The translations under genes were made by a program, and so were the position numbers. From Promethearchaeota archaeon (GTDB lineage: Archaea; Asgardarchaeota; Lokiarchaeia; Sigyniarchaeales; SOKP01): a stretch of 64,000 nucleotides of DNA. Positions within the stretch are counted from its first letter, which is position 1; every line of letters begins with the position of its first letter. The DNA lies in assembly GCA_048939015.1 (NCBI GenBank), contig JBHLPW010000008.1, positions 33,694 through 97,693 on the forward strand. Reading direction: 5' to 3'. The notes under the pieces were generated by a model. The model made no database searches. It saw only the letters and a program-made list of their open reading frames with translations, and was not told the DNA's origin. Below, in pieces: positions 1 to 64,000 of this stretch.

Positions 1-273
1 TTCTTTAATTTCTTCTCAGGATTTATCGGCATGATTCTACTTACACGCCTTTTAAATGCCGAATTTATTAATGAACCCTTTTTATTTTACCTGTTTTTAT
101 TATTTATTTCAATGTTTATCTTCTGGTTGATTAATTTGATGACTTCATTGAAAATAAGAGGTAAGATCGCCAAATGGGAAAACTTATTCCCTAAGTTAGA
201 AGAGTGGGCTCAAGATTTAGAAAATTTTTCTTCTGAACACACATTTTTTTCTAATGAGAAAGAGCCCATATAA
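1..273 (+). CDS. 3' part of a membrane protein (truncated by window edge)
   Basis: Frame is open from position 1 (TTC TTT AAT...) to TAA at 271-273; hydrophobic helix followed by a polar tail. Confidence 0.55.
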   Translation, partial: FFNFFSGFIGMILLTRLLNAEFINEPFLFYLFLLFISMFIFWLINLMTSLKIRGKIAKWENLFPKLEEWAQDLENFSSEHTFFSNEKEPI

Positions 274-295
274 TTATCATTTTGGTGATGTTTGA

Positions 296-586
296 ATGAG
301 TTCTTCAAGACGTAGTAAATTCGAAATCTGGGCTGAAGTATTGGAATTTTGCTTAAGAGAAAAGAGAACTCAAACATGGTTATTAAGAGAAACACGGTTA
401 AAAACAAGCGCGATTAAAGAAACTCTACAATTTCTCTTATCTCGCAATTTAATTGAACAATTGAATGATGAGGATATTATTAAATATTGTACTACTGAAC
501 GAGGAGAAGAAGTATTAAAACGATTCTATACCTTAGTAAATGACTATTTTGATTTAAATCATAAGAGAAGCAAAAGTAATGAGTAA
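296..586 (+). CDS. Archaeal winged-helix transcriptional regulator (ArnR1/HTH_45-like)
   Basis: RRSKFEIW.E.L...KT..L..R.L.....L..L....L and Y..TERG pattern; 96 aa. Confidence 0.75.
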   Translation: MSSSRRSKFEIWAEVLEFCLREKRTQTWLLRETRLKTSAIKETLQFLLSRNLIEQLNDEDIIKYCTTERGEEVLKRFYTLVNDYFDLNHKRSKSNE

Positions 587-621
587 ATTCGATATTAAAT
601 TTTACAATGATTAAAAACAAA

Positions 622-1236
622 TTATAGGTCATTCAAAATTTCATTGATAACTTTTTTAAAAACCTTATAAGGTTGAGCTCCAATAATAAATCTGTCCTCA
701 ATAATGAAAGTAGGGACACCATTTATTCCATATGTTCTTAATTCTTTCAAGGTCTCTCGCAATATATTGGAAGGTTCGTCTGTTTCTAAATAATTTTTTA
801 TTTCATCCTTATCTAATCCAACCGATTCAGCAAGATCTAATAAAAAACTTTTGTCTCCGATATCTTTGCCCTCTAACCAATACGCCTCTAGTACTAATTT
901 ATGAAATTCTTCAAATTTCCCTTGTTTGCGAGCAAATTCAGAAATGAATAAAGCTAATCGTGAATTTGGTAATTTGTCAGCAAACTTAAGTTGTAGACCA
1001 TCCTCATCCGCAAGCCGTTTAACATTAGCGAATGCCATCTCTAAATAACCCTTAGGAAAAGGCAACTCGTTAACTTTTGCGCCCTGCTTTGGCGTTTCGG
1101 GATGAATCTCAAATGGTCTCCACTCAACATCAAGATTATACTCTTTCTTGAGTTGTTTCATTCGATGATATCCTATATAACAAAATGGACAAATATAATC
1201 AGAATACGCAATAATCTTTAACTTTCTTTGATTCAT
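622..1236 (-). CDS. DsbA/FrnE-family thioredoxin-fold oxidoreductase
   Basis: SDYICPFCYIG (CxxC), WRPFEIHP, GINGVPTF cis-Pro, GAQP. Confidence 0.9.
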   Translation of the reverse strand: MNQRKLKIIAYSDYICPFCYIGYHRMKQLKKEYNLDVEWRPFEIHPETPKQGAKVNELPFPKGYLEMAFANVKRLADEDGLQLKFADKLPNSRLALFISEFARKQGKFEEFHKLVLEAYWLEGKDIGDKSFLLDLAESVGLDKDEIKNYLETDEPSNILRETLKELRTYGINGVPTFIIEDRFIIGAQPYKVFKKVINEILNDL

Positions 1237-1401
1237 GTGTACGCTTAAAAAGAAAGTATAATCTTAAATAGTTTGTTCAATTGAAAATTAGGAAAAATTT
1301 GGCTAAGGTTTATTCTTTAGAAATTTCTAAATTATTAATTAGGTTATATTTTAATATTCAATATTATGATATCAAATAAGATGTGAAAATGAGAAGGATT
1401 A

Positions 1402-2799
1402 ATGCCAGATAAAGAACAAAAAATACTTAAGAGTAAAGTGGCAATAGCACGGCATTATTTACCCGTAGAAGAGCGTATAAATAATTTTGAAGAGGTTAAT
1501 CTAGGATATTTAGATTTAGAGGAAGTAATCAAAGAATGCGAACGTTGCCACCAATGCTTTAGAAATAGCGATCCTGAAATAAAACCCCCTCCTTGTATGA
1601 AATATTGCCCTACTCATTGTAATTCTAGAGAAATTATTAGAAATGTGTTAGATAATAAGATCGACGAGGCTCTCAAGATTATTTATAAACATTATCCCTT
1701 TCCAAGAAGTGTTGAAAGAGTTTGCCCCGGTTATTGTCAACTTCATTGTACTGCTGGTATAAAAGGAGATCCAATTGAAATTCCGATGATAAAACGATTC
1801 TTAGTGGATAATTATGGTCCGCTTGAAGATTACTTTAAATGTAAACCTGACATGGATAAGAAAGTAGCTATTTTAGGTTCTGGACCACTTGGTCTCACGG
1901 TTGCATTTTATTTAAGGAAATATGGAATTAAAACGACTATTTTTGAAAAACATGATATAATTGGTGGAATGCTTACCACTGAAATCCCCGAATTTCGATT
2001 ACCAAGGTCAGTTTTGAATACAGAAATAGAAAACTTAAAACATTGTGGAATTGAAATCATAACGAATAAAAGTATTGATAAGAAATTTAGTATTAACCAA
2101 ATTTTTCAGTTAGGTTATCATATTATAGTAATAGGTATCGGTGCTCAGAAAGCTAAAATCCTTGAATTTCCAGGAAGAGATACAAAAATTGTTCTACAAG
2201 CTCTAAAATTTTTAAAAAGTCATAATCTTCAAGAAAACATACCTAATCTGAAGAATAAGAAAGTAGTCGTAATAGGGGGCGGAAGTACTGCCACAGATGC
2301 TGCTAGGGTTGCTAAGCGACTTGGAGCAGATGTATCTATTTTATATCGAAGAGAAAAGGAGCATATGCCTGCTGGTAAAGTTGAAATTAAAGATACAGAA
2401 GATGAGGGTATATATATCGAATTTTTAATAGAACCAAAAGAATTTTATTGCTCTGAAGATGAAACTAAAGGAATTATGTGCCAAAAAATAGAACTGGGAG
2501 ATATAGATGCTACTGGTCGTCCTACTCCGATCCCTATTGAGGATGTAGAAATTAAAGTTGAAGCTGATTATATTATTGAAGCTATTGGTCAAGAAATCGA
2601 CTTAACTGGATTTGATAAAGATAAATTTAAGTTAACAAGAGCAAATACTTTTATTGTAAATGAAAAGTTCTTCACAAACGTTCCTAGAGTGTTAGCAGGA
2701 GGAGATTGCGTGCTTGGATCGAAAAGTGTGGTTGATGCTGTAGCTCATGGAAAATTAATCGCAGATCAAATCTACTTTTTTTTAAAAGATAAGCATTAA
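1402..2799 (+). CDS. GltD/NfnB(SudA)-like FAD- and [4Fe-4S]-dependent NAD(P)H oxidoreductase
   Basis: ERINNFEEV, CERCHQC..PCMKYCP..RVCP..CQLHC, GSGPLG, IPEFRLP, GGGSTATD, GGD. Confidence 0.9.
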   Translation: MPDKEQKILKSKVAIARHYLPVEERINNFEEVNLGYLDLEEVIKECERCHQCFRNSDPEIKPPPCMKYCPTHCNSREIIRNVLDNKIDEALKIIYKHYPFPRSVERVCPGYCQLHCTAGIKGDPIEIPMIKRFLVDNYGPLEDYFKCKPDMDKKVAILGSGPLGLTVAFYLRKYGIKTTIFEKHDIIGGMLTTEIPEFRLPRSVLNTEIENLKHCGIEIITNKSIDKKFSINQIFQLGYHIIVIGIGAQKAKILEFPGRDTKIVLQALKFLKSHNLQENIPNLKNKKVVVIGGGSTATDAARVAKRLGADVSILYRREKEHMPAGKVEIKDTEDEGIYIEFLIEPKEFYCSEDETKGIMCQKIELGDIDATGRPTPIPIEDVEIKVEADYIIEAIGQEIDLTGFDKDKFKLTRANTFIVNEKFFTNVPRVLAGGDCVLGSKSVVDAVAHGKLIADQIYFFLKDKH

Positions 2800-2874
2800 A
2801 AAAGATTAAGAAAACTATATTAAGAAAAAATAGTAAGTTATAGTATTAACTAGAGAAGATTAGGTCTTACAGAT

Positions 2875-3975
2875 ATGTCGGAAAAAGTTTGGTATAAAGC
2901 TGCTAAATTGATAGTAAGAGCGAGTGGTAATCCTTTATTTCAAGCCAATAATACATTGGTTGATATCTTAAAAACTCTTCTAACTGAAGAACAAGTTAAT
3001 TTTTTGCTTAATTTTAGGAAACCGAAGTTGACATTGGAAGAGTTGAAGGAAAAAACCGAAATGAATGAAAATAAATTAATGGAATTGTTAAATTCTTTAA
3101 TGGATAATGGAATTATAATGGATGTGCCGTTGGAAAATTCTCAGATAATGCAATACTGTCTATTAGCACCTGTAGCAGATACTTTTGAATATTCTCTTAT
3201 TGGAGAGCGCCCAATTGAGCAAAAGAAGAAATTAGCTCTTCTTTTTGAGAAAATGTTTAAAGAAACAATAGAGTTGGTTCAAACTAATTATGAGGGCTTA
3301 CAACCGATATTTAAGGAAAGATTGCCTATTTTTGCAAGAATTATTCCGATTGAAAAGGAAATAACCGTTCCGCAGGAAAAAGTATTGCCATTGCATGAAG
3401 CTTCTAAAATTATAGATGAACAGGATATTATATGTCTTTCTGAATGCCCTTGTAAACTTGAAAAAGCTCTTTTAGGAGATCCTTGTAAAACCTCTAGTGA
3501 TAGATTTAGGTGCTTTCATTTTGGAAATATGGGTCGTTACTTTTTAGACCATGGGCTAGGTAAATCTGTATCTAAAGAAGAAGCTAAGAAAATCCTACTA
3601 GAAGCTGAAGAAGAAGGGCTTGTTCATAAGACATTTCATGATGATTTTAGTTTCGATAAAAAGGAAAATTCAATTTGTAATTGTTGTAAGTGTTGTTGTA
3701 TTCTCTTTCAAATGTATTATCGTGGCATTTTATCATTTCATACTATGACATCCTACATTGCGAAAGTAGATGAGAACAAATGTGTAGGTTGCAGTGTTTG
3801 TGTGGAAAAATGTCCGATTGAAGCAGTATCTTTAATAAATGATAAAGCTCATAACGACGAAAACAAATGTATAGGTTGTGGAGTTTGTGTTCATCATTGC
3901 CCTGAGAATGCTAGGTCTTTAGAACGAACTGAAGAGAGAGAGATATACCTTCCTCCATTAAAAATGAAAGAATAA
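2875..3975 (+). CDS. Cys-rich iron-sulfur protein with C-terminal 2x[4Fe-4S] ferredoxin domain
   Basis: CPCK..PC..RC, AEEEGLVH, ICNCCKCCC, two CxxCxxCxxxCP motifs. Confidence 0.85.
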   Translation: MSEKVWYKAAKLIVRASGNPLFQANNTLVDILKTLLTEEQVNFLLNFRKPKLTLEELKEKTEMNENKLMELLNSLMDNGIIMDVPLENSQIMQYCLLAPVADTFEYSLIGERPIEQKKKLALLFEKMFKETIELVQTNYEGLQPIFKERLPIFARIIPIEKEITVPQEKVLPLHEASKIIDEQDIICLSECPCKLEKALLGDPCKTSSDRFRCFHFGNMGRYFLDHGLGKSVSKEEAKKILLEAEEEGLVHKTFHDDFSFDKKENSICNCCKCCCILFQMYYRGILSFHTMTSYIAKVDENKCVGCSVCVEKCPIEAVSLINDKAHNDENKCIGCGVCVHHCPENARSLERTEEREIYLPPLKMKE

Positions 3976-4142
3976 ACATACACTACGTAAAGTTAAGGGT
4001 CCATTTATGTTTCTATCTCATTCTTATTTAATGATGTTGATTAATTCTTTGGAGTAAATTCCCACAATTAATATACGTTAAATTAATTAATCATTTAAAA
4101 TAATCCATATGTAGTTTCCATTTGGATTAATTTTGATGTATT

Positions 4143-5870
4143 ATGTTAGAAAGTAAAAAGAATTCTAAATTTGGCTCCAGTTCCTTATTAACAATTTTAA
4201 TTTTTATAATAATCATATCCTTATTAGCCTGGATTACATATGGTACATATGAAGGTATTATTGGTAGTTTAGCTTATTTGATCATTGGATTCTTAAACTT
4301 TTTTCCATGGATTATTCCATTTGTGGGAATTCCATTGGGTATATTGGATGTATTAGATATCTTTGGCTTTAAAATGTATAACTTCACATTAAATGGCGCC
4401 CATTTAAACTCTAGTTGGTTACCTGGTACATGGTTTTTGATTATTTCTATCATTGGGAGCATAATTGATATTTTTTTGATGTATCTTATAATATCATGGT
4501 TAATAGGATTAAAATATAAGAAGAAGGAACCAAAATCCAATTTAGCTCTAATAAATTGCAGTATTATTGATGGAAATAGAGAAAGTGAAATAATTCCTAA
4601 TGGAGTTATCCTAATTAAAAACATTGTAGAAAAAGAAGAACAACCGGGCAAAATTTTCGGAGTTGGCACTGAAAACGAAATTGATATTCCAAAAGATTAT
4701 AAAAAAGTTGACTTAAAAGGTGCTTATATTCTCCCGGGTTTGATTAACGCGCATTGCCATTTGATGGGAAGCGGAAAGCCTACTAAATTGATGAAATTAA
4801 GCGATAATACCATGAAAAAGTTATTTAAAATCCTTGCTACACCATTCGGAAAATTAATTTTATTTAAACTTATGAAAAGAAATTCATTAAATGCCTTACA
4901 AAGCGGGGTTACCACAATGCGTTCTATGTCAGACCCGTTATATATCGACTTAAAACTAAGAGATCGAATAAATAATGGCAAAATAATTGGACCAAGATTA
5001 TTATGTGCTGGTAAAGGAATTTGTATCACGGGAGGCCATGGTTGGATAAATTCTTTCGTAGCAGACTCTATTCCTGAAATTAGACAAGCTGTAAGATGGA
5101 ATTTACGCATGAGAGTTGACCATATAAAAATCCTTTCTACTGGAGGTGTTATGGATGCGAGAAAAGTAGGAGAAGCTGGACGCCCCCAAATGACTATAGA
5201 AGAGATAGAGACTGCATGTTTTGAAGCCCATAGAGGCGGTTTATTAGTTGCAACCCATTGTGAGTCCACGGAAAGGATAAAAGAAGCTTTAGAGGGAGGA
5301 GTCGATAGTATAGAACATGCTGCCGAAATTCCTGATGATTTAGTTCCCTTAATTATAAATAATCCTAAAACTTTAAGAGGATATACGGTAATTGTTCCCA
5401 CCATTTCTGCCGGTATGGGAATGGCTGTTTTGCCCAAAGAAGAGACTAAAATTACGTCAGAAAGCTTTGAAAACGCTCAGATTATTGAAAAAGGAATGAT
5501 TTCAGCATTACGAAAAGCATATAAGGAAAAAATGAGAATATCGTGTGGTACTGATGCATCTGTTCCCTATTCCGTACAATATGAACTATGGAAGGAATTA
5601 AAATATTACTTGAAATATACCGATATGAGTGTACAAGAAGCAATATATTATGCCACATTAGGAAATGCAGAAAACATCGGTATCGATGATATCACGGGGA
5701 GTATTGAAACTGGAAAGTTTGCTGACCTAATTGTAGTTCCAGGGAATCCTTTAGAAAAAATTGATTATTTAGGCGAAGTTACAAATGTGATTATCAGAGG
5801 AAATCTTATTAAAAATCCTAAAGTTAAAAGAATAAAAAAACTGAAAGAATTTCCCCCAATCGAGATTTAA
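4143..5870 (+). CDS. Metal-dependent amidohydrolase (prolidase-like subgroup) with N-terminal membrane domain
   Basis: PGLINAHCH, TGGHG, IKI, ATHC, SIEHA, GTD, GKFADL; first ~120 aa hydrophobic. Confidence 0.85.
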   Translation: MLESKKNSKFGSSSLLTILIFIIIISLLAWITYGTYEGIIGSLAYLIIGFLNFFPWIIPFVGIPLGILDVLDIFGFKMYNFTLNGAHLNSSWLPGTWFLIISIIGSIIDIFLMYLIISWLIGLKYKKKEPKSNLALINCSIIDGNRESEIIPNGVILIKNIVEKEEQPGKIFGVGTENEIDIPKDYKKVDLKGAYILPGLINAHCHLMGSGKPTKLMKLSDNTMKKLFKILATPFGKLILFKLMKRNSLNALQSGVTTMRSMSDPLYIDLKLRDRINNGKIIGPRLLCAGKGICITGGHGWINSFVADSIPEIRQAVRWNLRMRVDHIKILSTGGVMDARKVGEAGRPQMTIEEIETACFEAHRGGLLVATHCESTERIKEALEGGVDSIEHAAEIPDDLVPLIINNPKTLRGYTVIVPTISAGMGMAVLPKEETKITSESFENAQIIEKGMISALRKAYKEKMRISCGTDASVPYSVQYELWKELKYYLKYTDMSVQEAIYYATLGNAENIGIDDITGSIETGKFADLIVVPGNPLEKIDYLGEVTNVIIRGNLIKNPKVKRIKKLKEFPPIEI

Positions 5871-5950
5871 TTTTTTTATATTCTAAGAGATTTTATTCCT
5901 TTCCTTTCAAAATAAGAATCCTTTTGAGAAATATAAAGGAAAAAAAAAAG

Positions 5951-7201
5951 TTATTTCTTAATTCTTCTGATTACAATAACTGTTAATATAATCAACAAAC
6001 TATATACTACATAATAATTATATCCTGGTATTGGTGGACCTAATGCTGAAATTATTTTGAAATAATCACTCCAATCATATTGACTTGAATTATCTGAATT
6101 TATGATTTTTACTCTCCAATCTGTTCCAATCTCAATATTTTCATCAATGGCCCAATGCCAGAAGCCAGTGTTTGAAACATTATAATCACTATACTTCAGA
6201 GCATCTCCTTTATATATTTCAATATCCACATTGATAATAATTCCTGTAATTGACCAGGAAATACTGTGGCTAGTTCCTTGTTGCCAAGAATCTGAACTTG
6301 TCGGCCTGTTAATTGTTATCGTCCCTGATCCAACATTAATCGAAAAATAGTCACTATATCCATACAAATTTGGATCATTATAATCTGATATTTTAATTCT
6401 ATAATCTGTTCCCCTATAATTTCCAGTTGGAGATACATAAAAATCGTATTCACCATCATTTACAGCTGATGTGTATGTAATATTTTCTATTAGAGTAGTT
6501 CCCTTATATAGCTGAATTTTTACATCTTCAACTGTACCGATACTCGTCCATCTAATACCATAAAAAGCTGAATCCACCCAAATTGAGGAAGAGCTTGGGT
6601 ATGTGACTGTTATTTCTGCATTCTCAGGATACGTCCAAATGATTTGAGGAGCACTTTCTGGGCTAAAATATCCTTCTCTTGTCAAAATAGGGCTATTATC
6701 ATCTACATAATCTTCATTTTTTATATAAGCACAGATCGAGATATTATTTCTGCCAGTGATAAAATTTGAGACATCAATCTTATAAATGTCAGTTCGATTT
6801 ATGAGTAAAGTACTAATTTCAATTCCTTTTGTAGGTTTATTAAGCCAAGTCATTGAAAATTCACCCCATTGCTCCTCTATCAAACAAATTGTTACATTTT
6901 TTATCAAAGTAATAAAGCCACAATACAATGAGATTTCTGCTTTCGTAAAGTTGGTTGGTTTATCTGAGAAAGAAAAGTAAAAATACGCCTCAGCATCATA
7001 TACATGCAAAAATGCTCCCGCTAATGCATAATCTACCGATCCATAATTAGTTGAATTTTCATAAGAATTTACATATGTATCTTTTTCTGCTATTGTAGAA
7101 ATTGTTTGATCCCTAAGTATCGCTCTTGCAGGAGGAGCAAGAAATGTAAATCCTGCAATAAATAAAACACATATCAAAATTGCAACTGTTATCTTTTTCA
7201 T
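5951..7201 (-). CDS. Surface protein: DNRLRE/CBM96-like domain, two Ig-like repeats, C-terminal sorting tail
   Basis: Signal peptide; KDTYV..NYG, W.E..MTWLNKP; two ITxP..W..I.W repeats; IPGYN-TM-RRIKK tail. Confidence 0.75.
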   Translation of the reverse strand: MKKITVAILICVLFIAGFTFLAPPARAILRDQTISTIAEKDTYVNSYENSTNYGSVDYALAGAFLHVYDAEAYFYFSFSDKPTNFTKAEISLYCGFITLIKNVTICLIEEQWGEFSMTWLNKPTKGIEISTLLINRTDIYKIDVSNFITGRNNISICAYIKNEDYVDDNSPILTREGYFSPESAPQIIWTYPENAEITVTYPSSSSIWVDSAFYGIRWTSIGTVEDVKIQLYKGTTLIENITYTSAVNDGEYDFYVSPTGNYRGTDYRIKISDYNDPNLYGYSDYFSINVGSGTITINRPTSSDSWQQGTSHSISWSITGIIINVDIEIYKGDALKYSDYNVSNTGFWHWAIDENIEIGTDWRVKIINSDNSSQYDWSDYFKIISALGPPIPGYNYYVVYSLLIILTVIVIRRIKK

Positions 7202-7502
7202 TTTAGTTTGCCCTTTTATTAAAATTCACAAATAATCAAATTAAAATTTTAAATAGGTTTTCGCAAAATTACACAATAATGTATAAATTACATTTATGTT
7301 CAAATCATATAAATGTTTTACCTAAGACATGAAGATATTAGAAATTTAAACTTTATGTAATTAATAAAATATCAAATCTTATACTCCGTATTTGGCACCA
7401 ACATATAAAACATCCAGAGTAATTGGTCCAATAACTACAATTTTTTTTCAATTAAACTAGATTTATATTAACCATTAAGGATAAAAAATATAGTTAGAAT
7501 GA

Positions 7503-8744
7503 TTAATAAGCCTCATCTTTAATTTTGGAGGGTATTTCTTTTACTTGTTGGGCTAATTCCATTGCTATTTTTTCACCTTTTTCAAGTTGTTCTACAGTAG
7601 GATAGCCATTGAAAGTAAGTGATTCTAAAATATCCCAATGCATATTTTCAGCTAATTTATCAAAATCTTTCTGTGCTCCCCCACTCCATCCATAAGATCC
7701 AAAATAAAGCACTTTTTTATGTATAATGCGCTTTTTCTTTAATAATTCCATGAAATATTTCATAGGGGGAAACATTCCATATTCATATGTTGGTGCTCCT
7801 ATTATGAGACCTGCAGATTTATAAGCATCTGCAAGAGCGAACGAGGGATCCTCATTAGGTAATCGATGTACCTTTATAGGTATACCTACTTTACTAATCC
7901 CTCTTAAAACTGAATTCAACATTACTTCTGTATTACCATACATACTTCCCCAGACAACACAAATCGCTGGTTCCGCGTATTCTTTATTGTAATTAGCAAA
8001 CCGTTTATACTTCTTTACTATTACATCCGGGGAGCTACGCCAAACTAAACCATGTGAAGGTGCGATCATATTAATTTTTAAATTTGATAATTTTTCAATT
8101 GCGTTTAATACATTACCTGAGAATGTAGATATAATATTAGCATAATAACGTAGCATTTCTGCTTCCCAATATGGTTTACTCTCATCTGGGGTTTCATCTT
8201 CGAATATACATCCTTGGTGAACCCCAAATGCTCCAAAAGCATCACCAGCAAATAAAATTCCCGAACTCTTTTCATAAGTAACCATTGTTTCTGGCCAATG
8301 AACATTAGGAATTTCAACAAATTCTAATTTCTTATTTTTTCCTAAATCAATTACATCGCCAGTTTTAACAGCCTTTAAATTACTTTCAATATGGTAAAAT
8401 GCTTTTACTAAATCTACTCCTTTCTGAGTTGATATAATTTCTGCGTCTGGAGATAAAGAATTTACTAAATATGTAAATCCGGTATGATCAGGTTCAAGAT
8501 GGTTTAAAATAATATAATCTATGTCTGATAATTTAATTGAAATCGATTCAAGATTTTTAATTAGGGTTAGAGCCGCTCCGCCCCATTCTCTAACTAATTC
8601 AATTATAGCTATTTTGTCACCTTTCACAATATATGAATTTAGAGCTACACCATTAGGAATTGGCCATATACCCTCAAATAAATCCTCTGTATGAACGTTA
8701 GCTCCTATCCAATATATGTCATCAGTTAATTTTATAGCAACCAT
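7503..8744 (-). CDS. fprA: Flavodiiron protein (FprA/type A flavoprotein; O2/NO reductase)
   Basis: NHLEPDH, HWPETM, GDAFG, PSHG; flavodoxin SMYGNT and GSYGWSGG. Confidence 0.92.
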   Translation of the reverse strand: MVAIKLTDDIYWIGANVHTEDLFEGIWPIPNGVALNSYIVKGDKIAIIELVREWGGAALTLIKNLESISIKLSDIDYIILNHLEPDHTGFTYLVNSLSPDAEIISTQKGVDLVKAFYHIESNLKAVKTGDVIDLGKNKKLEFVEIPNVHWPETMVTYEKSSGILFAGDAFGAFGVHQGCIFEDETPDESKPYWEAEMLRYYANIISTFSGNVLNAIEKLSNLKINMIAPSHGLVWRSSPDVIVKKYKRFANYNKEYAEPAICVVWGSMYGNTEVMLNSVLRGISKVGIPIKVHRLPNEDPSFALADAYKSAGLIIGAPTYEYGMFPPMKYFMELLKKKRIIHKKVLYFGSYGWSGGAQKDFDKLAENMHWDILESLTFNGYPTVEQLEKGEKIAMELAQQVKEIPSKIKDEAY

Positions 8745-8849
8745 TAATGCTCACATAACTATTTTAAGAACAAAATAAAGTCTATTATCTTTTAATATTC
8801 ATAAATCAAATTAAATCCTACCCTAATTTATTATTAGGATCACTTAACA

Positions 8850-9782
8850 TTAAAGTGTAGAAGTTTGATTCTGTATAATGGCTTTAAGCTCTTTTACCCG
8901 ACTTCGTAATGTAACTTCAGTTGTTTTTGCAGCTTTTGCTACTTCTATCTGAGTTTTTTTGAATTCAGTCTTCAAAGCAACCATATATAACACTGCAGCA
9001 GCTAAACCTTTAGGATCTTTTCCAATTAAAATTTGCCTATTTTTCTTACTCCTATCAATTATCTTTATAGCTTTCATTTGTAATTCTATTGGTAATCCTA
9101 ATCTATTGCCAAAAAGAAAAATCAGCTTATTAACTGAAATTGGATGATAATCTAAATGTAAACGTGGGAGTACTTTTTTAACAATCAAACTCAAGGATCG
9201 AAATAATGTACGGTGAGGAACCATTGACACATCAGCTACATCGTCAAGTAATTTTGGAAATTCATGAATTCTGATGGCAGCATATATAGAGGCTGCAATG
9301 AATCCATCGATTGACCTTCCCATTGTAAGTTTTTGTTTAACTACTTCATTGTATATTTTCCAAGCTGTTTCAGTAATATATTTGGGAATATTAAGTTTTG
9401 ACGCAAACTGCTTAAATTTCGGTTTAGCTTCCCATAAATTCCTTTCCAAAGAATTTATTAGCGACCTTTGAATTTTTGAGAGCCTTGAAAAAAGTATACC
9501 TGATTTCGCATTAATTGTTTGTCCTTTTGAATCAATTCTACCTGTAGGAAGAATAGTTCTTGGACCAAATTCTCTCCACGAGGGCTCCGTCTGTCTTCTA
9601 TTTTTAACTTCTTCCCCTGTATAAGCTCTACGTTCATTTTTTACAAAAACTTGTCCTAAAATGGTACCACAATTTATACAGATTTTATTTCCACTTTTAA
9701 CTTTCACACATGGATTATCACAACAATGATCTACTTCTGAACAAATTTCGATTGGGAAAACAGTATGTTCCTTCTTATAAAT
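8850..9782 (-). CDS. tfb: Transcription initiation factor IIB (TFB paralog); start extended to ATT at 9782
   Basis: Zn ribbon CCDNP...CINCG, ERRAY B-reader, two cyclin repeats (GRSIDGFIAASIY; GKDPKGLAAA; TEVTLRSR). ORF-track GTG at 9707 cuts the Zn ribbon. Confidence 0.92.
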   Translation of the reverse strand: MYKKEHTVFPIEICSEVDHCCDNPCVKVKSGNKICINCGTILGQVFVKNERRAYTGEEVKNRRQTEPSWREFGPRTILPTGRIDSKGQTINAKSGILFSRLSKIQRSLINSLERNLWEAKPKFKQFASKLNIPKYITETAWKIYNEVVKQKLTMGRSIDGFIAASIYAAIRIHEFPKLLDDVADVSMVPHRTLFRSLSLIVKKVLPRLHLDYHPISVNKLIFLFGNRLGLPIELQMKAIKIIDRSKKNRQILIGKDPKGLAAAVLYMVALKTEFKKTQIEVAKAAKTTEVTLRSRVKELKAIIQNQTSTL

Positions 9783-10007
9783 TTGAATTACTCCCTTAAC
9801 GGTAATTAAGAATCCTTTTTAGATGGGAAAGATTAGATTGGTTCTTATCCCCAATATTCCCCTAAAAATATAAAGTGAAAAATTTGAGCCTTATATTAAA
9901 TAAGCTATAAGCATGTAAGACATAATTTTAAGAAGTTAGAAGCAAAATAACATTAATTGAGATTTTTAATGAAAAATCCTAATAATATACAAGGCTTAAT
10001 AATAATT

Positions 10008-10430
10008 ATGGATACAAAACGAAAAACTTTCTTAAAAGAAGACTATGTTCAAGGATTTCCAGCGTATTGTGGATTTATTGTTGAAAATGTGGGTAATGGT
10101 GAATTCCAGTCCCGTCTTGTTATTAAACCTGAACATAGACAAAAAGAGGGTTATGTTCATGCGGGTGTTCTCGCTACAATGGCAGATCATACAGCAGGGT
10201 ATTCTGCATATACCCTAGTACCCGAAAACATGCGTATTCTCACAATTGAATTCAAAATTAATTATTTGAAACCTGTTAAAGGTGACGAGATTATTTGTAA
10301 ATCCAAAGTAATTAGCGCAGGAAAGAAAATAATCGTTTCTGAATCTGAAATATACTCTAAATCCGAGAAAAAAGAAGATCTGGTTTCAAAAGCAATGGTA
10401 ACTCTAATTGCTGTTAATTCATCAAACTAA
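10008..10430 (+). CDS. PaaI-family hotdog thioesterase
   Basis: GYVHAGVLATMAD, TIEFKINYLKP; ATG at 10008 preferred; 3' end overlaps convergent ldh. Confidence 0.88.
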   Translation: MDTKRKTFLKEDYVQGFPAYCGFIVENVGNGEFQSRLVIKPEHRQKEGYVHAGVLATMADHTAGYSAYTLVPENMRILTIEFKINYLKPVKGDEIICKSKVISAGKKIIVSESEIYSKSEKKEDLVSKAMVTLIAVNSSN

Positions 10431-11388
10431 AATTAATTTGATTTATTATTGTTTTTATACTATTTGCTGAAAATTTAAAATTTTTTATCTCTTCTTCATC
10501 AAGTTCAATATTAAGAGTTCCTTGTACACCACTTTTATTTATAATACATGGTAAACTTAAATATAAATCATTAATTCCATAGAAATCTTCAATAAGAGTT
10601 GAAACTGGTAGTATTGTATTTTCATCATTAACTATTGCTTTCGAAATTCGAGCTAGTGCTAATCCAATACCATAGGAAGTTTCTCCTTTCCTTTCAATTA
10701 TCTTATATGCAGATTCTTTTACTTCCTCAAAAATTTTCATGAATATTTTTTGAGAATCTTGAATCTCTTCAATGTTGCACATTTTAGTATATTCTTTAAT
10801 AAGAGTTCCCCCAATCATAGCACTACTCCATACTGCAAATTCACTATCTCCATGTTCTCCCAAAATGTAACCATGTACATTGCTTGCATTTACCTGACAA
10901 TGTTTACCTAACAAATAACGAAATCTCGCAGTATCTAATGTTGTTCCTGAACCTAAAACTTCATTTTTGGGTTTTCCTGAGAGTTTATATGTTACGTATG
11001 ATAAAATATCAACTGGATTTGAAACTATTAAATATATAGCTTCTGGAGCGTATTTCTGTATTTTTGGAATGATCTGTTTAAAAATATTTACATTACTTTT
11101 TACCAAATCAAGTCTTGTTTCACCAGGCTCTTGATTTTTACCTGCAGTAATTACAACTATGTCTGACTCTTCAATATCCTCGTAATTCCCGGCAATTATG
11201 TCTACGGGATTTGTATACGGTGCTGTGTGAGATAGATCCATAACTTCACCTTCCAATCTCAATTGATTTATATCTACCATAACAATTTCTCTAGCAATCC
11301 CTCTTATAACCAGCGCATATGCAAATCGAGTTCCAACGTTTCCACAACCAATTATAGAAATTTTTGGATGTAAACTTAATTTTTTCAA
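10414..11388 (-). CDS. ldh: L-lactate dehydrogenase
   Basis: IIGCGNVG; AGKNQEPGETRLDL (Gln at the LDH specificity position); NPVD, LDTAR, GEHGDS; TTG start after AGGTGA. Confidence 0.88.
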   Translation of the reverse strand: MKKLSLHPKISIIGCGNVGTRFAYALVIRGIAREIVMVDINQLRLEGEVMDLSHTAPYTNPVDIIAGNYEDIEESDIVVITAGKNQEPGETRLDLVKSNVNIFKQIIPKIQKYAPEAIYLIVSNPVDILSYVTYKLSGKPKNEVLGSGTTLDTARFRYLLGKHCQVNASNVHGYILGEHGDSEFAVWSSAMIGGTLIKEYTKMCNIEEIQDSQKIFMKIFEEVKESAYKIIERKGETSYGIGLALARISKAIVNDENTILPVSTLIEDFYGINDLYLSLPCIINKSGVQGTLNIELDEEEIKNFKFSANSIKTIINQINFSLMN

Positions 11389-11689
11389 GAAAAATATCAC
11401 CTATTATATTGGTTATAATCAGATATATAACTATTTTGTTTAAAAAAAATAGAAAATCAATTAATTTGGTAAAAGAGGTATTAATTTTTTTAAATTAGAA
11501 TATTTTACTGAAGAATTTATCTTTTAAAATATGAAGTTGGAAGATGATTTCATAAATTAATATATAGTAAAATTTTGTAAATATTTCTAAACCTTTAGAT
11601 ATATATATCTAAGATAATCGTATTGATTAGATAAGATTTGAAAAGAGTTCAGATTAATTAATGAATTAAATATGAGGTGAGAATAACTC

Positions 11690-12898
11690 ATTAAAAGTTT
11701 TAATTATAAATATTTGATTATTGGAGGAGGAATGACTGCAGATGCAGCTGTTCATAGTATTAGGGAAATTGATGTTGAAGGAACAATTGGATTAATAAGT
11801 AATGAAGAATATGCCCCCTATGCGCGTCCTCCATTATCGAAAGGTCTTTGGACAGGAGATGAAGGAATCGAGGATATTGACTTAGAGACATCTAATATGA
11901 ACCTTGAAATGCATTTTAATCAAAATGTAATAAAGATTGATGCTGAAAATAAAAAAGTTTACGATAATAATAAGAATGAATATAATTACCAAAAATTACT
12001 GATTGCTACAGGTGGTACACCTAAAAAACTTCCAAATATTGAAGAAGAAGGAATTATTTATTACCGTACACTGTCAGATTATAATAAATTAAGAGATAGT
12101 GTTGAAAAGAACGAAAGATTTGGAATAATTGGAGGAGGATTTATAGGTTCAGAAATTGCAGCTGGGATAAAAATGTATAAGCCAGATGCTGAGGTTACAA
12201 TGATTTTTCCTGAGAGTGGGATTGGTGCGTTCATTTTTCCTAAAAAATTGAGTGACTATATAAGTGATTATTTTCGAGAGAATGATGTCAAAGTTTTAGC
12301 AGGAGAGTTAGTTGTAAAAATTACTAAAGAGGATAAAACTTATTTGGTTGAAACAAAAAGTGGGAAAACATTAAAGTTTGATATGGTCATCGCAGGATTA
12401 GGAATTACTCCCAATATTGAACTGGCAAAAGAAGCAGATTTGGAAGTTGAAGATGGAATTGTAGTAAACAAGTACCTTCAGACAAGTAATCCCGACATTT
12501 ATGCTGCTGGGGATGTAGCAATTTATCATAATCCTTTACTTGGAAAGTATATTCGGATTGAACATGAAGATAATGCTATAAAGATGGGAGAAATTGCTGG
12601 TCAAAATATGGTGGGAAAAGAAATAACATTTGATCATCTTTCAATGTTTTACTCTGATTTATTTGAATACGGTTATGAAGCAGTAGGTATTTTAGATTCA
12701 AAGTTAGAAATAGTAGAAGATTTAGATGAATCTTTAGAAGAAGGTATTATATATTACTTAGAAAAAGGAAAAGTTCAAGGAGTTCTTTTATGGAATGTTT
12801 GGGATAAAGTTGATGAAGCTAGAGAATTAATCGCTGAACAAGGACCATTTTCATCCAAAGATTTAAAGGGTCGTATAAATATTCTGGCTATTCATTAA
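11690..12898 (+). CDS. FAD/NAD(P)H-dependent ferredoxin-reductase-family oxidoreductase, AIF-like; ATT start
   Basis: YLIIGGG, YARPPLSKGLW, ATGG, GGGFIGSE, AAGDVA, RIEHEDNA, MFYSDL, GVLLWNVW. Confidence 0.88.
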   Translation: MKSFNYKYLIIGGGMTADAAVHSIREIDVEGTIGLISNEEYAPYARPPLSKGLWTGDEGIEDIDLETSNMNLEMHFNQNVIKIDAENKKVYDNNKNEYNYQKLLIATGGTPKKLPNIEEEGIIYYRTLSDYNKLRDSVEKNERFGIIGGGFIGSEIAAGIKMYKPDAEVTMIFPESGIGAFIFPKKLSDYISDYFRENDVKVLAGELVVKITKEDKTYLVETKSGKTLKFDMVIAGLGITPNIELAKEADLEVEDGIVVNKYLQTSNPDIYAAGDVAIYHNPLLGKYIRIEHEDNAIKMGEIAGQNMVGKEITFDHLSMFYSDLFEYGYEAVGILDSKLEIVEDLDESLEEGIIYYLEKGKVQGVLLWNVWDKVDEARELIAEQGPFSSKDLKGRINILAIH

Positions 12899-12942
12899 AA
12901 TTATTATTAATAATAATTACAAATTATTGGAGGGTATTAATC

Positions 12943-13092
12943 ATGAAAAGGTTCGAAAAATATCTTAAGAATTGGAAAGAAAATAGTTCTGATCTTGATG
13001 AGGAGGAATATAGAATATCTGAAGGATGTTGTTTATTTCATAACAGAAGTGAATTAAGTAATTTCGACGATATAAATGATGACAATAGCTAA
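12943..13092 (+). CDS. Small acidic 49-aa protein with CC motif (not in ORF track)
   Basis: GGAGGGT SD then ATG; MKRFEKYLKNWKENSSDLDEEEYRISEGCCLFHNRSELSNFDDINDDNS. Confidence 0.55.
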   Translation: MKRFEKYLKNWKENSSDLDEEEYRISEGCCLFHNRSELSNFDDINDDNS

Positions 13093-13143
13093 AATATTAT
13101 TTAAAACCTTTTTTTATAGTTTTCAAATTTTTTGGGATTAATT

Positions 13144-13989
13144 ATGCGATATGTAGAATTAGGAAAAACGGGAGAAAAGATAGCAGTTTTAGGACAAGGT
13201 CTTTGGGGTACATCGAGGTTAAAAGGCTTTTTTAAAGGTCGAAATTATTACGAGAATATTAAATCTGCTTTGAGATATGGTATTGAATTAGGAATGACAC
13301 ATATTGATACAGCAGAATTTTATGGGATGGGTAAAGCAGAGAAAGTATTAGGAGAAATTATTAAAGATTATGATAGAGATGATTTGTTTATCACATCTAA
13401 ACTCTTTCCTATTCATTTTAGAAAAAATACTATGAAAAAGGCAGCTAATAAGAGTTTAAAAAGATTAGGAATTGACTATTTAGACCTCTATTTAATTCAT
13501 TGGCCTTCAAAATTTATATCGATTTCAAAGGAAATGAATGTTCTTGAAACTTTAGTAAAAGAAGGAAAGACTAGATATATTGGAGTGAGTAATTTTAGTG
13601 TTAAACAATTTCAAAAAGCTCAGGAATCTCTTAAAAAGGAAGAACTAGTTAATAATCAACTTCATATTAATATAACTAATCAAAAACACATTCATAACTC
13701 TCTTTCTTATTATCAAAAAAATAGAATCACTGTAACAGCATATAGTCCACTTGGTCATAAAGGTTATACAAGATTAAGAGGCAAAATAAGAGAAGAGTTA
13801 GAAAAAGTCGCATTAAAATATAATGCTACAATACAACAGATAGCAATTGCATGGTTAATTAATCATGATAACGTAATAACAATACCTAAGGCATTTAATA
13901 GAGATCATGTCTTAGATAATGTAAAAGCAATAGATATCCCTCTATTGAAAGCAGATGTACAAAGTATAAATAGGTTAGGAGGATTTTAA
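13144..13989 (+). CDS. Aldo/keto reductase
   Basis: IDTAEFYG, FITSK, DLYLIHWP, IGVSNF, AYSPLG, IPKA. Confidence 0.93.
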   Translation: MRYVELGKTGEKIAVLGQGLWGTSRLKGFFKGRNYYENIKSALRYGIELGMTHIDTAEFYGMGKAEKVLGEIIKDYDRDDLFITSKLFPIHFRKNTMKKAANKSLKRLGIDYLDLYLIHWPSKFISISKEMNVLETLVKEGKTRYIGVSNFSVKQFQKAQESLKKEELVNNQLHINITNQKHIHNSLSYYQKNRITVTAYSPLGHKGYTRLRGKIREELEKVALKYNATIQQIAIAWLINHDNVITIPKAFNRDHVLDNVKAIDIPLLKADVQSINRLGGF

Positions 13990-14036
13990 TAAGTTTTATA
14001 AGTAATCCTTTTAATCCTTGACGTTTAATATTTATT

Positions 14037-14909
14037 ATGGAAATCGAAGATATCTCTAAAAGTGAAAAAGAGGCTTTGGTAGACCTAAAGAGACATATCT
14101 CTGGAGATATATCCGATATTGATTTTAAAATTGAGAATAGGCATATTATCGAGATGCAATTTCCTCCAGAAGGTGTATCAGAATATTCTTGCCGAAGAGA
14201 GGTAAATCTATATGAACTTCCAGAATCTATACGTAATTTGAAATGGCTTCAAGTTTTGGATATTTCAGATAATGAATTAGAGGAGCTCCCCGAGACCATC
14301 GGAAGTTTACCTTCTCTCCGTGTATTAAACCTAGATGAAAATCCTATTAGTTCCTTTCCAGAATCAATAGGTAATTTAACATCACTCCAAGAATTATCAT
14401 TAATCCATCAACATGTGTTAAAATATAGTAGTAAAAGGTTAAGGAAGCTACCGGAATCTATTGGAAATCTTAAATCACTATTAAAACTATCTTTATGGGA
14501 AAATAAAATAACTTTACTTCCTGAGTCGTTTGGAAAGCTTAAAAATCTTGAAGAGTTAGAATTAAGTTTTAATAAGATAAGTAGACTCCCTAAGACATTT
14601 GGAAACCTTGAATCGCTTCGTGCATTTTTATTTAGGGCAAACAAATTAAAGATTCTACCTGATTCATTTAGTAATTTAAGAAAGCTCCAACAATTAGACA
14701 TCTCTTATAATCAATTAAAAGAAATACCTGAGTGGTTTGGTAAACTTGAATCATTGACAATATTAGATATTGAACAAAATAATTTAACTCAACTTCCAGA
14801 GTCCATATTGAATTTATCAAACTTAAAAAGTATAAATGCTGGTGTAGGGAATTCGTTTGATGAGTCTTCCACTGTTATTTTGAATAAGATAAAATATCGG
14901 CACTCCTGA
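14037..14909 (+). CDS. Leucine-rich repeat protein (LPESIGNL type)
   Basis: About 9 repeats LxxLxLxxNxLxxLPxSIGNL. Confidence 0.9.
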   Translation: MEIEDISKSEKEALVDLKRHISGDISDIDFKIENRHIIEMQFPPEGVSEYSCRREVNLYELPESIRNLKWLQVLDISDNELEELPETIGSLPSLRVLNLDENPISSFPESIGNLTSLQELSLIHQHVLKYSSKRLRKLPESIGNLKSLLKLSLWENKITLLPESFGKLKNLEELELSFNKISRLPKTFGNLESLRAFLFRANKLKILPDSFSNLRKLQQLDISYNQLKEIPEWFGKLESLTILDIEQNNLTQLPESILNLSNLKSINAGVGNSFDESSTVILNKIKYRHS

Positions 14910-15026
14910 TTTGTTTTGGTTTCATTTACTACATTATTATCCAATATAACAAACAAATATAAAATTAAGGCTGAATTAAGATAATATCATCTAATTTATA
15001 TATAAAACAATAAATAACTCGTAATC

Positions 15027-17285
15027 ATGAAATTTAAAAAAAAAATTAACAAATATACAATATTTTTAAGCTTAGTTATTGGCGTTCTTCTGTTCCAATC
15101 TATCTTCATATACTCATTTATAATAATTGAAAGTGAAGAAAATGTTGAGAAGCAGAAGCTAAAAAACTCAGATTTCTGGGTTTTACCATATAGAATTCAT
15201 ATTGATAACAATTGGTCAGATACAGCATCCGCTTATGATTGGTGTTCGGGTCTTGGAACACCACAGACACCATATAAAATTGAGAATGTAACAATAGACG
15301 CTCAGAATTCAGGCAGTTGCATCTATATTCTGAATACAAATGATCATTTTATCATCCAAAATTGTACATTAATAAATTCTGAAGCATCACCACACGGGGC
15401 AATAAGGCTATATTTTGTTAGTAATGGTAAGATTATAGATAACAATATTACAAAGAACAATGGTCGAGCAGTTAGTTTATATGTTGGGAATAATATACTC
15501 GTTGAAGATAATAATATTGTGAATAATGGCTATGGAGTTACACTCTCATATTCCAATGGAAATGAAATTATTAAAAATGATATACAAGATAGTAATCTTT
15601 ATGGTATTTATCTCTATGATGCTGATAATAATGTAGTGATGGAGAATGAAGTTGTACATAACGGATATTATGCAGGAGGATATCATGGAATCTATATTAC
15701 TGAAAGTTCAGCACCTACAGACTGCCTTAATAATACGGTTAAACATAATAATGTACAAAATAACAGAAAAAGTGGAATATACATTAATTCGTGTGACAAT
15801 AATACGATATTTGGAAATTCTGTTGAAAATAACCTTGAATATGGTATTTACTTCTATGATAGCGATGATATTATAATAATCGGAAATAAAATTAACGATA
15901 ATGGATATGGTTGTATAGCAAATCAATCGAGTGTCAATTATAAAGATGAATGGAATGTGTGTAATGATGTTATTGATCCCTTTACAATTGATGAGACAGG
16001 AGGTGGAGATTTCACCTGGGCTCAGGTTTCTCAATTTGCTTGGGTTGATGGAAGTGGTAGTTATTCTGATCCTTATATGTTAGCAGATCTTTCCATAGAT
16101 GCTCAATCAAGCGGATCTTGTATTGTAATTGATACTTCATTTAACAAACATTTTGTTATTAGTGGCTGTACCGTCGTAAATGGTCAAGCTTCAGGAGGAA
16201 ATGCAGGAATTAGGTTGAACGATGTTCAGGATGGAACTATCACTTTAAATACCATTATGAACAACTATATTGGCATTTACTTAGATCATGCTGAAAATGT
16301 TACAGTTAGTGATAATGATCTATATGACAATTTGGGACAAGGTATTATCTTATATCAGAGTCCACAGAATTATATTCTCGACAACGACCAATACGGGAGT
16401 ATATACTATGGTTTACTAGTTAATACGTTTAGCAATAATAATACAATTAAAGGCAATGTTTTCCGAAACAATACAGGAGCTACGGGACATGGAGATGGAA
16501 TACGAGTTTTGGACAGTGATGATAACAGGTTCATTGATAATACTCTTATCAATAATGATCGGGGAATCAAAATTGAAGATGATTCACATAATAACACTAT
16601 AACACAAAATACTATTCAAAATAATACAGATTATGGTGCGTTGGTCATAGCTAATACTCGAGTGTGCCGTGATAATTTATTTTATCTAAACGATTTTAAC
16701 AATCCATTAGGATTAAATGCATATGATAATGGAACCGATACTAATTGGGACAATGGCGCAACTGGAAATATTTGGAATGATTATAGCGGTGTCGATGCTA
16801 ATGATGACGGATTTGGTGATACACCATATGTACTTCCAGGCATTGGGGGTGGGCAAGACAATCTACCAATTTTTGACGATGGTGATAGTATTGCACCTGT
16901 TGTTACAATTCTCGCTCCAATAGACAATTCGAGATATAACATTACTGCACCATCATATCAGATAAGTATAGTTGAAGATAATCTCGATTCTTACTGGTAT
17001 ATTATATCATGGGACAGTGGAGAATCACCGGCATTTACAGCTAGTTTGTCAGGAACAGTAGATCAAGCCTTATGGGACTCTTTACCTTTAGGTAATTATA
17101 CTCTGACCGTATATGCTAATGATACAGCGGGAAATATAGGCTCAGATAGCGTGACCATTATTATAGAAGGTTTACCATCTGGTTCCCCTGCAATTCCATT
17201 CGGATCTTTCTATCTCATTATAAGCCTTGTAAGTGTGGCGATAATACTGATTTCTATAAATTATAAACTTAGGAAGAAGTTTTAA
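15027..17285 (+). CDS. Surface NosD/right-handed beta-helix protein, two tandem beta-helix modules, Ig-like domain and sorting tail
   Basis: N-terminal TM; many GIYL..S.NN.I.N repeats; GNIWNDYSG.D..DDG.GDTPY; YANDTAGN; IPFGSFY-TM-RKKF. Confidence 0.88.
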   Translation: MKFKKKINKYTIFLSLVIGVLLFQSIFIYSFIIIESEENVEKQKLKNSDFWVLPYRIHIDNNWSDTASAYDWCSGLGTPQTPYKIENVTIDAQNSGSCIYILNTNDHFIIQNCTLINSEASPHGAIRLYFVSNGKIIDNNITKNNGRAVSLYVGNNILVEDNNIVNNGYGVTLSYSNGNEIIKNDIQDSNLYGIYLYDADNNVVMENEVVHNGYYAGGYHGIYITESSAPTDCLNNTVKHNNVQNNRKSGIYINSCDNNTIFGNSVENNLEYGIYFYDSDDIIIIGNKINDNGYGCIANQSSVNYKDEWNVCNDVIDPFTIDETGGGDFTWAQVSQFAWVDGSGSYSDPYMLADLSIDAQSSGSCIVIDTSFNKHFVISGCTVVNGQASGGNAGIRLNDVQDGTITLNTIMNNYIGIYLDHAENVTVSDNDLYDNLGQGIILYQSPQNYILDNDQYGSIYYGLLVNTFSNNNTIKGNVFRNNTGATGHGDGIRVLDSDDNRFIDNTLINNDRGIKIEDDSHNNTITQNTIQNNTDYGALVIANTRVCRDNLFYLNDFNNPLGLNAYDNGTDTNWDNGATGNIWNDYSGVDANDDGFGDTPYVLPGIGGGQDNLPIFDDGDSIAPVVTILAPIDNSRYNITAPSYQISIVEDNLDSYWYIISWDSGESPAFTASLSGTVDQALWDSLPLGNYTLTVYANDTAGNIGSDSVTIIIEGLPSGSPAIPFGSFYLIISLVSVAIILISINYKLRKKF

Positions 17286-17474
17286 ATTCTATTAATTTAT
17301 ACCATTTTTTTTATATTCTTTATTTTATTAATATCTCCATATCTCAGAAATCTATATAATTACACCCAATAACAAAATCATTATAAAAATAATAATGTTA
17401 TTTGAGATAGTATTGTAGTTTTTAGTCATTTTTTGTTTATTTTTATTGTTTTTGAAAAAAAAAATATTATGAAG

Positions 17475-17515
17475 TAATTGGCTAAAATGAAGATCTCCTT
17501 CATTCTAGCCAATTA
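17475..17515 (-). terminator. 18-bp hairpin between convergent genes, probable 3' structure of the MCP-receiver transcript
   Basis: TAATTGGCTAAAATGAAG-atctc-CTTCATTCTAGCCAATTA; the single mismatch is G-U on the minus strand; U-tract follows on minus. Confidence 0.55.
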
Positions 17516-17585
17516 ATTGTGTTTCTGAACATTGGAAGGGATTTTAATGTCACTTGAATTTTAAAATAAATCAACTAATCATATT

Positions 17586-17963
17586 CTAACTTATTATAAT
17601 ATTACATTGGATTAAATGCAATAGAGAGTTATATAAATCATGCAGATCAAATGGTTTTGATTTAAATTTTATAGCTCCTGCAGCTAATGCAGATTCTTCT
17701 ATTTTGTTATCTGCACTCATCAATAAAATTTTTACTTGCTTATCTATTCTTAAAATTTCTTTTGCTGTTTCAATTCCATTTTTAAATGGCATTTTATAAT
17801 CCATTATGATTATATCTGGCTTATATTCAAAATTTTTGTATTTTTTAATTGCTTCTATGCCATCTTTAGCAGAATCGATGATATTAAACCCTTTAAATTC
17901 TAAAAATTGCGTACATAATTTTAAGAGAGATTCATCATCATCAACCATAAATATTTTATATAT
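17586..17963 (-). CDS. Stand-alone response regulator receiver (CheY-like); probable ATA start
   Basis: KIFMVDDD, IIMDYKMP (phospho-Asp), MSA, KPF. Confidence 0.9.
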   Translation of the reverse strand: MYKIFMVDDDESLLKLCTQFLEFKGFNIIDSAKDGIEAIKKYKNFEYKPDIIIMDYKMPFKNGIETAKEILRIDKQVKILLMSADNKIEESALAAGAIKFKSKPFDLHDLYNSLLHLIQCNIIIS

Positions 17964-18013
17964 TTCTAATCACCTTTTTTTATTATAAAATTCCAAAAAA
18001 ATGGAGTATTAGT

Positions 18014-19144
18014 TTAAACTTCTATTTCTATCAATAGAGTCTTCAATTCTTCAGCTAGACTTTCTAATTTATGAGAAGTTGCGGTTACCTGTTGCATTGA
18101 CGCAGTTTGCTGTTCAGAACTGGTACTAATTCCTTGCATTGATTCAAAAGTAAAATGTATTTTGTTTATAATTGCATCAACTTTTTTACTACTGTTATAA
18201 GAAGCTTTTTTAGATTCTTCTGATAACTTTCGAACTTCATCTGCTACAACAGCAAATCCTCTTCCATGCTCACCAGCTCTACCAGCTTCAATTCTTGCAT
18301 TTAAAGATAAGAGGTTGGTTTTCTCTGCCACATCGTTGACTAAGTCCATAACAATTCTAATTTCTTCTGAAGATTTCATTACATCTTCTGTATTTCTAGC
18401 AACTTCTAGAGTTGTTAAAGAAATTTCTTCAGCAGAAGCATTTACTTCACTTGCATTGGCTGCTAATTCTGAAGCAATATTAGCAACATCGGTGCTAGCT
18501 GCTGATGCTGAATTCAACACCTTTTTTAAGCTTTCATTTATAAATAATATCCTATTTTCAATAAGAACTACTAAGCCCGTAACCATCATCATTATAAAGG
18601 AAGTGAGTGTAAGTAATGTGTAAATCTCTTGAATAAGAATCCCAAAAACGTCTAAAGCGATTATTAAAGGAATTGGACACAAAGAAATAAGTAAGAATGC
18701 ATGTGTTGGTGTTTTCTTTTCTTTATAAATTCGAAAAAGCATTATAAAGCACAAAATAAACAATAGTGCAACAAAAAGAAATATATAAATCATTATTAGA
18801 ATAACTGAGGTAATAACTATTACAACTCCAATTATTTTATTTGAACCAGAAATTGAATGTCTTCCAAGAAATATTTGGTAATATTCTTTTAAGATAACTG
18901 TGAATATTGAAATAGTGGCAGTTATTTGAAAAACAATTGAAAATAGTATTAAAAGTTCATTGTAATAGCTAGCTGTATTAAAAACAGTTCCTAGATAATA
19001 TGAGAAATAAGCTACAACCCAACCCACTAAATCTTTACGTCTTATACAAACAAGTGCAAAAACACAAAATGATACAGATGCGAAACCAATCAAAGAAAAC
19101 TCCATAGTGATATAATTCAATACCTTTTCTACCATTTTTTTCAT
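18014..19144 (-). CDS. Methyl-accepting chemotaxis-like protein with about 6 TM sensor region
   Basis: [39 protein letters not shown] signalling tip; SAEEIS and SEQQTAS methylation-like helices. Confidence 0.92.
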
Positions 19145-19261
19145 CTATTTTTAATATTTTTTTGAAAATCGATAATTTTTGACATCATTAATTTTAATTT
19201 TTGAACAAAAATTTTTTCTTAATTATATTGTTTTAATTTTCATATTTAAATATTTGTGATT

Positions 19262-19374
19262 TTCGGTTTCCGAAGGATCAGAGAAAAAACCTAAAATCCT
19301 TAAATGAAATCAATTTCCAATATTGTAGAATTCATTTTGTAAGTTTTTGAAATAAAAAAATTTCAAGATCCGAA
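19262..19374. promoter_or_regulatory. Two candidate operator sites TTC-N5-CCGAA in the divergent promoter
   Basis: TTCGGTTTCCGAA (palindromic) at 19262-19274 and TTCAAGATCCGAA at 19362-19374. Confidence 0.35.
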
Positions 19375-19408
19375 AAAATTAAATAGACATTTAGAGATAT
19401 TAATACTA

Positions 19409-20416
19409 ATGATTAAGAAAAATGAATATCCTGTTCAAAGTTCTTTAAGTTCTCTTAAAGACCTTAGCATTGGAGATATCGCAAATCTTTCAATGCTGCA
19501 AATAATTATATTACAAATTCTAAAGCAATATAAGAAACCTATAATAAGACATACATTATATCAAGAGATAAAGGACTTCATATCGGGGATAAAAAGAAAT
19601 CAAGTCGGCACTCAGGAACTATTCGCAGAAAGTTTCCAGAAGAAAAAAATTTCTCGGCTTTCTACATCGACCTTTTATAGTAATCTTAATTTTCTTGAGC
19701 AACAGGGGTTTTTGGCGTTTAACAGAAATAAGAAAGGAAAAATCGATACTGTGAAAACATCCCCCTTAACCAATGTAGTAATTAATTTTCTAAGTGAATA
19801 TTTCTTATTGAATCTAATTAAGGATCGTGAATTTGATATTTTAGCTTGTGAAAAAATTATTGAGAAAATTGAATCTTACCAACTTGAGAGCAAAAACACT
19901 GTCTTTTCAGTATGGTCTCACGAAAATATAGAACTTACTCTTATAAACTTCTTATTAAAAAAGTTTAATAGTGTATATTTTTTATCTTCAGAAATAACAA
20001 CAGAAAAGCTTGTTGAAATTAATTTAAAGGATATTAATTTTACTAAAATAAGTGGGGGTTTAATTAGAGAGCCTGATAATGCATTTGATTATACATTTAT
20101 TCAAGGTTATAATGAAAATATGGATTTCTATGGACTAACTCAAGTAGAAATTTTAAAAGAATTAGTAAGAGTTACCAAACCTGGAGGGATCATCTTCTTA
20201 TTTATTAGAACTTCCTTATCAAAAACAAAACATTCTTTAGTTGATAAAGTCATTACAAACAAAATAATTACCTTATATAATAATTACATATTAAAGAACG
20301 GAAAAGCACTAACCAAAAGTCAATTAAAAGATATATTAATTAATGCGGGTTTCGAAAAATACCAAATTTTTGAAGAACAAGGTGCTTTGATTGGTATAGG
20401 AGAAGTTCAAAAATGA
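19409..20416 (+). CDS. Winged-helix domain fused to a degenerate class I SAM-methyltransferase-like domain
   Basis: N-terminal LSTSTFYSNLNFLEQQGFL + wing; C-terminal REPDNAFD...LKELVRVTKPGG...L.NAGF; no GxG motif I. Confidence 0.65.
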   Translation: MIKKNEYPVQSSLSSLKDLSIGDIANLSMLQIIILQILKQYKKPIIRHTLYQEIKDFISGIKRNQVGTQELFAESFQKKKISRLSTSTFYSNLNFLEQQGFLAFNRNKKGKIDTVKTSPLTNVVINFLSEYFLLNLIKDREFDILACEKIIEKIESYQLESKNTVFSVWSHENIELTLINFLLKKFNSVYFLSSEITTEKLVEINLKDINFTKISGGLIREPDNAFDYTFIQGYNENMDFYGLTQVEILKELVRVTKPGGIIFLFIRTSLSKTKHSLVDKVITNKIITLYNNYILKNGKALTKSQLKDILINAGFEKYQIFEEQGALIGIGEVQK

Positions 20417-20477
20417 AGTATTATATAATTTAAAAATTAATTATATGATAGGATAGTTAGAAAAGAGGTCATGAATT

Positions 20478-21194
20478 ATACTTTTTAGTCAAATAGCTAT
20501 ACTCATCTTCGTACATAGTATTATTGTGTTTTTTATTATAACATTAATTATACTCATTATTAAAGTTCTTTTAAGAAATCCAAAGAGTCGATTAAATCAA
20601 ATTTTTTCACTTTTTATGATATTAATTGCGTTGAATTATGTATTTGGTTTGATCTTATCTTATTCTTATCAAAGAGGATTTATATCATCTAGTTTTGTAA
20701 TAGCTTTTAACATTTTATTAGAAATTATGATCATTTTTTCGGTAGGAATTATATTTTTATATGTTTCAATGCTTTATCGACCAAAAGTAATGTTAAAAAA
20801 CACAAATCAAATCTTATTCTTTGTAACTTTTGGAATATTAATGTTAGTCTTGTTCTTTATCCCTAACGGAGTACAACTCGAAGTGGGAACTGATTATTCT
20901 ACTAATTTACCCTATTTCACTTATAGTCTTATAATTTTGATTCTGTTATTTATTAGTTCCAATATCATGTCTATTAAAATTTTTAATCGGCTTAATAATT
21001 CGATTTTGAGAAAAAAATATAAATTTTTTTGGATTGGAATAATTTTGATTTTTTTTCACCCACTATTGTTAACTATTATTAGATTCATTAATAGTCCAAT
21101 TTTGGAATTGATATTATTTATAGTTGCTTTATTTTTACTCTTTGGAGTGCTATTTATATATTATGGTTTGGGAGTCAATATTAAAGACGCTTAA
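20478..21194 (+). CDS. Polytopic (about 7TM) membrane protein, HisKA_7TM-like sensor module without kinase
   Basis: RNPKSRLNQIFSLF pattern after TM1, multiple TM helices; frame open from ATT/ATA at 20475/20478 after GAGGT. Confidence 0.6.
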   Translation: MLFSQIAILIFVHSIIVFFIITLIILIIKVLLRNPKSRLNQIFSLFMILIALNYVFGLILSYSYQRGFISSSFVIAFNILLEIMIIFSVGIIFLYVSMLYRPKVMLKNTNQILFFVTFGILMLVLFFIPNGVQLEVGTDYSTNLPYFTYSLIILILLFISSNIMSIKIFNRLNNSILRKKYKFFWIGIILIFFHPLLLTIIRFINSPILELILFIVALFLLFGVLFIYYGLGVNIKDA

Positions 21195-21375
21195 TAATTC
21201 GTAAATCATAAAAAACATATAGTCAGAAGCTAAACAATCGTAGACCCTTTTTTCTATTAAAAATTAAGTAAAATTAGGAAAATGGAAAAAAAAAAGACTA
21301 AAAAGAGAAATTAATAAATCTAGTAACTATATGATTTAAATTTAAATATTATCCAAACTAAAATGTTGGTTAAAA

Positions 21376-21939
21376 ATGAAAACTGACAATGATAATATAA
21401 AAGGCATTTTACAGATACTTCAAGAGGGATATACCAAGAGAGATCCAAAATACATAGATACTTTCATGCAAATATACTCCTCAAAAGATTCTTCATTGAT
21501 AATTGGTACTGGACAAGGGGGAGATTTTCGAGGTTTTGAGAAAGCAAAAGAGCTTTTTCTATGGGATTGGAAATATTGGGGTGATGTCACGTTTGACATC
21601 GAAACCACAGATATTCAAGTTAATGGAAATATGGCTTGGGTCTTTATATTTGCTGGTCTTAACTTAAAGCATAGTGAAAAATACTTAAATGAACTTGCTC
21701 TTAATAGGATTAAAAGTACCCTCGAAAATGAAAAAACTTCAGAGAACGCAAAAATCGCAGATATTTTAAGATTAAGTTCCCTAAATTTCGTCGAAAAGGT
21801 TAAAGGTGAAGAATTTATTTGTCCCTTAAGAGTTACTGTAGTTCTTACCAAAGAAAAAGAGAACTGGTTCATAAATCATATGCACTTCTCGAATCCAATT
21901 GGTTTATTTAACTCCTTTCCCAGAAAAGAAGAAATCTGA
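21376..21939 (+). CDS. NTF2/SnoaL-like fold protein
   Basis: IIGTG.....G, D...WG, NGNMAWV, LRVTVVL.KE..NW.I.HMHFS.P. Confidence 0.75.
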   Translation: MKTDNDNIKGILQILQEGYTKRDPKYIDTFMQIYSSKDSSLIIGTGQGGDFRGFEKAKELFLWDWKYWGDVTFDIETTDIQVNGNMAWVFIFAGLNLKHSEKYLNELALNRIKSTLENEKTSENAKIADILRLSSLNFVEKVKGEEFICPLRVTVVLTKEKENWFINHMHFSNPIGLFNSFPRKEEI

Positions 21940-22001
21940 AAATTTTTTTATTCAAAGTTAGTGTTTACATATTATTCCTTAGAAGAATCTTAAAATTATT
22001 T

Positions 22002-22931
22002 TCAAAAAATTATTTCCTTTAATCTTGGAAATAAAGAAATAGCATTTTGTTGGACAATTTTCATAAGGTCTTCTCTTTCAAAATTATAATTTTGAAGACC
22101 TTCATTCATTAGTTTTACAACCCTTTCGGGCAAAAATGGATAATCACTCCCATATAATACTTGTGTTGGTTCAACTAAACTCAGCAGAGAATTTAATGTA
22201 TAGGGGGTTGCTGACACAGCAGTATCATAATAAAAGCGTTTCAACTGGTTAATTATCTTTTTATTTCCAAAAGTAATTCTCCAAGTTATAAAGGGAACTG
22301 TTCCTCCTCCATGTGAAAAGACAAAACTTATATCCGGAAAGCGTTTCGTTGCTCCTCTATGTATAAGATTAACAATTGCCCTCGTGGTATCAAAAACGAA
22401 TTCTAAAACTGCGGGCTTTATTATCATGGGTAATGTATCTAAAGGAGGCACACTTGGATGTACATAAACCACAGCTTTCCTGCGGTTTAACTCATAAAAA
22501 AGATCATCATAATGGGCATCTCCGATATAAATACCTCCAAAATTTGTAAGTAATACCACCCCATCTAACTCTAAGGTATCTAGGGCATACTCCAATTCAA
22601 CTATGGAAGCCTCTATATCTGGTAGGGGTAAAATGGCAAACGCACCAAAGCGATTTGGGTATTTATTCACTATATAAGCAGAGATTTCGTTACATTTGCG
22701 TGCTAGCTTTTGAGTGAAATCATTATCTCCAAAAAAAATACCTGGTGCAGAAATTGAATTAATTGCTATAGCTATCCCTTGCCTATCCATAAAAGCAAGA
22801 GTGTTTTCAATATCCCATTGAGGGAATGGTTCACCAACAGCATTTTTAATGCCTACTGAAGCTAAAGCAGTAAGATATTCTTTAGGTACAATATGATGGT
22901 GAACGTCAATTTTCCGAGAGTTTATTGACAT
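22002..22931 (-). CDS. Amidohydrolase_2-family decarboxylase (6-methylsalicylate/ACMS decarboxylase-like)
   Basis: IDVHHH, VYVHP, FVFDTTRA, SHGGGTVP, YYDTA, YGSDYPF. Confidence 0.85.
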   Translation of the reverse strand: MSINSRKIDVHHHIVPKEYLTALASVGIKNAVGEPFPQWDIENTLAFMDRQGIAIAINSISAPGIFFGDNDFTQKLARKCNEISAYIVNKYPNRFGAFAILPLPDIEASIVELEYALDTLELDGVVLLTNFGGIYIGDAHYDDLFYELNRRKAVVYVHPSVPPLDTLPMIIKPAVLEFVFDTTRAIVNLIHRGATKRFPDISFVFSHGGGTVPFITWRITFGNKKIINQLKRFYYDTAVSATPYTLNSLLSLVEPTQVLYGSDYPFLPERVVKLMNEGLQNYNFEREDLMKIVQQNAISLFPRLKEIIF

Positions 22932-22932
22932 A

Positions 22933-24057
22933 TTAATTTTTGAAATATGTAATTATTTTTTTCATACATTTATTTGAACTTGGAATATATTTAAGACCAC
23001 ATAATATTGATACGTTAAATAGAATTATATGTTTTGCACCAATTTTGGCATAATTTTCAATTTGACCAATCACTTCATCAGGAGTACCATTTAAGTAAAA
23101 ATCATAACACATTTTACTAGGGATCTTTTCAAGTATTTGCAGCAATGAGTCTTTATCGTAATGTGTAGGAATAAATTCTAAAGTTCCATCAATATTTTCT
23201 CCAAGAGGATGTGATAACCCATATGGCTTGAAATCTTCATGATATAACGGAATTAGGTTATTTTTTGTAATTGGATTTTTGAGCATTTTATCGACTTCTT
23301 CCTTATCCTCATCAGTGATAACTCCCAAAATAATTGCAGGAGTAATCCTATTCATACTTCTATCTGTTTTCTGTGTGTAATTTCGAAGGATCCTCAGTTT
23401 CTCCTTATAAACTTCAGGTTTTAAAAATATAGGCAACCAACCATCACCTAATCTGCCAGTTATATCTAGCATTCTATTACCACGAGCTGCAATCCATATT
23501 GGGGGAAAGGATCCTTTCTTAAAAGGATTTAATCTGAGGAGAGCATTCTCTAACTTCCAAATTTTTCCATCATAATTTATTTGCTCATCACTTTCCCATA
23601 ATTTTCTAATGATTGTAACGGCTTCTTCTAATCTAGTTACTGGTTTATCCCACTTAATCCCGTAGGGAACAGTATTTTCTTTTTCACCTGTTCCTATCCC
23701 CAATATTGCCCTCCCCCTGGATATTTCATCTAAAGTCAGAAAAGTTTGCGCAAGTACCGCAGGATTCCTTCTAAAGGGTTCAGTTACTCCTGTCCCTAGG
23801 TAAATTTTTTTGGTATTCAAGGCAGCTACAGTCATCATAGCAACAACATCATATATTAAATGGGGACTGGGATAAACAGTAGCAAGATCAGTAATATCTG
23901 GAGTCCATATTGATTCTGGTATCCAATTTAAGATATGATCGGCAAAAAATATGGAATCATATCCCTCTTTTTCATACATTTTAACTGTATTGATATTACT
24001 TTTGAAAGGTGGTATAAATGTTCCTTCTCTCCCTATCTTAAGATCGCTAATGTCCAT
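22933..24057 (-). CDS. LLM-class oxidoreductase, probably F420-dependent (phthiodiolone ketoreductase-like)
   Basis: ADHILNWIPESIW, GTGVTEPFRRNPAVLAQ, GRAILGIGTGE.EN.VPYG, PPIWIAA, GDGWLP. Confidence 0.82.
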   Translation of the reverse strand: MDISDLKIGREGTFIPPFKSNINTVKMYEKEGYDSIFFADHILNWIPESIWTPDITDLATVYPSPHLIYDVVAMMTVAALNTKKIYLGTGVTEPFRRNPAVLAQTFLTLDEISRGRAILGIGTGEKENTVPYGIKWDKPVTRLEEAVTIIRKLWESDEQINYDGKIWKLENALLRLNPFKKGSFPPIWIAARGNRMLDITGRLGDGWLPIFLKPEVYKEKLRILRNYTQKTDRSMNRITPAIILGVITDEDKEEVDKMLKNPITKNNLIPLYHEDFKPYGLSHPLGENIDGTLEFIPTHYDKDSLLQILEKIPSKMCYDFYLNGTPDEVIGQIENYAKIGAKHIILFNVSILCGLKYIPSSNKCMKKIITYFKN

Positions 24058-24088
24058 AATATCAAATTTTATAATTCTTTAAATTGGA

Positions 24089-25423
24089 TTATAATATTTT
24101 TTCAACAATATCGACCACCCGGTAACCACTTTCAACAGAACCAGGAGTTCCTATAAGACCTGGAGCGATACATGAATCTCCTACGTTAAATAAATTAGGT
24201 ATCGGCGTTTCTATTGGCATACCATAACCAAGCCAAGTTCGACCTTCAGGCCACTCATTGATAATGCCACATGCTCTCATTTTTAAAATACGACCATGCT
24301 TTTCGAAATCTGGAAAAAATTCTTTAAGATCACTCTTAACCTGTTGCATTTCATATTTTATATCCATAGGATGGAGGGTTGATTCTGACTTAGCTGAAGT
24401 GTAAAAAAGATGTTGTCCCGGGGGAACAAGCTCAGGACAAATATTGCTAATAGGGATGACAGTTTTAATTCTTCGTGATCCCATTATTATTTCTAACCCA
24501 TCATGTATTCCTTCCAAGCATAGTGGTTTATTGCTTGTGACTAGAACTAGTAAACAAGGGCTTGGTCGGAGTTTTAAACGCATCTTTTCAAGATATTCAT
24601 TATTAAAATTTTCTTTTCCTGCCAGACTTACCGTTGATTTAACCCCTGTATTACTTATAACCATCTTGCATTTTATTTCAATTTGTTTTCCTGCTTTTTC
24701 AACAATTACACTTGTAGCTTTTCCCTCTTTGACAACTATTTTCCTTGCAGGAGAATTAGTCCATACAGCTCCGGTTTTCTCAACTATTTTAGCAAGTTTT
24801 TCTGCTAGGCTGAGGTTTCCGTCAGGTGATACATAGAATTTAGTCATTTCTTGGAAAAGGAAAAATTGTGTCACAGGTAGTTCCCAAGAATGAGCCATCA
24901 TCAATCCTGTACAGAGAGTATCAAAAGCATCGTGCACTTTTTCATTCTCAGTATATTGGAGAAGCCAATCTCGCACAGTTATAATTTCTTGTTGATTTAA
25001 TCCACGCATTTTTTTATAATACCCACGCATAATCTTACGTAATTCGACAGGTTTCACTGGCCGTTTCTTCTTTTCAGCATCTTTTTTTTCAAGCTTGTCT
25101 ATTATATCAAGCACTTTTGGTACTCCTATTTCAGCTGGGATTTCATATCTTTCACCGTCAATTCTATAATAAACATTTGTTATTGGTCTTAAGGTGTCAG
25201 TCCTGATTCCCATTTCCTCAAGCAATTTTATAACCCACCCATCTGGGATAAGAATTGCACCAGTGGGTAATTTGAAACCTTCATACTCAAAAGTTGAAAA
25301 TCTTCCTCCTATACGGTTTCTACTCTCCACTACAAGAATTTTAAATCCCTTACGTGAAAGGAGACTTGCTGCAGTTAATCCACCCAAACCTGATCCAATG
25401 ATCACTATATCATAATCAATCAT
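24089..25423 (-). CDS. FAD-dependent oxidoreductase, phytoene desaturase/CrtI-like superfamily
   Basis: IIGSGLGGL, E....GGR, GFKLPTGA, C-terminal TPIPNLFNVGD. Confidence 0.82.
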   Translation of the reverse strand: MIDYDIVIIGSGLGGLTAASLLSRKGFKILVVESRNRIGGRFSTFEYEGFKLPTGAILIPDGWVIKLLEEMGIRTDTLRPITNVYYRIDGERYEIPAEIGVPKVLDIIDKLEKKDAEKKKRPVKPVELRKIMRGYYKKMRGLNQQEIITVRDWLLQYTENEKVHDAFDTLCTGLMMAHSWELPVTQFFLFQEMTKFYVSPDGNLSLAEKLAKIVEKTGAVWTNSPARKIVVKEGKATSVIVEKAGKQIEIKCKMVISNTGVKSTVSLAGKENFNNEYLEKMRLKLRPSPCLLVLVTSNKPLCLEGIHDGLEIIMGSRRIKTVIPISNICPELVPPGQHLFYTSAKSESTLHPMDIKYEMQQVKSDLKEFFPDFEKHGRILKMRACGIINEWPEGRTWLGYGMPIETPIPNLFNVGDSCIAPGLIGTPGSVESGYRVVDIVEKIL

Positions 25424-25611
25424 AGTATCTAAACTAATTTTTAGATATTAATGATAATTAGCATTTAAGAAATAATAAAAGTTTAGACAATACCAATTAT
25501 AATAAATTAATGGATACTAACTTTTGGATATAAAAATATTTCTTAGATTTCTAGAGATTTTTTAATATGCGTATCTTAAATATTATCAGTAATAAAGAGA
25601 GAATTATATTA

Positions 25612-25836
25612 ATGGTATCTAAACGCAATAAATATATAATTGGTTTAGTTGTTCTCATAGTGATTAGTGTTATTATGGCATTGATCGCGTCGAATATAAT
25701 CGCTTTTAATGTGTGTGGAACTGAAGATCCTATTTGTACTTCTCGAATAATTTTTCAATGGTTTTTTCCTGCAATGGTGCTTTCGTTTCTTGCACTTGCT
25801 GGATGTTTAGGTCTTGCGCTCTTAATACAAGCCTAA
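25612..25836 (+). CDS. Small two-TM membrane protein with a Cys pair in the loop
   Basis: MVSKRNK-TM-CGTEDPIC-TM; 74 aa. Confidence 0.55.
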   Translation: MVSKRNKYIIGLVVLIVISVIMALIASNIIAFNVCGTEDPICTSRIIFQWFFPAMVLSFLALAGCLGLALLIQA

Positions 25837-25949
25837 AATTAGAAGCTTATTCCTTGAGATCTGGTAAAATCGCATTATACTCTCGAATTCCAAGGGGATC
25901 ATCAAAATTGAACATTCTTAATAAGAAAATAAGAAAAAATTTGTGATAA

Positions 25950-27287
25950 TTAAGATTTTTTAATATTTCTCTTAAGAATAATAGTTAAAACCGAAATTAT
26001 ACCAATTAGAAGAAATATATCAAACCCGGGTATAATACTTTGACCACAATTATTATTAGAGAAGATATTCCCTTCACAATCGAACTCATTGATACATTTC
26101 CAATTATCGAGTAAAATATTATTTGAAATATTATTATAGTTACTTAGACGTAAATGCATTCCATAATAATCATTATTGTTTGCTGTATTTTTAGAAATCA
26201 CATTGTAATCGCTGAGTCCTAAAAATATGCCATCCTCACTGTTTTCATTTGCTGAATTCTCAGATACATTATTGTAATGACTGTGGTCTAATTTTATTCC
26301 ATAACCGTGATTCTTGTCTGCAAGATTATTATAAATGGTATTATTATTGCTGTAAAATAATGAAATTCCTGTATTGGTATGTGAAACATTTAAATTTGAT
26401 ATTATAGAATCATTACAATTAACCAGTACTACTTGTCCAGCATTTGTGAAATTTTGTGCGTGTAGAGAAATTACACCTGTATAATAGTAGAGAATTCCTT
26501 GATTCACTTGATTCAGAGTATCAATTTCATGTGAAATTAAACTAGCTATTGATGAATAAAAAAATTCTATTCCACATTCATCCATCAAATTCCCAGAGAT
26601 AGTATGATTAACCGAATGTTGCAAAAATATCCCTACATCATTATCCACTATTTTACAATTTGAAATAGTGTTGTTTTCGCAAGCATCTATATATATTCCA
26701 TAAAAATTATTGTTATAAATAGTGTTTTCAATAATACTATTATTTTCACAATGGTCTAGACTTAATCCATTAAAGTTATAATTTAAAAAATTATTCGAAA
26801 TTGTAATATTATAGCTATAGTCTAAGTATATCCCTCTTAAATTACCATTTGAACAATTATTATTTATTAGTTGAGCATTTCTTACATGTGATAAGTGAAT
26901 TCCTGCATATTCATATAAATATCCTGAATTATAAACAGTACAGTTTTCAATTTTAAAATACTCTTCAGAATTTTCGATTAGGATACAGTCACCTTGGCCC
27001 CCACTATCTATTATCAAATCCTCTATGAGATAAGGATTAAAATACGTACCTGCTCCAGTGCAGATTCCTGCTGCTAGGGCATCAGTCCAGTTGTTATCAA
27101 TATGTATTCTTTCGGATACTTTAGACATTGTTAATTGCTTATTATTTAAAACATAGTGGGTATCATCTGTACTTATATTTCCAATTCTCAGGTTAGAACT
27201 GATATTTAGCAGATATAAAGTTGCGAAAGTAGTGCAGATTCCTAAAGTTATTATTATAAAAATTTGATATTTAAATCTAAATTTCAT
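25950..27287 (-). CDS. Surface NosD/beta-helix protein with sorting tail
   Basis: RIHIDNNW..G.GT..NPY.IE cap, GI.L..S.NN repeats, IIPGFD-TM-KRNIKKS. Confidence 0.88.
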   Translation of the reverse strand: MKFRFKYQIFIIITLGICTTFATLYLLNISSNLRIGNISTDDTHYVLNNKQLTMSKVSERIHIDNNWTDALAAGICTGAGTYFNPYLIEDLIIDSGGQGDCILIENSEEYFKIENCTVYNSGYLYEYAGIHLSHVRNAQLINNNCSNGNLRGIYLDYSYNITISNNFLNYNFNGLSLDHCENNSIIENTIYNNNFYGIYIDACENNTISNCKIVDNDVGIFLQHSVNHTISGNLMDECGIEFFYSSIASLISHEIDTLNQVNQGILYYYTGVISLHAQNFTNAGQVVLVNCNDSIISNLNVSHTNTGISLFYSNNNTIYNNLADKNHGYGIKLDHSHYNNVSENSANENSEDGIFLGLSDYNVISKNTANNNDYYGMHLRLSNYNNISNNILLDNWKCINEFDCEGNIFSNNNCGQSIIPGFDIFLLIGIISVLTIILKRNIKKS

Positions 27288-27440
27288 ATAGATTCCACCA
27301 TTGCATTAAAGTATGGTTTCTACTTAATTAGCTATAAGAGAAATCACCTATAAAAATGTTCACCCCATATATGAAGAAATATTCTTAACATTTCTGTAAT
27401 GTTAATAAAAAAATAAATTTGTTATTAGCAGATAATTTAT

Positions 27441-28382
27441 TTATACTAAGTTTTTGTAATTTTTTGCTATACACCTAATATGATGATGGTTTGTGCCACA
27501 GCATCCCCCAAGAATTTGCATTTTAAAAGTTAAGAATAATTTAATCATTTTTTTAGCCCACGTTTTTGGATTTTCAGATAACGCTTTATTTATTATGTTC
27601 AACTCCTCAGGACTCTTCGTTGAACCATTTCCTTGCAATCCTTTAAGTCGTGTTTGAACTAATTCTGTATTATTAGGCTCAGTATTGATCGCACTTAGAC
27701 AAGTAGTAGGATGTACACAATTAACCATATATAAAATTGGTTTTGGTGCAACTGAATTATCAATAGTCGAAATTGCCTTATAAAGAGATGTACCATCAAG
27801 TATAGTTCCGTCTGGACGAATAACAAAACTTATTATATACTCACAGCCAGATTCTGCCATCGCTTTGGCTATACCGAGTGCCTCTGAAAAAGCAGGTAAT
27901 GTGCTAGCTAATAGAAAGTCTACTCCAGCACTATTTAACTCTTTTACTTGGACCTGATGAAAGTGATATGCCTCTTCACTTGATAATGCTTCTTTAGGAT
28001 TATACGCATCTCCTTTACATCCCATCAATCCTCCTATCAAGGATGTTGCACCTTTAAGGCTAAAGTGCCTTCTTATCTGATCTAAAAAATTGAAACAGTC
28101 AACATTCACATCCTTATCTTTGTACTCTGCTAATTCAATACGTTCTGGATTAGTACGCCAAGTGGGTGTTAGATTGAGAATTGGTATCTCATATTTATAT
28201 GCTATAGACATATATTGGCTATAAATTTTTTTGAGAATATTCCTGCCTTTAACATCATATACCATAGAGGCATTTTGAATGAAAGGATTTAATTTATATT
28301 TGAATTCGTGTTTTATTCTTTCGATTACAGGTCCTTCAGCTAGTACTAATGGATTTTCTAGAATTATATCCTTTAATGACAT
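27441..28382 (-). CDS. Homocysteine S-methyltransferase family protein
   Basis: TPTWR, GDAY.P, GVDFL, VNCVHP, LGGCCGT Zn ligands. Confidence 0.88.
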   Translation of the reverse strand: MSLKDIILENPLVLAEGPVIERIKHEFKYKLNPFIQNASMVYDVKGRNILKKIYSQYMSIAYKYEIPILNLTPTWRTNPERIELAEYKDKDVNVDCFNFLDQIRRHFSLKGATSLIGGLMGCKGDAYNPKEALSSEEAYHFHQVQVKELNSAGVDFLLASTLPAFSEALGIAKAMAESGCEYIISFVIRPDGTILDGTSLYKAISTIDNSVAPKPILYMVNCVHPTTCLSAINTEPNNTELVQTRLKGLQGNGSTKSPEELNIINKALSENPKTWAKKMIKLFLTFKMQILGGCCGTNHHHIRCIAKNYKNLV

Positions 28383-28452
28383 CTTCGAATCAAAATCTCT
28401 AAAATATTTCAACATTTGTTATCTAAGTATAATAAAATTATCGTAATACAAT

Positions 28453-31400
28453 TTAAGCCTCGGGTAATAGAATTACAAAAGAATCTCCTTCGACCCATAT
28501 TTTTCCATTGTAATTATTTAATACTCGTTCGACTAAAAGAAATCCTAAAATTATTTCTTTAATTTTACTGTCCTTTTCTCTCTCTTTTTGGAATATCAAT
28601 TCTTTTCCTATATTTAAAATTTCTTTCTGATAATCAATAATTTTTACCTTTACATAATTCATGTCATCAATTTGATTTCTAACGATAATAATTTTAATTT
28701 CAATTGTTGGATTTTTATTATATCTAATGGAACTGATAAGGATATTCACAAAAACATCTATTAAAAATTTATCAGCTTTTACAAAAAGATCTTCAAATGG
28801 GTGTTCGACAGTTATTCTAATTGTTTTATTGGAATAGCTGTTTGTAATAAATTCTTTAACATCATCAATTACATCATATAAATTTACAGGCTCAATTATG
28901 ACATTTGTTTCACTAATCATAGTTAATTTTTGGATTATATATATTAGAAGTTGACCATTTATGCATTGATCTTTAATAGAATCCAATATTTTTCTTTTAG
29001 GACTTAAGATAATTTGATGATCCTGCTCGTTATATTCATCTACCGATCCTTGAATGTTCTTAATTATAGAACTTATATCTTTTATGAATAATTCTTTATA
29101 AAAATACTCTCTATCTAATTCTTGGTGCATATATTCTTCACTTATGCGTAAGTTTTCTTCAGCTGACATACGGAGCATCACATTTTTAAAAATCTCTGAA
29201 ATTATGGTTAAAATTTCTAAATTCTCTTCGATCCAATAATTATGATCTGATATATTATCAAAACAGACTATTGCTTCTAAAATCCCATTGATTTTTATTG
29301 AAAATGTTAGAAAGTTGTTCACTTTGTGATTCGTAAGAAAGTACTTTAAATTAACAGCTTCTCTAGGAAGCTCATCTACGTTTTTTACATAAAAATAATC
29401 AAATTCTTTAAATTTCTCTATTAACCATGGAAAATTATTAATGTCTATACTTTCGGGTAAATTTAATTGGGGAAGAATTAACTTGCGAGACCAGGTATAA
29501 TTTCCTTTAGTGAAACTAAAATTAATATTAAATATGTAAAGATATGCTCGTGTTGCTTTAATGAATTCACCGAGTTCTTTAAGTGAATCAATTATAGCTT
29601 CTTCAAATTTATGTATACCAACAAATCTAGAAATAATTTCAGCAATGATTGCTTTTAGTCTAGAAATTTTCTTTAGTTCCTCCTCTAACTTCTTCTGCTC
29701 TGTGATATTCTGACAAATAATTTGATAAAATGTCTCATCACCAATATCGACTAAAGATGATTGCAGATTTACCCAAATTAAATCACCATTTTTCTTATAA
29801 AGCTTAATTTCTAATGGAGAGAAAATTTTATCTCGTTCTTGCCTTTTCAGTCTTTCGAGAACATCCATTAGATTATCTTTGTGTATTAATGAAAGATCTA
29901 CAAATTTCCTTCCCATTAATTCATCTCTTGTATATTCTAGTGTTTCCTCTAAAACAGGATTAAAATCAACTAAATATCCCGCAGAGTCAATCAAAAGAAT
30001 AGAAAAGGGTGAATCTTCAAAAAGATGACGGTATTTTATTTCAGAATGCTTTAACTTGACTTCTGCTTCTATTCTCTCGCTAATATTCCTAATAATATAT
30101 TGAATTAAGATTTGTCCACCCATCTGTACTTCGTTAAAACTAATTTCCACAGGAATTAAATTACCAGAACTATCAATAACCTCTAATCTTAAGGGAAATG
30201 GATAATTAACCTGATCGAATACTTCCTCATTAAAATCGATATCAATTATATCACTTAATATTTGGCTTGAATGCAATCCAATAAAATCTTCAAATGGCCG
30301 TTGAAATAAAATCTCAGCCTCCTTATTAGCATCCATTATTATTCCGGAGTTCTTATCAATAATTAAAATGGCATCTCGAGCGGCTTTAAATAATGTCTCA
30401 TAATGTAATTCAGCTATTTTAAGAGCTTCAATTGCAGGTCGATATAGATCAATTTGATTATTTATTGTATTATGAATAATTTTAAGGATATAATTTATTT
30501 GATCTTTATTTAAATAGTTCTTTTTTATTTCATCAAGATACTGAAGTATAGTGGAACTAAATTGGTTGATTATATTTTTAGGAATCTTTTCATTATAATA
30601 AATTATTAAAGATAATGGTAATATCCCACCTCTAATACTCTCATTTGAAACATAATCGAAATAGATTGCTGCATTTGAATTTAAGTGAGGGAATGGAAGA
30701 ATTACAAAAGTTGGCTTAAACTCATCTCCTCCAAAAATAAATTGCGATATTGAGAAACTTTTAACAGATATCAATTCTGGATCATCAAATGCATCTTTGG
30801 GATAAACAGCTTCTACTTTAAGACCAAGATTTTCATCCCAATGACTAAAAATTATGCTAACTTCACTTCTGGGTGTATAATGATCAATTCTTTCTGCAAT
30901 TTTTAGCGAAAGCCAATTAAAAGCCTCATCAATATTTATGTTTTTAATCCCGCTTGTCAGATATGATTTCATTGGTCTCCTTGTGAGTTTCTTAACACCC
31001 ATAGCTTCATCTAATTCATTTATATCTGGTTGTTTTAAATCAATTTTATTGTAAAGAATAAGAAGGGGCAGTTCCCATAATTCTGGTATCCCTGCAATTT
31101 CATGCAATAATTCACGCGCAAATGAAAATTTAATTCTATCAGTTACATCTAAAACAAAAATTAATCCATCTTGATTTTTAAGATAAGGCTTCCACAGTTG
31201 TTTTGCTTTATATTTTCCAGGAATATCATATGTTAACAACGATACATTATTAACTAAAATTCTAGAAATGTCCACATTTATTGTTGGAAATGTTGTTTTT
31301 GATACTGATTTCCTTCGCGTTTTAATTATTGTAGATTTTCCTGCCATCGTTAGACCGAAAATTAATATTTTTGCCTCCTTTTGTTCAAATATAATTTCTT

Positions 31401-31845
31401 GCTCAGGAAAAGATGTATGAAAGGTTTCGAGTAATATTCTTATCTCCTCGAGCTTTGCAGAATCTCCGTTATAAATTCTAGAGTTCACATAAAACCCTTT
31501 AAATGCATCTTTGATTTTTTTGAACTCTTCGACAAATCCTTCTAAAAACTCTTCAACTAAAGCAGAATTAATTTTGGATTTACCATCAATAACTAATGAG
31601 ATTAAAAGGCGCTCCTCTTTCGTTCTTGAATATTCACTTGGAATTTTGAAAATTAAATTAGCGGTTTTAAAAGTTCCAAATGTATGTTTAAAAAATCCTT
31701 TTTCATAGAGATCTATTAACAATGGTACTTGTTTAATATCATCTCTTTGAATAGTTTCAGGCATTTTTAAAAAAATATATGGAGGAAAATATGGATTCCG
31801 ATGACTTAAAACTAACATTCTCAAATTAAAACAACCTCTTTTCAC
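28453..31845 (-). CDS. Multidomain signalling protein: longin-like, Arf-like GTPase, longin-like, PAS, PAS, GAF, degenerate histidine kinase (true start probably TTG at 31824)
   Basis: G1 GLTMAGKST, G2 PT, G3 DIPG, G4 NKID, G5 TSG; Arf-like LWKPY/DGLIFVLD; two PAS/PAC repeats; GAF; HisKA/HATPase-like tail ending GKIWVE. Confidence 0.88.
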   Translation of the reverse strand: MKRGCFNLRMLVLSHRNPYFPPYIFLKMPETIQRDDIKQVPLLIDLYEKGFFKHTFGTFKTANLIFKIPSEYSRTKEERLLISLVIDGKSKINSALVEEFLEGFVEEFKKIKDAFKGFYVNSRIYNGDSAKLEEIRILLETFHTSFPEQEIIFEQKEAKILIFGLTMAGKSTIIKTRRKSVSKTTFPTINVDISRILVNNVSLLTYDIPGKYKAKQLWKPYLKNQDGLIFVLDVTDRIKFSFARELLHEIAGIPELWELPLLILYNKIDLKQPDINELDEAMGVKKLTRRPMKSYLTSGIKNINIDEAFNWLSLKIAERIDHYTPRSEVSIIFSHWDENLGLKVEAVYPKDAFDDPELISVKSFSISQFIFGGDEFKPTFVILPFPHLNSNAAIYFDYVSNESIRGGILPLSLIIYYNEKIPKNIINQFSSTILQYLDEIKKNYLNKDQINYILKIIHNTINNQIDLYRPAIEALKIAELHYETLFKAARDAILIIDKNSGIIMDANKEAEILFQRPFEDFIGLHSSQILSDIIDIDFNEEVFDQVNYPFPLRLEVIDSSGNLIPVEISFNEVQMGGQILIQYIIRNISERIEAEVKLKHSEIKYRHLFEDSPFSILLIDSAGYLVDFNPVLEETLEYTRDELMGRKFVDLSLIHKDNLMDVLERLKRQERDKIFSPLEIKLYKKNGDLIWVNLQSSLVDIGDETFYQIICQNITEQKKLEEELKKISRLKAIIAEIISRFVGIHKFEEAIIDSLKELGEFIKATRAYLYIFNINFSFTKGNYTWSRKLILPQLNLPESIDINNFPWLIEKFKEFDYFYVKNVDELPREAVNLKYFLTNHKVNNFLTFSIKINGILEAIVCFDNISDHNYWIEENLEILTIISEIFKNVMLRMSAEENLRISEEYMHQELDREYFYKELFIKDISSIIKNIQGSVDEYNEQDHQIILSPKRKILDSIKDQCINGQLLIYIIQKLTMISETNVIIEPVNLYDVIDDVKEFITNSYSNKTIRITVEHPFEDLFVKADKFLIDVFVNILISSIRYNKNPTIEIKIIIVRNQIDDMNYVKVKIIDYQKEILNIGKELIFQKEREKDSKIKEIILGFLLVERVLNNYNGKIWVEGDSFVILLPEA

Positions 31846-32186
31846 TTATATTAAATTAAGCCAAATGACTACATAAATTAAGTTTTTTGAAAAAGATTAA
31901 TGCGTATATTATCTATTCTAATGTAATTCTAATGTATATATTAAAGTTGTTAATTTTAGAGCATAGAACTTAACTTAGATAATAATAAAAATTCGAGTAA
32001 AAAAATGTTTCAAATTTAGAATTTTTAGAAAAAGTTTTGATTAAATAATTGTTTTCACAACCACCCTCTCTTAATTGTAGCAAACACTTATAAAAAAAAT
32101 AATCTTACTAAATTTTAATCCATGAATATAATTCATGATACACGAATCTTCTAAGGAATTAATAAATATAATAGAGGAAAGTACTT

Positions 32187-33143
32187 ATGGAATTTGTAGA
32201 AATTGCTAATGATGTATATGCCTGCTTGCAGGAAGATAGAGGGTTAGGATGGAATAATGGTGGCTTCGTGAATCTTGATGGAGGGTTAGTTATTGATACA
32301 TATTATGATTTGAACCTAACAAGAGAGATGATTGAGTTTTATAAAACTGTATCACCTTCTGGGACTCATCCAAGAAGACTTGTAAATACTCATCACAATG
32401 GTGATCATACTTGGGGTAATCAGTTATTTAAAGATGGTGAGATTATTGCCCATCGTCTTTGTGCTAAAGCAATGGAAAAAGAAAGAAAAGGTCATTATCC
32501 AGGGATATTCAATATGTGGATACAAAAACCTGAAACTACTCCACCTGAAATGAAACAATTTGCTGCAGCTTTAAGTCAGTTTGACATTTCGGAAATTGAA
32601 ATTACACTCCCGAATCACTTAATCGAAGATAAATTAGACCTTGAACTTGAAGGATATCCCTGCCAACTTATCTATGTAGGTCCAGCACACACTCCAGGAG
32701 ATTTAATCGTCTATCTCCCCGAACATAAAGTTATATTTGCTGGTGATATTGTCTTTTGTGAATGCACTCCAATAGGTTGGGAAGGAATCCACAATAAATG
32801 GATTGAAGCACTAGATCTCCTCGTATCTCTTAAGCCCGAGGTAATTGTTCCAGGACATGGACCTCTCTGTGGTATTGATGAAGCAAAAGAATTAAAGTCT
32901 TATTTTGAGTTTGTATATTCGGAGGCTAAGCGGTTCTATGATGAAGGACTCGATCCACTCGAAGCATCGAAAAAGATCAATCTTGGACCTTATGCTGACT
33001 GGACTGAGCCCGAGCGCTTATACTTTAATGTATTTAGAGCCTATAGAGAGTTCAAGATGGAAAAATCTTGGAAAGCCCCTCTTAAAGCCTCTGATCTCTT
33101 CGGTAATTGTATTGAATTACGAAAATACTGGGATAGTCTCTAA
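32187..33143 (+). CDS. MBL-fold metallohydrolase (cyclase-like)
   Basis: NTHHNGDHTWGN, AHTPGD, FAGD, VPGHG. Confidence 0.88.
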   Translation: MEFVEIANDVYACLQEDRGLGWNNGGFVNLDGGLVIDTYYDLNLTREMIEFYKTVSPSGTHPRRLVNTHHNGDHTWGNQLFKDGEIIAHRLCAKAMEKERKGHYPGIFNMWIQKPETTPPEMKQFAAALSQFDISEIEITLPNHLIEDKLDLELEGYPCQLIYVGPAHTPGDLIVYLPEHKVIFAGDIVFCECTPIGWEGIHNKWIEALDLLVSLKPEVIVPGHGPLCGIDEAKELKSYFEFVYSEAKRFYDEGLDPLEASKKINLGPYADWTEPERLYFNVFRAYREFKMEKSWKAPLKASDLFGNCIELRKYWDSL

Positions 33144-33263
33144 TATAATCTAATATAGAAACTTTAATTAAAATCAGACGCTGAATATACCTTTAGTATT
33201 GTTAACACATAAATGTACTAAAAGTAAATAAAATAGAAATTGTATAAATCTTGAGAATATTTG

Positions 33264-34742
33264 CTAAATCTCCAAAATTCCATCCCACGCCTTTCTTTCT
33301 TTTTCGAACAATTTATTAGCTGTTTTAATTTCATTTCCGAATATAAGTGTAGTTCTGCTTTTGCTATCATAAGTAGGCCAATTCGGAATACCCTCATGAT
33401 TCGGGGTTCCATTATGAGCAAATGACAGCCATGCATCCATCATATTTTCGCATAATTTTTCTGTATTAGATGCATTACCTACTAAAGCTTTCATTCCGGG
33501 GTCTTTAAAAGTATTAAATACAAACGGAAGTTCAAGAGCATGACAAGCACCAAACATTCCATCACTTATAGAAGTCTCCCAAGTAAATAGATAGTTATAA
33601 GTATTTGGTTGATATTTAGACTGTACTTCAAGAATTTGCAGTGTTGCAACTCGAAACATTAGATCAGTAACAATTGCATCCAACAATTCCTTTGGTTCAA
33701 TTGACAATAATCCTGTTCGTGCTTCTTTATAAGCATCAATGAGATTTCGAGCATTCTCAGAATTTATTCCCATCATACCTAAATAAAGCATTATAGCTTT
33801 TTCATGACGAATTTTTCTTGTTAGAGGATTCAATGAAGTAAGAAGTTTGGCTTCATGAAGATTAGTTCCCATCATTAAATCAATATTTTTACATTTACCC
33901 TCCTTGAATACTGTTAAAGGATGCACAGGAATTGTCTCACCATCGATTACTGGTCTAAAAGGTAGTGCGCCTGTCTTTGTGATTTCATTTTGAGCTTTTA
34001 TTATATCTTCAGGTGCGATTTCACGTAATGCATTGATATCTCTATTCTTTATCCCTAATGCTTTCATTAAATCTTTAGTAGGTTTTTTTGTATCTTTTGG
34101 ATCAATAAAAGGCATACTCTGTGCTATAATTCGGCGATATAAACCATCAGCAGCAGGCATCGCTGTTAAAGTAATAACAGAGTGAGCACCTGCAGACTCT
34201 CCAAAAATCGTAATATTACCTGGATCACCTCCAAATTTAGCAATATTATCATTAACCCATTTTAATGCTAAAATCTGATCTAGCATACCCATATTGGCAG
34301 TGACACCAGGAATGTAAAGATAACCAAAAGCGCCCAATCGGTAATTTATCGTTACTACCACAACATCTCCACGTAAAGCTAAGTGGGTTCCATCATATGC
34401 AGGAGATCTACCTCCACCAAAAAGGAATCCCCCTCCATGTAGCCAAAACATCACTGGCTTTTTCTTATTATCAATGGCCGGAGTCCATATATTAAGTGTT
34501 AAACAATCTTCACTTTCAGGTTGAAGTTTCCCAGTTACATCTTCCAATGCGGTATATCCTTGAAAAGCACAAGGTCCAAATTCAGTAGTTTCTAACACTC
34601 CATCCCAAGGCTTTTTAGCTTGTGGAGGACTAAATCGTAGATCGCCTATGGGGGCCTCGGCAAAGGGAATACCTTTAAAAATGTGCAAACCATCTTCAGT
34701 ATACCCTTTTATTTTTCCACAATTTATTTCTACAACTGTCAT
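33264..34742 (-). CDS. Type-B carboxylesterase/lipase (PnbA-like)
   Basis: FKGIPFA, SEDCLTLNIW, HGGG, NYRLG, GESAG, HALEL; ATG at 34742 preferred over the ORF-track start. Confidence 0.92.
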   Translation of the reverse strand: MTVVEINCGKIKGYTEDGLHIFKGIPFAEAPIGDLRFSPPQAKKPWDGVLETTEFGPCAFQGYTALEDVTGKLQPESEDCLTLNIWTPAIDNKKKPVMFWLHGGGFLFGGGRSPAYDGTHLALRGDVVVVTINYRLGAFGYLYIPGVTANMGMLDQILALKWVNDNIAKFGGDPGNITIFGESAGAHSVITLTAMPAADGLYRRIIAQSMPFIDPKDTKKPTKDLMKALGIKNRDINALREIAPEDIIKAQNEITKTGALPFRPVIDGETIPVHPLTVFKEGKCKNIDLMMGTNLHEAKLLTSLNPLTRKIRHEKAIMLYLGMMGINSENARNLIDAYKEARTGLLSIEPKELLDAIVTDLMFRVATLQILEVQSKYQPNTYNYLFTWETSISDGMFGACHALELPFVFNTFKDPGMKALVGNASNTEKLCENMMDAWLSFAHNGTPNHEGIPNWPTYDSKSRTTLIFGNEIKTANKLFEKERKAWDGILEI

Positions 34743-34872
34743 AATTAAATGTAAAATTGTAATAAATATAAAAAATATTTTGATTTTAGAAGAAAGGAAG
34801 TTCATTTGTGTAAATAACAACTTAATAATAATAAAAAAAATCCATAAATCGGTTAAAGAGCCAAGAAACAAA

Positions 34873-36045
34873 TCATAAACGATTTATTTTTCCATTTTTC
34901 ATTATGTATTTTTCTGTCAATAATTTTGGATTCTTGGCCATGGTCTTCATGACCTGCTTATTAAGATTTTCAGTATTCTCTAAAATATTAAGTGGAGGTT
35001 TTTCCCCTATTGCCATTTGAGCTAATTCAGTAATATAGTATGAATTAATTTTCTTTTCTGTAGCATGTCTAGATAATGTTGCAAGACAACCAGTGCAGAT
35101 ATGAGCTATTATATCCGCATTTACAACTTCTGCTTCCAAAATCCTCTTCTTTGCTATTTCTGTTGACAACGTTCTGTTTCTTATCATAAGAGGCGCTCCA
35201 CAACAGAGAGATTTCTCTCTATTGTGTTTCATCTCTACAACTTCTGCACCAATAATTTCAAGAAATTCCCTCGGGCCATCATATATTTTTTTATCTAGCA
35301 TTCTCCAAGGACATGGATCTTGAAATGTAATTCTTTGATCTATCTTATTTTTGATTTTTAACTTATCTTCATGGTACATTTCAATAAAATAGTCAATAAT
35401 AGTTTGACCTTCCACTTTAAATCCATCGATAACTGAAGGATAAATGCCTTTAATCATAATATCACATCCGGGGCAGAATGTGATAAGTTTTTCTGCACCT
35501 ATCGCTTTAAATTTCTCTTGTAATTCTAATCCTTTGATCCTTGCTTCATCTTTACCAAAATAAGAATGAGTATAGCCACCACAACAATACTTCATTCCAC
35601 CTATTAACGGTAAGTCTTCCAGTAAACTGGTTTTCGTCAAATCCGGAAAACAGTAGGGAATACCGCATCCAACATAAAACATCTTACTATTTTTTGGAGG
35701 ATTTTCGTATTCATTTAAACCTCGTTGTTTTTCCTCTGTGTCAATTTCTAAAGCTATTGACATTAAATTATGAGGAATCTCTTCAGTTATAAGTCCTACA
35801 CATCTAACGCCATTCTCACGATAATCTTTTAATCGTATTTCTCTAATAAGTGAATATGGATTTGACCCCGTGGGACAAATCACATTACAGTAAGAACAAC
35901 TGGCACAATTATTCATTATTTTTCGTGAAGTTCTCGTTTCAATCATTTTAGAAATCTCTTTTTTAGCCCTTTCTATCGGTAAATGCAAAAATGGACACTG
36001 TTCAAGACATGTACCACACTGCTGACAAGTTTCTTCATTATACAT
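34873..36045 (-). CDS. HdrD/GlpC-like (Fe-S)-binding protein with two CCG domains
   Basis: Two CxxCxxCxxxCP; CCG..CPGC; DPC..CCG..CTGC; GGAG SD before ATG at 36045. Confidence 0.88.
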   Translation of the reverse strand: MYNEETCQQCGTCLEQCPFLHLPIERAKKEISKMIETRTSRKIMNNCASCSYCNVICPTGSNPYSLIREIRLKDYRENGVRCVGLITEEIPHNLMSIALEIDTEEKQRGLNEYENPPKNSKMFYVGCGIPYCFPDLTKTSLLEDLPLIGGMKYCCGGYTHSYFGKDEARIKGLELQEKFKAIGAEKLITFCPGCDIMIKGIYPSVIDGFKVEGQTIIDYFIEMYHEDKLKIKNKIDQRITFQDPCPWRMLDKKIYDGPREFLEIIGAEVVEMKHNREKSLCCGAPLMIRNRTLSTEIAKKRILEAEVVNADIIAHICTGCLATLSRHATEKKINSYYITELAQMAIGEKPPLNILENTENLNKQVMKTMAKNPKLLTEKYIMKNGKINRL

Positions 36046-36156
36046 TTTAATAATCTCCAAGATTTTGAAACTAAATTTTTCGAGTTTATATTATTAAAAA
36101 ATGTGATCACTTAATAAAAAATATAAACACACTATTACTTAATAAAAGTTGATTCT

Positions 36157-36915
36157 ATGAAAGAAGAATATAAAATTTTCATAAATAAAGTACCAGTATT
36201 AAGGAATAAAGCGAAAGCTATTCTAACTATATTCTATATTCTGAGTTTGATTTTATTAATGGTTCTTTATTTTTATTATATTGATCCAATCACATGGTTT
36301 ATGCCAATTATTACTCAAACACTAATGGTTATAATCGTAATTATCATTTCATATATCCATTTTAATAAAGTAGACGATTATAGAAAAAAATATGGAATGC
36401 TAGCTTATCAACCATATTTTTATCGTTACATTATCCCATACATAGTATCTTGGTATGCTCTTTTTTATCATCCCCTTTTTATTAGCCATACGCCCCTATT
36501 TCCCTTTTTTGTATCCATTTTTATAGCCATTGTCTTATTTGTAATTTTGATCTTTATTACTTTACATATTGAGCGCGCAGGATTTAAACTAATTACTCAT
36601 GGAATGGACATTTATACTGTTTTTCCTGAAGAAACTACTGTCATCCGGGGAGAGATATATGGTTTTATTCGCCACCCTCTCTATCTAACACTCACCGTTG
36701 GATGTTTTGCTTTATCATTTGTCGCTAATAACATCATCGCTATATCAGCGGCAATAATTCAATTGATTCCTAGTATTATTGTTGGAAAGATGGAAGATAA
36801 AGGTCTAATTAAGAGGGATGGAGAAGCTCATTTAGAGTATATTAATTCTACTGCACTTTTATTTCCATTTAAGAGGATTTTAGGATTTCTTAAACTTTTG
36901 TTCTTCTTTAAATAA
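36157..36915 (+). CDS. ICMT/PEMT-like membrane methyltransferase family protein
   Basis: Multiple TMs; GEIYGFIRHPLY; E..L..R.G....Y. Confidence 0.75.
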   Translation: MKEEYKIFINKVPVLRNKAKAILTIFYILSLILLMVLYFYYIDPITWFMPIITQTLMVIIVIIISYIHFNKVDDYRKKYGMLAYQPYFYRYIIPYIVSWYALFYHPLFISHTPLFPFFVSIFIAIVLFVILIFITLHIERAGFKLITHGMDIYTVFPEETTVIRGEIYGFIRHPLYLTLTVGCFALSFVANNIIAISAAIIQLIPSIIVGKMEDKGLIKRDGEAHLEYINSTALLFPFKRILGFLKLLFFFK

Positions 36916-37089
36916 ACTTTCTTTCTTTTTCAAATATTTTTTATTTAGAGATTAGCAGTTTTAGATTTAATCTTATCAAATTTTTTATTTCTATTGGTAT
37001 ACAAAAGTTTAAATTCATTATCATTGTATTCTAAGCTTAACTTTTATTTTAATTAATAAGGTTCTTTAGCAAAAATTGATGATTAAAAA

Positions 37090-38307
37090 ATGTCCAAATT
37101 TAAGATTAAAGAGTCAATGATCCATGGCAATATCGAGCCTGGATTTGAAGAAGTAAAGGAGGAATTTATTAATAATTTTAAAAAAGGAGAAGAAGTAGGG
37201 GCTGCGTGTACTGCTTACTATAAAGGTAAGAAGGTTGTAGATTTATGGGGCGGGTATCGCGATGCAAAATCCCGCAGTCCGTGGAAGGAAGATACTTTAG
37301 TTCTTGTTTTTTCCACAACTAAAGGAATTTCTGGATTAGCTTGTGCCCTTGCACATACAAAGGGATATTTTGAATATGATGAAAAAGTCTCAAAATATTG
37401 GCCAAATTTTGCTGAGAATGGTAAAGAAAATATTACAATAAGACAATTACTTTCACATAAAGCAGGATTATGTGCAATAGATGAACCTTTAAATTTAGAA
37501 ACTTTAGGTGATCCTGATAAGATGGAGTCTGCAATTGCTAAACAAAAACCATTATGGGAACCTGGAAAATTACATGGATATCATGGTATTACGCTTGGAT
37601 GGTATGAGAGCGAGTTAATTAGAAGAACTGATCCCCAACATCGGACAATTGGCCAATTCTTTCGAGATGAGATTGCAAAACCTCTAGGATTAGAAATTTA
37701 TATAGGATTACCAGATAATATACCAGATGATCGAATAGCGAATATCTATGCTCCAATGTACCGACTTCGAATGATTTTTAACACTAAAAAACTTCCTAAA
37801 GAATTTGTAAAAGCATTTCTTAAAAAAGGTACTATAACAAATAGAACTTTTGCTAATCCTAAACTCCTGCAAACGGTTAAAAGCTATAATCAGCGTGAAT
37901 TGCGTAAGATAGAATTGCCCGCTGCAAATGGGATAGTCCAAGTAAGAGATGTCGCAAAATTATATGGCTTTTTCGCAACTGGTGGAAAAGAATTAAACAT
38001 TAAACAGGAAACTTTGAACGCTCTTATGGAACCAGCCGCTGTTCCAGATTTAGGCCCGTTAGACCAAGTACTTCACCTTAATTCACGTTTCTCTTTAGGA
38101 TTTTTAAAGCCTTCACCAGATTTTTCTTTTGGTTCAGATGAAAATGCCTTTGGAACCCCTGGAGCTGGTGGATCCTTTGCATATGCTGATCCTACCAATC
38201 AGGTTGGATTTTGTTATGCCATGAATAAGTCAGGATTTTATTTGGTTGGGGACCCCCGTGAGAAAGTTTTGTCCGATACGTTATTTACATGTATTAAAAA
38301 TTTATAA
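37090..38307 (+). CDS. Serine hydrolase, beta-lactamase/EstB (family VIII esterase)
   Basis: VVDLWGG, FSTTK (SxxK), LLSHKAGL, GYH, FGTPGAGGS. Confidence 0.92.
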   Translation: MSKFKIKESMIHGNIEPGFEEVKEEFINNFKKGEEVGAACTAYYKGKKVVDLWGGYRDAKSRSPWKEDTLVLVFSTTKGISGLACALAHTKGYFEYDEKVSKYWPNFAENGKENITIRQLLSHKAGLCAIDEPLNLETLGDPDKMESAIAKQKPLWEPGKLHGYHGITLGWYESELIRRTDPQHRTIGQFFRDEIAKPLGLEIYIGLPDNIPDDRIANIYAPMYRLRMIFNTKKLPKEFVKAFLKKGTITNRTFANPKLLQTVKSYNQRELRKIELPAANGIVQVRDVAKLYGFFATGGKELNIKQETLNALMEPAAVPDLGPLDQVLHLNSRFSLGFLKPSPDFSFGSDENAFGTPGAGGSFAYADPTNQVGFCYAMNKSGFYLVGDPREKVLSDTLFTCIKNL

Positions 38308-38335
38308 TTTCTTTTTTTATATCATAATTCTTTAT

Positions 38336-38530
38336 CATTCAAGTGTTAATATTGGGGATGAAAATTTAATAGAGGGAAATGGGTTGTATTTTGAAGAAAT
38401 CCATATATCCTCTCTTTTTATAGAGACTCCAATAATACCAAGTTATCCGCTCCCCATACTGTTCTCTATTATTGCTTTTTCATCAATAATAATCATTTTT
38501 AGATATAATCGTGTAAGAACTGAAACTTGA
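38336..38530 (+). pseudogene. Orphan C-terminal remnant of a surface protein (sorting tail only)
   Basis: ...ETPIIPSYPLPILFSIIAFSSIIIIFRYNRVRTET* with no credible start or signal peptide. Confidence 0.5.
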
Positions 38531-38591
38531 AAAAATTTCTGAATTATAATAGAAAAACTTTGATAATAATCGTTGTTATTTACTTACAATT

Positions 38592-39050
38592 CTATCCTTG
38601 TACTAATTTGATTCCGAATTCTCTGCACTTTGGAAGGTCTTCATTTGTTATAGGCCCTTTTGAGGGTCCTGTACCTTCAACTTTTATAGATAATCCTGGA
38701 CTTGCTTTTTTTAAATCTGGTATCAATTCACCCATCTGTTCCTCCATCTTTTTAACCGCTTTTTCAAAATCAGCTGTGATGTAGGTATCAAATACAGCAT
38801 AAGAATTTATTTTTAATTGAGATTTTGGAAGTTTATTGATAAATTTCTTTATTGAGCCTATATGACGACCGAAATGATTCGGTGATCCTATTAAAATTAA
38901 ATCATAGGAAGCTTCTTTTTTAAGATTTACATCTTTTACATTATTAACCATTACTTCATTTCCTTCAACAGAATTGATTCCTTCTGCAATTAATTTGGCT
39001 ACTTCTTCAGTATTTCCATACTTTGTAGCATAAACTATTAAAACTTTCAC
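38592..39050 (-). CDS. Flavodoxin-like protein
   Basis: IVYATKYGNT, LIGSP, AVFDT; GAGGTG SD. Confidence 0.88.
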   Translation of the reverse strand: MKVLIVYATKYGNTEEVAKLIAEGINSVEGNEVMVNNVKDVNLKKEASYDLILIGSPNHFGRHIGSIKKFINKLPKSQLKINSYAVFDTYITADFEKAVKKMEEQMGELIPDLKKASPGLSIKVEGTGPSKGPITNEDLPKCREFGIKLVQG

Positions 39051-39249
39051 TTTAATACACCTCTTTTATTTGGATTTAATATCAAAATTAAACATTTAAT
39101 AAAATATTTTTTAATAGAATCCACGATTTCAAATAAAATCATATTAATTTACTATTTTTTCCCATTTTAAGATAAAATACTATAAATGAGCTAACTTATT
39201 ACAATTTATTAGATATAAATTTAAAAATCAATCTAAGTGTTAAAACTTA

Positions 39250-39825
39250 ATGAAAGTACTTTTACTGAATGGAACGCTCAAGAAAGATTCGGATATTGAT
39301 GAATTATATTCCTCAATACTAGAAGAACTTGAAAAAAAAGGATTCGAAACGGAGTCAATCATATTAAGAGAGACTAGTGTAGCAGCATGTCAAGGTTGTT
39401 TTGATTGCTGGGTAAAAAGCCCTGGAGAATGCAGAACAGATGATTACGGTCGAGAAATAGCGAAAAAAATGGTTCAGAGTGATTTGATTGTTCATTTTAC
39501 ACCGATCACTTTCGGGGGATATTCTTCTGAACTGAAAAAAGTTATAGATAGGTTTATCCCAACTATCTTACCCTTCTTTTTGAAGAGGGATGGAGAGACG
39601 CATCATGAGCATCGCTATGCACGCAGAGCTTCAATTATTGCTGTTGGCTTTTTAGAAGAAGCGGATAATGAGAAAGAATTGACATTTAAAGAATTAATCT
39701 ATCGTAATTCAATTAATATGGGTACCCCAATTCACGAAGCAATTGTATACATTAAAAACCAAGATAAATCCGATTTTACAGACAACTTTAACACAATTTT
39801 ACAAAAAATTGAGATGATTACATGA
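39250..39825 (+). CDS. Iron-sulfur flavoprotein / NADPH-dependent FMN reductase family
   Basis: CQGCFDCW...GEC..DD, TPITFGGYSSELKKVIDR. Confidence 0.85.
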   Translation: MKVLLLNGTLKKDSDIDELYSSILEELEKKGFETESIILRETSVAACQGCFDCWVKSPGECRTDDYGREIAKKMVQSDLIVHFTPITFGGYSSELKKVIDRFIPTILPFFLKRDGETHHEHRYARRASIIAVGFLEEADNEKELTFKELIYRNSINMGTPIHEAIVYIKNQDKSDFTDNFNTILQKIEMIT

Positions 39826-40508
39826 AACTAGATAAAAAAGCGCTTCTTTTGGTAGGGAGCCCAAAAGGTGAGAAAAGTACATCAGCGTCTTTAGGAGATT
39901 ATTTAATCTTAAAATTAAAAAAATTTGGGATGAGTAGCCAAAAATTGTTCATTCATAGGCTTGTTAATCGAGAAGAAAAATTACAGGAGCTTTTTCATAT
40001 GATTGAAAAGGTAGATTGGATAATTCTCACGTTTCCATTATACGTAGATAGCTTGCCAGCTCCCGTGATAAAAGCAATGGAATTAATTCAAGAAAATAGA
40101 ACATATCGAGAAAATAAAAATTCCCCAAATTTGATAACAATAGCAAATAGTGGGTTCCCTGAAGCATCCCAAAATTACACAGCTCTGAAAATTTGTAAAA
40201 TTTTCTCTCAAGATTGTGAATTTACATGGAAAGGTGGAGTTGCGGTTGGAGGGGGTGGTGCAATCAACGGTGCTCCTCTATTAGAAAAAGGAGGAATGGT
40301 TAGGAATGTTATTAAGGGTTTAGATATAATTGCTGAAGCCTTAAATGATGATAAGGAAATCCCTCAAGAAGCCGTTGACCTATTAGCGAAAAAGTTTATA
40401 CCAACGTCTCTATATAGAAAATTTGGTAATCTTGGTTGGCGAGCCCAAGCGAAAAAGTATGGTGTAAAACAAAAAATTAGAGATACACCTTATAGCTTAA
40501 AGGATTGA
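39822..40508 (+). CDS. Flavodoxin-fold NAD(P)H-dependent oxidoreductase, translationally coupled to the upstream gene
   Basis: LVGSPKG..STS, FPLYVDSLP, NSGFPE; ATGA overlap. Confidence 0.8.
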   Translation: MKLDKKALLLVGSPKGEKSTSASLGDYLILKLKKFGMSSQKLFIHRLVNREEKLQELFHMIEKVDWIILTFPLYVDSLPAPVIKAMELIQENRTYRENKNSPNLITIANSGFPEASQNYTALKICKIFSQDCEFTWKGGVAVGGGGAINGAPLLEKGGMVRNVIKGLDIIAEALNDDKEIPQEAVDLLAKKFIPTSLYRKFGNLGWRAQAKKYGVKQKIRDTPYSLKD

Positions 40509-40567
40509 TTGCATTCAAAAAAATTGGTAGAATATTGTAGATAAGTTCCGTTTGATTCCAAAAATCA

Positions 40568-40693
40568 TTAATTTATAAATGGAATTGCTAAATTCATAAA
40601 ATAGTACATATCCTCGACACAAGAATAATCTTCTGAGCATCTTCTTCCATTATATTCTTCCCCACCAATTGATTCAAAATTTTCATTTTCCAT
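40568..40693 (-). CDS. Small acidic 41-aa protein with Cx5C (not in ORF track)
   Basis: AGGAGGT SD then ATG; MENENFESIGGEEYNGRRCSEDYSCVEDMYYFMNLAIPFIN. Confidence 0.55.
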   Translation of the reverse strand: MENENFESIGGEEYNGRRCSEDYSCVEDMYYFMNLAIPFIN

Positions 40694-40868
40694 TATTTTT
40701 TACCTCCTATTTTTCTAAATACTTAACAGTATAACAGACATTTTTAAAGTTCGGGTAATATTTAATGGAAAAAAAGAACAAAAAAGATCTAAGATATAAG
40801 TGAAAAATAGAAAACTCTTACAAAATTAAATTTTCTTAGACCTAGCAAAAAACACTAAGTGTGTTCAT

Positions 40869-41819
40869 ATGAAAATGATAAGATTCTTAGAAAAACAAAT
40901 GCGTAAAAGAGTATTCAGATCAATGAAAGATTACGTAGAAGAAGGGCAAGAAACCATTAAAGCTTTACCAGAATCTCCAGAATTTGGATTTTTTACATGG
41001 TTTAGAATTTTTCGTGAGAATAATATTGAAATAAAGTATAAGATAGCTATTCGGGCTATGCCTTATGCTATAAGGGCTATCTTAGGCATTCGAAAATCAT
41101 TCAAAAGCCTTAAACGCAATCCAAAAACCTCCCGGACTTCAATAACTCCAGAAGAGATACATGAATTTGAAGAATATGCAAAATCCATAGGTGTGGATAA
41201 GATTGGATATATAAAACTTACACCTGAGCTTATACTTGAACATCAAGAACTCCTATATGATAACGTGATTGTTTTCATAAAGGAAATGGATAAAGATCTT
41301 ATGGCTCTCGCACCCCATAAAAAGACTATGGTGATGATAATGAAAACATATTATCAGATGGGTAAACAAGCTAACAAACTGTCCAAATTTTTACGCAAAA
41401 AAGGGTTTAGTGTCCATGCTGGACCTGCTCTCGCAGGATTATCTTTATATCCAGTTCTTGCCCAAAGAGCAAATTTGGGAGCAATTGGGAGACATGGCTT
41501 AGTAATTACACCTGAATTTGGTCCTAGACAACGAATCGCTGTGATCTATACAAATATTACCAATTTGCCTGTGGCACAGTCTAATACTTATGGGTGGATT
41601 TCGGATTTTTGTAAAACTTGCGTGAGTTGTATGGAAGCATGCCCTACAAATGCTATATATGAAACACCAATTCAAAAAGCGCATGGAAGATTAACCCATA
41701 TTGATGTCGGAGAATGTGCGAAGGGATTCCTTACCTACGGTTGTAGCATTTGCATAAAAGAATGCACATTTAATAAAATCCCTTACGATAAGATCAAGAA
41801 GATAGCTAAACGAGTTTAA
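40869..41819 (+). CDS. Reductive dehalogenase/epoxyqueuosine reductase-like cobalamin 2x[4Fe-4S] protein
   Basis: AQRANLGAIGRHGLVITPEFGPRQR, FCKTCVSCMEACPTNAI, C..CSICIKEC; no Tat signal. Confidence 0.8.
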   Translation: MKMIRFLEKQMRKRVFRSMKDYVEEGQETIKALPESPEFGFFTWFRIFRENNIEIKYKIAIRAMPYAIRAILGIRKSFKSLKRNPKTSRTSITPEEIHEFEEYAKSIGVDKIGYIKLTPELILEHQELLYDNVIVFIKEMDKDLMALAPHKKTMVMIMKTYYQMGKQANKLSKFLRKKGFSVHAGPALAGLSLYPVLAQRANLGAIGRHGLVITPEFGPRQRIAVIYTNITNLPVAQSNTYGWISDFCKTCVSCMEACPTNAIYETPIQKAHGRLTHIDVGECAKGFLTYGCSICIKECTFNKIPYDKIKKIAKRV

Positions 41820-41856
41820 ATTTAATTCAATTTGAAAAAAAAAAATAAAATATTTA

Positions 41857-42045
41857 TTATTTCTTACTCTGTTTGCGTATCACAACTATAAAAAAGATTA
41901 CAAACAGCACTGATGAGATTTTATGAATTGCATATAAAATTTCATAAATTATTCCTTCGAGTAAAATTGCTGACGCCCCACCAGTGAATAAGGAAATTAT
42001 CAATAAAATAATGATAATCAACATCCAGTTTGAGTCATTTCTCAT
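41857..42045 (-). CDS. Small two-TM membrane protein, last gene of TetR operon
   Basis: GAGGT SD, two hydrophobic helices, IHK motif, basic tail. Confidence 0.6.
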   Translation of the reverse strand: MRNDSNWMLIIIILLIISLFTGGASAILLEGIIYEILYAIHKISSVLFVIFFIVVIRKQSKK

Positions 42046-42064
42046 TGAATAGCTACCTCATATA

Positions 42065-42973
42065 TTATTGACTTTTGATCAATATCATATCTGACAACTT
42101 TACATGCGGATGATGGTAATGTACTGCATATTCAACGACTTTTCCATAAATTGAATTATTAGGACACCAAGTGAAGCACGCAAAGCAATTTTCACAATGA
42201 TTTTGCCAGACTGGTCGACTATTAACCAATTTTATATTATTAACTGGACAGATTTGAACACAAATACCGCATCCATTACAGTTCTTGTTGTACCGAAAGC
42301 TTTTATCTGAAAGTAGAATCATTTCTTTAAACGGAATATTATTCGATTCTGATAGACTTTTATATCGCTTGTTAAAAACAGGCTTTATAAGTAAACGGAG
42401 GAGTGGAGCGTATATTAGTTTAGTCAATCTTTTACGTGTTTCCAGTTTCCCTCGTTTTCTTTGATTTATATAATTAGATATGTATTCTAACTTGATTTTC
42501 CACTTAGATAATAATTTTTTATGCCTTGCTTCTGCTTTTGATCTGTTTTCATCTTTAAAATCCTTCCTAAGGAAGATTTTTTTTAACTTTTCTCCAAGTA
42601 ATGGTGCATTATTATAGGTCTTTACAGAAAATCCACCTGCTAAAATACCACCACGAGACTTTATGACCTTGGCTACTCTTTCCATAGTAGTTCCAGGCAT
42701 TCCACTATGAGTACATACTGCAAATACATACTGTGAACTTCTAATCTTTATTTTATTGAGAAATCGTTCAACGATAAGAGGGATACCACTATTCAAATTC
42801 GTAGCAAAATAAACAGGAAAGACTATTCCTACGATATCTCCCTTGATTTCAATAGATTTTTTGCTTATAAGTGGTGCTATCGGAATTAGTTTTGCCCTTA
42901 ACTTTTCTGCCATATCACTCGCAACTACTAATGAATTTCCTGTACCTGTAAAATAGTATATTTCTATATTCAT
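42065..42973 (-). CDS. EFR1-family flavodoxin-ferredoxin fusion
   Basis: YYFTGTGNS, GIVFPVY; CNGCGICVQICP and CENCFACFTWCP; YHHP. Confidence 0.88.
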   Translation of the reverse strand: MNIEIYYFTGTGNSLVVASDMAEKLRAKLIPIAPLISKKSIEIKGDIVGIVFPVYFATNLNSGIPLIVERFLNKIKIRSSQYVFAVCTHSGMPGTTMERVAKVIKSRGGILAGGFSVKTYNNAPLLGEKLKKIFLRKDFKDENRSKAEARHKKLLSKWKIKLEYISNYINQRKRGKLETRKRLTKLIYAPLLRLLIKPVFNKRYKSLSESNNIPFKEMILLSDKSFRYNKNCNGCGICVQICPVNNIKLVNSRPVWQNHCENCFACFTWCPNNSIYGKVVEYAVHYHHPHVKLSDMILIKSQ

Positions 42974-42985
42974 TTCATTTTCCCC

Positions 42986-43669
42986 CTATTTTTGAAACCT
43001 ATTTTTCTTTACCATATCAAGAATGAATTTGATATGATCAGAAAGCTTCGTGTTAAGTGTGTCAATTACATCATTATAGTTAGACTCATCATAATTAAGG
43101 ATAAATCCTTCGAAAAATAGGTAGATACAATAATTAAAGAATTCATGTGCTAATACTTTAGCATCATATTCTATGATATACCCAATATCCATCATTTTTT
43201 GGAAGACACTGGTCCAAAGTACATAGGATGGCTCTATAAATTGGTTTTTAAAAAAATCTAAGAATTTATCATTTTGGTATAATTCAATCCACATTAGTCG
43301 TAATATTTTACGAAGGGTAGGGGCTTTTAATTGTTCTATCATTGGTCGTATTGCATTATCTAAAAGAATTTCAGGTTCATATTTTTCCAGCAGCTGATCT
43401 AAGGGTACTGGTGTTGAGCTAGATTTAGTTTCTTCTATAAGATAGCTAATGATGGAATCCATGATATCCTCTTTTCCTTTATAATGGCTATAGATTGAGC
43501 TTTCGTGAATATTAACTAGACGGGCTATATCCCGTACTGAAACAGCATTATACCCTTTTAGTGAAAATAAGTCAATTGCTACGTCTCGAATCTTTTCTTT
43601 AGTGCCTTTTGTTTCTTCTTCTGTTCCTTTTTTCCTTGGTTCCTTTACCATATCCTTCACTTTTTCCAT
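42986..43669 (-). CDS. TetR/AcrR family transcriptional regulator
   Basis: TKEKI...A.DLFS.KGY..VSVRDIA..V.I.ESSIY.HY..KE. Confidence 0.92.
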   Translation of the reverse strand: MEKVKDMVKEPRKKGTEEETKGTKEKIRDVAIDLFSLKGYNAVSVRDIARLVNIHESSIYSHYKGKEDIMDSIISYLIEETKSSSTPVPLDQLLEKYEPEILLDNAIRPMIEQLKAPTLRKILRLMWIELYQNDKFLDFFKNQFIEPSYVLWTSVFQKMMDIGYIIEYDAKVLAHEFFNYCIYLFFEGFILNYDESNYNDVIDTLNTKLSDHIKFILDMVKKNRFQK

Positions 43670-43684
43670 TTTCGTTTTGATGAA

Positions 43685-43754
43685 ACGAAAGTATTTCGTA
43701 TCTAATAATTTAAAATTAATTTAAGTATTTAAACTTAACCAACAAACGTTTGTT
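43685..43754 (-). promoter_or_regulatory. TetR promoter: TATA box flanked by two palindromes
   Basis: ACGAAA-gta-TTTCGT (43685-43699); TTTAAATA on minus (43726-43733); AACAAACGTTTGTT perfect palindrome (43741-43754). Confidence 0.55.
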
Positions 43755-44073
43755 TGGTAATATAGAAATGATGATTGTATACCATACGTTAGCCTAAGTT
43801 CTGTCTATTCTTTCCTAGCTATACCAATATATGAGGAACTGCACCGATGAGAGAGTATAATAATCCATATGATAAGATAAAGTAAATTTCTAAATGAATT
43901 TAATCCTGTATAAAATAAATATATCAATTTCAAAAAAGAATATAAAAAAAAAGGGTGAATATTTATCTAATAGTAGCCAATTAATTGTAAATTTTGAAAT
44001 TCAATTGATGTTCATTCTCAACAGTAACAGTTCTTATTACCGAGTTAAATTTCACTTCTCACTTACTATCTAT

Positions 44074-44997
44074 TCATAAATTCGGAACTGTAAGTCCCCC
44101 ATTGAAGGCTTTCTTTAATTTTTTAATATCAAATTTTTTCATTGGTAAGAAGGCTTGCGTCAACCGATCAATTTGTTGACGAGTCCCAATTTCCATCATT
44201 TCATCCATAATAGTTGGGAAGACCTGCCAAGAAACATTAAATTTATCTTTTAACCATCCACACTGTTCAGCTTCGGGTACTGCAGACAACTTATCCCAAT
44301 AATAATCAATCTCTTCTTGATTTTTACAGGGTATAAGGAGTGAGATCGCCTCGTTAAAGCTAAAATCGTGCCTACGAGCGCTATCCATTACAGCTATCCA
44401 ATTACCTTCAATCATAATGTCTGCGAACATTATTGTTCCCTCTTTATCAGGCTCCATACCTTTTGTATAGCGTGAAATTTGCCCTATCTTTGAATCCTTA
44501 AAAACAGAAAGATAAAAGTTGATTGCTTCTTCTGCCTTTCCGCTCATTTCGCCTACAAACATGAGCGAGGGAACGATGAATGATCTGTCTTCTCCTTCAG
44601 GATCGGAAAGGATGAGTTGCCAAGATACTCCAAATTTGTCTTCTATCCACCCATACCTCTCACTGAAAGGATATTTATCAAGTGCCATTAAGATTTTTCC
44701 ACCTTTTTTAAATTCATTCCACATGGTATATAAACTCTCTTTAGCATTTTTGTCTCTAGAGGGATCAAAATTTAGGATAAATGAAATAGACGGATTAATC
44801 TTAAACACTGGTCCACCATTGATGGCCATAAATGGATGTCCAGAAAGCTCAAAGGAGACAATATCAGCATCTCCAGAGGGTGTATCATGAAGTGTAGTAA
44901 TATTTGTTATTTTTGAGTTAGGGAATACAGATATATAAAATTCTGCTGCTTCTTTTGCTTCTTTATCAAACCATAGATGTGGCGATATTTTTTTCAT
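44074..44997 (-). CDS. VOC/PhnB-like (3-demethylubiquinone-9 3-methyltransferase-like) tandem-domain protein
   Basis: ISPHLWF..EA.EAA.FY, GW..DKFGVSWQ twice, QEEIDYYWDKLS. Confidence 0.9.
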   Translation of the reverse strand: MKKISPHLWFDKEAKEAAEFYISVFPNSKITNITTLHDTPSGDADIVSFELSGHPFMAINGGPVFKINPSISFILNFDPSRDKNAKESLYTMWNEFKKGGKILMALDKYPFSERYGWIEDKFGVSWQLILSDPEGEDRSFIVPSLMFVGEMSGKAEEAINFYLSVFKDSKIGQISRYTKGMEPDKEGTIMFADIMIEGNWIAVMDSARRHDFSFNEAISLLIPCKNQEEIDYYWDKLSAVPEAEQCGWLKDKFNVSWQVFPTIMDEMMEIGTRQQIDRLTQAFLPMKKFDIKKLKKAFNGGLTVPNL

Positions 44998-45174
44998 TAA
45001 AATTCCTCCTACTTCAATTATCTAATTAATTTAAAAATGGTATTTTAATCTATTCTTAATAATTGTTAATCAATTTTCAAAGGAGAGGTATATAAATTTT
45101 GTTTAATTTGACTTTTTTTTATAGAATAAAAAATTGAAAAGTTTACTTTGAAAAAAATTTCCGAGGATTTATAT

Positions 45175-45714
45175 TCAAGTAAAATCTGTGATTTTTTTAC
45201 GCCCATTTGCTGATTCAAGTTGCAGCAACTTTCTCTTTATTTTGATTCCCCCACCATATCCTGTTAATGAGCCATTAGAACCGATTATCCTGTGACAGGG
45301 AATCATTATGGCAATAGAGTTTTGTCCATTTGCATTAGCAACTGCTCGTACTGCCGTAGGTCTTCCAAGTCTTTTAGCAATTTCTAGATATGAAGCGGTC
45401 TTTCCAAATTTTATTTGTAATAATTCATTCCAGACTTTTACTTGAAATGGACTACCACGAATATCTAAAGGGACTGTGAAAACCTTTAAATTTCCATGTA
45501 AATACTTTTCTAGTTCATTTTCAGCTAATTCTATAAATTGAGATGTTCCATAGGTTACTGAGTCTCCATAGTATTTATTCATTCGTTTAAGGATACGTGG
45601 AAAACTTTTTCTATATTTAAAATCGAGTAAACATAATCCTTTTTCAGAGGATCCAAATACCATGACCCCAATCGGGGTTTTTAGTTCTTTAAAGATTAGA
45701 TTTCCTTTTTTCAA
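45175..45714 (-). CDS. ogt: Methylated-DNA-protein-cysteine methyltransferase
   Basis: FQVKVW..L..I.FG...SY, AVRAVANANG.N, IPCHRIIG, GYGGG. Confidence 0.93.
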   Translation of the reverse strand: MKKGNLIFKELKTPIGVMVFGSSEKGLCLLDFKYRKSFPRILKRMNKYYGDSVTYGTSQFIELAENELEKYLHGNLKVFTVPLDIRGSPFQVKVWNELLQIKFGKTASYLEIAKRLGRPTAVRAVANANGQNSIAIMIPCHRIIGSNGSLTGYGGGIKIKRKLLQLESANGRKKITDFT

Positions 45715-45861
45715 ACTAAATGTCTCTATGTTGTTTCTTAAATGCTATTATGTTTAACAATAAAATAAATTTTCTGATTATCATACTATTAAAAAAGATT
45801 ACTTGACAATCTTCAAATTTTATAAGAAAAATAAAAAAAAGAAAAAGTTTAGACTTTTTCC

Positions 45862-46092
45862 TTAGGAAACTTTCGTTATCGCAAAAAAGGTATATTCTTC
45901 TCCACTATGAATGTCTTTTGATAAATAATTTGGATTATATTGGTATAATTTAATAGTAAGTGAATCCCCCTGGGTAAAATTATTAATATCTGATAGAGAG
46001 ACGCCAAGAACATTAGAATATGCACTCGAAGTACAAGCCCCGCAACAGATTTCGATATCATTTTGTAATTTAGTATTACTATTATTTTTTAT
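45862..46092 (-). CDS. Candidate 76-aa CCGAC-motif protein with ATA start (not in ORF track)
   Basis: 79 stop-free codons: IKNNSNTKLQNDIEICCGACTSSAYSNVLGVSLSDINNFTQGDSLTIKLYQYNPNYLSKDIHSGEEYTFFAITKVS; no SD seen. Confidence 0.35.
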   Translation of the reverse strand: MKNNSNTKLQNDIEICCGACTSSAYSNVLGVSLSDINNFTQGDSLTIKLYQYNPNYLSKDIHSGEEYTFFAITKVS

Positions 46093-46220
46093 GGAATTTG
46101 GCTAAACAAGTCTAGGAAAAATCTACCTTTATGTCTATAATTGATGAATATCGTTATAAAAGATAAAGGCATATCTTCATATTAAAGTAATATTTCTAAA
46201 TTAACTAAAAAGTGTATATA

Positions 46221-48782
46221 ATGCGAAGAATTAGAACTTTCTTGATTATATTTTATATCTTTTCTATCTTAATCATACCTGGTTTTATAGTAACAAGTAC
46301 TTTTAACAATCCTAGTACATTCTTTACCAAAAATTTTTCTCAAAATCAAAAGATTCACAATGGTATTTATAACGCGTACGATGTATGTGTAAGTGGAGAT
46401 TACATTTATGTAGCGAATGCTAATACAGGTCTAGTAATAATAAACATCTCAGACCCAAAGAATCCAAAAAGTCTAATTTCTAAAGCTACAACAGGAGTTG
46501 CACTTGGAGTTGAAGTTAGTGGTAATTATGCTTTTGTTGCAACAGGGAATACTGGTTTAGCAATCATCGATATTTCCGACCCCTTAAATCCAGGTGATCC
46601 TGAATACTCAGACACGAATGATTATTCTCAACGACTGTTTATAAGTGGAGACTATGCTTATTTAGCAGATGAACTTTCAGGTTTAGCGGTGATTGACATT
46701 TCCGATCCAACAAATCCAGGAATACCCGTCTATGAAAATACAACTGATAGAGCTCGTGATGTATATGTTAGTGGAGATTATGCTTATGTAGCTGCTGGTG
46801 ACTCTGGTTTAGCAGTGATTGATATTTCTGATCCGACCAATCCAGAATTAATCACTTATGAAGACACTATAGGAGAAGCTAGAAGCGTATATGTAAGTGG
46901 AGATTTCGCATATTTGGCAATCGGCGCTGAAGGCTTAGCCATTATTAATATTACTGATCCTACTAATCCTGGAACCCCTGTTTATAGATACTTAACTGAA
47001 TGGGCAAATGATATTGAAATTTATGGAGATCATGCTTATATAGCAGATGGGGATGCCGGGTTAGCAATTGTGGATATTACTGACCCAAATAATCCCGGAA
47101 TGCCTTCTTACAAAGACACAGAAGGTAGTGCATGGGGAATTTGCATTGATGGGAATTATGCTTACATTGCAGATCGGCTTTCTGGTTTAGCGGTTATCGA
47201 GATATCTGTACCTATAAATCCAAAACCCCCTATTTACCGAGATACCTCTAATTGGGCTGTCGATATTGATGTTGATGGTGATTATGCTTATCTTTCCACG
47301 AGTAGCTTGGGTTTGATGGTAGTTAATATTTCAAATCCAAAAAATCCGGGAATACCTGTCTATAATGTTACCACGGGTGCTGGTTGGGGCATTCATATCG
47401 AAGGAGATTACGCTTATATTGCTGATGGATATTCAGGATTAGCAGTTATTGATATATCTGATCCCAAACATCCTGGTCCAGCATATTATAGTCCTACATC
47501 AGGAAATGCACGCGCAGTTGATATAAGTGGAGACTGTGCTTATATGGCAGTTGGGGATTTTGGCATGGCAATTTTAAATATTTCTGATCCCACTAATCCA
47601 GAAGTCATTACTTATGAAGACACTGATGGATACGCACGGGGTATCTATGTTGATGGAAATTACGCCTTTATTGCTGATGAAAGTTATGGTTTAGCCATAA
47701 TTGACATTTCTGATCCATCTAATCCCGGATTACCAGTATATGCAGATACAGATGGAACTTCCCGAAGTGTATTTGTGAGTGGAGATTTTGCCTATGTAGC
47801 TGATGATCCTACGGGTTTAGCGGTTGTCAATATTTCTGATCCAACCAATCCAGAAACACTTGTGTATGAAGATACATTAGGAAATGCTAGGGATATTTAT
47901 GTAAGCGGTGATTATGCTTTTATTGCAGATCAAAACAATGGGTTAGCGGTAATTGATATTTCTGATCCTTTAAATCCTGGAACACCTATTTATAAAGATA
48001 CGACGGGAGTTTCTTATGGAATATGCGTGGAAGGAGATTTTGCATATATTGCTGATTATGCTTCTGGTCTAGCCGTCATCCAGGTTCGAAAAAGGGTGGA
48101 TTATGCAGAACCTGTAATTTTGGACTCTCCTACTGATTTGACTGTTGAATATGGATACACAGGACAAACATTATCTTGGACTGCAGAAGATATTAATGCA
48201 AGCACTTACACTATTGAGCTAGTCGGAACAGGTTTCGTTGTAAACTCTACAGCATGGTATAACAATACTCCAATGGTACATAATATCCCTGATGGATTTA
48301 CTCCTGGATCCTATACCTATATAATCAACATAACGGATGTCTCCGGTAATTATATTACAGATAGTGTTATCTTTGAAGTCGAAGATATAACTGATCCAAT
48401 CATCACCTTTAGTTCAAACGACATATCGATTCAAGTTGGATACAGCAATATAAACCTTTCATGGATCGCGACAGACTTATTTCCAGATACCTATACAATT
48501 GAGTTAGTAGGATCTGGGATTGTAGTAGGACCCCTATCATGGACAGATGGCAGCCTCATCTCTTATTACATCCCTACTGATCTCGAATCTGGTGTCTACG
48601 AATTTATTATTACCGTAACCGATGAAAGTGGGAACTCTGCGACTAGCACGGTGATAGTAACAATTACAGGTACATCAGGAGGAACGATCCCGTTTGGAAA
48701 TCTTTTTGTCTTCTTCACGATTTTAAGCATTATTAGCTTGATTGTCTTGAGAAGAAAAAAGATTAAGTGTTCGGATCAATGA
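46221..48782 (+). CDS. LVIVD-repeat surface protein (14 repeats), two Ig-like domains, sorting tail
   Basis: 14 copies of V.VSGDYAYVAD..SGLAVIDISDP.NP; two ..LSW.A.D...TY.I repeats; IPFGN-TM-RRKK. Confidence 0.92.
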   Translation: MRRIRTFLIIFYIFSILIIPGFIVTSTFNNPSTFFTKNFSQNQKIHNGIYNAYDVCVSGDYIYVANANTGLVIINISDPKNPKSLISKATTGVALGVEVSGNYAFVATGNTGLAIIDISDPLNPGDPEYSDTNDYSQRLFISGDYAYLADELSGLAVIDISDPTNPGIPVYENTTDRARDVYVSGDYAYVAAGDSGLAVIDISDPTNPELITYEDTIGEARSVYVSGDFAYLAIGAEGLAIINITDPTNPGTPVYRYLTEWANDIEIYGDHAYIADGDAGLAIVDITDPNNPGMPSYKDTEGSAWGICIDGNYAYIADRLSGLAVIEISVPINPKPPIYRDTSNWAVDIDVDGDYAYLSTSSLGLMVVNISNPKNPGIPVYNVTTGAGWGIHIEGDYAYIADGYSGLAVIDISDPKHPGPAYYSPTSGNARAVDISGDCAYMAVGDFGMAILNISDPTNPEVITYEDTDGYARGIYVDGNYAFIADESYGLAIIDISDPSNPGLPVYADTDGTSRSVFVSGDFAYVADDPTGLAVVNISDPTNPETLVYEDTLGNARDIYVSGDYAFIADQNNGLAVIDISDPLNPGTPIYKDTTGVSYGICVEGDFAYIADYASGLAVIQVRKRVDYAEPVILDSPTDLTVEYGYTGQTLSWTAEDINASTYTIELVGTGFVVNSTAWYNNTPMVHNIPDGFTPGSYTYIINITDVSGNYITDSVIFEVEDITDPIITFSSNDISIQVGYSNINLSWIATDLFPDTYTIELVGSGIVVGPLSWTDGSLISYYIPTDLESGVYEFIITVTDESGNSATSTVIVTITGTSGGTIPFGNLFVFFTILSIISLIVLRRKKIKCSDQ

Positions 48783-48965
48783 TATCTTAGATATTTATAA
48801 TCATCTACTCTTTTTTTTCTTATTAACCAGAGTTTTTTTCAAGCTTCTAGTTATTTCTCTCACGTGAGTTAACAATATTAAGTATCAAGATTATAATGCT
48901 TAAAAATGTTAGAAACTCAATAGATTGGGAGATCTATTTATTAGGACATTAAAAAAAAAAGAAAA

Positions 48966-50933
48966 TTAATAATTATTATGTAATGTACGGTTCTTTCTAT
49001 AAACTGATACCAATCCTAACCCACAGACAGTACAAATAATAATTAAGATGTCGTATCCCGCGATCCCTCGAGGTGGAGTTCGCACAATATTGATATTAGT
49101 AGTCTCTAAGTATGTTATACCATACTCTAATAATTGAACGGGAATATTATTAGAATAATTTAATACAACACGACTTGGGATATCTTCTAATTGTATGATT
49201 ATAGATGTAGTACCATTTATCCATTTAGAATCACTAAACTCCAAATTCAAACTACTGTTATAAATTTCAATAGGGATTGGTTGGGAATAACTATAGGGAT
49301 TAATTCCTTCATTTACATCCTCAATTGTAATATTGATAAATTGAGTATTAGCATTGTAAGTAACATTAACAAAATTATATCTAGGAAGATAAGGATTATC
49401 ATACCACGGATAGAAAAACCAATCTAAAGATTGACCTGCAGCTATTTCCATCGATTGAATTAAATCTGCATAAGTAGCTATTTCAAAATAAAATTCATGA
49501 GTAAAGACTTCTAAACCTTCAAGAAATGTTTCAGTTCCAAGGATACGCCTTAAATTTTCAAGTACAACTGGAGCTTTTCTATAAGCTGTATACCAATAAT
49601 CATTACCACTACTCAGAGCATCAGGAATCGAAAGGTTAATTCTATTAGGTAGTCCATGATCCAAATTATAATACCATACATAATCCATTAGCCAATATGG
49701 ACTAAAAAGATTCCAATCAGGATGGAAAAAATCTTTTGCCCACTCCGTAATCCAGCATACAATGCCTTCATCCACAAAGCCCCAATCTATCTCATCAATA
49801 CCAACTAAATTATAAAACCATTGGTGACCTATTTCGTGCACTATTGTTGTTTCAAGATAAACCCAAGGATTATCTGAGTAATCATACGCTTCAGAAGCAT
49901 AAACTTGGCATGGATATTCCATACCTCCATAATGAGTATACTCTTCAACGATATTTAATGATTTGTATGGATAATCTCCGAATGTAAGGTTAAATAAGCC
50001 CCCCGCTTGTACGCAGTCAAGAGTAAAATTCTCCCACAACCAAGTAGACTTTGGAAAAAAATAAACGGAAACTGTAATGTTACGCTGGGGAACTATTCCG
50101 TATTGTCTTACAAAATAACGAGATGCTGAAAATGTTACTTCACGCACAGGTAATTGAGGATTATAGTGATGAATTGTTCTTTCCCCAATAGTAATATTAT
50201 CTAGTAAATTTCCAGTAGCAGCTACTGTCATATTTTCTGGAACATTAATCATTAAATCATAATAAGCCATATCAAAATAGAAAGGATCTCCCGTAAGAAG
50301 ATATGGATCAATATTCCAACCATCAAATTCATCATAAACACACGGTTGAGGATAACAATGAGAACATTTAAAAACACGAGTTTCATTATGATCCCATCCA
50401 TACTCATTTGCTCGAGCAATTCCCCCATCTGGAAGAGTAGTATTAAAAGAAATTATAAATGAAGTTCTACTAGCGGGTTCAAGTACAGAAGTTAGGTTTA
50501 CCCACATTAATTGAATATTACTGTAAACCTCGAATTGAAGTTGCTCTTTAGGTTCTTCTATGGTGGTTACATTCAAGATCTCCATATATCCAGGTCGTGT
50601 ATCATATTCCATTCCAGAGGGATAAATGTGAAAGGGAATTTGAGTAAAATTAACTGGATCATTATTATAAAAATCAACAGTTAAATTTCCAGCAACAGTA
50701 TGCGAATCTTCATCTAAATATAATGATAAATTGTATGAAGAAAATTCATATCCAGTAAAATTACCTTTCTTAAACTGATCATAATTTGATGGCATTATAT
50801 CTAAATCGAAAGTTTCTAATGTAGTTGGTGTTAATGTCTTATTAATATCAATTACAAACACAAATCCAAGTAATAGTGTTATGCTTATCCCTATAATTAA
50901 AAAAAAATTCATATATTTTTGATTAAGTTTCAT
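48966..50933 (-). CDS. Surface-anchored M1 family zinc aminopeptidase
   Basis: GGMEY, HEIGH...E (VDEG), AYRKA; N-terminal TM; IAGYD-TM-basic tail. Confidence 0.9.
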   Translation of the reverse strand: MKLNQKYMNFFLIIGISITLLLGFVFVIDINKTLTPTTLETFDLDIMPSNYDQFKKGNFTGYEFSSYNLSLYLDEDSHTVAGNLTVDFYNNDPVNFTQIPFHIYPSGMEYDTRPGYMEILNVTTIEEPKEQLQFEVYSNIQLMWVNLTSVLEPASRTSFIISFNTTLPDGGIARANEYGWDHNETRVFKCSHCYPQPCVYDEFDGWNIDPYLLTGDPFYFDMAYYDLMINVPENMTVAATGNLLDNITIGERTIHHYNPQLPVREVTFSASRYFVRQYGIVPQRNITVSVYFFPKSTWLWENFTLDCVQAGGLFNLTFGDYPYKSLNIVEEYTHYGGMEYPCQVYASEAYDYSDNPWVYLETTIVHEIGHQWFYNLVGIDEIDWGFVDEGIVCWITEWAKDFFHPDWNLFSPYWLMDYVWYYNLDHGLPNRINLSIPDALSSGNDYWYTAYRKAPVVLENLRRILGTETFLEGLEVFTHEFYFEIATYADLIQSMEIAAGQSLDWFFYPWYDNPYLPRYNFVNVTYNANTQFINITIEDVNEGINPYSYSQPIPIEIYNSSLNLEFSDSKWINGTTSIIIQLEDIPSRVVLNYSNNIPVQLLEYGITYLETTNINIVRTPPRGIAGYDILIIICTVCGLGLVSVYRKNRTLHNNY

Positions 50934-51168
50934 AATTTAAACTAGCCCATTTTTTTATAGTAGATCTGTATTAACCCTAAGATTTTAACGATATATTAAA
51001 GAGTTGTGGACCAGTTTTTGAACATTCAATATCTTGATTGCTTTTGAATTTTTTTTAATTAAGATTCTATTAAACACTTATTTTTAAGTATCAATATTTA
51101 TTTGCTGGATTTTTTTTATTGAATTATCATATAATATTAGAAAAAGATCTCTGTAAAATTTAATTTGG

Positions 51169-51984
51169 CTAATTTTTCCTCGCTATTACCATAATATGAG
51201 GACTTGCACCTATGAGAGAGGATTCCTTCTCGATTTCTCTTGTAAAAGACAATACTAATTTACTTTTTTCCGAATCATTAAGATACTCTTCTATATTTCC
51301 TAATAAATATAAAAAGCCTTCAATTGAAAATAGTTCAACGGATTGGAACCCCGCATCAATATGTTCTTGAATTAATTCATTTGGATGATGAAAAAAAGAG
51401 GTTGTGAAGTAATGAGTTATATTCGTAGGATTTCTATGTTGCCCATCAATAAGATCTTGTTTTACTATAGGAATAAACTTTTCATCAAGAATATTGCCGG
51501 TTTGGAACCCATCTATTAGAGAGGCATATCTTGATATCCCTGCAGAAAAGATTATTCCTCCAGGTTTTAACACTCTAAAAGCTTCTTTTAATGCCTTTTC
51601 TCTCTCTTCTTTTTCAACTAGATGGTATAAAGGTCCAAAAAGTAGAATACCATCCGCAAAATGATTTGGAAATTCCAGTTGACGTGCATCTCCTAATTTT
51701 ATACTCTTTAATTTGGTTTTTGCTAAGCTATTTTTTTCCTTGGCTTGGGTAATATGAAGAGGCATTATATCAAGTAAATGCACTTCATAGCCAAAATCAG
51801 ATAATATAAAAGAATAAACTCCCGTTGCACCTCCGATATCCAGAATCACAGCTGGAGATTTCGGGAGGTATCGTTGTAATAGGTCTAATGTACGAATTTT
51901 TTCTAATCTATTAGATTCATGTTCCAAACGGTTATCCTCCAGCCCCTTGTTATAATAATTCGTGAATTTTTCATCATTATCCAA
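51169..51984 (-). CDS. Class I SAM-dependent methyltransferase
   Basis: ILDIGGATG.Y, GDAR, LFGPLYHL, RVLKPGG. Confidence 0.9.
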   Translation of the reverse strand: MDNDEKFTNYYNKGLEDNRLEHESNRLEKIRTLDLLQRYLPKSPAVILDIGGATGVYSFILSDFGYEVHLLDIMPLHITQAKEKNSLAKTKLKSIKLGDARQLEFPNHFADGILLFGPLYHLVEKEEREKALKEAFRVLKPGGIIFSAGISRYASLIDGFQTGNILDEKFIPIVKQDLIDGQHRNPTNITHYFTTSFFHHPNELIQEHIDAGFQSVELFSIEGFLYLLGNIEEYLNDSEKSKLVLSFTREIEKESSLIGASPHIMVIARKN

Positions 51985-52162
51985 AATTATCGACCTTTAT
52001 CCAGATTGAATTAAATTTAGGTAGGATGAACTTTTATATTAATCTAACTTCAGTTTTATCATTAAAAATTTCCAGTTTTAGTCATGGGACAAATTTAATA
52101 ATTTTTAAAAAAAAGAGATGATTGTTAGAATATACTGAATTTAATTTTTTTTAGATAAGAAG

Positions 52163-53272
52163 GTGAAACCATTGTCAGTTGAATATAAAGGCAAAAGATA
52201 CGATATCGAAAAGAATAAAAAAGGTCAACTCACTCTCAAATTGAGTTTTTTAAAAATTTCTGATATATCTACCATTAGTGGTCTCTACAATCTTAGAGAC
52301 TTAGAAATATTAGATTTAAGATACAATAATATTGTTGAGATCATGGGGCTTGAAAACCTACCAAATTTACAAGAATTGTATCTCAGCGGAAATAAAATTA
52401 CTGAAATTAAAGGATTAGAAGCTCTATCAAATTTGAGAAAGTTAAACTTAGTAAAAAATAAAATTACTGAAATTAAAGGGCTTGATAATCTGTCAAATCT
52501 ACAAGAACTTAACCTCTATGGAAATCAAATAACTGAAATCAAAAACTTAACTCGCCTTAAAAATCTACGCGAATTAAATCTTGCGAAAAATCAAATAACA
52601 GAGATTAAAGGACTTGAAGAGCAAGTAAATCTTCAGAAATTAAATTTGAGTTCAAATCAGATTTCCGAAATCAAAGAGCTTAATAGACTCAAGAATCTGG
52701 AAGAATTAAATCTCCTGGAAAATCAAATTTATGTAATCAAAGGGTTTGAATCCTTAACGGCTTTAAGTGACCTTTTTCTCGGTGGGAATCCTGTTTGGAA
52801 ATGGGCCAAAAAACAGTTCGGTGAGGCTTTCCGTATTGATATGATTAAGGATCCTCAAGCACTTGTAGATTATTGTAAAAAAGGAGCGGCAAGTATACAA
52901 GATGAAGAAAAAATTATCTCTGCTTATCATCAAAGGCAAAAAAAGTTTCTTTTTTATGCATTAGCAGGAATTCTTATAATGAGTATAGGGCCTTTAATCG
53001 CTTCTCAATCAATCTTCGGATGGGTAATCACCGTCGGTGGAGTAATAATGGTTGTAGTTTTCATAAATCTCGCTAAATTACAAAGGGTTTATAGATTATT
53101 TTTAGGCTTAATAGGACTGTTTATTATTATATTGGGAGGCATACTTCTTATTATGAGTTTTAGCATCGGATGGTATATATTAATTGATGGAGTTCTTTGG
53201 ATAATCTTTTGTACAAATCTTTGGGTTATTTTTTTCGCATACCGATCTGGTCGTACAGGTGCAAGAATATAA
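52163..53272 (+). CDS. SDS22-type LRR protein with four C-terminal TM helices
   Basis: About 8 LxxLNLxxNxITEIKGL repeats, GNP cap, hydrophobic C-terminus. Confidence 0.88.
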   Translation: MKPLSVEYKGKRYDIEKNKKGQLTLKLSFLKISDISTISGLYNLRDLEILDLRYNNIVEIMGLENLPNLQELYLSGNKITEIKGLEALSNLRKLNLVKNKITEIKGLDNLSNLQELNLYGNQITEIKNLTRLKNLRELNLAKNQITEIKGLEEQVNLQKLNLSSNQISEIKELNRLKNLEELNLLENQIYVIKGFESLTALSDLFLGGNPVWKWAKKQFGEAFRIDMIKDPQALVDYCKKGAASIQDEEKIISAYHQRQKKFLFYALAGILIMSIGPLIASQSIFGWVITVGGVIMVVVFINLAKLQRVYRLFLGLIGLFIIILGGILLIMSFSIGWYILIDGVLWIIFCTNLWVIFFAYRSGRTGARI

Positions 53273-53353
53273 TATCTAGTTAATCTAGCTAGTTATTTTT
53301 TAGTAGATTTGGTCTATATAAGTTTATTAAGCAATATTTCACTTTTTTATAAT

Positions 53354-53830
53354 ATGAAAATACAAATAATGACTGATACTTGGTATGGAAATGGAAAATT
53401 ATTAGCCGAAGCTCTTAAGGAAGAGTTTTCCAATGAAATTAAAGTCAATATTGCTGATGTCAAGGATGTCTCTCCTAAAAAAATTGCTGAAGATGCCCCA
53501 AATGTAATTATTTTAGGAGGAGCAATACGAATGTTTAGAGGAGCCCCAAAACCTAAGAAATGGTTAAAACAACTGAATAAGATACTGGAAAAATCAGGTC
53601 ATAAAATTCAATATGGGACTGGTTTTTTAACCCACTCAATGCCAACCAATAAAGTTCAAGGATATGCGAAAAGATATCGAAATAAAATAGAAAACGCATC
53701 AATGGTTGAAGCCACCTATGCTGAAATGTTAACAGCACGAGTTGAAAGTTCAAAGGGGCCAATCTATTCTGAAGAAATGGAAAAAGCGAGAGAGTATATT
53801 AAAGAATTCATCAATTGGATTCAAAAGTAA
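53354..53830 (+). CDS. Flavodoxin-like protein
   Basis: DTWYGNG, ILGGAIRM, V...KGPI; resembles 38592-39050. Confidence 0.7.
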   Translation: MKIQIMTDTWYGNGKLLAEALKEEFSNEIKVNIADVKDVSPKKIAEDAPNVIILGGAIRMFRGAPKPKKWLKQLNKILEKSGHKIQYGTGFLTHSMPTNKVQGYAKRYRNKIENASMVEATYAEMLTARVESSKGPIYSEEMEKAREYIKEFINWIQK

Positions 53831-54201
53831 TAAAAAAAATTTAAGGGGATTCTAGCAATCATCTCTCATTATTTTTAAAAATAAATTCAAAAAACTACGA
53901 CAAGACCGCCTAAAATATGACAAACAATGCCCCAACAAATTGTATCAGTCCGTACTGGAATCCACTTCAGAAAAGACATTCATCCCGAATTTGATATACA
54001 TTTAAAATATTGAAAACTAAAAAGAATTTGAGCTAGTTAATCAACTCCCATTCCAAATTCAGTATTTTCCTTAAAAAATCAGATTTGATTTATAAAATAA
54101 AATTTAGAATATGTTATTACCTAAAATTTTACATTGAATAAGGAGCAAACTGAATAGAATATAAACCTAATTCTTTTAATTGCTATTAATTTTTTTGTTC
54201 T

Positions 54202-55458
54202 ATGAAAGAGAGAAATAAATATCAAAATCTTAAACCTCTTTGGATTTCTGTTTTTGTTGACATTCTTGGCTTTAGTATTATTCTCCCATTTCTACCATTT
54301 TTCATTGCTGAATTCAATGTTTCCCCAGCAATTATAGGCTTTTTATTAAGTTCAAATGCCATATTTGGATTTTTCTTTGGACCAGTACTAAGTAAATTGA
54401 GCGATAAATATGGTAGAAAGCCGATGATGCTAATCTCTTTAGCAGGAACTTTTGTAGGCTTTATAATTTTAATTGCTTCCAACAATATTATAGTACTATT
54501 AATTTCGAGAATCACTGATGGTGTTTTTAGTGGTCAATTCCCAATAGCAAAAGCGATCATCGGAGATGTAGTGTCTCCTGAAGATCGTCCAAAACAAATG
54601 ACTAATATTGGAATAACTTTCGGCTTAGCTTTCTTAATAGGACCAGCAATAGGGGGAGTATTATCCTCTTACGGCTTTATAGGACCTGGAGTTCTTGCAA
54701 CATTATTGACTGGATTCTCACTTGTCTATACATCAATTTATTTGAAGGAAAGTCTACCAAGCAAGTTAGAAGGTGCTCAATTGCTAGAAGGTTTGTCAGA
54801 AATTCCGGAAATAGTTATAAAATCATCATCCATTTGGAAAAATAATAAAACTTTGATTCTTGTTATACAATATGGATTTCTAGCAATCACTGGAGGAATT
54901 CTTCAGACAACCTTCAGCCTTTTCGCTGGAATTCGTCTTGGTCTCGAACCTTTCGTAGTAGGAATTCTATTAACACTCTTAGGTGTATATCAAATACTAT
55001 TCAGACTATTAGTGTTCAATCGGCTGAGAAATAGAATTGGAGACCCAAACACTGCACTTATAGGCTTAGGGACTTATATAATCACATATCTGTTTTTTGC
55101 ATTTGTCACCCAAGCATGGGAGTTGATTATTCTTCTGTTCTTCCTAAGTTTTGCAGGATCTACATCGCAAGGAATAATCACTGGCTTTACAAGCCGATCT
55201 GTTGACAAACGTAATCAGGGCAAAATAATGGGAATCACAACTGGAATAGACAATATAGGACAGATTATCGGCCCTATAATAGGAGGGATTCTACTCTCTT
55301 TCAGCGGAAGTTTACCATACGCATTAGTTCTAAGCCTTTTAAGCGTCATACCGTTCATTATCGGATTTCAGGTCTTAAAATTTGGGTATGACAATAGGAA
55401 ACAAGTTACTACCGAGCTAGTATCCAGAGAAGTTATAAAACCAGAAATAGTTAAATAA
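54202..55458 (+). CDS. MFS transporter (TetA/DHA1-like)
   Basis: LSDKYGRKP motif A, SRITDG, GPAIGG motif C, about 12 TM. Confidence 0.92.
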   Translation: MKERNKYQNLKPLWISVFVDILGFSIILPFLPFFIAEFNVSPAIIGFLLSSNAIFGFFFGPVLSKLSDKYGRKPMMLISLAGTFVGFIILIASNNIIVLLISRITDGVFSGQFPIAKAIIGDVVSPEDRPKQMTNIGITFGLAFLIGPAIGGVLSSYGFIGPGVLATLLTGFSLVYTSIYLKESLPSKLEGAQLLEGLSEIPEIVIKSSSIWKNNKTLILVIQYGFLAITGGILQTTFSLFAGIRLGLEPFVVGILLTLLGVYQILFRLLVFNRLRNRIGDPNTALIGLGTYIITYLFFAFVTQAWELIILLFFLSFAGSTSQGIITGFTSRSVDKRNQGKIMGITTGIDNIGQIIGPIIGGILLSFSGSLPYALVLSLLSVIPFIIGFQVLKFGYDNRKQVTTELVSREVIKPEIVK

Positions 55459-55483
55459 ATTATTTTATTATTTTAAGATTTAG

Positions 55484-57067
55484 CTACTTTTTAGCGGAAG
55501 ATTTAAGTTTCTCAATAGGTATTTTCATTAAAGAATCGATTAGATCAGAAACACACTCAGCTGTAGAATGTAGTTGCCCCATATCAACCTTATCGAGAGT
55601 ATCTTCTGCCGTTAACAAGTAATAAGGAGACCGAATCCAATGAATAACATCAATATCAGCTTGCGTACTAAAATGACCCGCTTCTCCTATAGGAGGAGTT
55701 GCGAAAAAATTGTCAGGAATTAACATCATTTTCTCAATATTATGATCTCGACAAGCTTTAATAACTGGAGCAACCAAATATTCATTCCGCGATATAAAGG
55801 TCGCTCCAAGGGCTAAACTATCTGTAAATGTGAAATTATGAGTCTTAGTATCCTCTTCGACTTCCTTTGCACACATATGCTCTAAGTTTAAATCTACTAA
55901 AACATCCTTTAATATCGTATCCTTATATTTGCGCGCAAATGCTTCTGCACCTATCCCGCCATAAAGATGACCTGCCGATAAGCAAAAGAGTAGGCTTCTT
56001 GGTCGTAATTCTTGTGGAATTTTAGCCCATGTCTGTAATTGAGTTAGAACCATTGCTACGCCTGTCCCATCTTCCGTTGCCCCTTCAAACGCCGAATCAT
56101 GATGGGTTGAGATCATTATCATTTCCTCTGATTTTCCAGGCAGAATCCCCCAGATGTTATGTGCGTGACTTGGTTCTTTAGTTCCTTCAAGGATAAGTGT
56201 TCCTTGTACATTGTTTTTTATAACTAAATCTCTAACCTTTATACCATCATATTTCCCTACATATAATGCAGGTATTGGTTTCATTGCTCCATCATATGGT
56301 CCCCAATGAGTATTAACATTTGAGGGGTAGTCTCGCAAGATTAATACTAAACCTAACGCCCCCCGATCAAATGCACGCCAGTATACAGAGTCCTCCCTTC
56401 TCTTTCCTCCAAGAGCCTGGGGAGGAAAATTAGATAAAGCAAATGTTAAGATGAGTTCATATTCATCATCAATAACATGGTTAGGATCAGAAACGTAAAA
56501 CAATTTTGCCAATTTAATTAATTTTCCGAGTGGTAAGGTTGGAAACTCAATATCAGCAACAACTATCTTATCCTTGACATTTTTCTTTTTAAAATCCTTT
56601 TCGGCTCCAGTACCAACATACACTAAAGGAGCGGTTATTCCTTTTTTATCTGTAAATCCTGTATTAAGAACATAAAAGCATGGTATCTCAATCGGTTCAT
56701 TTCCGTTTTGAATCATCAGTTTCCAATTATTAGCACTCCAATCTATCAACTCCAGACGTTCCTTTTTAACCGTGTCTAAGCCATATTCTTTACACTTAGT
56801 AAATAAAAAATCTTCGATTTCATGAGCATATTCGGTTCCAATTCTACGATGCGGAGGTTTACAAATTTGTTCTAAAATTTGCTGAATCTCCTCAGATGCA
56901 GGAATATCCATTTTCAAATCAGAATCTTTCATATTTGCAATTATTTCTTCGGCTTTTCTGCGAATTTTTTTCATCTTGGGAATCAATTTTAATAAATTTA
57001 GTATAAATTTCCTCCTTGATAAACGAAACTCTGTAACTTCCTCCGAGATTTCTTGACTTTCATTCAT
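55484..57067 (-). CDS. M28-family peptidase with PA domain
   Basis: HRRIGT, APLVYVG.G..DF, STHHD, DGTG, SAGH, NLEH, DTLDK. Confidence 0.78.
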   Translation of the reverse strand: MNESQEISEEVTEFRLSRRKFILNLLKLIPKMKKIRRKAEEIIANMKDSDLKMDIPASEEIQQILEQICKPPHRRIGTEYAHEIEDFLFTKCKEYGLDTVKKERLELIDWSANNWKLMIQNGNEPIEIPCFYVLNTGFTDKKGITAPLVYVGTGAEKDFKKKNVKDKIVVADIEFPTLPLGKLIKLAKLFYVSDPNHVIDDEYELILTFALSNFPPQALGGKRREDSVYWRAFDRGALGLVLILRDYPSNVNTHWGPYDGAMKPIPALYVGKYDGIKVRDLVIKNNVQGTLILEGTKEPSHAHNIWGILPGKSEEMIMISTHHDSAFEGATEDGTGVAMVLTQLQTWAKIPQELRPRSLLFCLSAGHLYGGIGAEAFARKYKDTILKDVLVDLNLEHMCAKEVEEDTKTHNFTFTDSLALGATFISRNEYLVAPVIKACRDHNIEKMMLIPDNFFATPPIGEAGHFSTQADIDVIHWIRSPYYLLTAEDTLDKVDMGQLHSTAECVSDLIDSLMKIPIEKLKSSAKK

Positions 57068-57226
57068 AAACAAATATTTTCTTTCAATATATTTAAAATT
57101 TCTTTCACTTTGTGAACAAAAAAATAAAAATTACATGCTATGAGGAAAGCTATATTAACTTCAAAAAAAAATACTAAATTAAGAATGCCTGAATCTTTTT
57201 ATCTTTAATTTTAAGGTGAGAGTGAG

Positions 57227-57460
57227 ATTTCAATAACTGAGAAGCTGGAAATCTTTCCAAAAAAATGTGTTGGATGTTTAACCTGTCAACTGGCATGTTC
57301 TTTTACTTTTACCGATAGATTTAATCCATCCGCGGCGAGAATCCTCGTTGAATGGTCCCCCGAGGGAAGCAAGATTGAATTCACTAAAGAATGTACCAAT
57401 TGTGGGATCTGCGCAAGGTATTGTTTTTACGGGTGTCTAAAACTCAAGGAGGAGGATTAA
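57227..57460 (+). CDS. 2x[4Fe-4S] ferredoxin, partner of the tungsten oxidoreductase; ATT start (not in ORF track)
   Basis: ISITEKLEIFPKKCVGCLTCQLACS...FNPSAARI...CTNCGICARYCFYGCL; AGGTGA SD; stop abuts ATG of next gene. Confidence 0.85.
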   Translation: MSITEKLEIFPKKCVGCLTCQLACSFTFTDRFNPSAARILVEWSPEGSKIEFTKECTNCGICARYCFYGCLKLKEED

Positions 57461-59320
57461 ATGGACATTGGAGGCTATAGTGGAGAAATATTACATGTAG
57501 ATTTAACTGAAAGGAAATTTAAAAAAGAAAAGATAAACCTGGATGCCGCCACAAATTTCTTAGGTGGCTTAGGTTACAATACGAAACTTATGTACGACTT
57601 AATGGAACCGGGGGTTGATCCCCTGTCGCCAGAAAACATCTTGATATTGGGTACGGGCGTATTGGTAGGAACATTTGCTCCTGGAGTATCACGAATTTTT
57701 GCCACGACCAAATTACCAATTAACAATAGAATAGGTTGGTGTGGTGGGGGAGGCATGCGATTTGGATGCATGCTCAAAAATTCAGGGTTCGATCATGTCG
57801 TGATTCGGGGTGCTTCTGAGAACCCTGTGTTTCTCAAAATTTTTGATAATGACATCGAGCTCTGCGATGCGACTTCGCTCTGGGGGAAAGGCATAGATGA
57901 AACGACCCAGAAATTACGTGATGAATTTGGGAACTCAACGGGAGTTATTAGCATAGGACAGGCTGGAGAGAGCCTCGTGAAATATTCTATGGCGTTTGTC
58001 GATCAAGGATCGTCTTTTGGTAGGGGTGGTGTGGCTGCTGTACTTGGGTCAAAGAATTTGAAAGCGGTCATCTCAAAGGGTACAAAAGGCGTGGCAGTTG
58101 TTCATAAGAAACGCTTCAAGAAGATATGTGATGATCTTTATAGTAGGATTCGAAACTATCCGTTACTTCGGGAATGGCAGAAATTTGGCTTGTTAATGAG
58201 CTTACCCTTCTTACCTAAAGATGTATATCAGGACAAGCTCTTTAAAGCGAGAATGGCGTGTATTGGATGTCCAATTGGTGACAAAGACATGCTTGAAATC
58301 AAAACTGGGAAATATAAAGGTTATAAAACCGTCTGTAGTTCAGCAGTGAATTCCTTTATCGTAAATTATTATGGATTCAGGGATTATAAAGAGTGTGTGA
58401 AAATTCTGGGAATGTTAGATGATTACGGAATAGATGCGTGTGAATTTTTTGCCATATTGGAGTTTGCTAAAAAATTACATAAAAAAGGTTTTTTGGATGA
58501 TTATCCGAACGTTAACTTCGAATATACATATGAAAATGTGGCAGAATGGATGCAAAAAATCGCATACAGGGAAGAACTGGGAGATATTTTTGCGGAAGGG
58601 ATTAGTGCCATCGTTGAAGAGTTTGGTGAGGAAACGCGAAAGTTCTCTCCAGCAACGAGCAGGAATTTGTCCACATATATCAGTCCCAGGGGTCCGTTAC
58701 CGTGGAAACTCATGGGAACGATGGAATTCGGTCAAATGATCGGACTTCGAGGCCCTCATGCCGCCCCTGGAGGATCACCGACATATTTTGCACACCGACC
58801 ATTAGATAGATTCCCTCGCTTGATGCAGAAATTCGGTGTCCCCGACGATGCCATGGAAAAAATACTCCCGAACATGACGGAATTACGAGTGGGAAGGCTC
58901 ATAAAATACTCTTATGATAACTTCATGGTACTCGCATCATTGGGAATCTGCGCACGCGCCCAAATTAATAGATTTTATTATGCTGGTCTCTATCCCGATC
59001 TATATTCTACCGCGACTGGAATCGAGTTATCTAAACAAGAAATTCTAAGGGCAGGTGAAAGAATTTACAACCTGATGAAGTTGGCAAACATTAGAGAGGG
59101 TCACGCTACAAGAGACAAAATTCCTGACCAGTGGTTAGAAATACCTCGGTTTAAAGAATACGTGGGAGAAAAAGTCAGTGTGACACGAGAAATGTTAGAT
59201 GATATGCTTGATGACTATTACGATGAGAGGGGCTGGAGTAAAACGGGCATCCCTACACGAGAAAAACTCGAAGAACTCGGTTTGATAAGTGAATTAGATG
59301 TTATACTTAATTTAATCTAA
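57461..59320 (+). CDS. aor: Tungsten-containing aldehyde:ferredoxin oxidoreductase family protein
   Basis: GY.G.IL.VDL, FLGG.G, DPLSPEN, IGQAGE, GRGG.AAVLGSKNLKAV, DDYGID, YYDERGW...GIPT. Confidence 0.9.
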   Translation: MDIGGYSGEILHVDLTERKFKKEKINLDAATNFLGGLGYNTKLMYDLMEPGVDPLSPENILILGTGVLVGTFAPGVSRIFATTKLPINNRIGWCGGGGMRFGCMLKNSGFDHVVIRGASENPVFLKIFDNDIELCDATSLWGKGIDETTQKLRDEFGNSTGVISIGQAGESLVKYSMAFVDQGSSFGRGGVAAVLGSKNLKAVISKGTKGVAVVHKKRFKKICDDLYSRIRNYPLLREWQKFGLLMSLPFLPKDVYQDKLFKARMACIGCPIGDKDMLEIKTGKYKGYKTVCSSAVNSFIVNYYGFRDYKECVKILGMLDDYGIDACEFFAILEFAKKLHKKGFLDDYPNVNFEYTYENVAEWMQKIAYREELGDIFAEGISAIVEEFGEETRKFSPATSRNLSTYISPRGPLPWKLMGTMEFGQMIGLRGPHAAPGGSPTYFAHRPLDRFPRLMQKFGVPDDAMEKILPNMTELRVGRLIKYSYDNFMVLASLGICARAQINRFYYAGLYPDLYSTATGIELSKQEILRAGERIYNLMKLANIREGHATRDKIPDQWLEIPRFKEYVGEKVSVTREMLDDMLDDYYDERGWSKTGIPTREKLEELGLISELDVILNLI

Positions 59321-60213
59321 ACTCTTTTTTTTCTTAAATCATAGCATAGTTTTATTAAAGTATTTATTTCTTCAATTTGCTCCTTTCTGGTTATAACAAC
59401 TTTATAAATATTATTTGCTAGATTTAATTTGTTGGGGAGCCGTTCTATTTGAAATTGTTCGAACTTTTCGAGATTTGGTTCAAATTCTCCAAACCTTAGA
59501 AATAATATGATTTCGTTGTTTTTTGATCTAATCTTCATTGAGGCAAATTCTGTGTCTTGTTTAAATCCAATAGCACAATGTTGATGATAATATACTTCTG
59601 TAATATCCTTCCCTAAAGCAAGGATCTTTTCTCTTAAAGTTAATATAAACACTTTAAATTCCAAAGGTTTATCAGTTCCGTCTATTTTGGTCAATAATTC
59701 ATTTTGGCCATTTAAATTTCTATGAAAAGATTCAAGATCTCCATTCTTTATACTCTCCTTTGAAATGAAGGTTAAACATTCTACTTTTTTATCAAGCGAT
59801 ATTTTTTCATCATCCAAAGAGATATCTATGATTAACCGTTCTGAAACCGTTCCCCTTTTGAAGGTTTCAAATATTTGATACCGATTACCATTCGTTAATA
59901 CACAAAACGTAATATTATCCTCATACGCATAATTAGTGGCTTGAACTTGAAATTTCTGCGTTAATTTGCTGCTTAAAGGTTTTGCCTCCAGATAAATTTG
60001 CGTCCCATTAAACTTGAGAATATAATCTATAAACTTCCCGCTGGTTGTTTTGCTATTTCGTGAGATCTCGTTTACATCAAAGATATTCCAGCCTAACTCC
60101 TGCAACATGGGATCAATTAGGATGCCCCTGGTATCCTCTTCATTTAGATTTTGGGACTTTAGAGCGGCAATTCTCTCACACAGCGACAATAGACGTTTTT
60201 TATCTAAAGGCAC
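59317..60213 (-). CDS. Type I restriction HsdR N-terminal-like PD-(D/E)XK nuclease with DUF5655-like C-terminal domain
   Basis: NEEDTR..LIDP.L..LGW, IDYIL, LEAK, Q..NYA, LTNG; C-terminal LREKILALG..I.E....IGF. Confidence 0.75.
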   Translation of the reverse strand: MPLDKKRLLSLCERIAALKSQNLNEEDTRGILIDPMLQELGWNIFDVNEISRNSKTTSGKFIDYILKFNGTQIYLEAKPLSSKLTQKFQVQATNYAYEDNITFCVLTNGNRYQIFETFKRGTVSERLIIDISLDDEKISLDKKVECLTFISKESIKNGDLESFHRNLNGQNELLTKIDGTDKPLEFKVFILTLREKILALGKDITEVYYHQHCAIGFKQDTEFASMKIRSKNNEIILFLRFGEFEPNLEKFEQFQIERLPNKLNLANNIYKVVITRKEQIEEINTLIKLCYDLRKKRV

Positions 60214-60328
60214 TCTAAGTGGGACAAATAAATTCAGCCTTAAAAATGTGAAGGATGGAGAATTTTAGATTTTCTAATAAACATGAAAAACTATAAATTT
60301 CCTCATCTAACTGTCATTTCGTTACAGT

Positions 60329-60859
60329 TTAGTCATTTTTGAAAAATCTTGTTTTTTCCAAGAAGACATATTCTACTAAGATAAGAAGAATAGTAATAAT
60401 AGCCATATAAAAACCACTTAAGAATATCAAATTAAATGAAAAAGATGTAATAGTCGTTGGGGGGATTTCAAATCTAAGTAATGTTAAAATTGGAGAGATA
60501 ACGCTCCCAACTAAACCAATGGACATTAAGATGATACTAATCAAATCCAAGTTGTCTCTTAGTTTAGATCGTTTTTGTCTTTTGAAATACCCAAAGTTTA
60601 GTATAAATCCAACAATATAAATTATGATAAATAGGTAAAAGATGATAAAATTATACCCAATCCCATACCCCGAGCCACTAATACGAGATGGAAAAGGGAT
60701 TACACCAAGGTAAAAATTATGGGTTAAGATTTCTGTGGGATTAGAAACTACTCCTGAAATTCCTAACCTTCCAAATCCTAAAATAAAACTTAGAGTACCG
60801 AAAATCAAAATTAAAATTTTAGCCATTATATTACATTTCCTTGAATCTATACTTACCAA
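60329..60859 (-). CDS. Four-TM membrane protein of unknown function
   Basis: Four hydrophobic segments; AAGGAG SD near start. Confidence 0.6.
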   Translation of the reverse strand: MVSIDSRKCNIMAKILILIFGTLSFILGFGRLGISGVVSNPTEILTHNFYLGVIPFPSRISGSGYGIGYNFIIFYLFIIIYIVGFILNFGYFKRQKRSKLRDNLDLISIILMSIGLVGSVISPILTLLRFEIPPTTITSFSFNLIFLSGFYMAIITILLILVEYVFLEKTRFFKND

Positions 60860-61004
60860 CTCCTTAGATTTAGATAGTCTCAGATTAGTTATAATATCAG
60901 ATTATATATGTTATAATTTAGACTTATCCTCAAATATAAAATCATCAATACACAAGTTGAATATATTACTGCCAACTATAGTACGATCAACCTTTATTTC
61001 TTCT

Positions 61005-61091
61005 TGAGATCTCGTTGACATCAAAGATATTCCAGCTTAACGCTTGGAACTAAGGATCAATTAAGATACCCCTCTTTTATTCAAATCTTGA
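61005..61091 (-). pseudogene. Degenerate copy of the 5' part of the HsdR-N gene
   Basis: 61005-61073 matches 60061-60129 at 59/69 nt; translates RGILIDP*FQALSWNIFDVNEISR. Confidence 0.75.
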
Positions 61092-61325
61092 GTAGTAATA
61101 ACTTCATGTCCATCCATAAAAACCGTCGTAACAACGTTGTCAAAGTATATTTTTTTACCTCTTAACATTACATAGAAAAATGATTACTATATTCTTTCAT
61201 TATTACTAAATGGTTAGTTCTTATTAGATTACATCTGTTTATGACTGAAGAAATAAAATATTTATTATATAAGAACTAAAATGTTCGAAATATATTAAAA
61301 ACTAAAAAACTAAATTAGCCTGGAA

Positions 61326-63158
61326 TCATAATAAACTATTATAGTCCTTCCCAAAAAAGATATCTGTGAATGTAATTTTGCTTGTCTTACTTTTTTTGAC
61401 ATAAAACCCCGTACCAATCTCTTCACCTACTGCCAGTTTTAGATTATTTAAAAGTTTTTCATATTTTTTCTCAAATATCTGACATGCTCTTGTTCTGAAA
61501 AATCCGCAGTAATCATTTTTATCTTGAATAATGTCCTTTAAGGGGTACTCGAGCCATTTTTCCCAGCTAAAAGGGATGCTGAAAATCATGAAATTAGTCC
61601 CTAATGGTATTCCATTCGCGTCAAGTGGACCTTCCTCAAAATAATTAAACAACCTTAATTTCAGCTTGATTTTTCCCATGTGTAACATTTCAGTTTTAAA
61701 AAATTTCTTGAAGTCGTCCGAGGGTTCAAGTTTAATATATATCGAACCCCTGCTAGAAAGAGTTGGATCATACTTAAAGTCCCATAATTGCCCTTCAGAG
61801 GTTTCTATATTCATCGGACTATGGGAACCAATGAAAGAAGGATGAATTACGCCCCATTTATTAATATCCTCGATAAGCTCAGCCATGTCGGCATTATTAA
61901 GTTGACAATCGGGACGCTTGAAATACACGCAAAAAACACGATCTCCTTCTGTCTCTGAAGCTTTATTTCGCATACTAATCCAATTTATTGGTACTTTTGC
62001 TGGTTTAAAAAGGCACTCTTGGATAACTTTTAATGTCTCCTTCCATTCATCCTCTTTTTTCATTCGCACCTCTTCAAACTCGGTTTCGTTTAAAATTTCT
62101 TCTGCAACATCTATTATTTTCGTTGAGCATTGGTTATAAAGCCATTCCATCTGGTAATCTGAATTATTATTGCATAGAAAATCAACCATGTTTCCCGGAA
62201 AATTGATAAAAAGGTCTTTCCAATCTTTTATGTTCTTGTAATCATTCTTCTTTATCATACTAATGAACCTAAAGGCTTGGATGGGGCACTTATACCATAA
62301 CTGATAGTGGGGACTCTCATTCCATAGATAAAATTTATGAATTTCAAGTTCTTTTAAATTTATTAAATTTGCCAATCCTTCAATATCGAGGTATTTTTTT
62401 ACAATACTTCCAATTCCCAACCGTTCTAATGAAATAAGCGCTTCAAGCCCCTCAATCCTCTCGATGGATGTACCTCCCAGCTGTAAAGTCTTTAGTTTGG
62501 AAAGGTATTGGAGGTTTTGTATTTTTGAGATTTGTTGGTTCAAATCCAAGTTCAGAGTTTCTAAATTGTTTAGCTGATCTAAGTTTTCAATACGCTCAAT
62601 CTTGTTATTCCGCAAATATAGCTTATTTAGATTGCATAAATGATCAATATTTTCAATTTTATTTATCTCGTTATCCGATAAGTATAGGTTCGTTAGATTC
62701 GACAAGTGATTTAAGTTTTCTATTTTTTTTATTTTATTTTTAGAAAGGTCTAATAATCTGAGATTATGTAATTCCTCCAGTCCAAGGATTTTTGAGATGT
62801 TATTTTCTGAAATATCAAGACTTTCCAATTTTTTTAGACCATCAAGATTTTTTATCTCATTAATTTGATTATATCTCAGATTTAGCGAACAGAGATTTTC
62901 AAGGTGTTCAATTCCCTTGATTTCTGTAATATTGTTATAACTCAAATCAAGAGTCCTAAGGTTAGTAAGAGATTCTAAATCCGTTATTTCATTAATTTTA
63001 TTGTTACTAAGTTCTAATTCTTCAAGTTCAGTACATTCACTCAATCCTTTCAATTCGGAAATAGACTTCACGTTCAATTTTGAAAAGTTAAAACCTCTAT
63101 TGCCGGATGTAAATTGATAAAATTTTCCATTATATATCACTTTATGTTTCTTTTTCAT
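61326..63158 (-). CDS. SDS22-type LRR protein with ~300-aa C-terminal domain of unknown function
   Basis: About 11 LRRs in the first ~275 aa; globular Trp/Cys-rich C-terminus. Confidence 0.85.
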   Translation of the reverse strand: MKKKHKVIYNGKFYQFTSGNRGFNFSKLNVKSISELKGLSECTELEELELSNNKINEITDLESLTNLRTLDLSYNNITEIKGIEHLENLCSLNLRYNQINEIKNLDGLKKLESLDISENNISKILGLEELHNLRLLDLSKNKIKKIENLNHLSNLTNLYLSDNEINKIENIDHLCNLNKLYLRNNKIERIENLDQLNNLETLNLDLNQQISKIQNLQYLSKLKTLQLGGTSIERIEGLEALISLERLGIGSIVKKYLDIEGLANLINLKELEIHKFYLWNESPHYQLWYKCPIQAFRFISMIKKNDYKNIKDWKDLFINFPGNMVDFLCNNNSDYQMEWLYNQCSTKIIDVAEEILNETEFEEVRMKKEDEWKETLKVIQECLFKPAKVPINWISMRNKASETEGDRVFCVYFKRPDCQLNNADMAELIEDINKWGVIHPSFIGSHSPMNIETSEGQLWDFKYDPTLSSRGSIYIKLEPSDDFKKFFKTEMLHMGKIKLKLRLFNYFEEGPLDANGIPLGTNFMIFSIPFSWEKWLEYPLKDIIQDKNDYCGFFRTRACQIFEKKYEKLLNNLKLAVGEEIGTGFYVKKSKTSKITFTDIFFGKDYNSLL

Positions 63159-63319
63159 TATTAGATTAAGAAATTACATTTTTGTTTAAAATATTGAAAT
63201 TAATTATAATGTAATAATATTACCATTGTGTAATTAGGTGGAATTCTAATAATAACTGTTATATCACACTAAAAAAGTATAAAGGAAATTAAAGATCAAT
63301 TATCCATTACGAAATTTGA

Positions 63320-63757
63320 TCAAAAAAAGCCGTCTTTATCCAATTGGGAGTTACATAACTCATCACACTTTTGGATGTATGGATTTTTTCGGTCTACATG
63401 AAAGATTTCAACCTTTTCATATTTATTACAGAGCTGGTACACTTCACTACACATTTCTGAAAGATGAGGGTAATTGATCTTCCACTTTCGATTAATTTGC
63501 TGGACAGCTAAATTACTGTCTGAGAACACTTGAATGTGACCTCTATGGAACTTCTCAGCTGCTTTTAATGCGTTAATTATTGCTTGATACTCTGCGGTGT
63601 TATTGGTGGCAGTACCTATATACCCCGAACCTTGGTGGATTATGGTATCATTATGAACAAACAGAAAGGCATAGGCAGCAGGACCAGGATTACCTCTCGC
63701 CGCACCATCAGTATAAATCTTGAGAATATCTCCCTTTTTAATTTGAATTCTACTCAT
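63320..63757 (-). CDS. rnhA: Ribonuclease HI
   Basis: YTDGAARGNPGPA, TNNTAEY, FSDS, final CD (DEDD). Confidence 0.92.
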   Translation of the reverse strand: MSRIQIKKGDILKIYTDGAARGNPGPAAYAFLFVHNDTIIHQGSGYIGTATNNTAEYQAIINALKAAEKFHRGHIQVFSDSNLAVQQINRKWKINYPHLSEMCSEVYQLCNKYEKVEIFHVDRKNPYIQKCDELCNSQLDKDGFF

Positions 63758-63862
63758 ATTTGATCACTATATTGTCTATAAACCAATCTTATAATAAGAA
63801 ATCATTGTTTGATTACACTTTTTTCATTTAAAAGTAATAGGAATATAGTTTTTTATTATTTT

Positions 63863-64000
63863 TTAACAATTTTTCTTTATTTTGATATCATTTAGCAAAT
63901 CATTGATTTCGCGATTAAATACTAGTTTTTCATATAATTCTGTGAAGATGAGGATCACAATAGTAGTAATCAAAATCATTAGCCAATCTATCGGTTCAAG
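63863..64000 (-). CDS. 3' end of a membrane protein, possibly a P-type ATPase C-terminus (truncated by window edge)
   Basis: LEPIDWLMILITTIVILIFTELYEKL...KKNC*; resembles last helix of cation-transporting ATPases. Confidence 0.4.
   Translation of the reverse strand, partial: LEPIDWLMILITTIVILIFTELYEKLVFNREINDLLNDIKIKKNC

Follow-up and report, generated by a model that had tools for sequence, protein, structure and literature searches.

In eukaryotes, longins of the FLCN/NPRL2/SMCR8/C9orf72 class pair into platforms in which an Arf or Rag GTPase is cupped and supplied with a catalytic arginine; known arginine fingers are FLCN R164, SMCR8 R147, and NPRL2 R78. Folliculin, GATOR1, and C9orf72-SMCR8 are the products of disease genes and control mTORC1 signaling and Arf traffic, while their origin and catalytic mechanism are debated. 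Among bacteria, the actinobacterial conservon (CvnA-D) brings together a small GTPase, a roadblock/longin-superfamily regulator, and a kinase-like sensor. MglA-MglB likewise consists of a bacterial small GTPase and a roadblock/longin-superfamily regulator (PMC10933270). A GP motif before strand 2 and an arginine in a neighboring loop have been described as specific to GAP longins, human C9orf72 reading W33-D34...G38-P39 in this region (PMC12290439), and eukaryotic longin platforms as a whole are described as mostly exchange factors (PMC10933270). For Asgard archaea, published work covers longins that bear a GP motif plus an arginine (Traffic 2025, PMC12290439), GTPase-longin/roadblock fusions (Tran et al., PMC10933270) and, in outline, fusions between two-component domains and longins of the NPRL2 type (Liu et al., preprint 10.1101/2020.10.19.343400).

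The gene described here encodes a longin-Arf GTPase-longin module followed by PAS-PAS-GAF sensors and a histidine-kinase-like tail. It shares with MglA-MglB and the conservon a prokaryotic small GTPase under a roadblock/longin-superfamily partner, and with the reported Asgard fusions its lineage and its building blocks. However, none of the fusions described in the text of those sources sets a GTPase between two such longins and continues into PAS-PAS-GAF and a degenerate kinase. An earlier note on this DNA, made from the letters and their open reading frames, knew of no characterized protein with this architecture, and none was found in the literature; the novelty was nevertheless overstated, as fusions of the building blocks are in print in outline. 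Literature searches found no paper uniting Asgard, GTPase, histidine kinase, and longin, or Asgard small GTPase, PAS, and two-component, and a search by name found none for the recently solved structures of Lokiarchaeal Rag and longin proteins.

Gene structure and conservation

Within the window (the whole stretch of 64,000 nucleotides that was analyzed), a single open frame occupies positions 28453-31845 of the minus strand and holds 1130 codons counted from a GTG at 31845, confirming the contiguous frame of the earlier note. Comparison of orthologous sequences indicates that translation probably starts at the ATG of M10 (31818), since residues 10-27 are kept in orthologs and make strand 1 of the first longin. 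The whole gene would then span 28453..31818 on the minus strand, with 1121 codons, a stop at 28453-28455, and a protein of 1121 aa. The database gene call (P0002) begins at M28 (31764) and cuts into the first longin. Residues are numbered here along the 1130-codon frame. The domain order is longin, Arf-family GTPase, longin, PAS, PAS, GAF, DHp-like, and CA-like: the N-terminal 470 residues hold a single-chain Arf GTPase on short linkers between two longins (L-Arf-L), and the C-terminal 650 residues hold a PAS-PAS-GAF array and then a histidine-kinase-like transmitter. This anatomy, down to the dead kinase, is what the earlier note had proposed, and it is backed by structural models, fold searches, and motif analysis.

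The gene is real and conserved, and it comes from a Loki-type Asgard archaeon. Full-length orthologs fall into more than 100 clusters (40-92% identity over 98-100% coverage) and are spread over more than 100 independent contigs, the longest reaching 1.8 Mb. They are restricted to one Lokiarchaeial order, and about 30 of the 53 species of the genus carry the gene. Mean column identity across 35 full-length orthologs is 63%, with the G motifs and the WD, G, and R residues invariant, and every domain is under purifying selection (pN/pS 0.10-0.39). A contig from a second sample crosses the longin/Arf/longin junctions with zero differences; the sediment-metagenome sequencing runs consist of short unitig-like contigs, no single one of which covers the entire gene. 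No conserved neighbors were found at 11 orthologous loci with flanks of ~1.5 kb, a protein-atlas feature search gave no usable match, and a search of sequencing runs turned up no RNA data set holding the gene.

The two longin domains

The first, N-type longin covers aa 10-152 (31390..31818, minus strand) and the second, mid-type longin aa 319-478 (30412..30891, minus strand), the latter closed by a long helix (about aa 447-478) that continues into the first PAS domain. Both yield confident longin models of b-b-a-b-b-b-a-a topology that match solved longins structurally, the nearest solved folds being a Lokiarchaeal longin, NPRL2/NPRL3, FLCN/FNIP2, Lst4, and C9orf72; for the GATOR1 chain taken as NPRL2, Foldseek gives E values of 2e-5 and 3.5e-5 for the two domains. 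Models and Foldseek together thus confirm the longin fold suspected earlier. The two domains had also been called similar, which is true of their common fold but not of their sequences, where no pairwise similarity is detectable (BLAST E 0.34, hhalign probability 1.5%). At the family level the two sets cross-match reciprocally by HMM, weakly (i-E 0.0022), and longin profiles searched against the sequences of solved structures returned nothing relevant for either domain. Pfam Folliculin (PF11704) and NPR2 (PF06218) find no match in this protein. Folliculin is matched by 1/31 and 1/35 longin segments of the two families (E 0.007 and 0.19), other Pfam matches being stray, and P0094 reached 19.9 bits in this test against a cut-off of 23.3.

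The GP motif of the first longin is degenerate (P21-P22): its Pro is invariant and its Gly has become Pro here, while 28 relatives have GP. The arginine column of this domain, represented by R74 in the b4-b5 loop, holds R in 66 of 107 relatives, in an 'SRT' context here versus 'ARG' in the family, and in the models it sits at the place equivalent to the arginine of the second longin. In the second longin, the motif reads W336-D337...G341, with the W-D five residues ahead of G in the C9orf72-type spacing, and structural alignment with C9orf72, judged from where the aligned ranges start (residue 8 of the model against residue 22 or 23 of the chain), places the Trp within 1 residue of W33. Of the 108 relatives, 106 have W-D; the Gly of the GP motif is invariant and its Pro replaced by L, I, or V, while related REC-longins retain GP. 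R405, in 'IRGG' of the b4-b5 loop, lies 3 residues ahead of strand 5, and 107 of 108 relatives have R at this position. We assign both longins to the FLCN/NPRL2/SMCR8/C9orf72 class; GAP activity and a pairing of the longins round the GTPase are predictions.

The closest solved eukaryotic complexes differ from this protein in several ways. In place of the separate subunits of C9orf72-SMCR8(-WDR41):ARF1 (PDB 7mge; PMC8213707), there is here one chain with the GTPase inserted between the longins, and the DENN domains and WDR41 are absent. Sequence and models place both W-D and an invariant Arg in a single longin here; GP lacks its Pro, and the GTPase has no catalytic Gln. FLCN-FNIP2 and GATOR1 (NPRL2-NPRL3), which supply the best Foldseek matches of both flanking domains, are heterodimers with an Arg in one longin only; likewise, the first Arg decays here while the second is invariant. 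Unlike this protein, they act on Rag heterodimer substrates, and their separate subunits end in DENN or NPRL domains.

The Arf-family GTPase

The GTPase domain (aa 153-318, ORF numbering; 30892..31389, minus strand) matches Pfam Arf (PF00025) at aa 153-314 with 118.8 bits (E 2e-34; cut-off 22.3). Among solved structures, the family GTPase profile matches Arf1 best (E 3.6e-35), and each of its 60 best matches is an Arf, an Arl, a Sar, or an Arf-like 'GTP-binding protein'. Every one of the Arf marks pointed out before (LWKPY, DGLIFVLD, PLLILYNKID, and AFNWL) is found in the translation. The GxxxxGK[ST] P-loop (K170), switch-I T188, DxxG (D207xxG), and NKxD (N266-K-x-D) are present, and they are invariant or nearly so in 35 orthologs. 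The claim that all five G motifs are carried holds for G1, the switch-I Thr, DxxG, and NKxD, but not for the Gln after DxxG: the position of the catalytic Gln (Arf1 Q71) is a lysine, K211 in DIPGK (codon 31213-31215), so the GTPase may not cycle fast as a switch. Of 108 family members, 53 have Q in this column, 48 have K, 4 have Y, and 3 have H. Arf proteins have an N-terminal amphipathic helix, often myristoylated, that serves membrane binding. No helix of the Arf type is present here, where the 143-residue longin stands before the G domain on a linker of ~8 residues.

The state of the catalytic Gln and that of the first-longin Arg covary. The arginine is lost in 0/56 relatives with a Gln or His GTPase and in 42/52 with Lys or Tyr, and on the tree its loss comes after each of three changes at the Gln position, which amounts to three independent contrasts only, so that a sign test cannot reach significance. 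That this arginine is gone only where the Gln is gone is how a finger that works together with the catalytic Gln would be expected to behave, and the joint loss suggests a cis arginine finger in the first longin. The second-longin Arg, in contrast, is kept whatever the state of the Gln, suggesting a role other than a finger for the cis GTPase. Given K211 in place of Gln and the eroded GP and Arg of the first longin, rapid GAP-type hydrolysis has probably been given up in this clade, and the L-Arf-L module here is more likely to be a conformational device that cycles slowly or stays GTP-latched.

Sensors and kinase-like tail

The first PAS domain (aa about 479-598; 30052..30411, minus strand) is matched by Pfam PAS_8/PAS_9 in two stretches and by TIGR00229, and the second (aa about 599-728; 29662..30051, minus strand) by Pfam PAS_9 at 614-716 and TIGR00229 at 600-724 (E 4e-32). 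Pfam bounds the pair at about 482-590 and 604-718. Pfam calls no GAF in this protein itself. The GAF domain proposed for aa about 729-895 (29161..29661, minus strand) is upheld by Pfam GAF/GAF_3 calls at the aligned position of orthologs and by the family profile, which matches the solved GAF 6bhn_A over its full length (E 1.4e-4). It is divergent and the least constrained of the sensor domains (pN/pS 0.33-0.37).

The tail comprises a DHp-like helical hairpin (aa about 896-1014; 28804..29160, minus strand) and a CA-like (HATPase_c-like) domain (aa about 1015-1130; 28456..28803, minus strand), and its family profile matches the kinase HK853 over DHp and CA (3dge_A, E 9e-13). In the H-box, 'LFIKDISSI', K922 aligns with the phospho-acceptor His of 'HD.NNI' in 5/5 canonical kinase paralogs of the same genome. 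This His is retained in only 15 of 108 relatives, and deep-branching orthologs are among those that retain it. Another His of the tail, H907, is conserved. HisKA has no Pfam match in this protein, and HATPase_c at 1027-1129 scores 25.1 bits, just under the cut-off of 26.4, versus 50-72 bits in the five aligned paralogs and up to 97 in other kinases of the genome. The N-box Asn, N1034, is kept; G1 has gone from 'DxGxG' to 'DYQKE', the G2 glycine lid (GxGxG) has become 'EIILGF', and a 9-residue insert is absent. To judge from these residues, the tail is a degenerate histidine-kinase transmitter, dead as a kinase yet under purifying selection. Selection on the CA-like domain is as tight as on the GTPase (pN/pS 0.12-0.15), a hint that the tail does more than serve as a passive scaffold. 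The DHp-like hairpin is the least constrained part of the protein (pN/pS 0.36-0.39 versus the three closest orthologs).

Relatives with other architectures

Kinase-less relatives consist of L-Arf-L alone (499 aa) or of L-Arf-L with 2 to at least 7 PAS domains, which argues that the module works without phosphotransfer; sensor-less relatives also occur. In P0157, a receiver is joined directly to an Arf-longin pair (REC-Arf-longin). P0124 (833 aa) combines the L-Arf-L module with a kinase whose His, N, G1, and G2 boxes are intact, and P0123 (2317 aa) has intact ATP-binding boxes and a Tyr at the His position. Longins with the WD/GP/Arg motifs also serve as the output domain of response regulators that adjoin sensor kinases and small Arf/Rag-like GTPases. 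Two such unfused sensor kinase/REC-longin/GTPase cassettes are present in this genome (contigs C103 and C77), which is rich in orphan kinases and receivers. In another family (G129), one operon encodes both the REC-longin type and the two-domain longin-Arf protein nearest to the present protein. These cassettes resemble the present gene in their WD/GP/Arg longin and in the kind of GTPase that partners it under two-component control, but they rely on phosphotransfer between separate proteins, whereas the present protein has its sensors built in and a dead kinase.

Models of function

With confidence that stands about evenly for and against, we propose that the gene product is a soluble sensor-coupled GTPase module whose output is the nucleotide state of L-Arf-L. 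Upon a signal, the PAS/GAF sensors would shift conformation, and the long helix joining the second longin to the first PAS domain would relay the shift, changing the contacts that the longin pair (W336-D337, R405) makes with the GTPase at its nucleotide pocket or switch regions. Partners would then read the module's nucleotide-dependent state. The kinase-like tail would act as a dimer scaffold or docking surface rather than as a phosphodonor, dimerization probably running via the DHp-like hairpin. The earlier note had already suggested that sensor input is passed to the GTPase instead of to phosphotransfer, a plausible idea that gains support from the kinase-less relatives and the unfused cassettes. 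The route it drew, through the kinase scaffold, is an unlikely path, as the tail lies on the opposite side of the sensors from the GTPase.

Signals might instead run the other way. Catalytically dead transmitters of the DivL type bind and modulate a separate kinase or response regulator, and it is possible, if doubtful, that the GTPase module is an input, with the state of a longin-clamped Arf (e.g., GTP level or a partner read-out) and the PAS/GAF signals converging on the pseudokinase tail and, through it, on such a protein. The module is N-terminal, where sensor kinases carry their inputs; the kinase boxes of P0124 are intact, so the ancestral flow may have gone from GTPase to kinase, and the ATP-binding boxes of P0123 are intact as well. 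The His of deep-branching orthologs, the low pN/pS of the CA-like domain, and the many orphan kinases and receivers of the genome also fit an input role. However, kinase-less relatives are common, and in them the module cannot feed a transmitter. Neither a response regulator nor a kinase was found among conserved neighbors within the ~1.5-kb flanks of the 11 loci, and the would-be receiver dock, the DHp-like hairpin, is the least constrained part.

A more specific form of GTPase control may be entertained tentatively. L-Arf-L could be a single-chain archaeal counterpart of C9orf72-SMCR8:ARF1, FLCN-FNIP:RagC, and GATOR1:RagA, in which the first-longin Arg would be a cis finger paired with the Gln, the second-longin W-D and Arg would grip the switch regions, and PAS/GAF would gate the module. 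We think it unlikely that the longins are instead an exchange-factor or scaffold platform, as in TRAPP, Mon1-Ccz1, and DENN, or an inhibitor that hides the switches, with the Arg and WD structural. Such roles would agree with the prevalence of exchange factors among eukaryotic longin platforms (PMC10933270), with the retention of the second-longin Arg even without a catalytic Gln, and with the scarcity of Folliculin matches (just 1/31 and 1/35 family members). They are at odds with the occurrence in both longin families of the GP and neighboring-loop Arg motifs that are reported to mark GAP longins (PMC12290439), and with the restriction of first-longin Arg loss to relatives with Lys or Tyr. 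Finally, an assembly chimera or a decaying gene, which a metagenome-assembled source genome with 6.5% estimated contamination and a kinase part without catalytic residues might bring to mind, can be dismissed: full-length orthologs on more than 100 independent contigs and in about 30 of 53 species rule out the chimera that the earlier note had considered, the junctions recur identically in the second sample, and pN/pS is well below 1 in all domains.

Significance

Under our preferred reading of a sensor-coupled GTPase module, the family is a candidate compact model for wiring eukaryote-type GTPase control to prokaryote-type sensing, and the value of this gene is that of one well-documented member of it. 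The family provides a natural series of variants, with and without the catalytic Gln, with and without the first Arg, and with the kinase live, dead, or absent, with which one can test whether longins of Asgard archaea have GAP activity, from which of the two the finger comes, and how sensing of the prokaryotic kind was first linked to eukaryote-type control of GTPases. If L-Arf-L is indeed a single-chain counterpart of the eukaryotic GAP complexes, the family would supply natural "finger-off" variants, this protein among them, and the origin of the eukaryotic nutrient-sensing longin GAPs would become testable in one soluble protein.

Gene structure, domains, and longin folds

The minus-strand frame at 28453-31845 of the window runs uninterrupted for 1130 codons at a GC content of ~28%, equal to that of its surroundings, in a 4.86-Mb genome of 125 contigs estimated to be 95% complete (the window is C64, positions 33694-97693). 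The frame opens with GTG, from which residues are numbered here, and the database gene call starts at M28 (31764), leaving out strands 1 and 2 of the first longin domain. The true start is likely the ATG at M10 (window 31818), because residues 10 to 27 are kept in orthologues and form strand 1 of the modeled first longin. It is at this ATG that the conserved N-terminus of orthologues begins. No 19-residue window of the protein was sufficiently hydrophobic for a membrane helix.

Pfam recovered an Arf domain at residues 153 to 314 (118.8 bits), two PAS domains, and a HATPase_c match at 1027 to 1129 slightly under the cut-off (25.1 versus 26.4 bits), with no match in residues 1-150, 320-475, or 730-1020; the NCBIfam picture was consistent. 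Searched against solved structures, the GTPase family profile returned Arf1 as the top hit (E, 3.6e-35), and its top 60 matches were all Arf, Arl, Sar, or Arf-like "GTP-binding protein" entries. Segment 729-895 is a GAF domain; GAF is called in orthologues at the aligned position, and the family profile of the segment matches solved GAF domains over their full length. The family profile of the tail matched the solved kinase HK853 over both DHp and CA (E, 9e-13). These results bear out an earlier note that had read an Arf GTPase, two PAS domains, a GAF domain, and a kinase-like tail.

The two domains flanking the GTPase were modeled with AlphaFold2 from alignments of 31 and 35 orthologues, giving pLDDT values of 93.5 (first) and 86.6 (second). 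In both models the order of elements is that of a longin (two strands, a helix, three strands, and then helices), and a 30-residue helix closing the second longin continues into the first PAS domain. The first Foldseek match for each was a GATOR1 chain taken as NPRL2 (E, 2e-5 and 3.5e-5), followed by Lst4, chains of the FLCN-FNIP2 complex, and a Lokiarchaeal longin. In a further comparison the first domain showed the same behavior, with scores of 12.9, then 12.2 for NPRL2 and 12.1 for an FLCN-complex chain. A shape search of the ESM Atlas returned a Heimdall cluster carrying Pfam Folliculin (TM, 0.76), eukaryotic SMCR8-like proteins (TM, 0.77), and NPR2, Avl9, and uDENN clusters. The flanking domains thus model as the longins that had been proposed; neither reached the threshold of the Pfam Folliculin model itself. 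Their description as two similar domains holds for the fold but not for the sequence, where no likeness could be demonstrated and the one hint was that their HMMs hit each other weakly, in corresponding positions.

Distribution and architectures of the family

The contiguity on which the earlier reading depended is supported by contigs from a second sediment sample, which cross the longin/Arf/longin junctions with zero differences, and by full-length relatives on independent contigs of up to 1.8 Mb. These relatives came from searching 5.8 billion proteins and fall into >100 clusters (40 to 92% identity over 98 to 100% coverage), labeled Promethearchaeota/Lokiarchaeota with some inconsistent Asgard labels; a second group of ~950 residues lacks only the GAF domain. 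The full-length form occurs in ~30 of 53 species of the genus and is absent from several genomes that are 96 to 99% complete. In a set of 400 genomes from the phylum, all three parts of longin-Arf-longin were seen together only in the family of the window's genome and in a single genome from a second family within the same order, and other families of the class carry only a two-domain longin-Arf protein of ~325 residues.

When 1.84 billion representatives were searched exhaustively by profile, only 162 proteins had the second longin, ~25 of which carry it at position 310-470 in lengths from 473 to 2317 residues. In the proteins examined, the module stands alone (499 aa) or is followed by two (703 and 721 aa) or three (852 aa) PAS domains, by larger PAS arrays without a kinase (at least four domains in 1383 aa, at least seven in 1772 aa), or by PAS and a kinase (P0124, 833 aa). 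A relative with REC-Arf-longin order (P0157, 567 aa) retains a canonical DLGGQ motif and, in its C-terminal longin, "WDENYGP" and "VRGG," making it a response regulator with the Arf-longin pair as its output.

Joint loss of GTPase and longin motifs

In 35 orthologues, the P-loop, switch-I Thr, DxxG, and NKxD show little or no variation. Of the "all five G motifs" credited to the protein, these four are present, but the catalytic Gln of Arf is replaced by Lys (K211). The post-DxxG residue is Q in 53 family members, K in 48, Y in 4, and H in 3. An Arg in the first longin is lost in none of the 56 members with Q or H and in 42 of the 52 with K or Y. We counted three changes of the Gln state on a tree from which those columns were excluded: one to Tyr in a single clade, one to Lys at the base of a 50-member crown clade that includes the studied protein, and one reversal to Gln in a single pair. 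The Arg tracks all three changes, a number of contrasts insufficient for significance. We would expect this pattern if the first-longin Arg aids the Gln in hydrolysis.

According to a 2025 survey (PMC12290439), the hallmarks of GAP-type longins are a GP motif immediately ahead of strand 2 and an Arg finger in the neighboring loop, and C9orf72 has an essential W33-D34 five residues ahead of G38-P39. The second longin reads W336-D337-E-N-L-G341, the same spacing as in C9orf72, with R405 ("IRGG") three residues ahead of strand 5. In our census of 108 family members of ≥900 residues, this Arg is present in 107 and the WD in 106, while the GP site holds Gly in all 108 and Pro in none; the Arg is kept whatever the Gln state. 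A "WD..GP" plus Arg signature is common to relatives of the second longin in the window's genome, namely, two response regulators with longin output and longin-Rag, longin-Ras, and Ras-longin proteins. Relatives of the first longin carry "GP" and, in the equivalent loop, "ARG," which the studied protein replaces with "PP" and "SRT."

Longins of the first type also occur elsewhere. A 554-aa paralogue (C70:29601-31262 of the same genome) joins one, with GP and "ARG," directly to PAS-GAF-PAS and has neither GTPase nor kinase; most genomes of the genus have 554- to 555-aa matches to it. The longin type searched for by the second-longin profile is N-terminal in a further sizeable group of that search, P0162, P0164, and ~25 similar proteins of 630 to 720 aa, and in the two members examined, TPR repeats follow it.

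A decayed but constrained kinase

For comparison, we took five canonical kinase paralogues from the same genome (HATPase_c, 50 to 72 bits; HisKA in 4 of 5) and aligned them with the tail. Their H-box, F.HD.NNI, corresponds to FIKDISSI; the N box, VFENIL.NA.KYN, to VFVNILISSIRYN; G1, DNGIGI, to DYQKEI; and G2, G.G.GLSLV, to EIILGFLLV, and the tail lacks a nine-residue insert of the paralogues. With the phospho-acceptor His gone, G1 and G2 altered, and HATPase_c below threshold, the kinase is dead, as the earlier note had judged. Most family members have Asn at the His position, and the His is kept in 15 of 108, all deep-branching. All four kinase boxes are intact in P0124; P0123 (2317 aa, with many PAS and GAF domains) keeps its ATP-binding boxes and has Tyr for His, like DivL-type pseudokinases, which carry Tyr at the phospho-acceptor position. 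The ancestral state was thus probably a functional kinase, which then decayed in steps. Constraint on the tail persists: pN/pS against the three closest orthologues is 0.12 to 0.15 in the CA-like part, as low as in the GTPase (0.10 to 0.14), versus 0.36 to 0.39 in the DHp-like hairpin and 0.33 to 0.37 in the GAF domain.

Unfused counterparts and a working model

Neighbors of the gene in the window are metabolic, including a homocysteine S-methyltransferase (27441-28415, same strand, 37 nt downstream) that could be co-transcribed with it, a NosD-like beta-helix protein, and a divergent metallo-beta-lactamase. None was found beside orthologues in the short flanks searched. Elsewhere in the genome, three genes lie in succession on a single strand at C103:1245-5060: first that of a small Arf/Rag-like GTPase (184 aa), next that of a MASE3-PAS-HisKA-HATPase_c sensor kinase (724 aa), and last that of a response regulator with a WD/GP/Arg-type longin output (308 aa). 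At C77:49781-53090, a histidine kinase (566 aa) is divergent from a REC-longin regulator (297 aa), directly followed by a small Arf/Rag-like GTPase (191 aa). Genome G129, from a different family of the same class, has a single tightly packed operon on the minus strand (L038:2725-8915). Its genes encode a PAS-HisKA-HATPase_c kinase and a REC-longin regulator, a 168-aa protein that belongs to no known family, a Rag-like GTPase, the two-domain longin-Arf protein, and another Rag-like GTPase. Thus, parts that these cassettes keep as separate proteins, linked by phosphotransfer, are joined into one chain in the studied protein.

NPRL2-like longins fused to two-component domains have been reported in outline (Liu et al., preprint 10.1101/2020.10.19.343400). 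Asgard GTPases fused to longin or roadblock domains (Tran et al., PMC10933270) and Asgard Arf proteins with longin N-termini (Zhu et al.) have been described, and the 2025 survey floated GAP activity of Asgard longins as a possibility (PMC12290439); our literature search found no paper joining these topics with a histidine kinase. What this work adds is a corrected gene start, a motif-by-motif census, the finding that the catalytic Gln and the first-longin Arg are lost together, a kinase that has decayed by degrees with its CA-like part under strong constraint, and unfused cassettes in the genome that carries the fusion.

The main rival to our working model reverses the flow, making the GTPase module the input to a pseudokinase that acts through partner binding; the N-terminal position of the module, the intact kinase of P0124, and the strong constraint on the CA-like domain are in its favor. 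Beyond the anatomy, which is shown, some relatives function with PAS arrays in the absence of a kinase, and longins of this type serve next to small GTPases as output domains under phospho-control. From this we infer that the most economical account is one in which the PAS/GAF array would act through the connecting helix to control the longin-clamped GTPase, with the nucleotide-dependent state of the longin-Arf-longin module as the output. The longins may serve as a GAP, an exchange factor, or a clamp. Because the catalytic Gln has been lost and the first-longin motifs have eroded, we further argue that fast hydrolysis has probably been given up in the clade of the studied protein.
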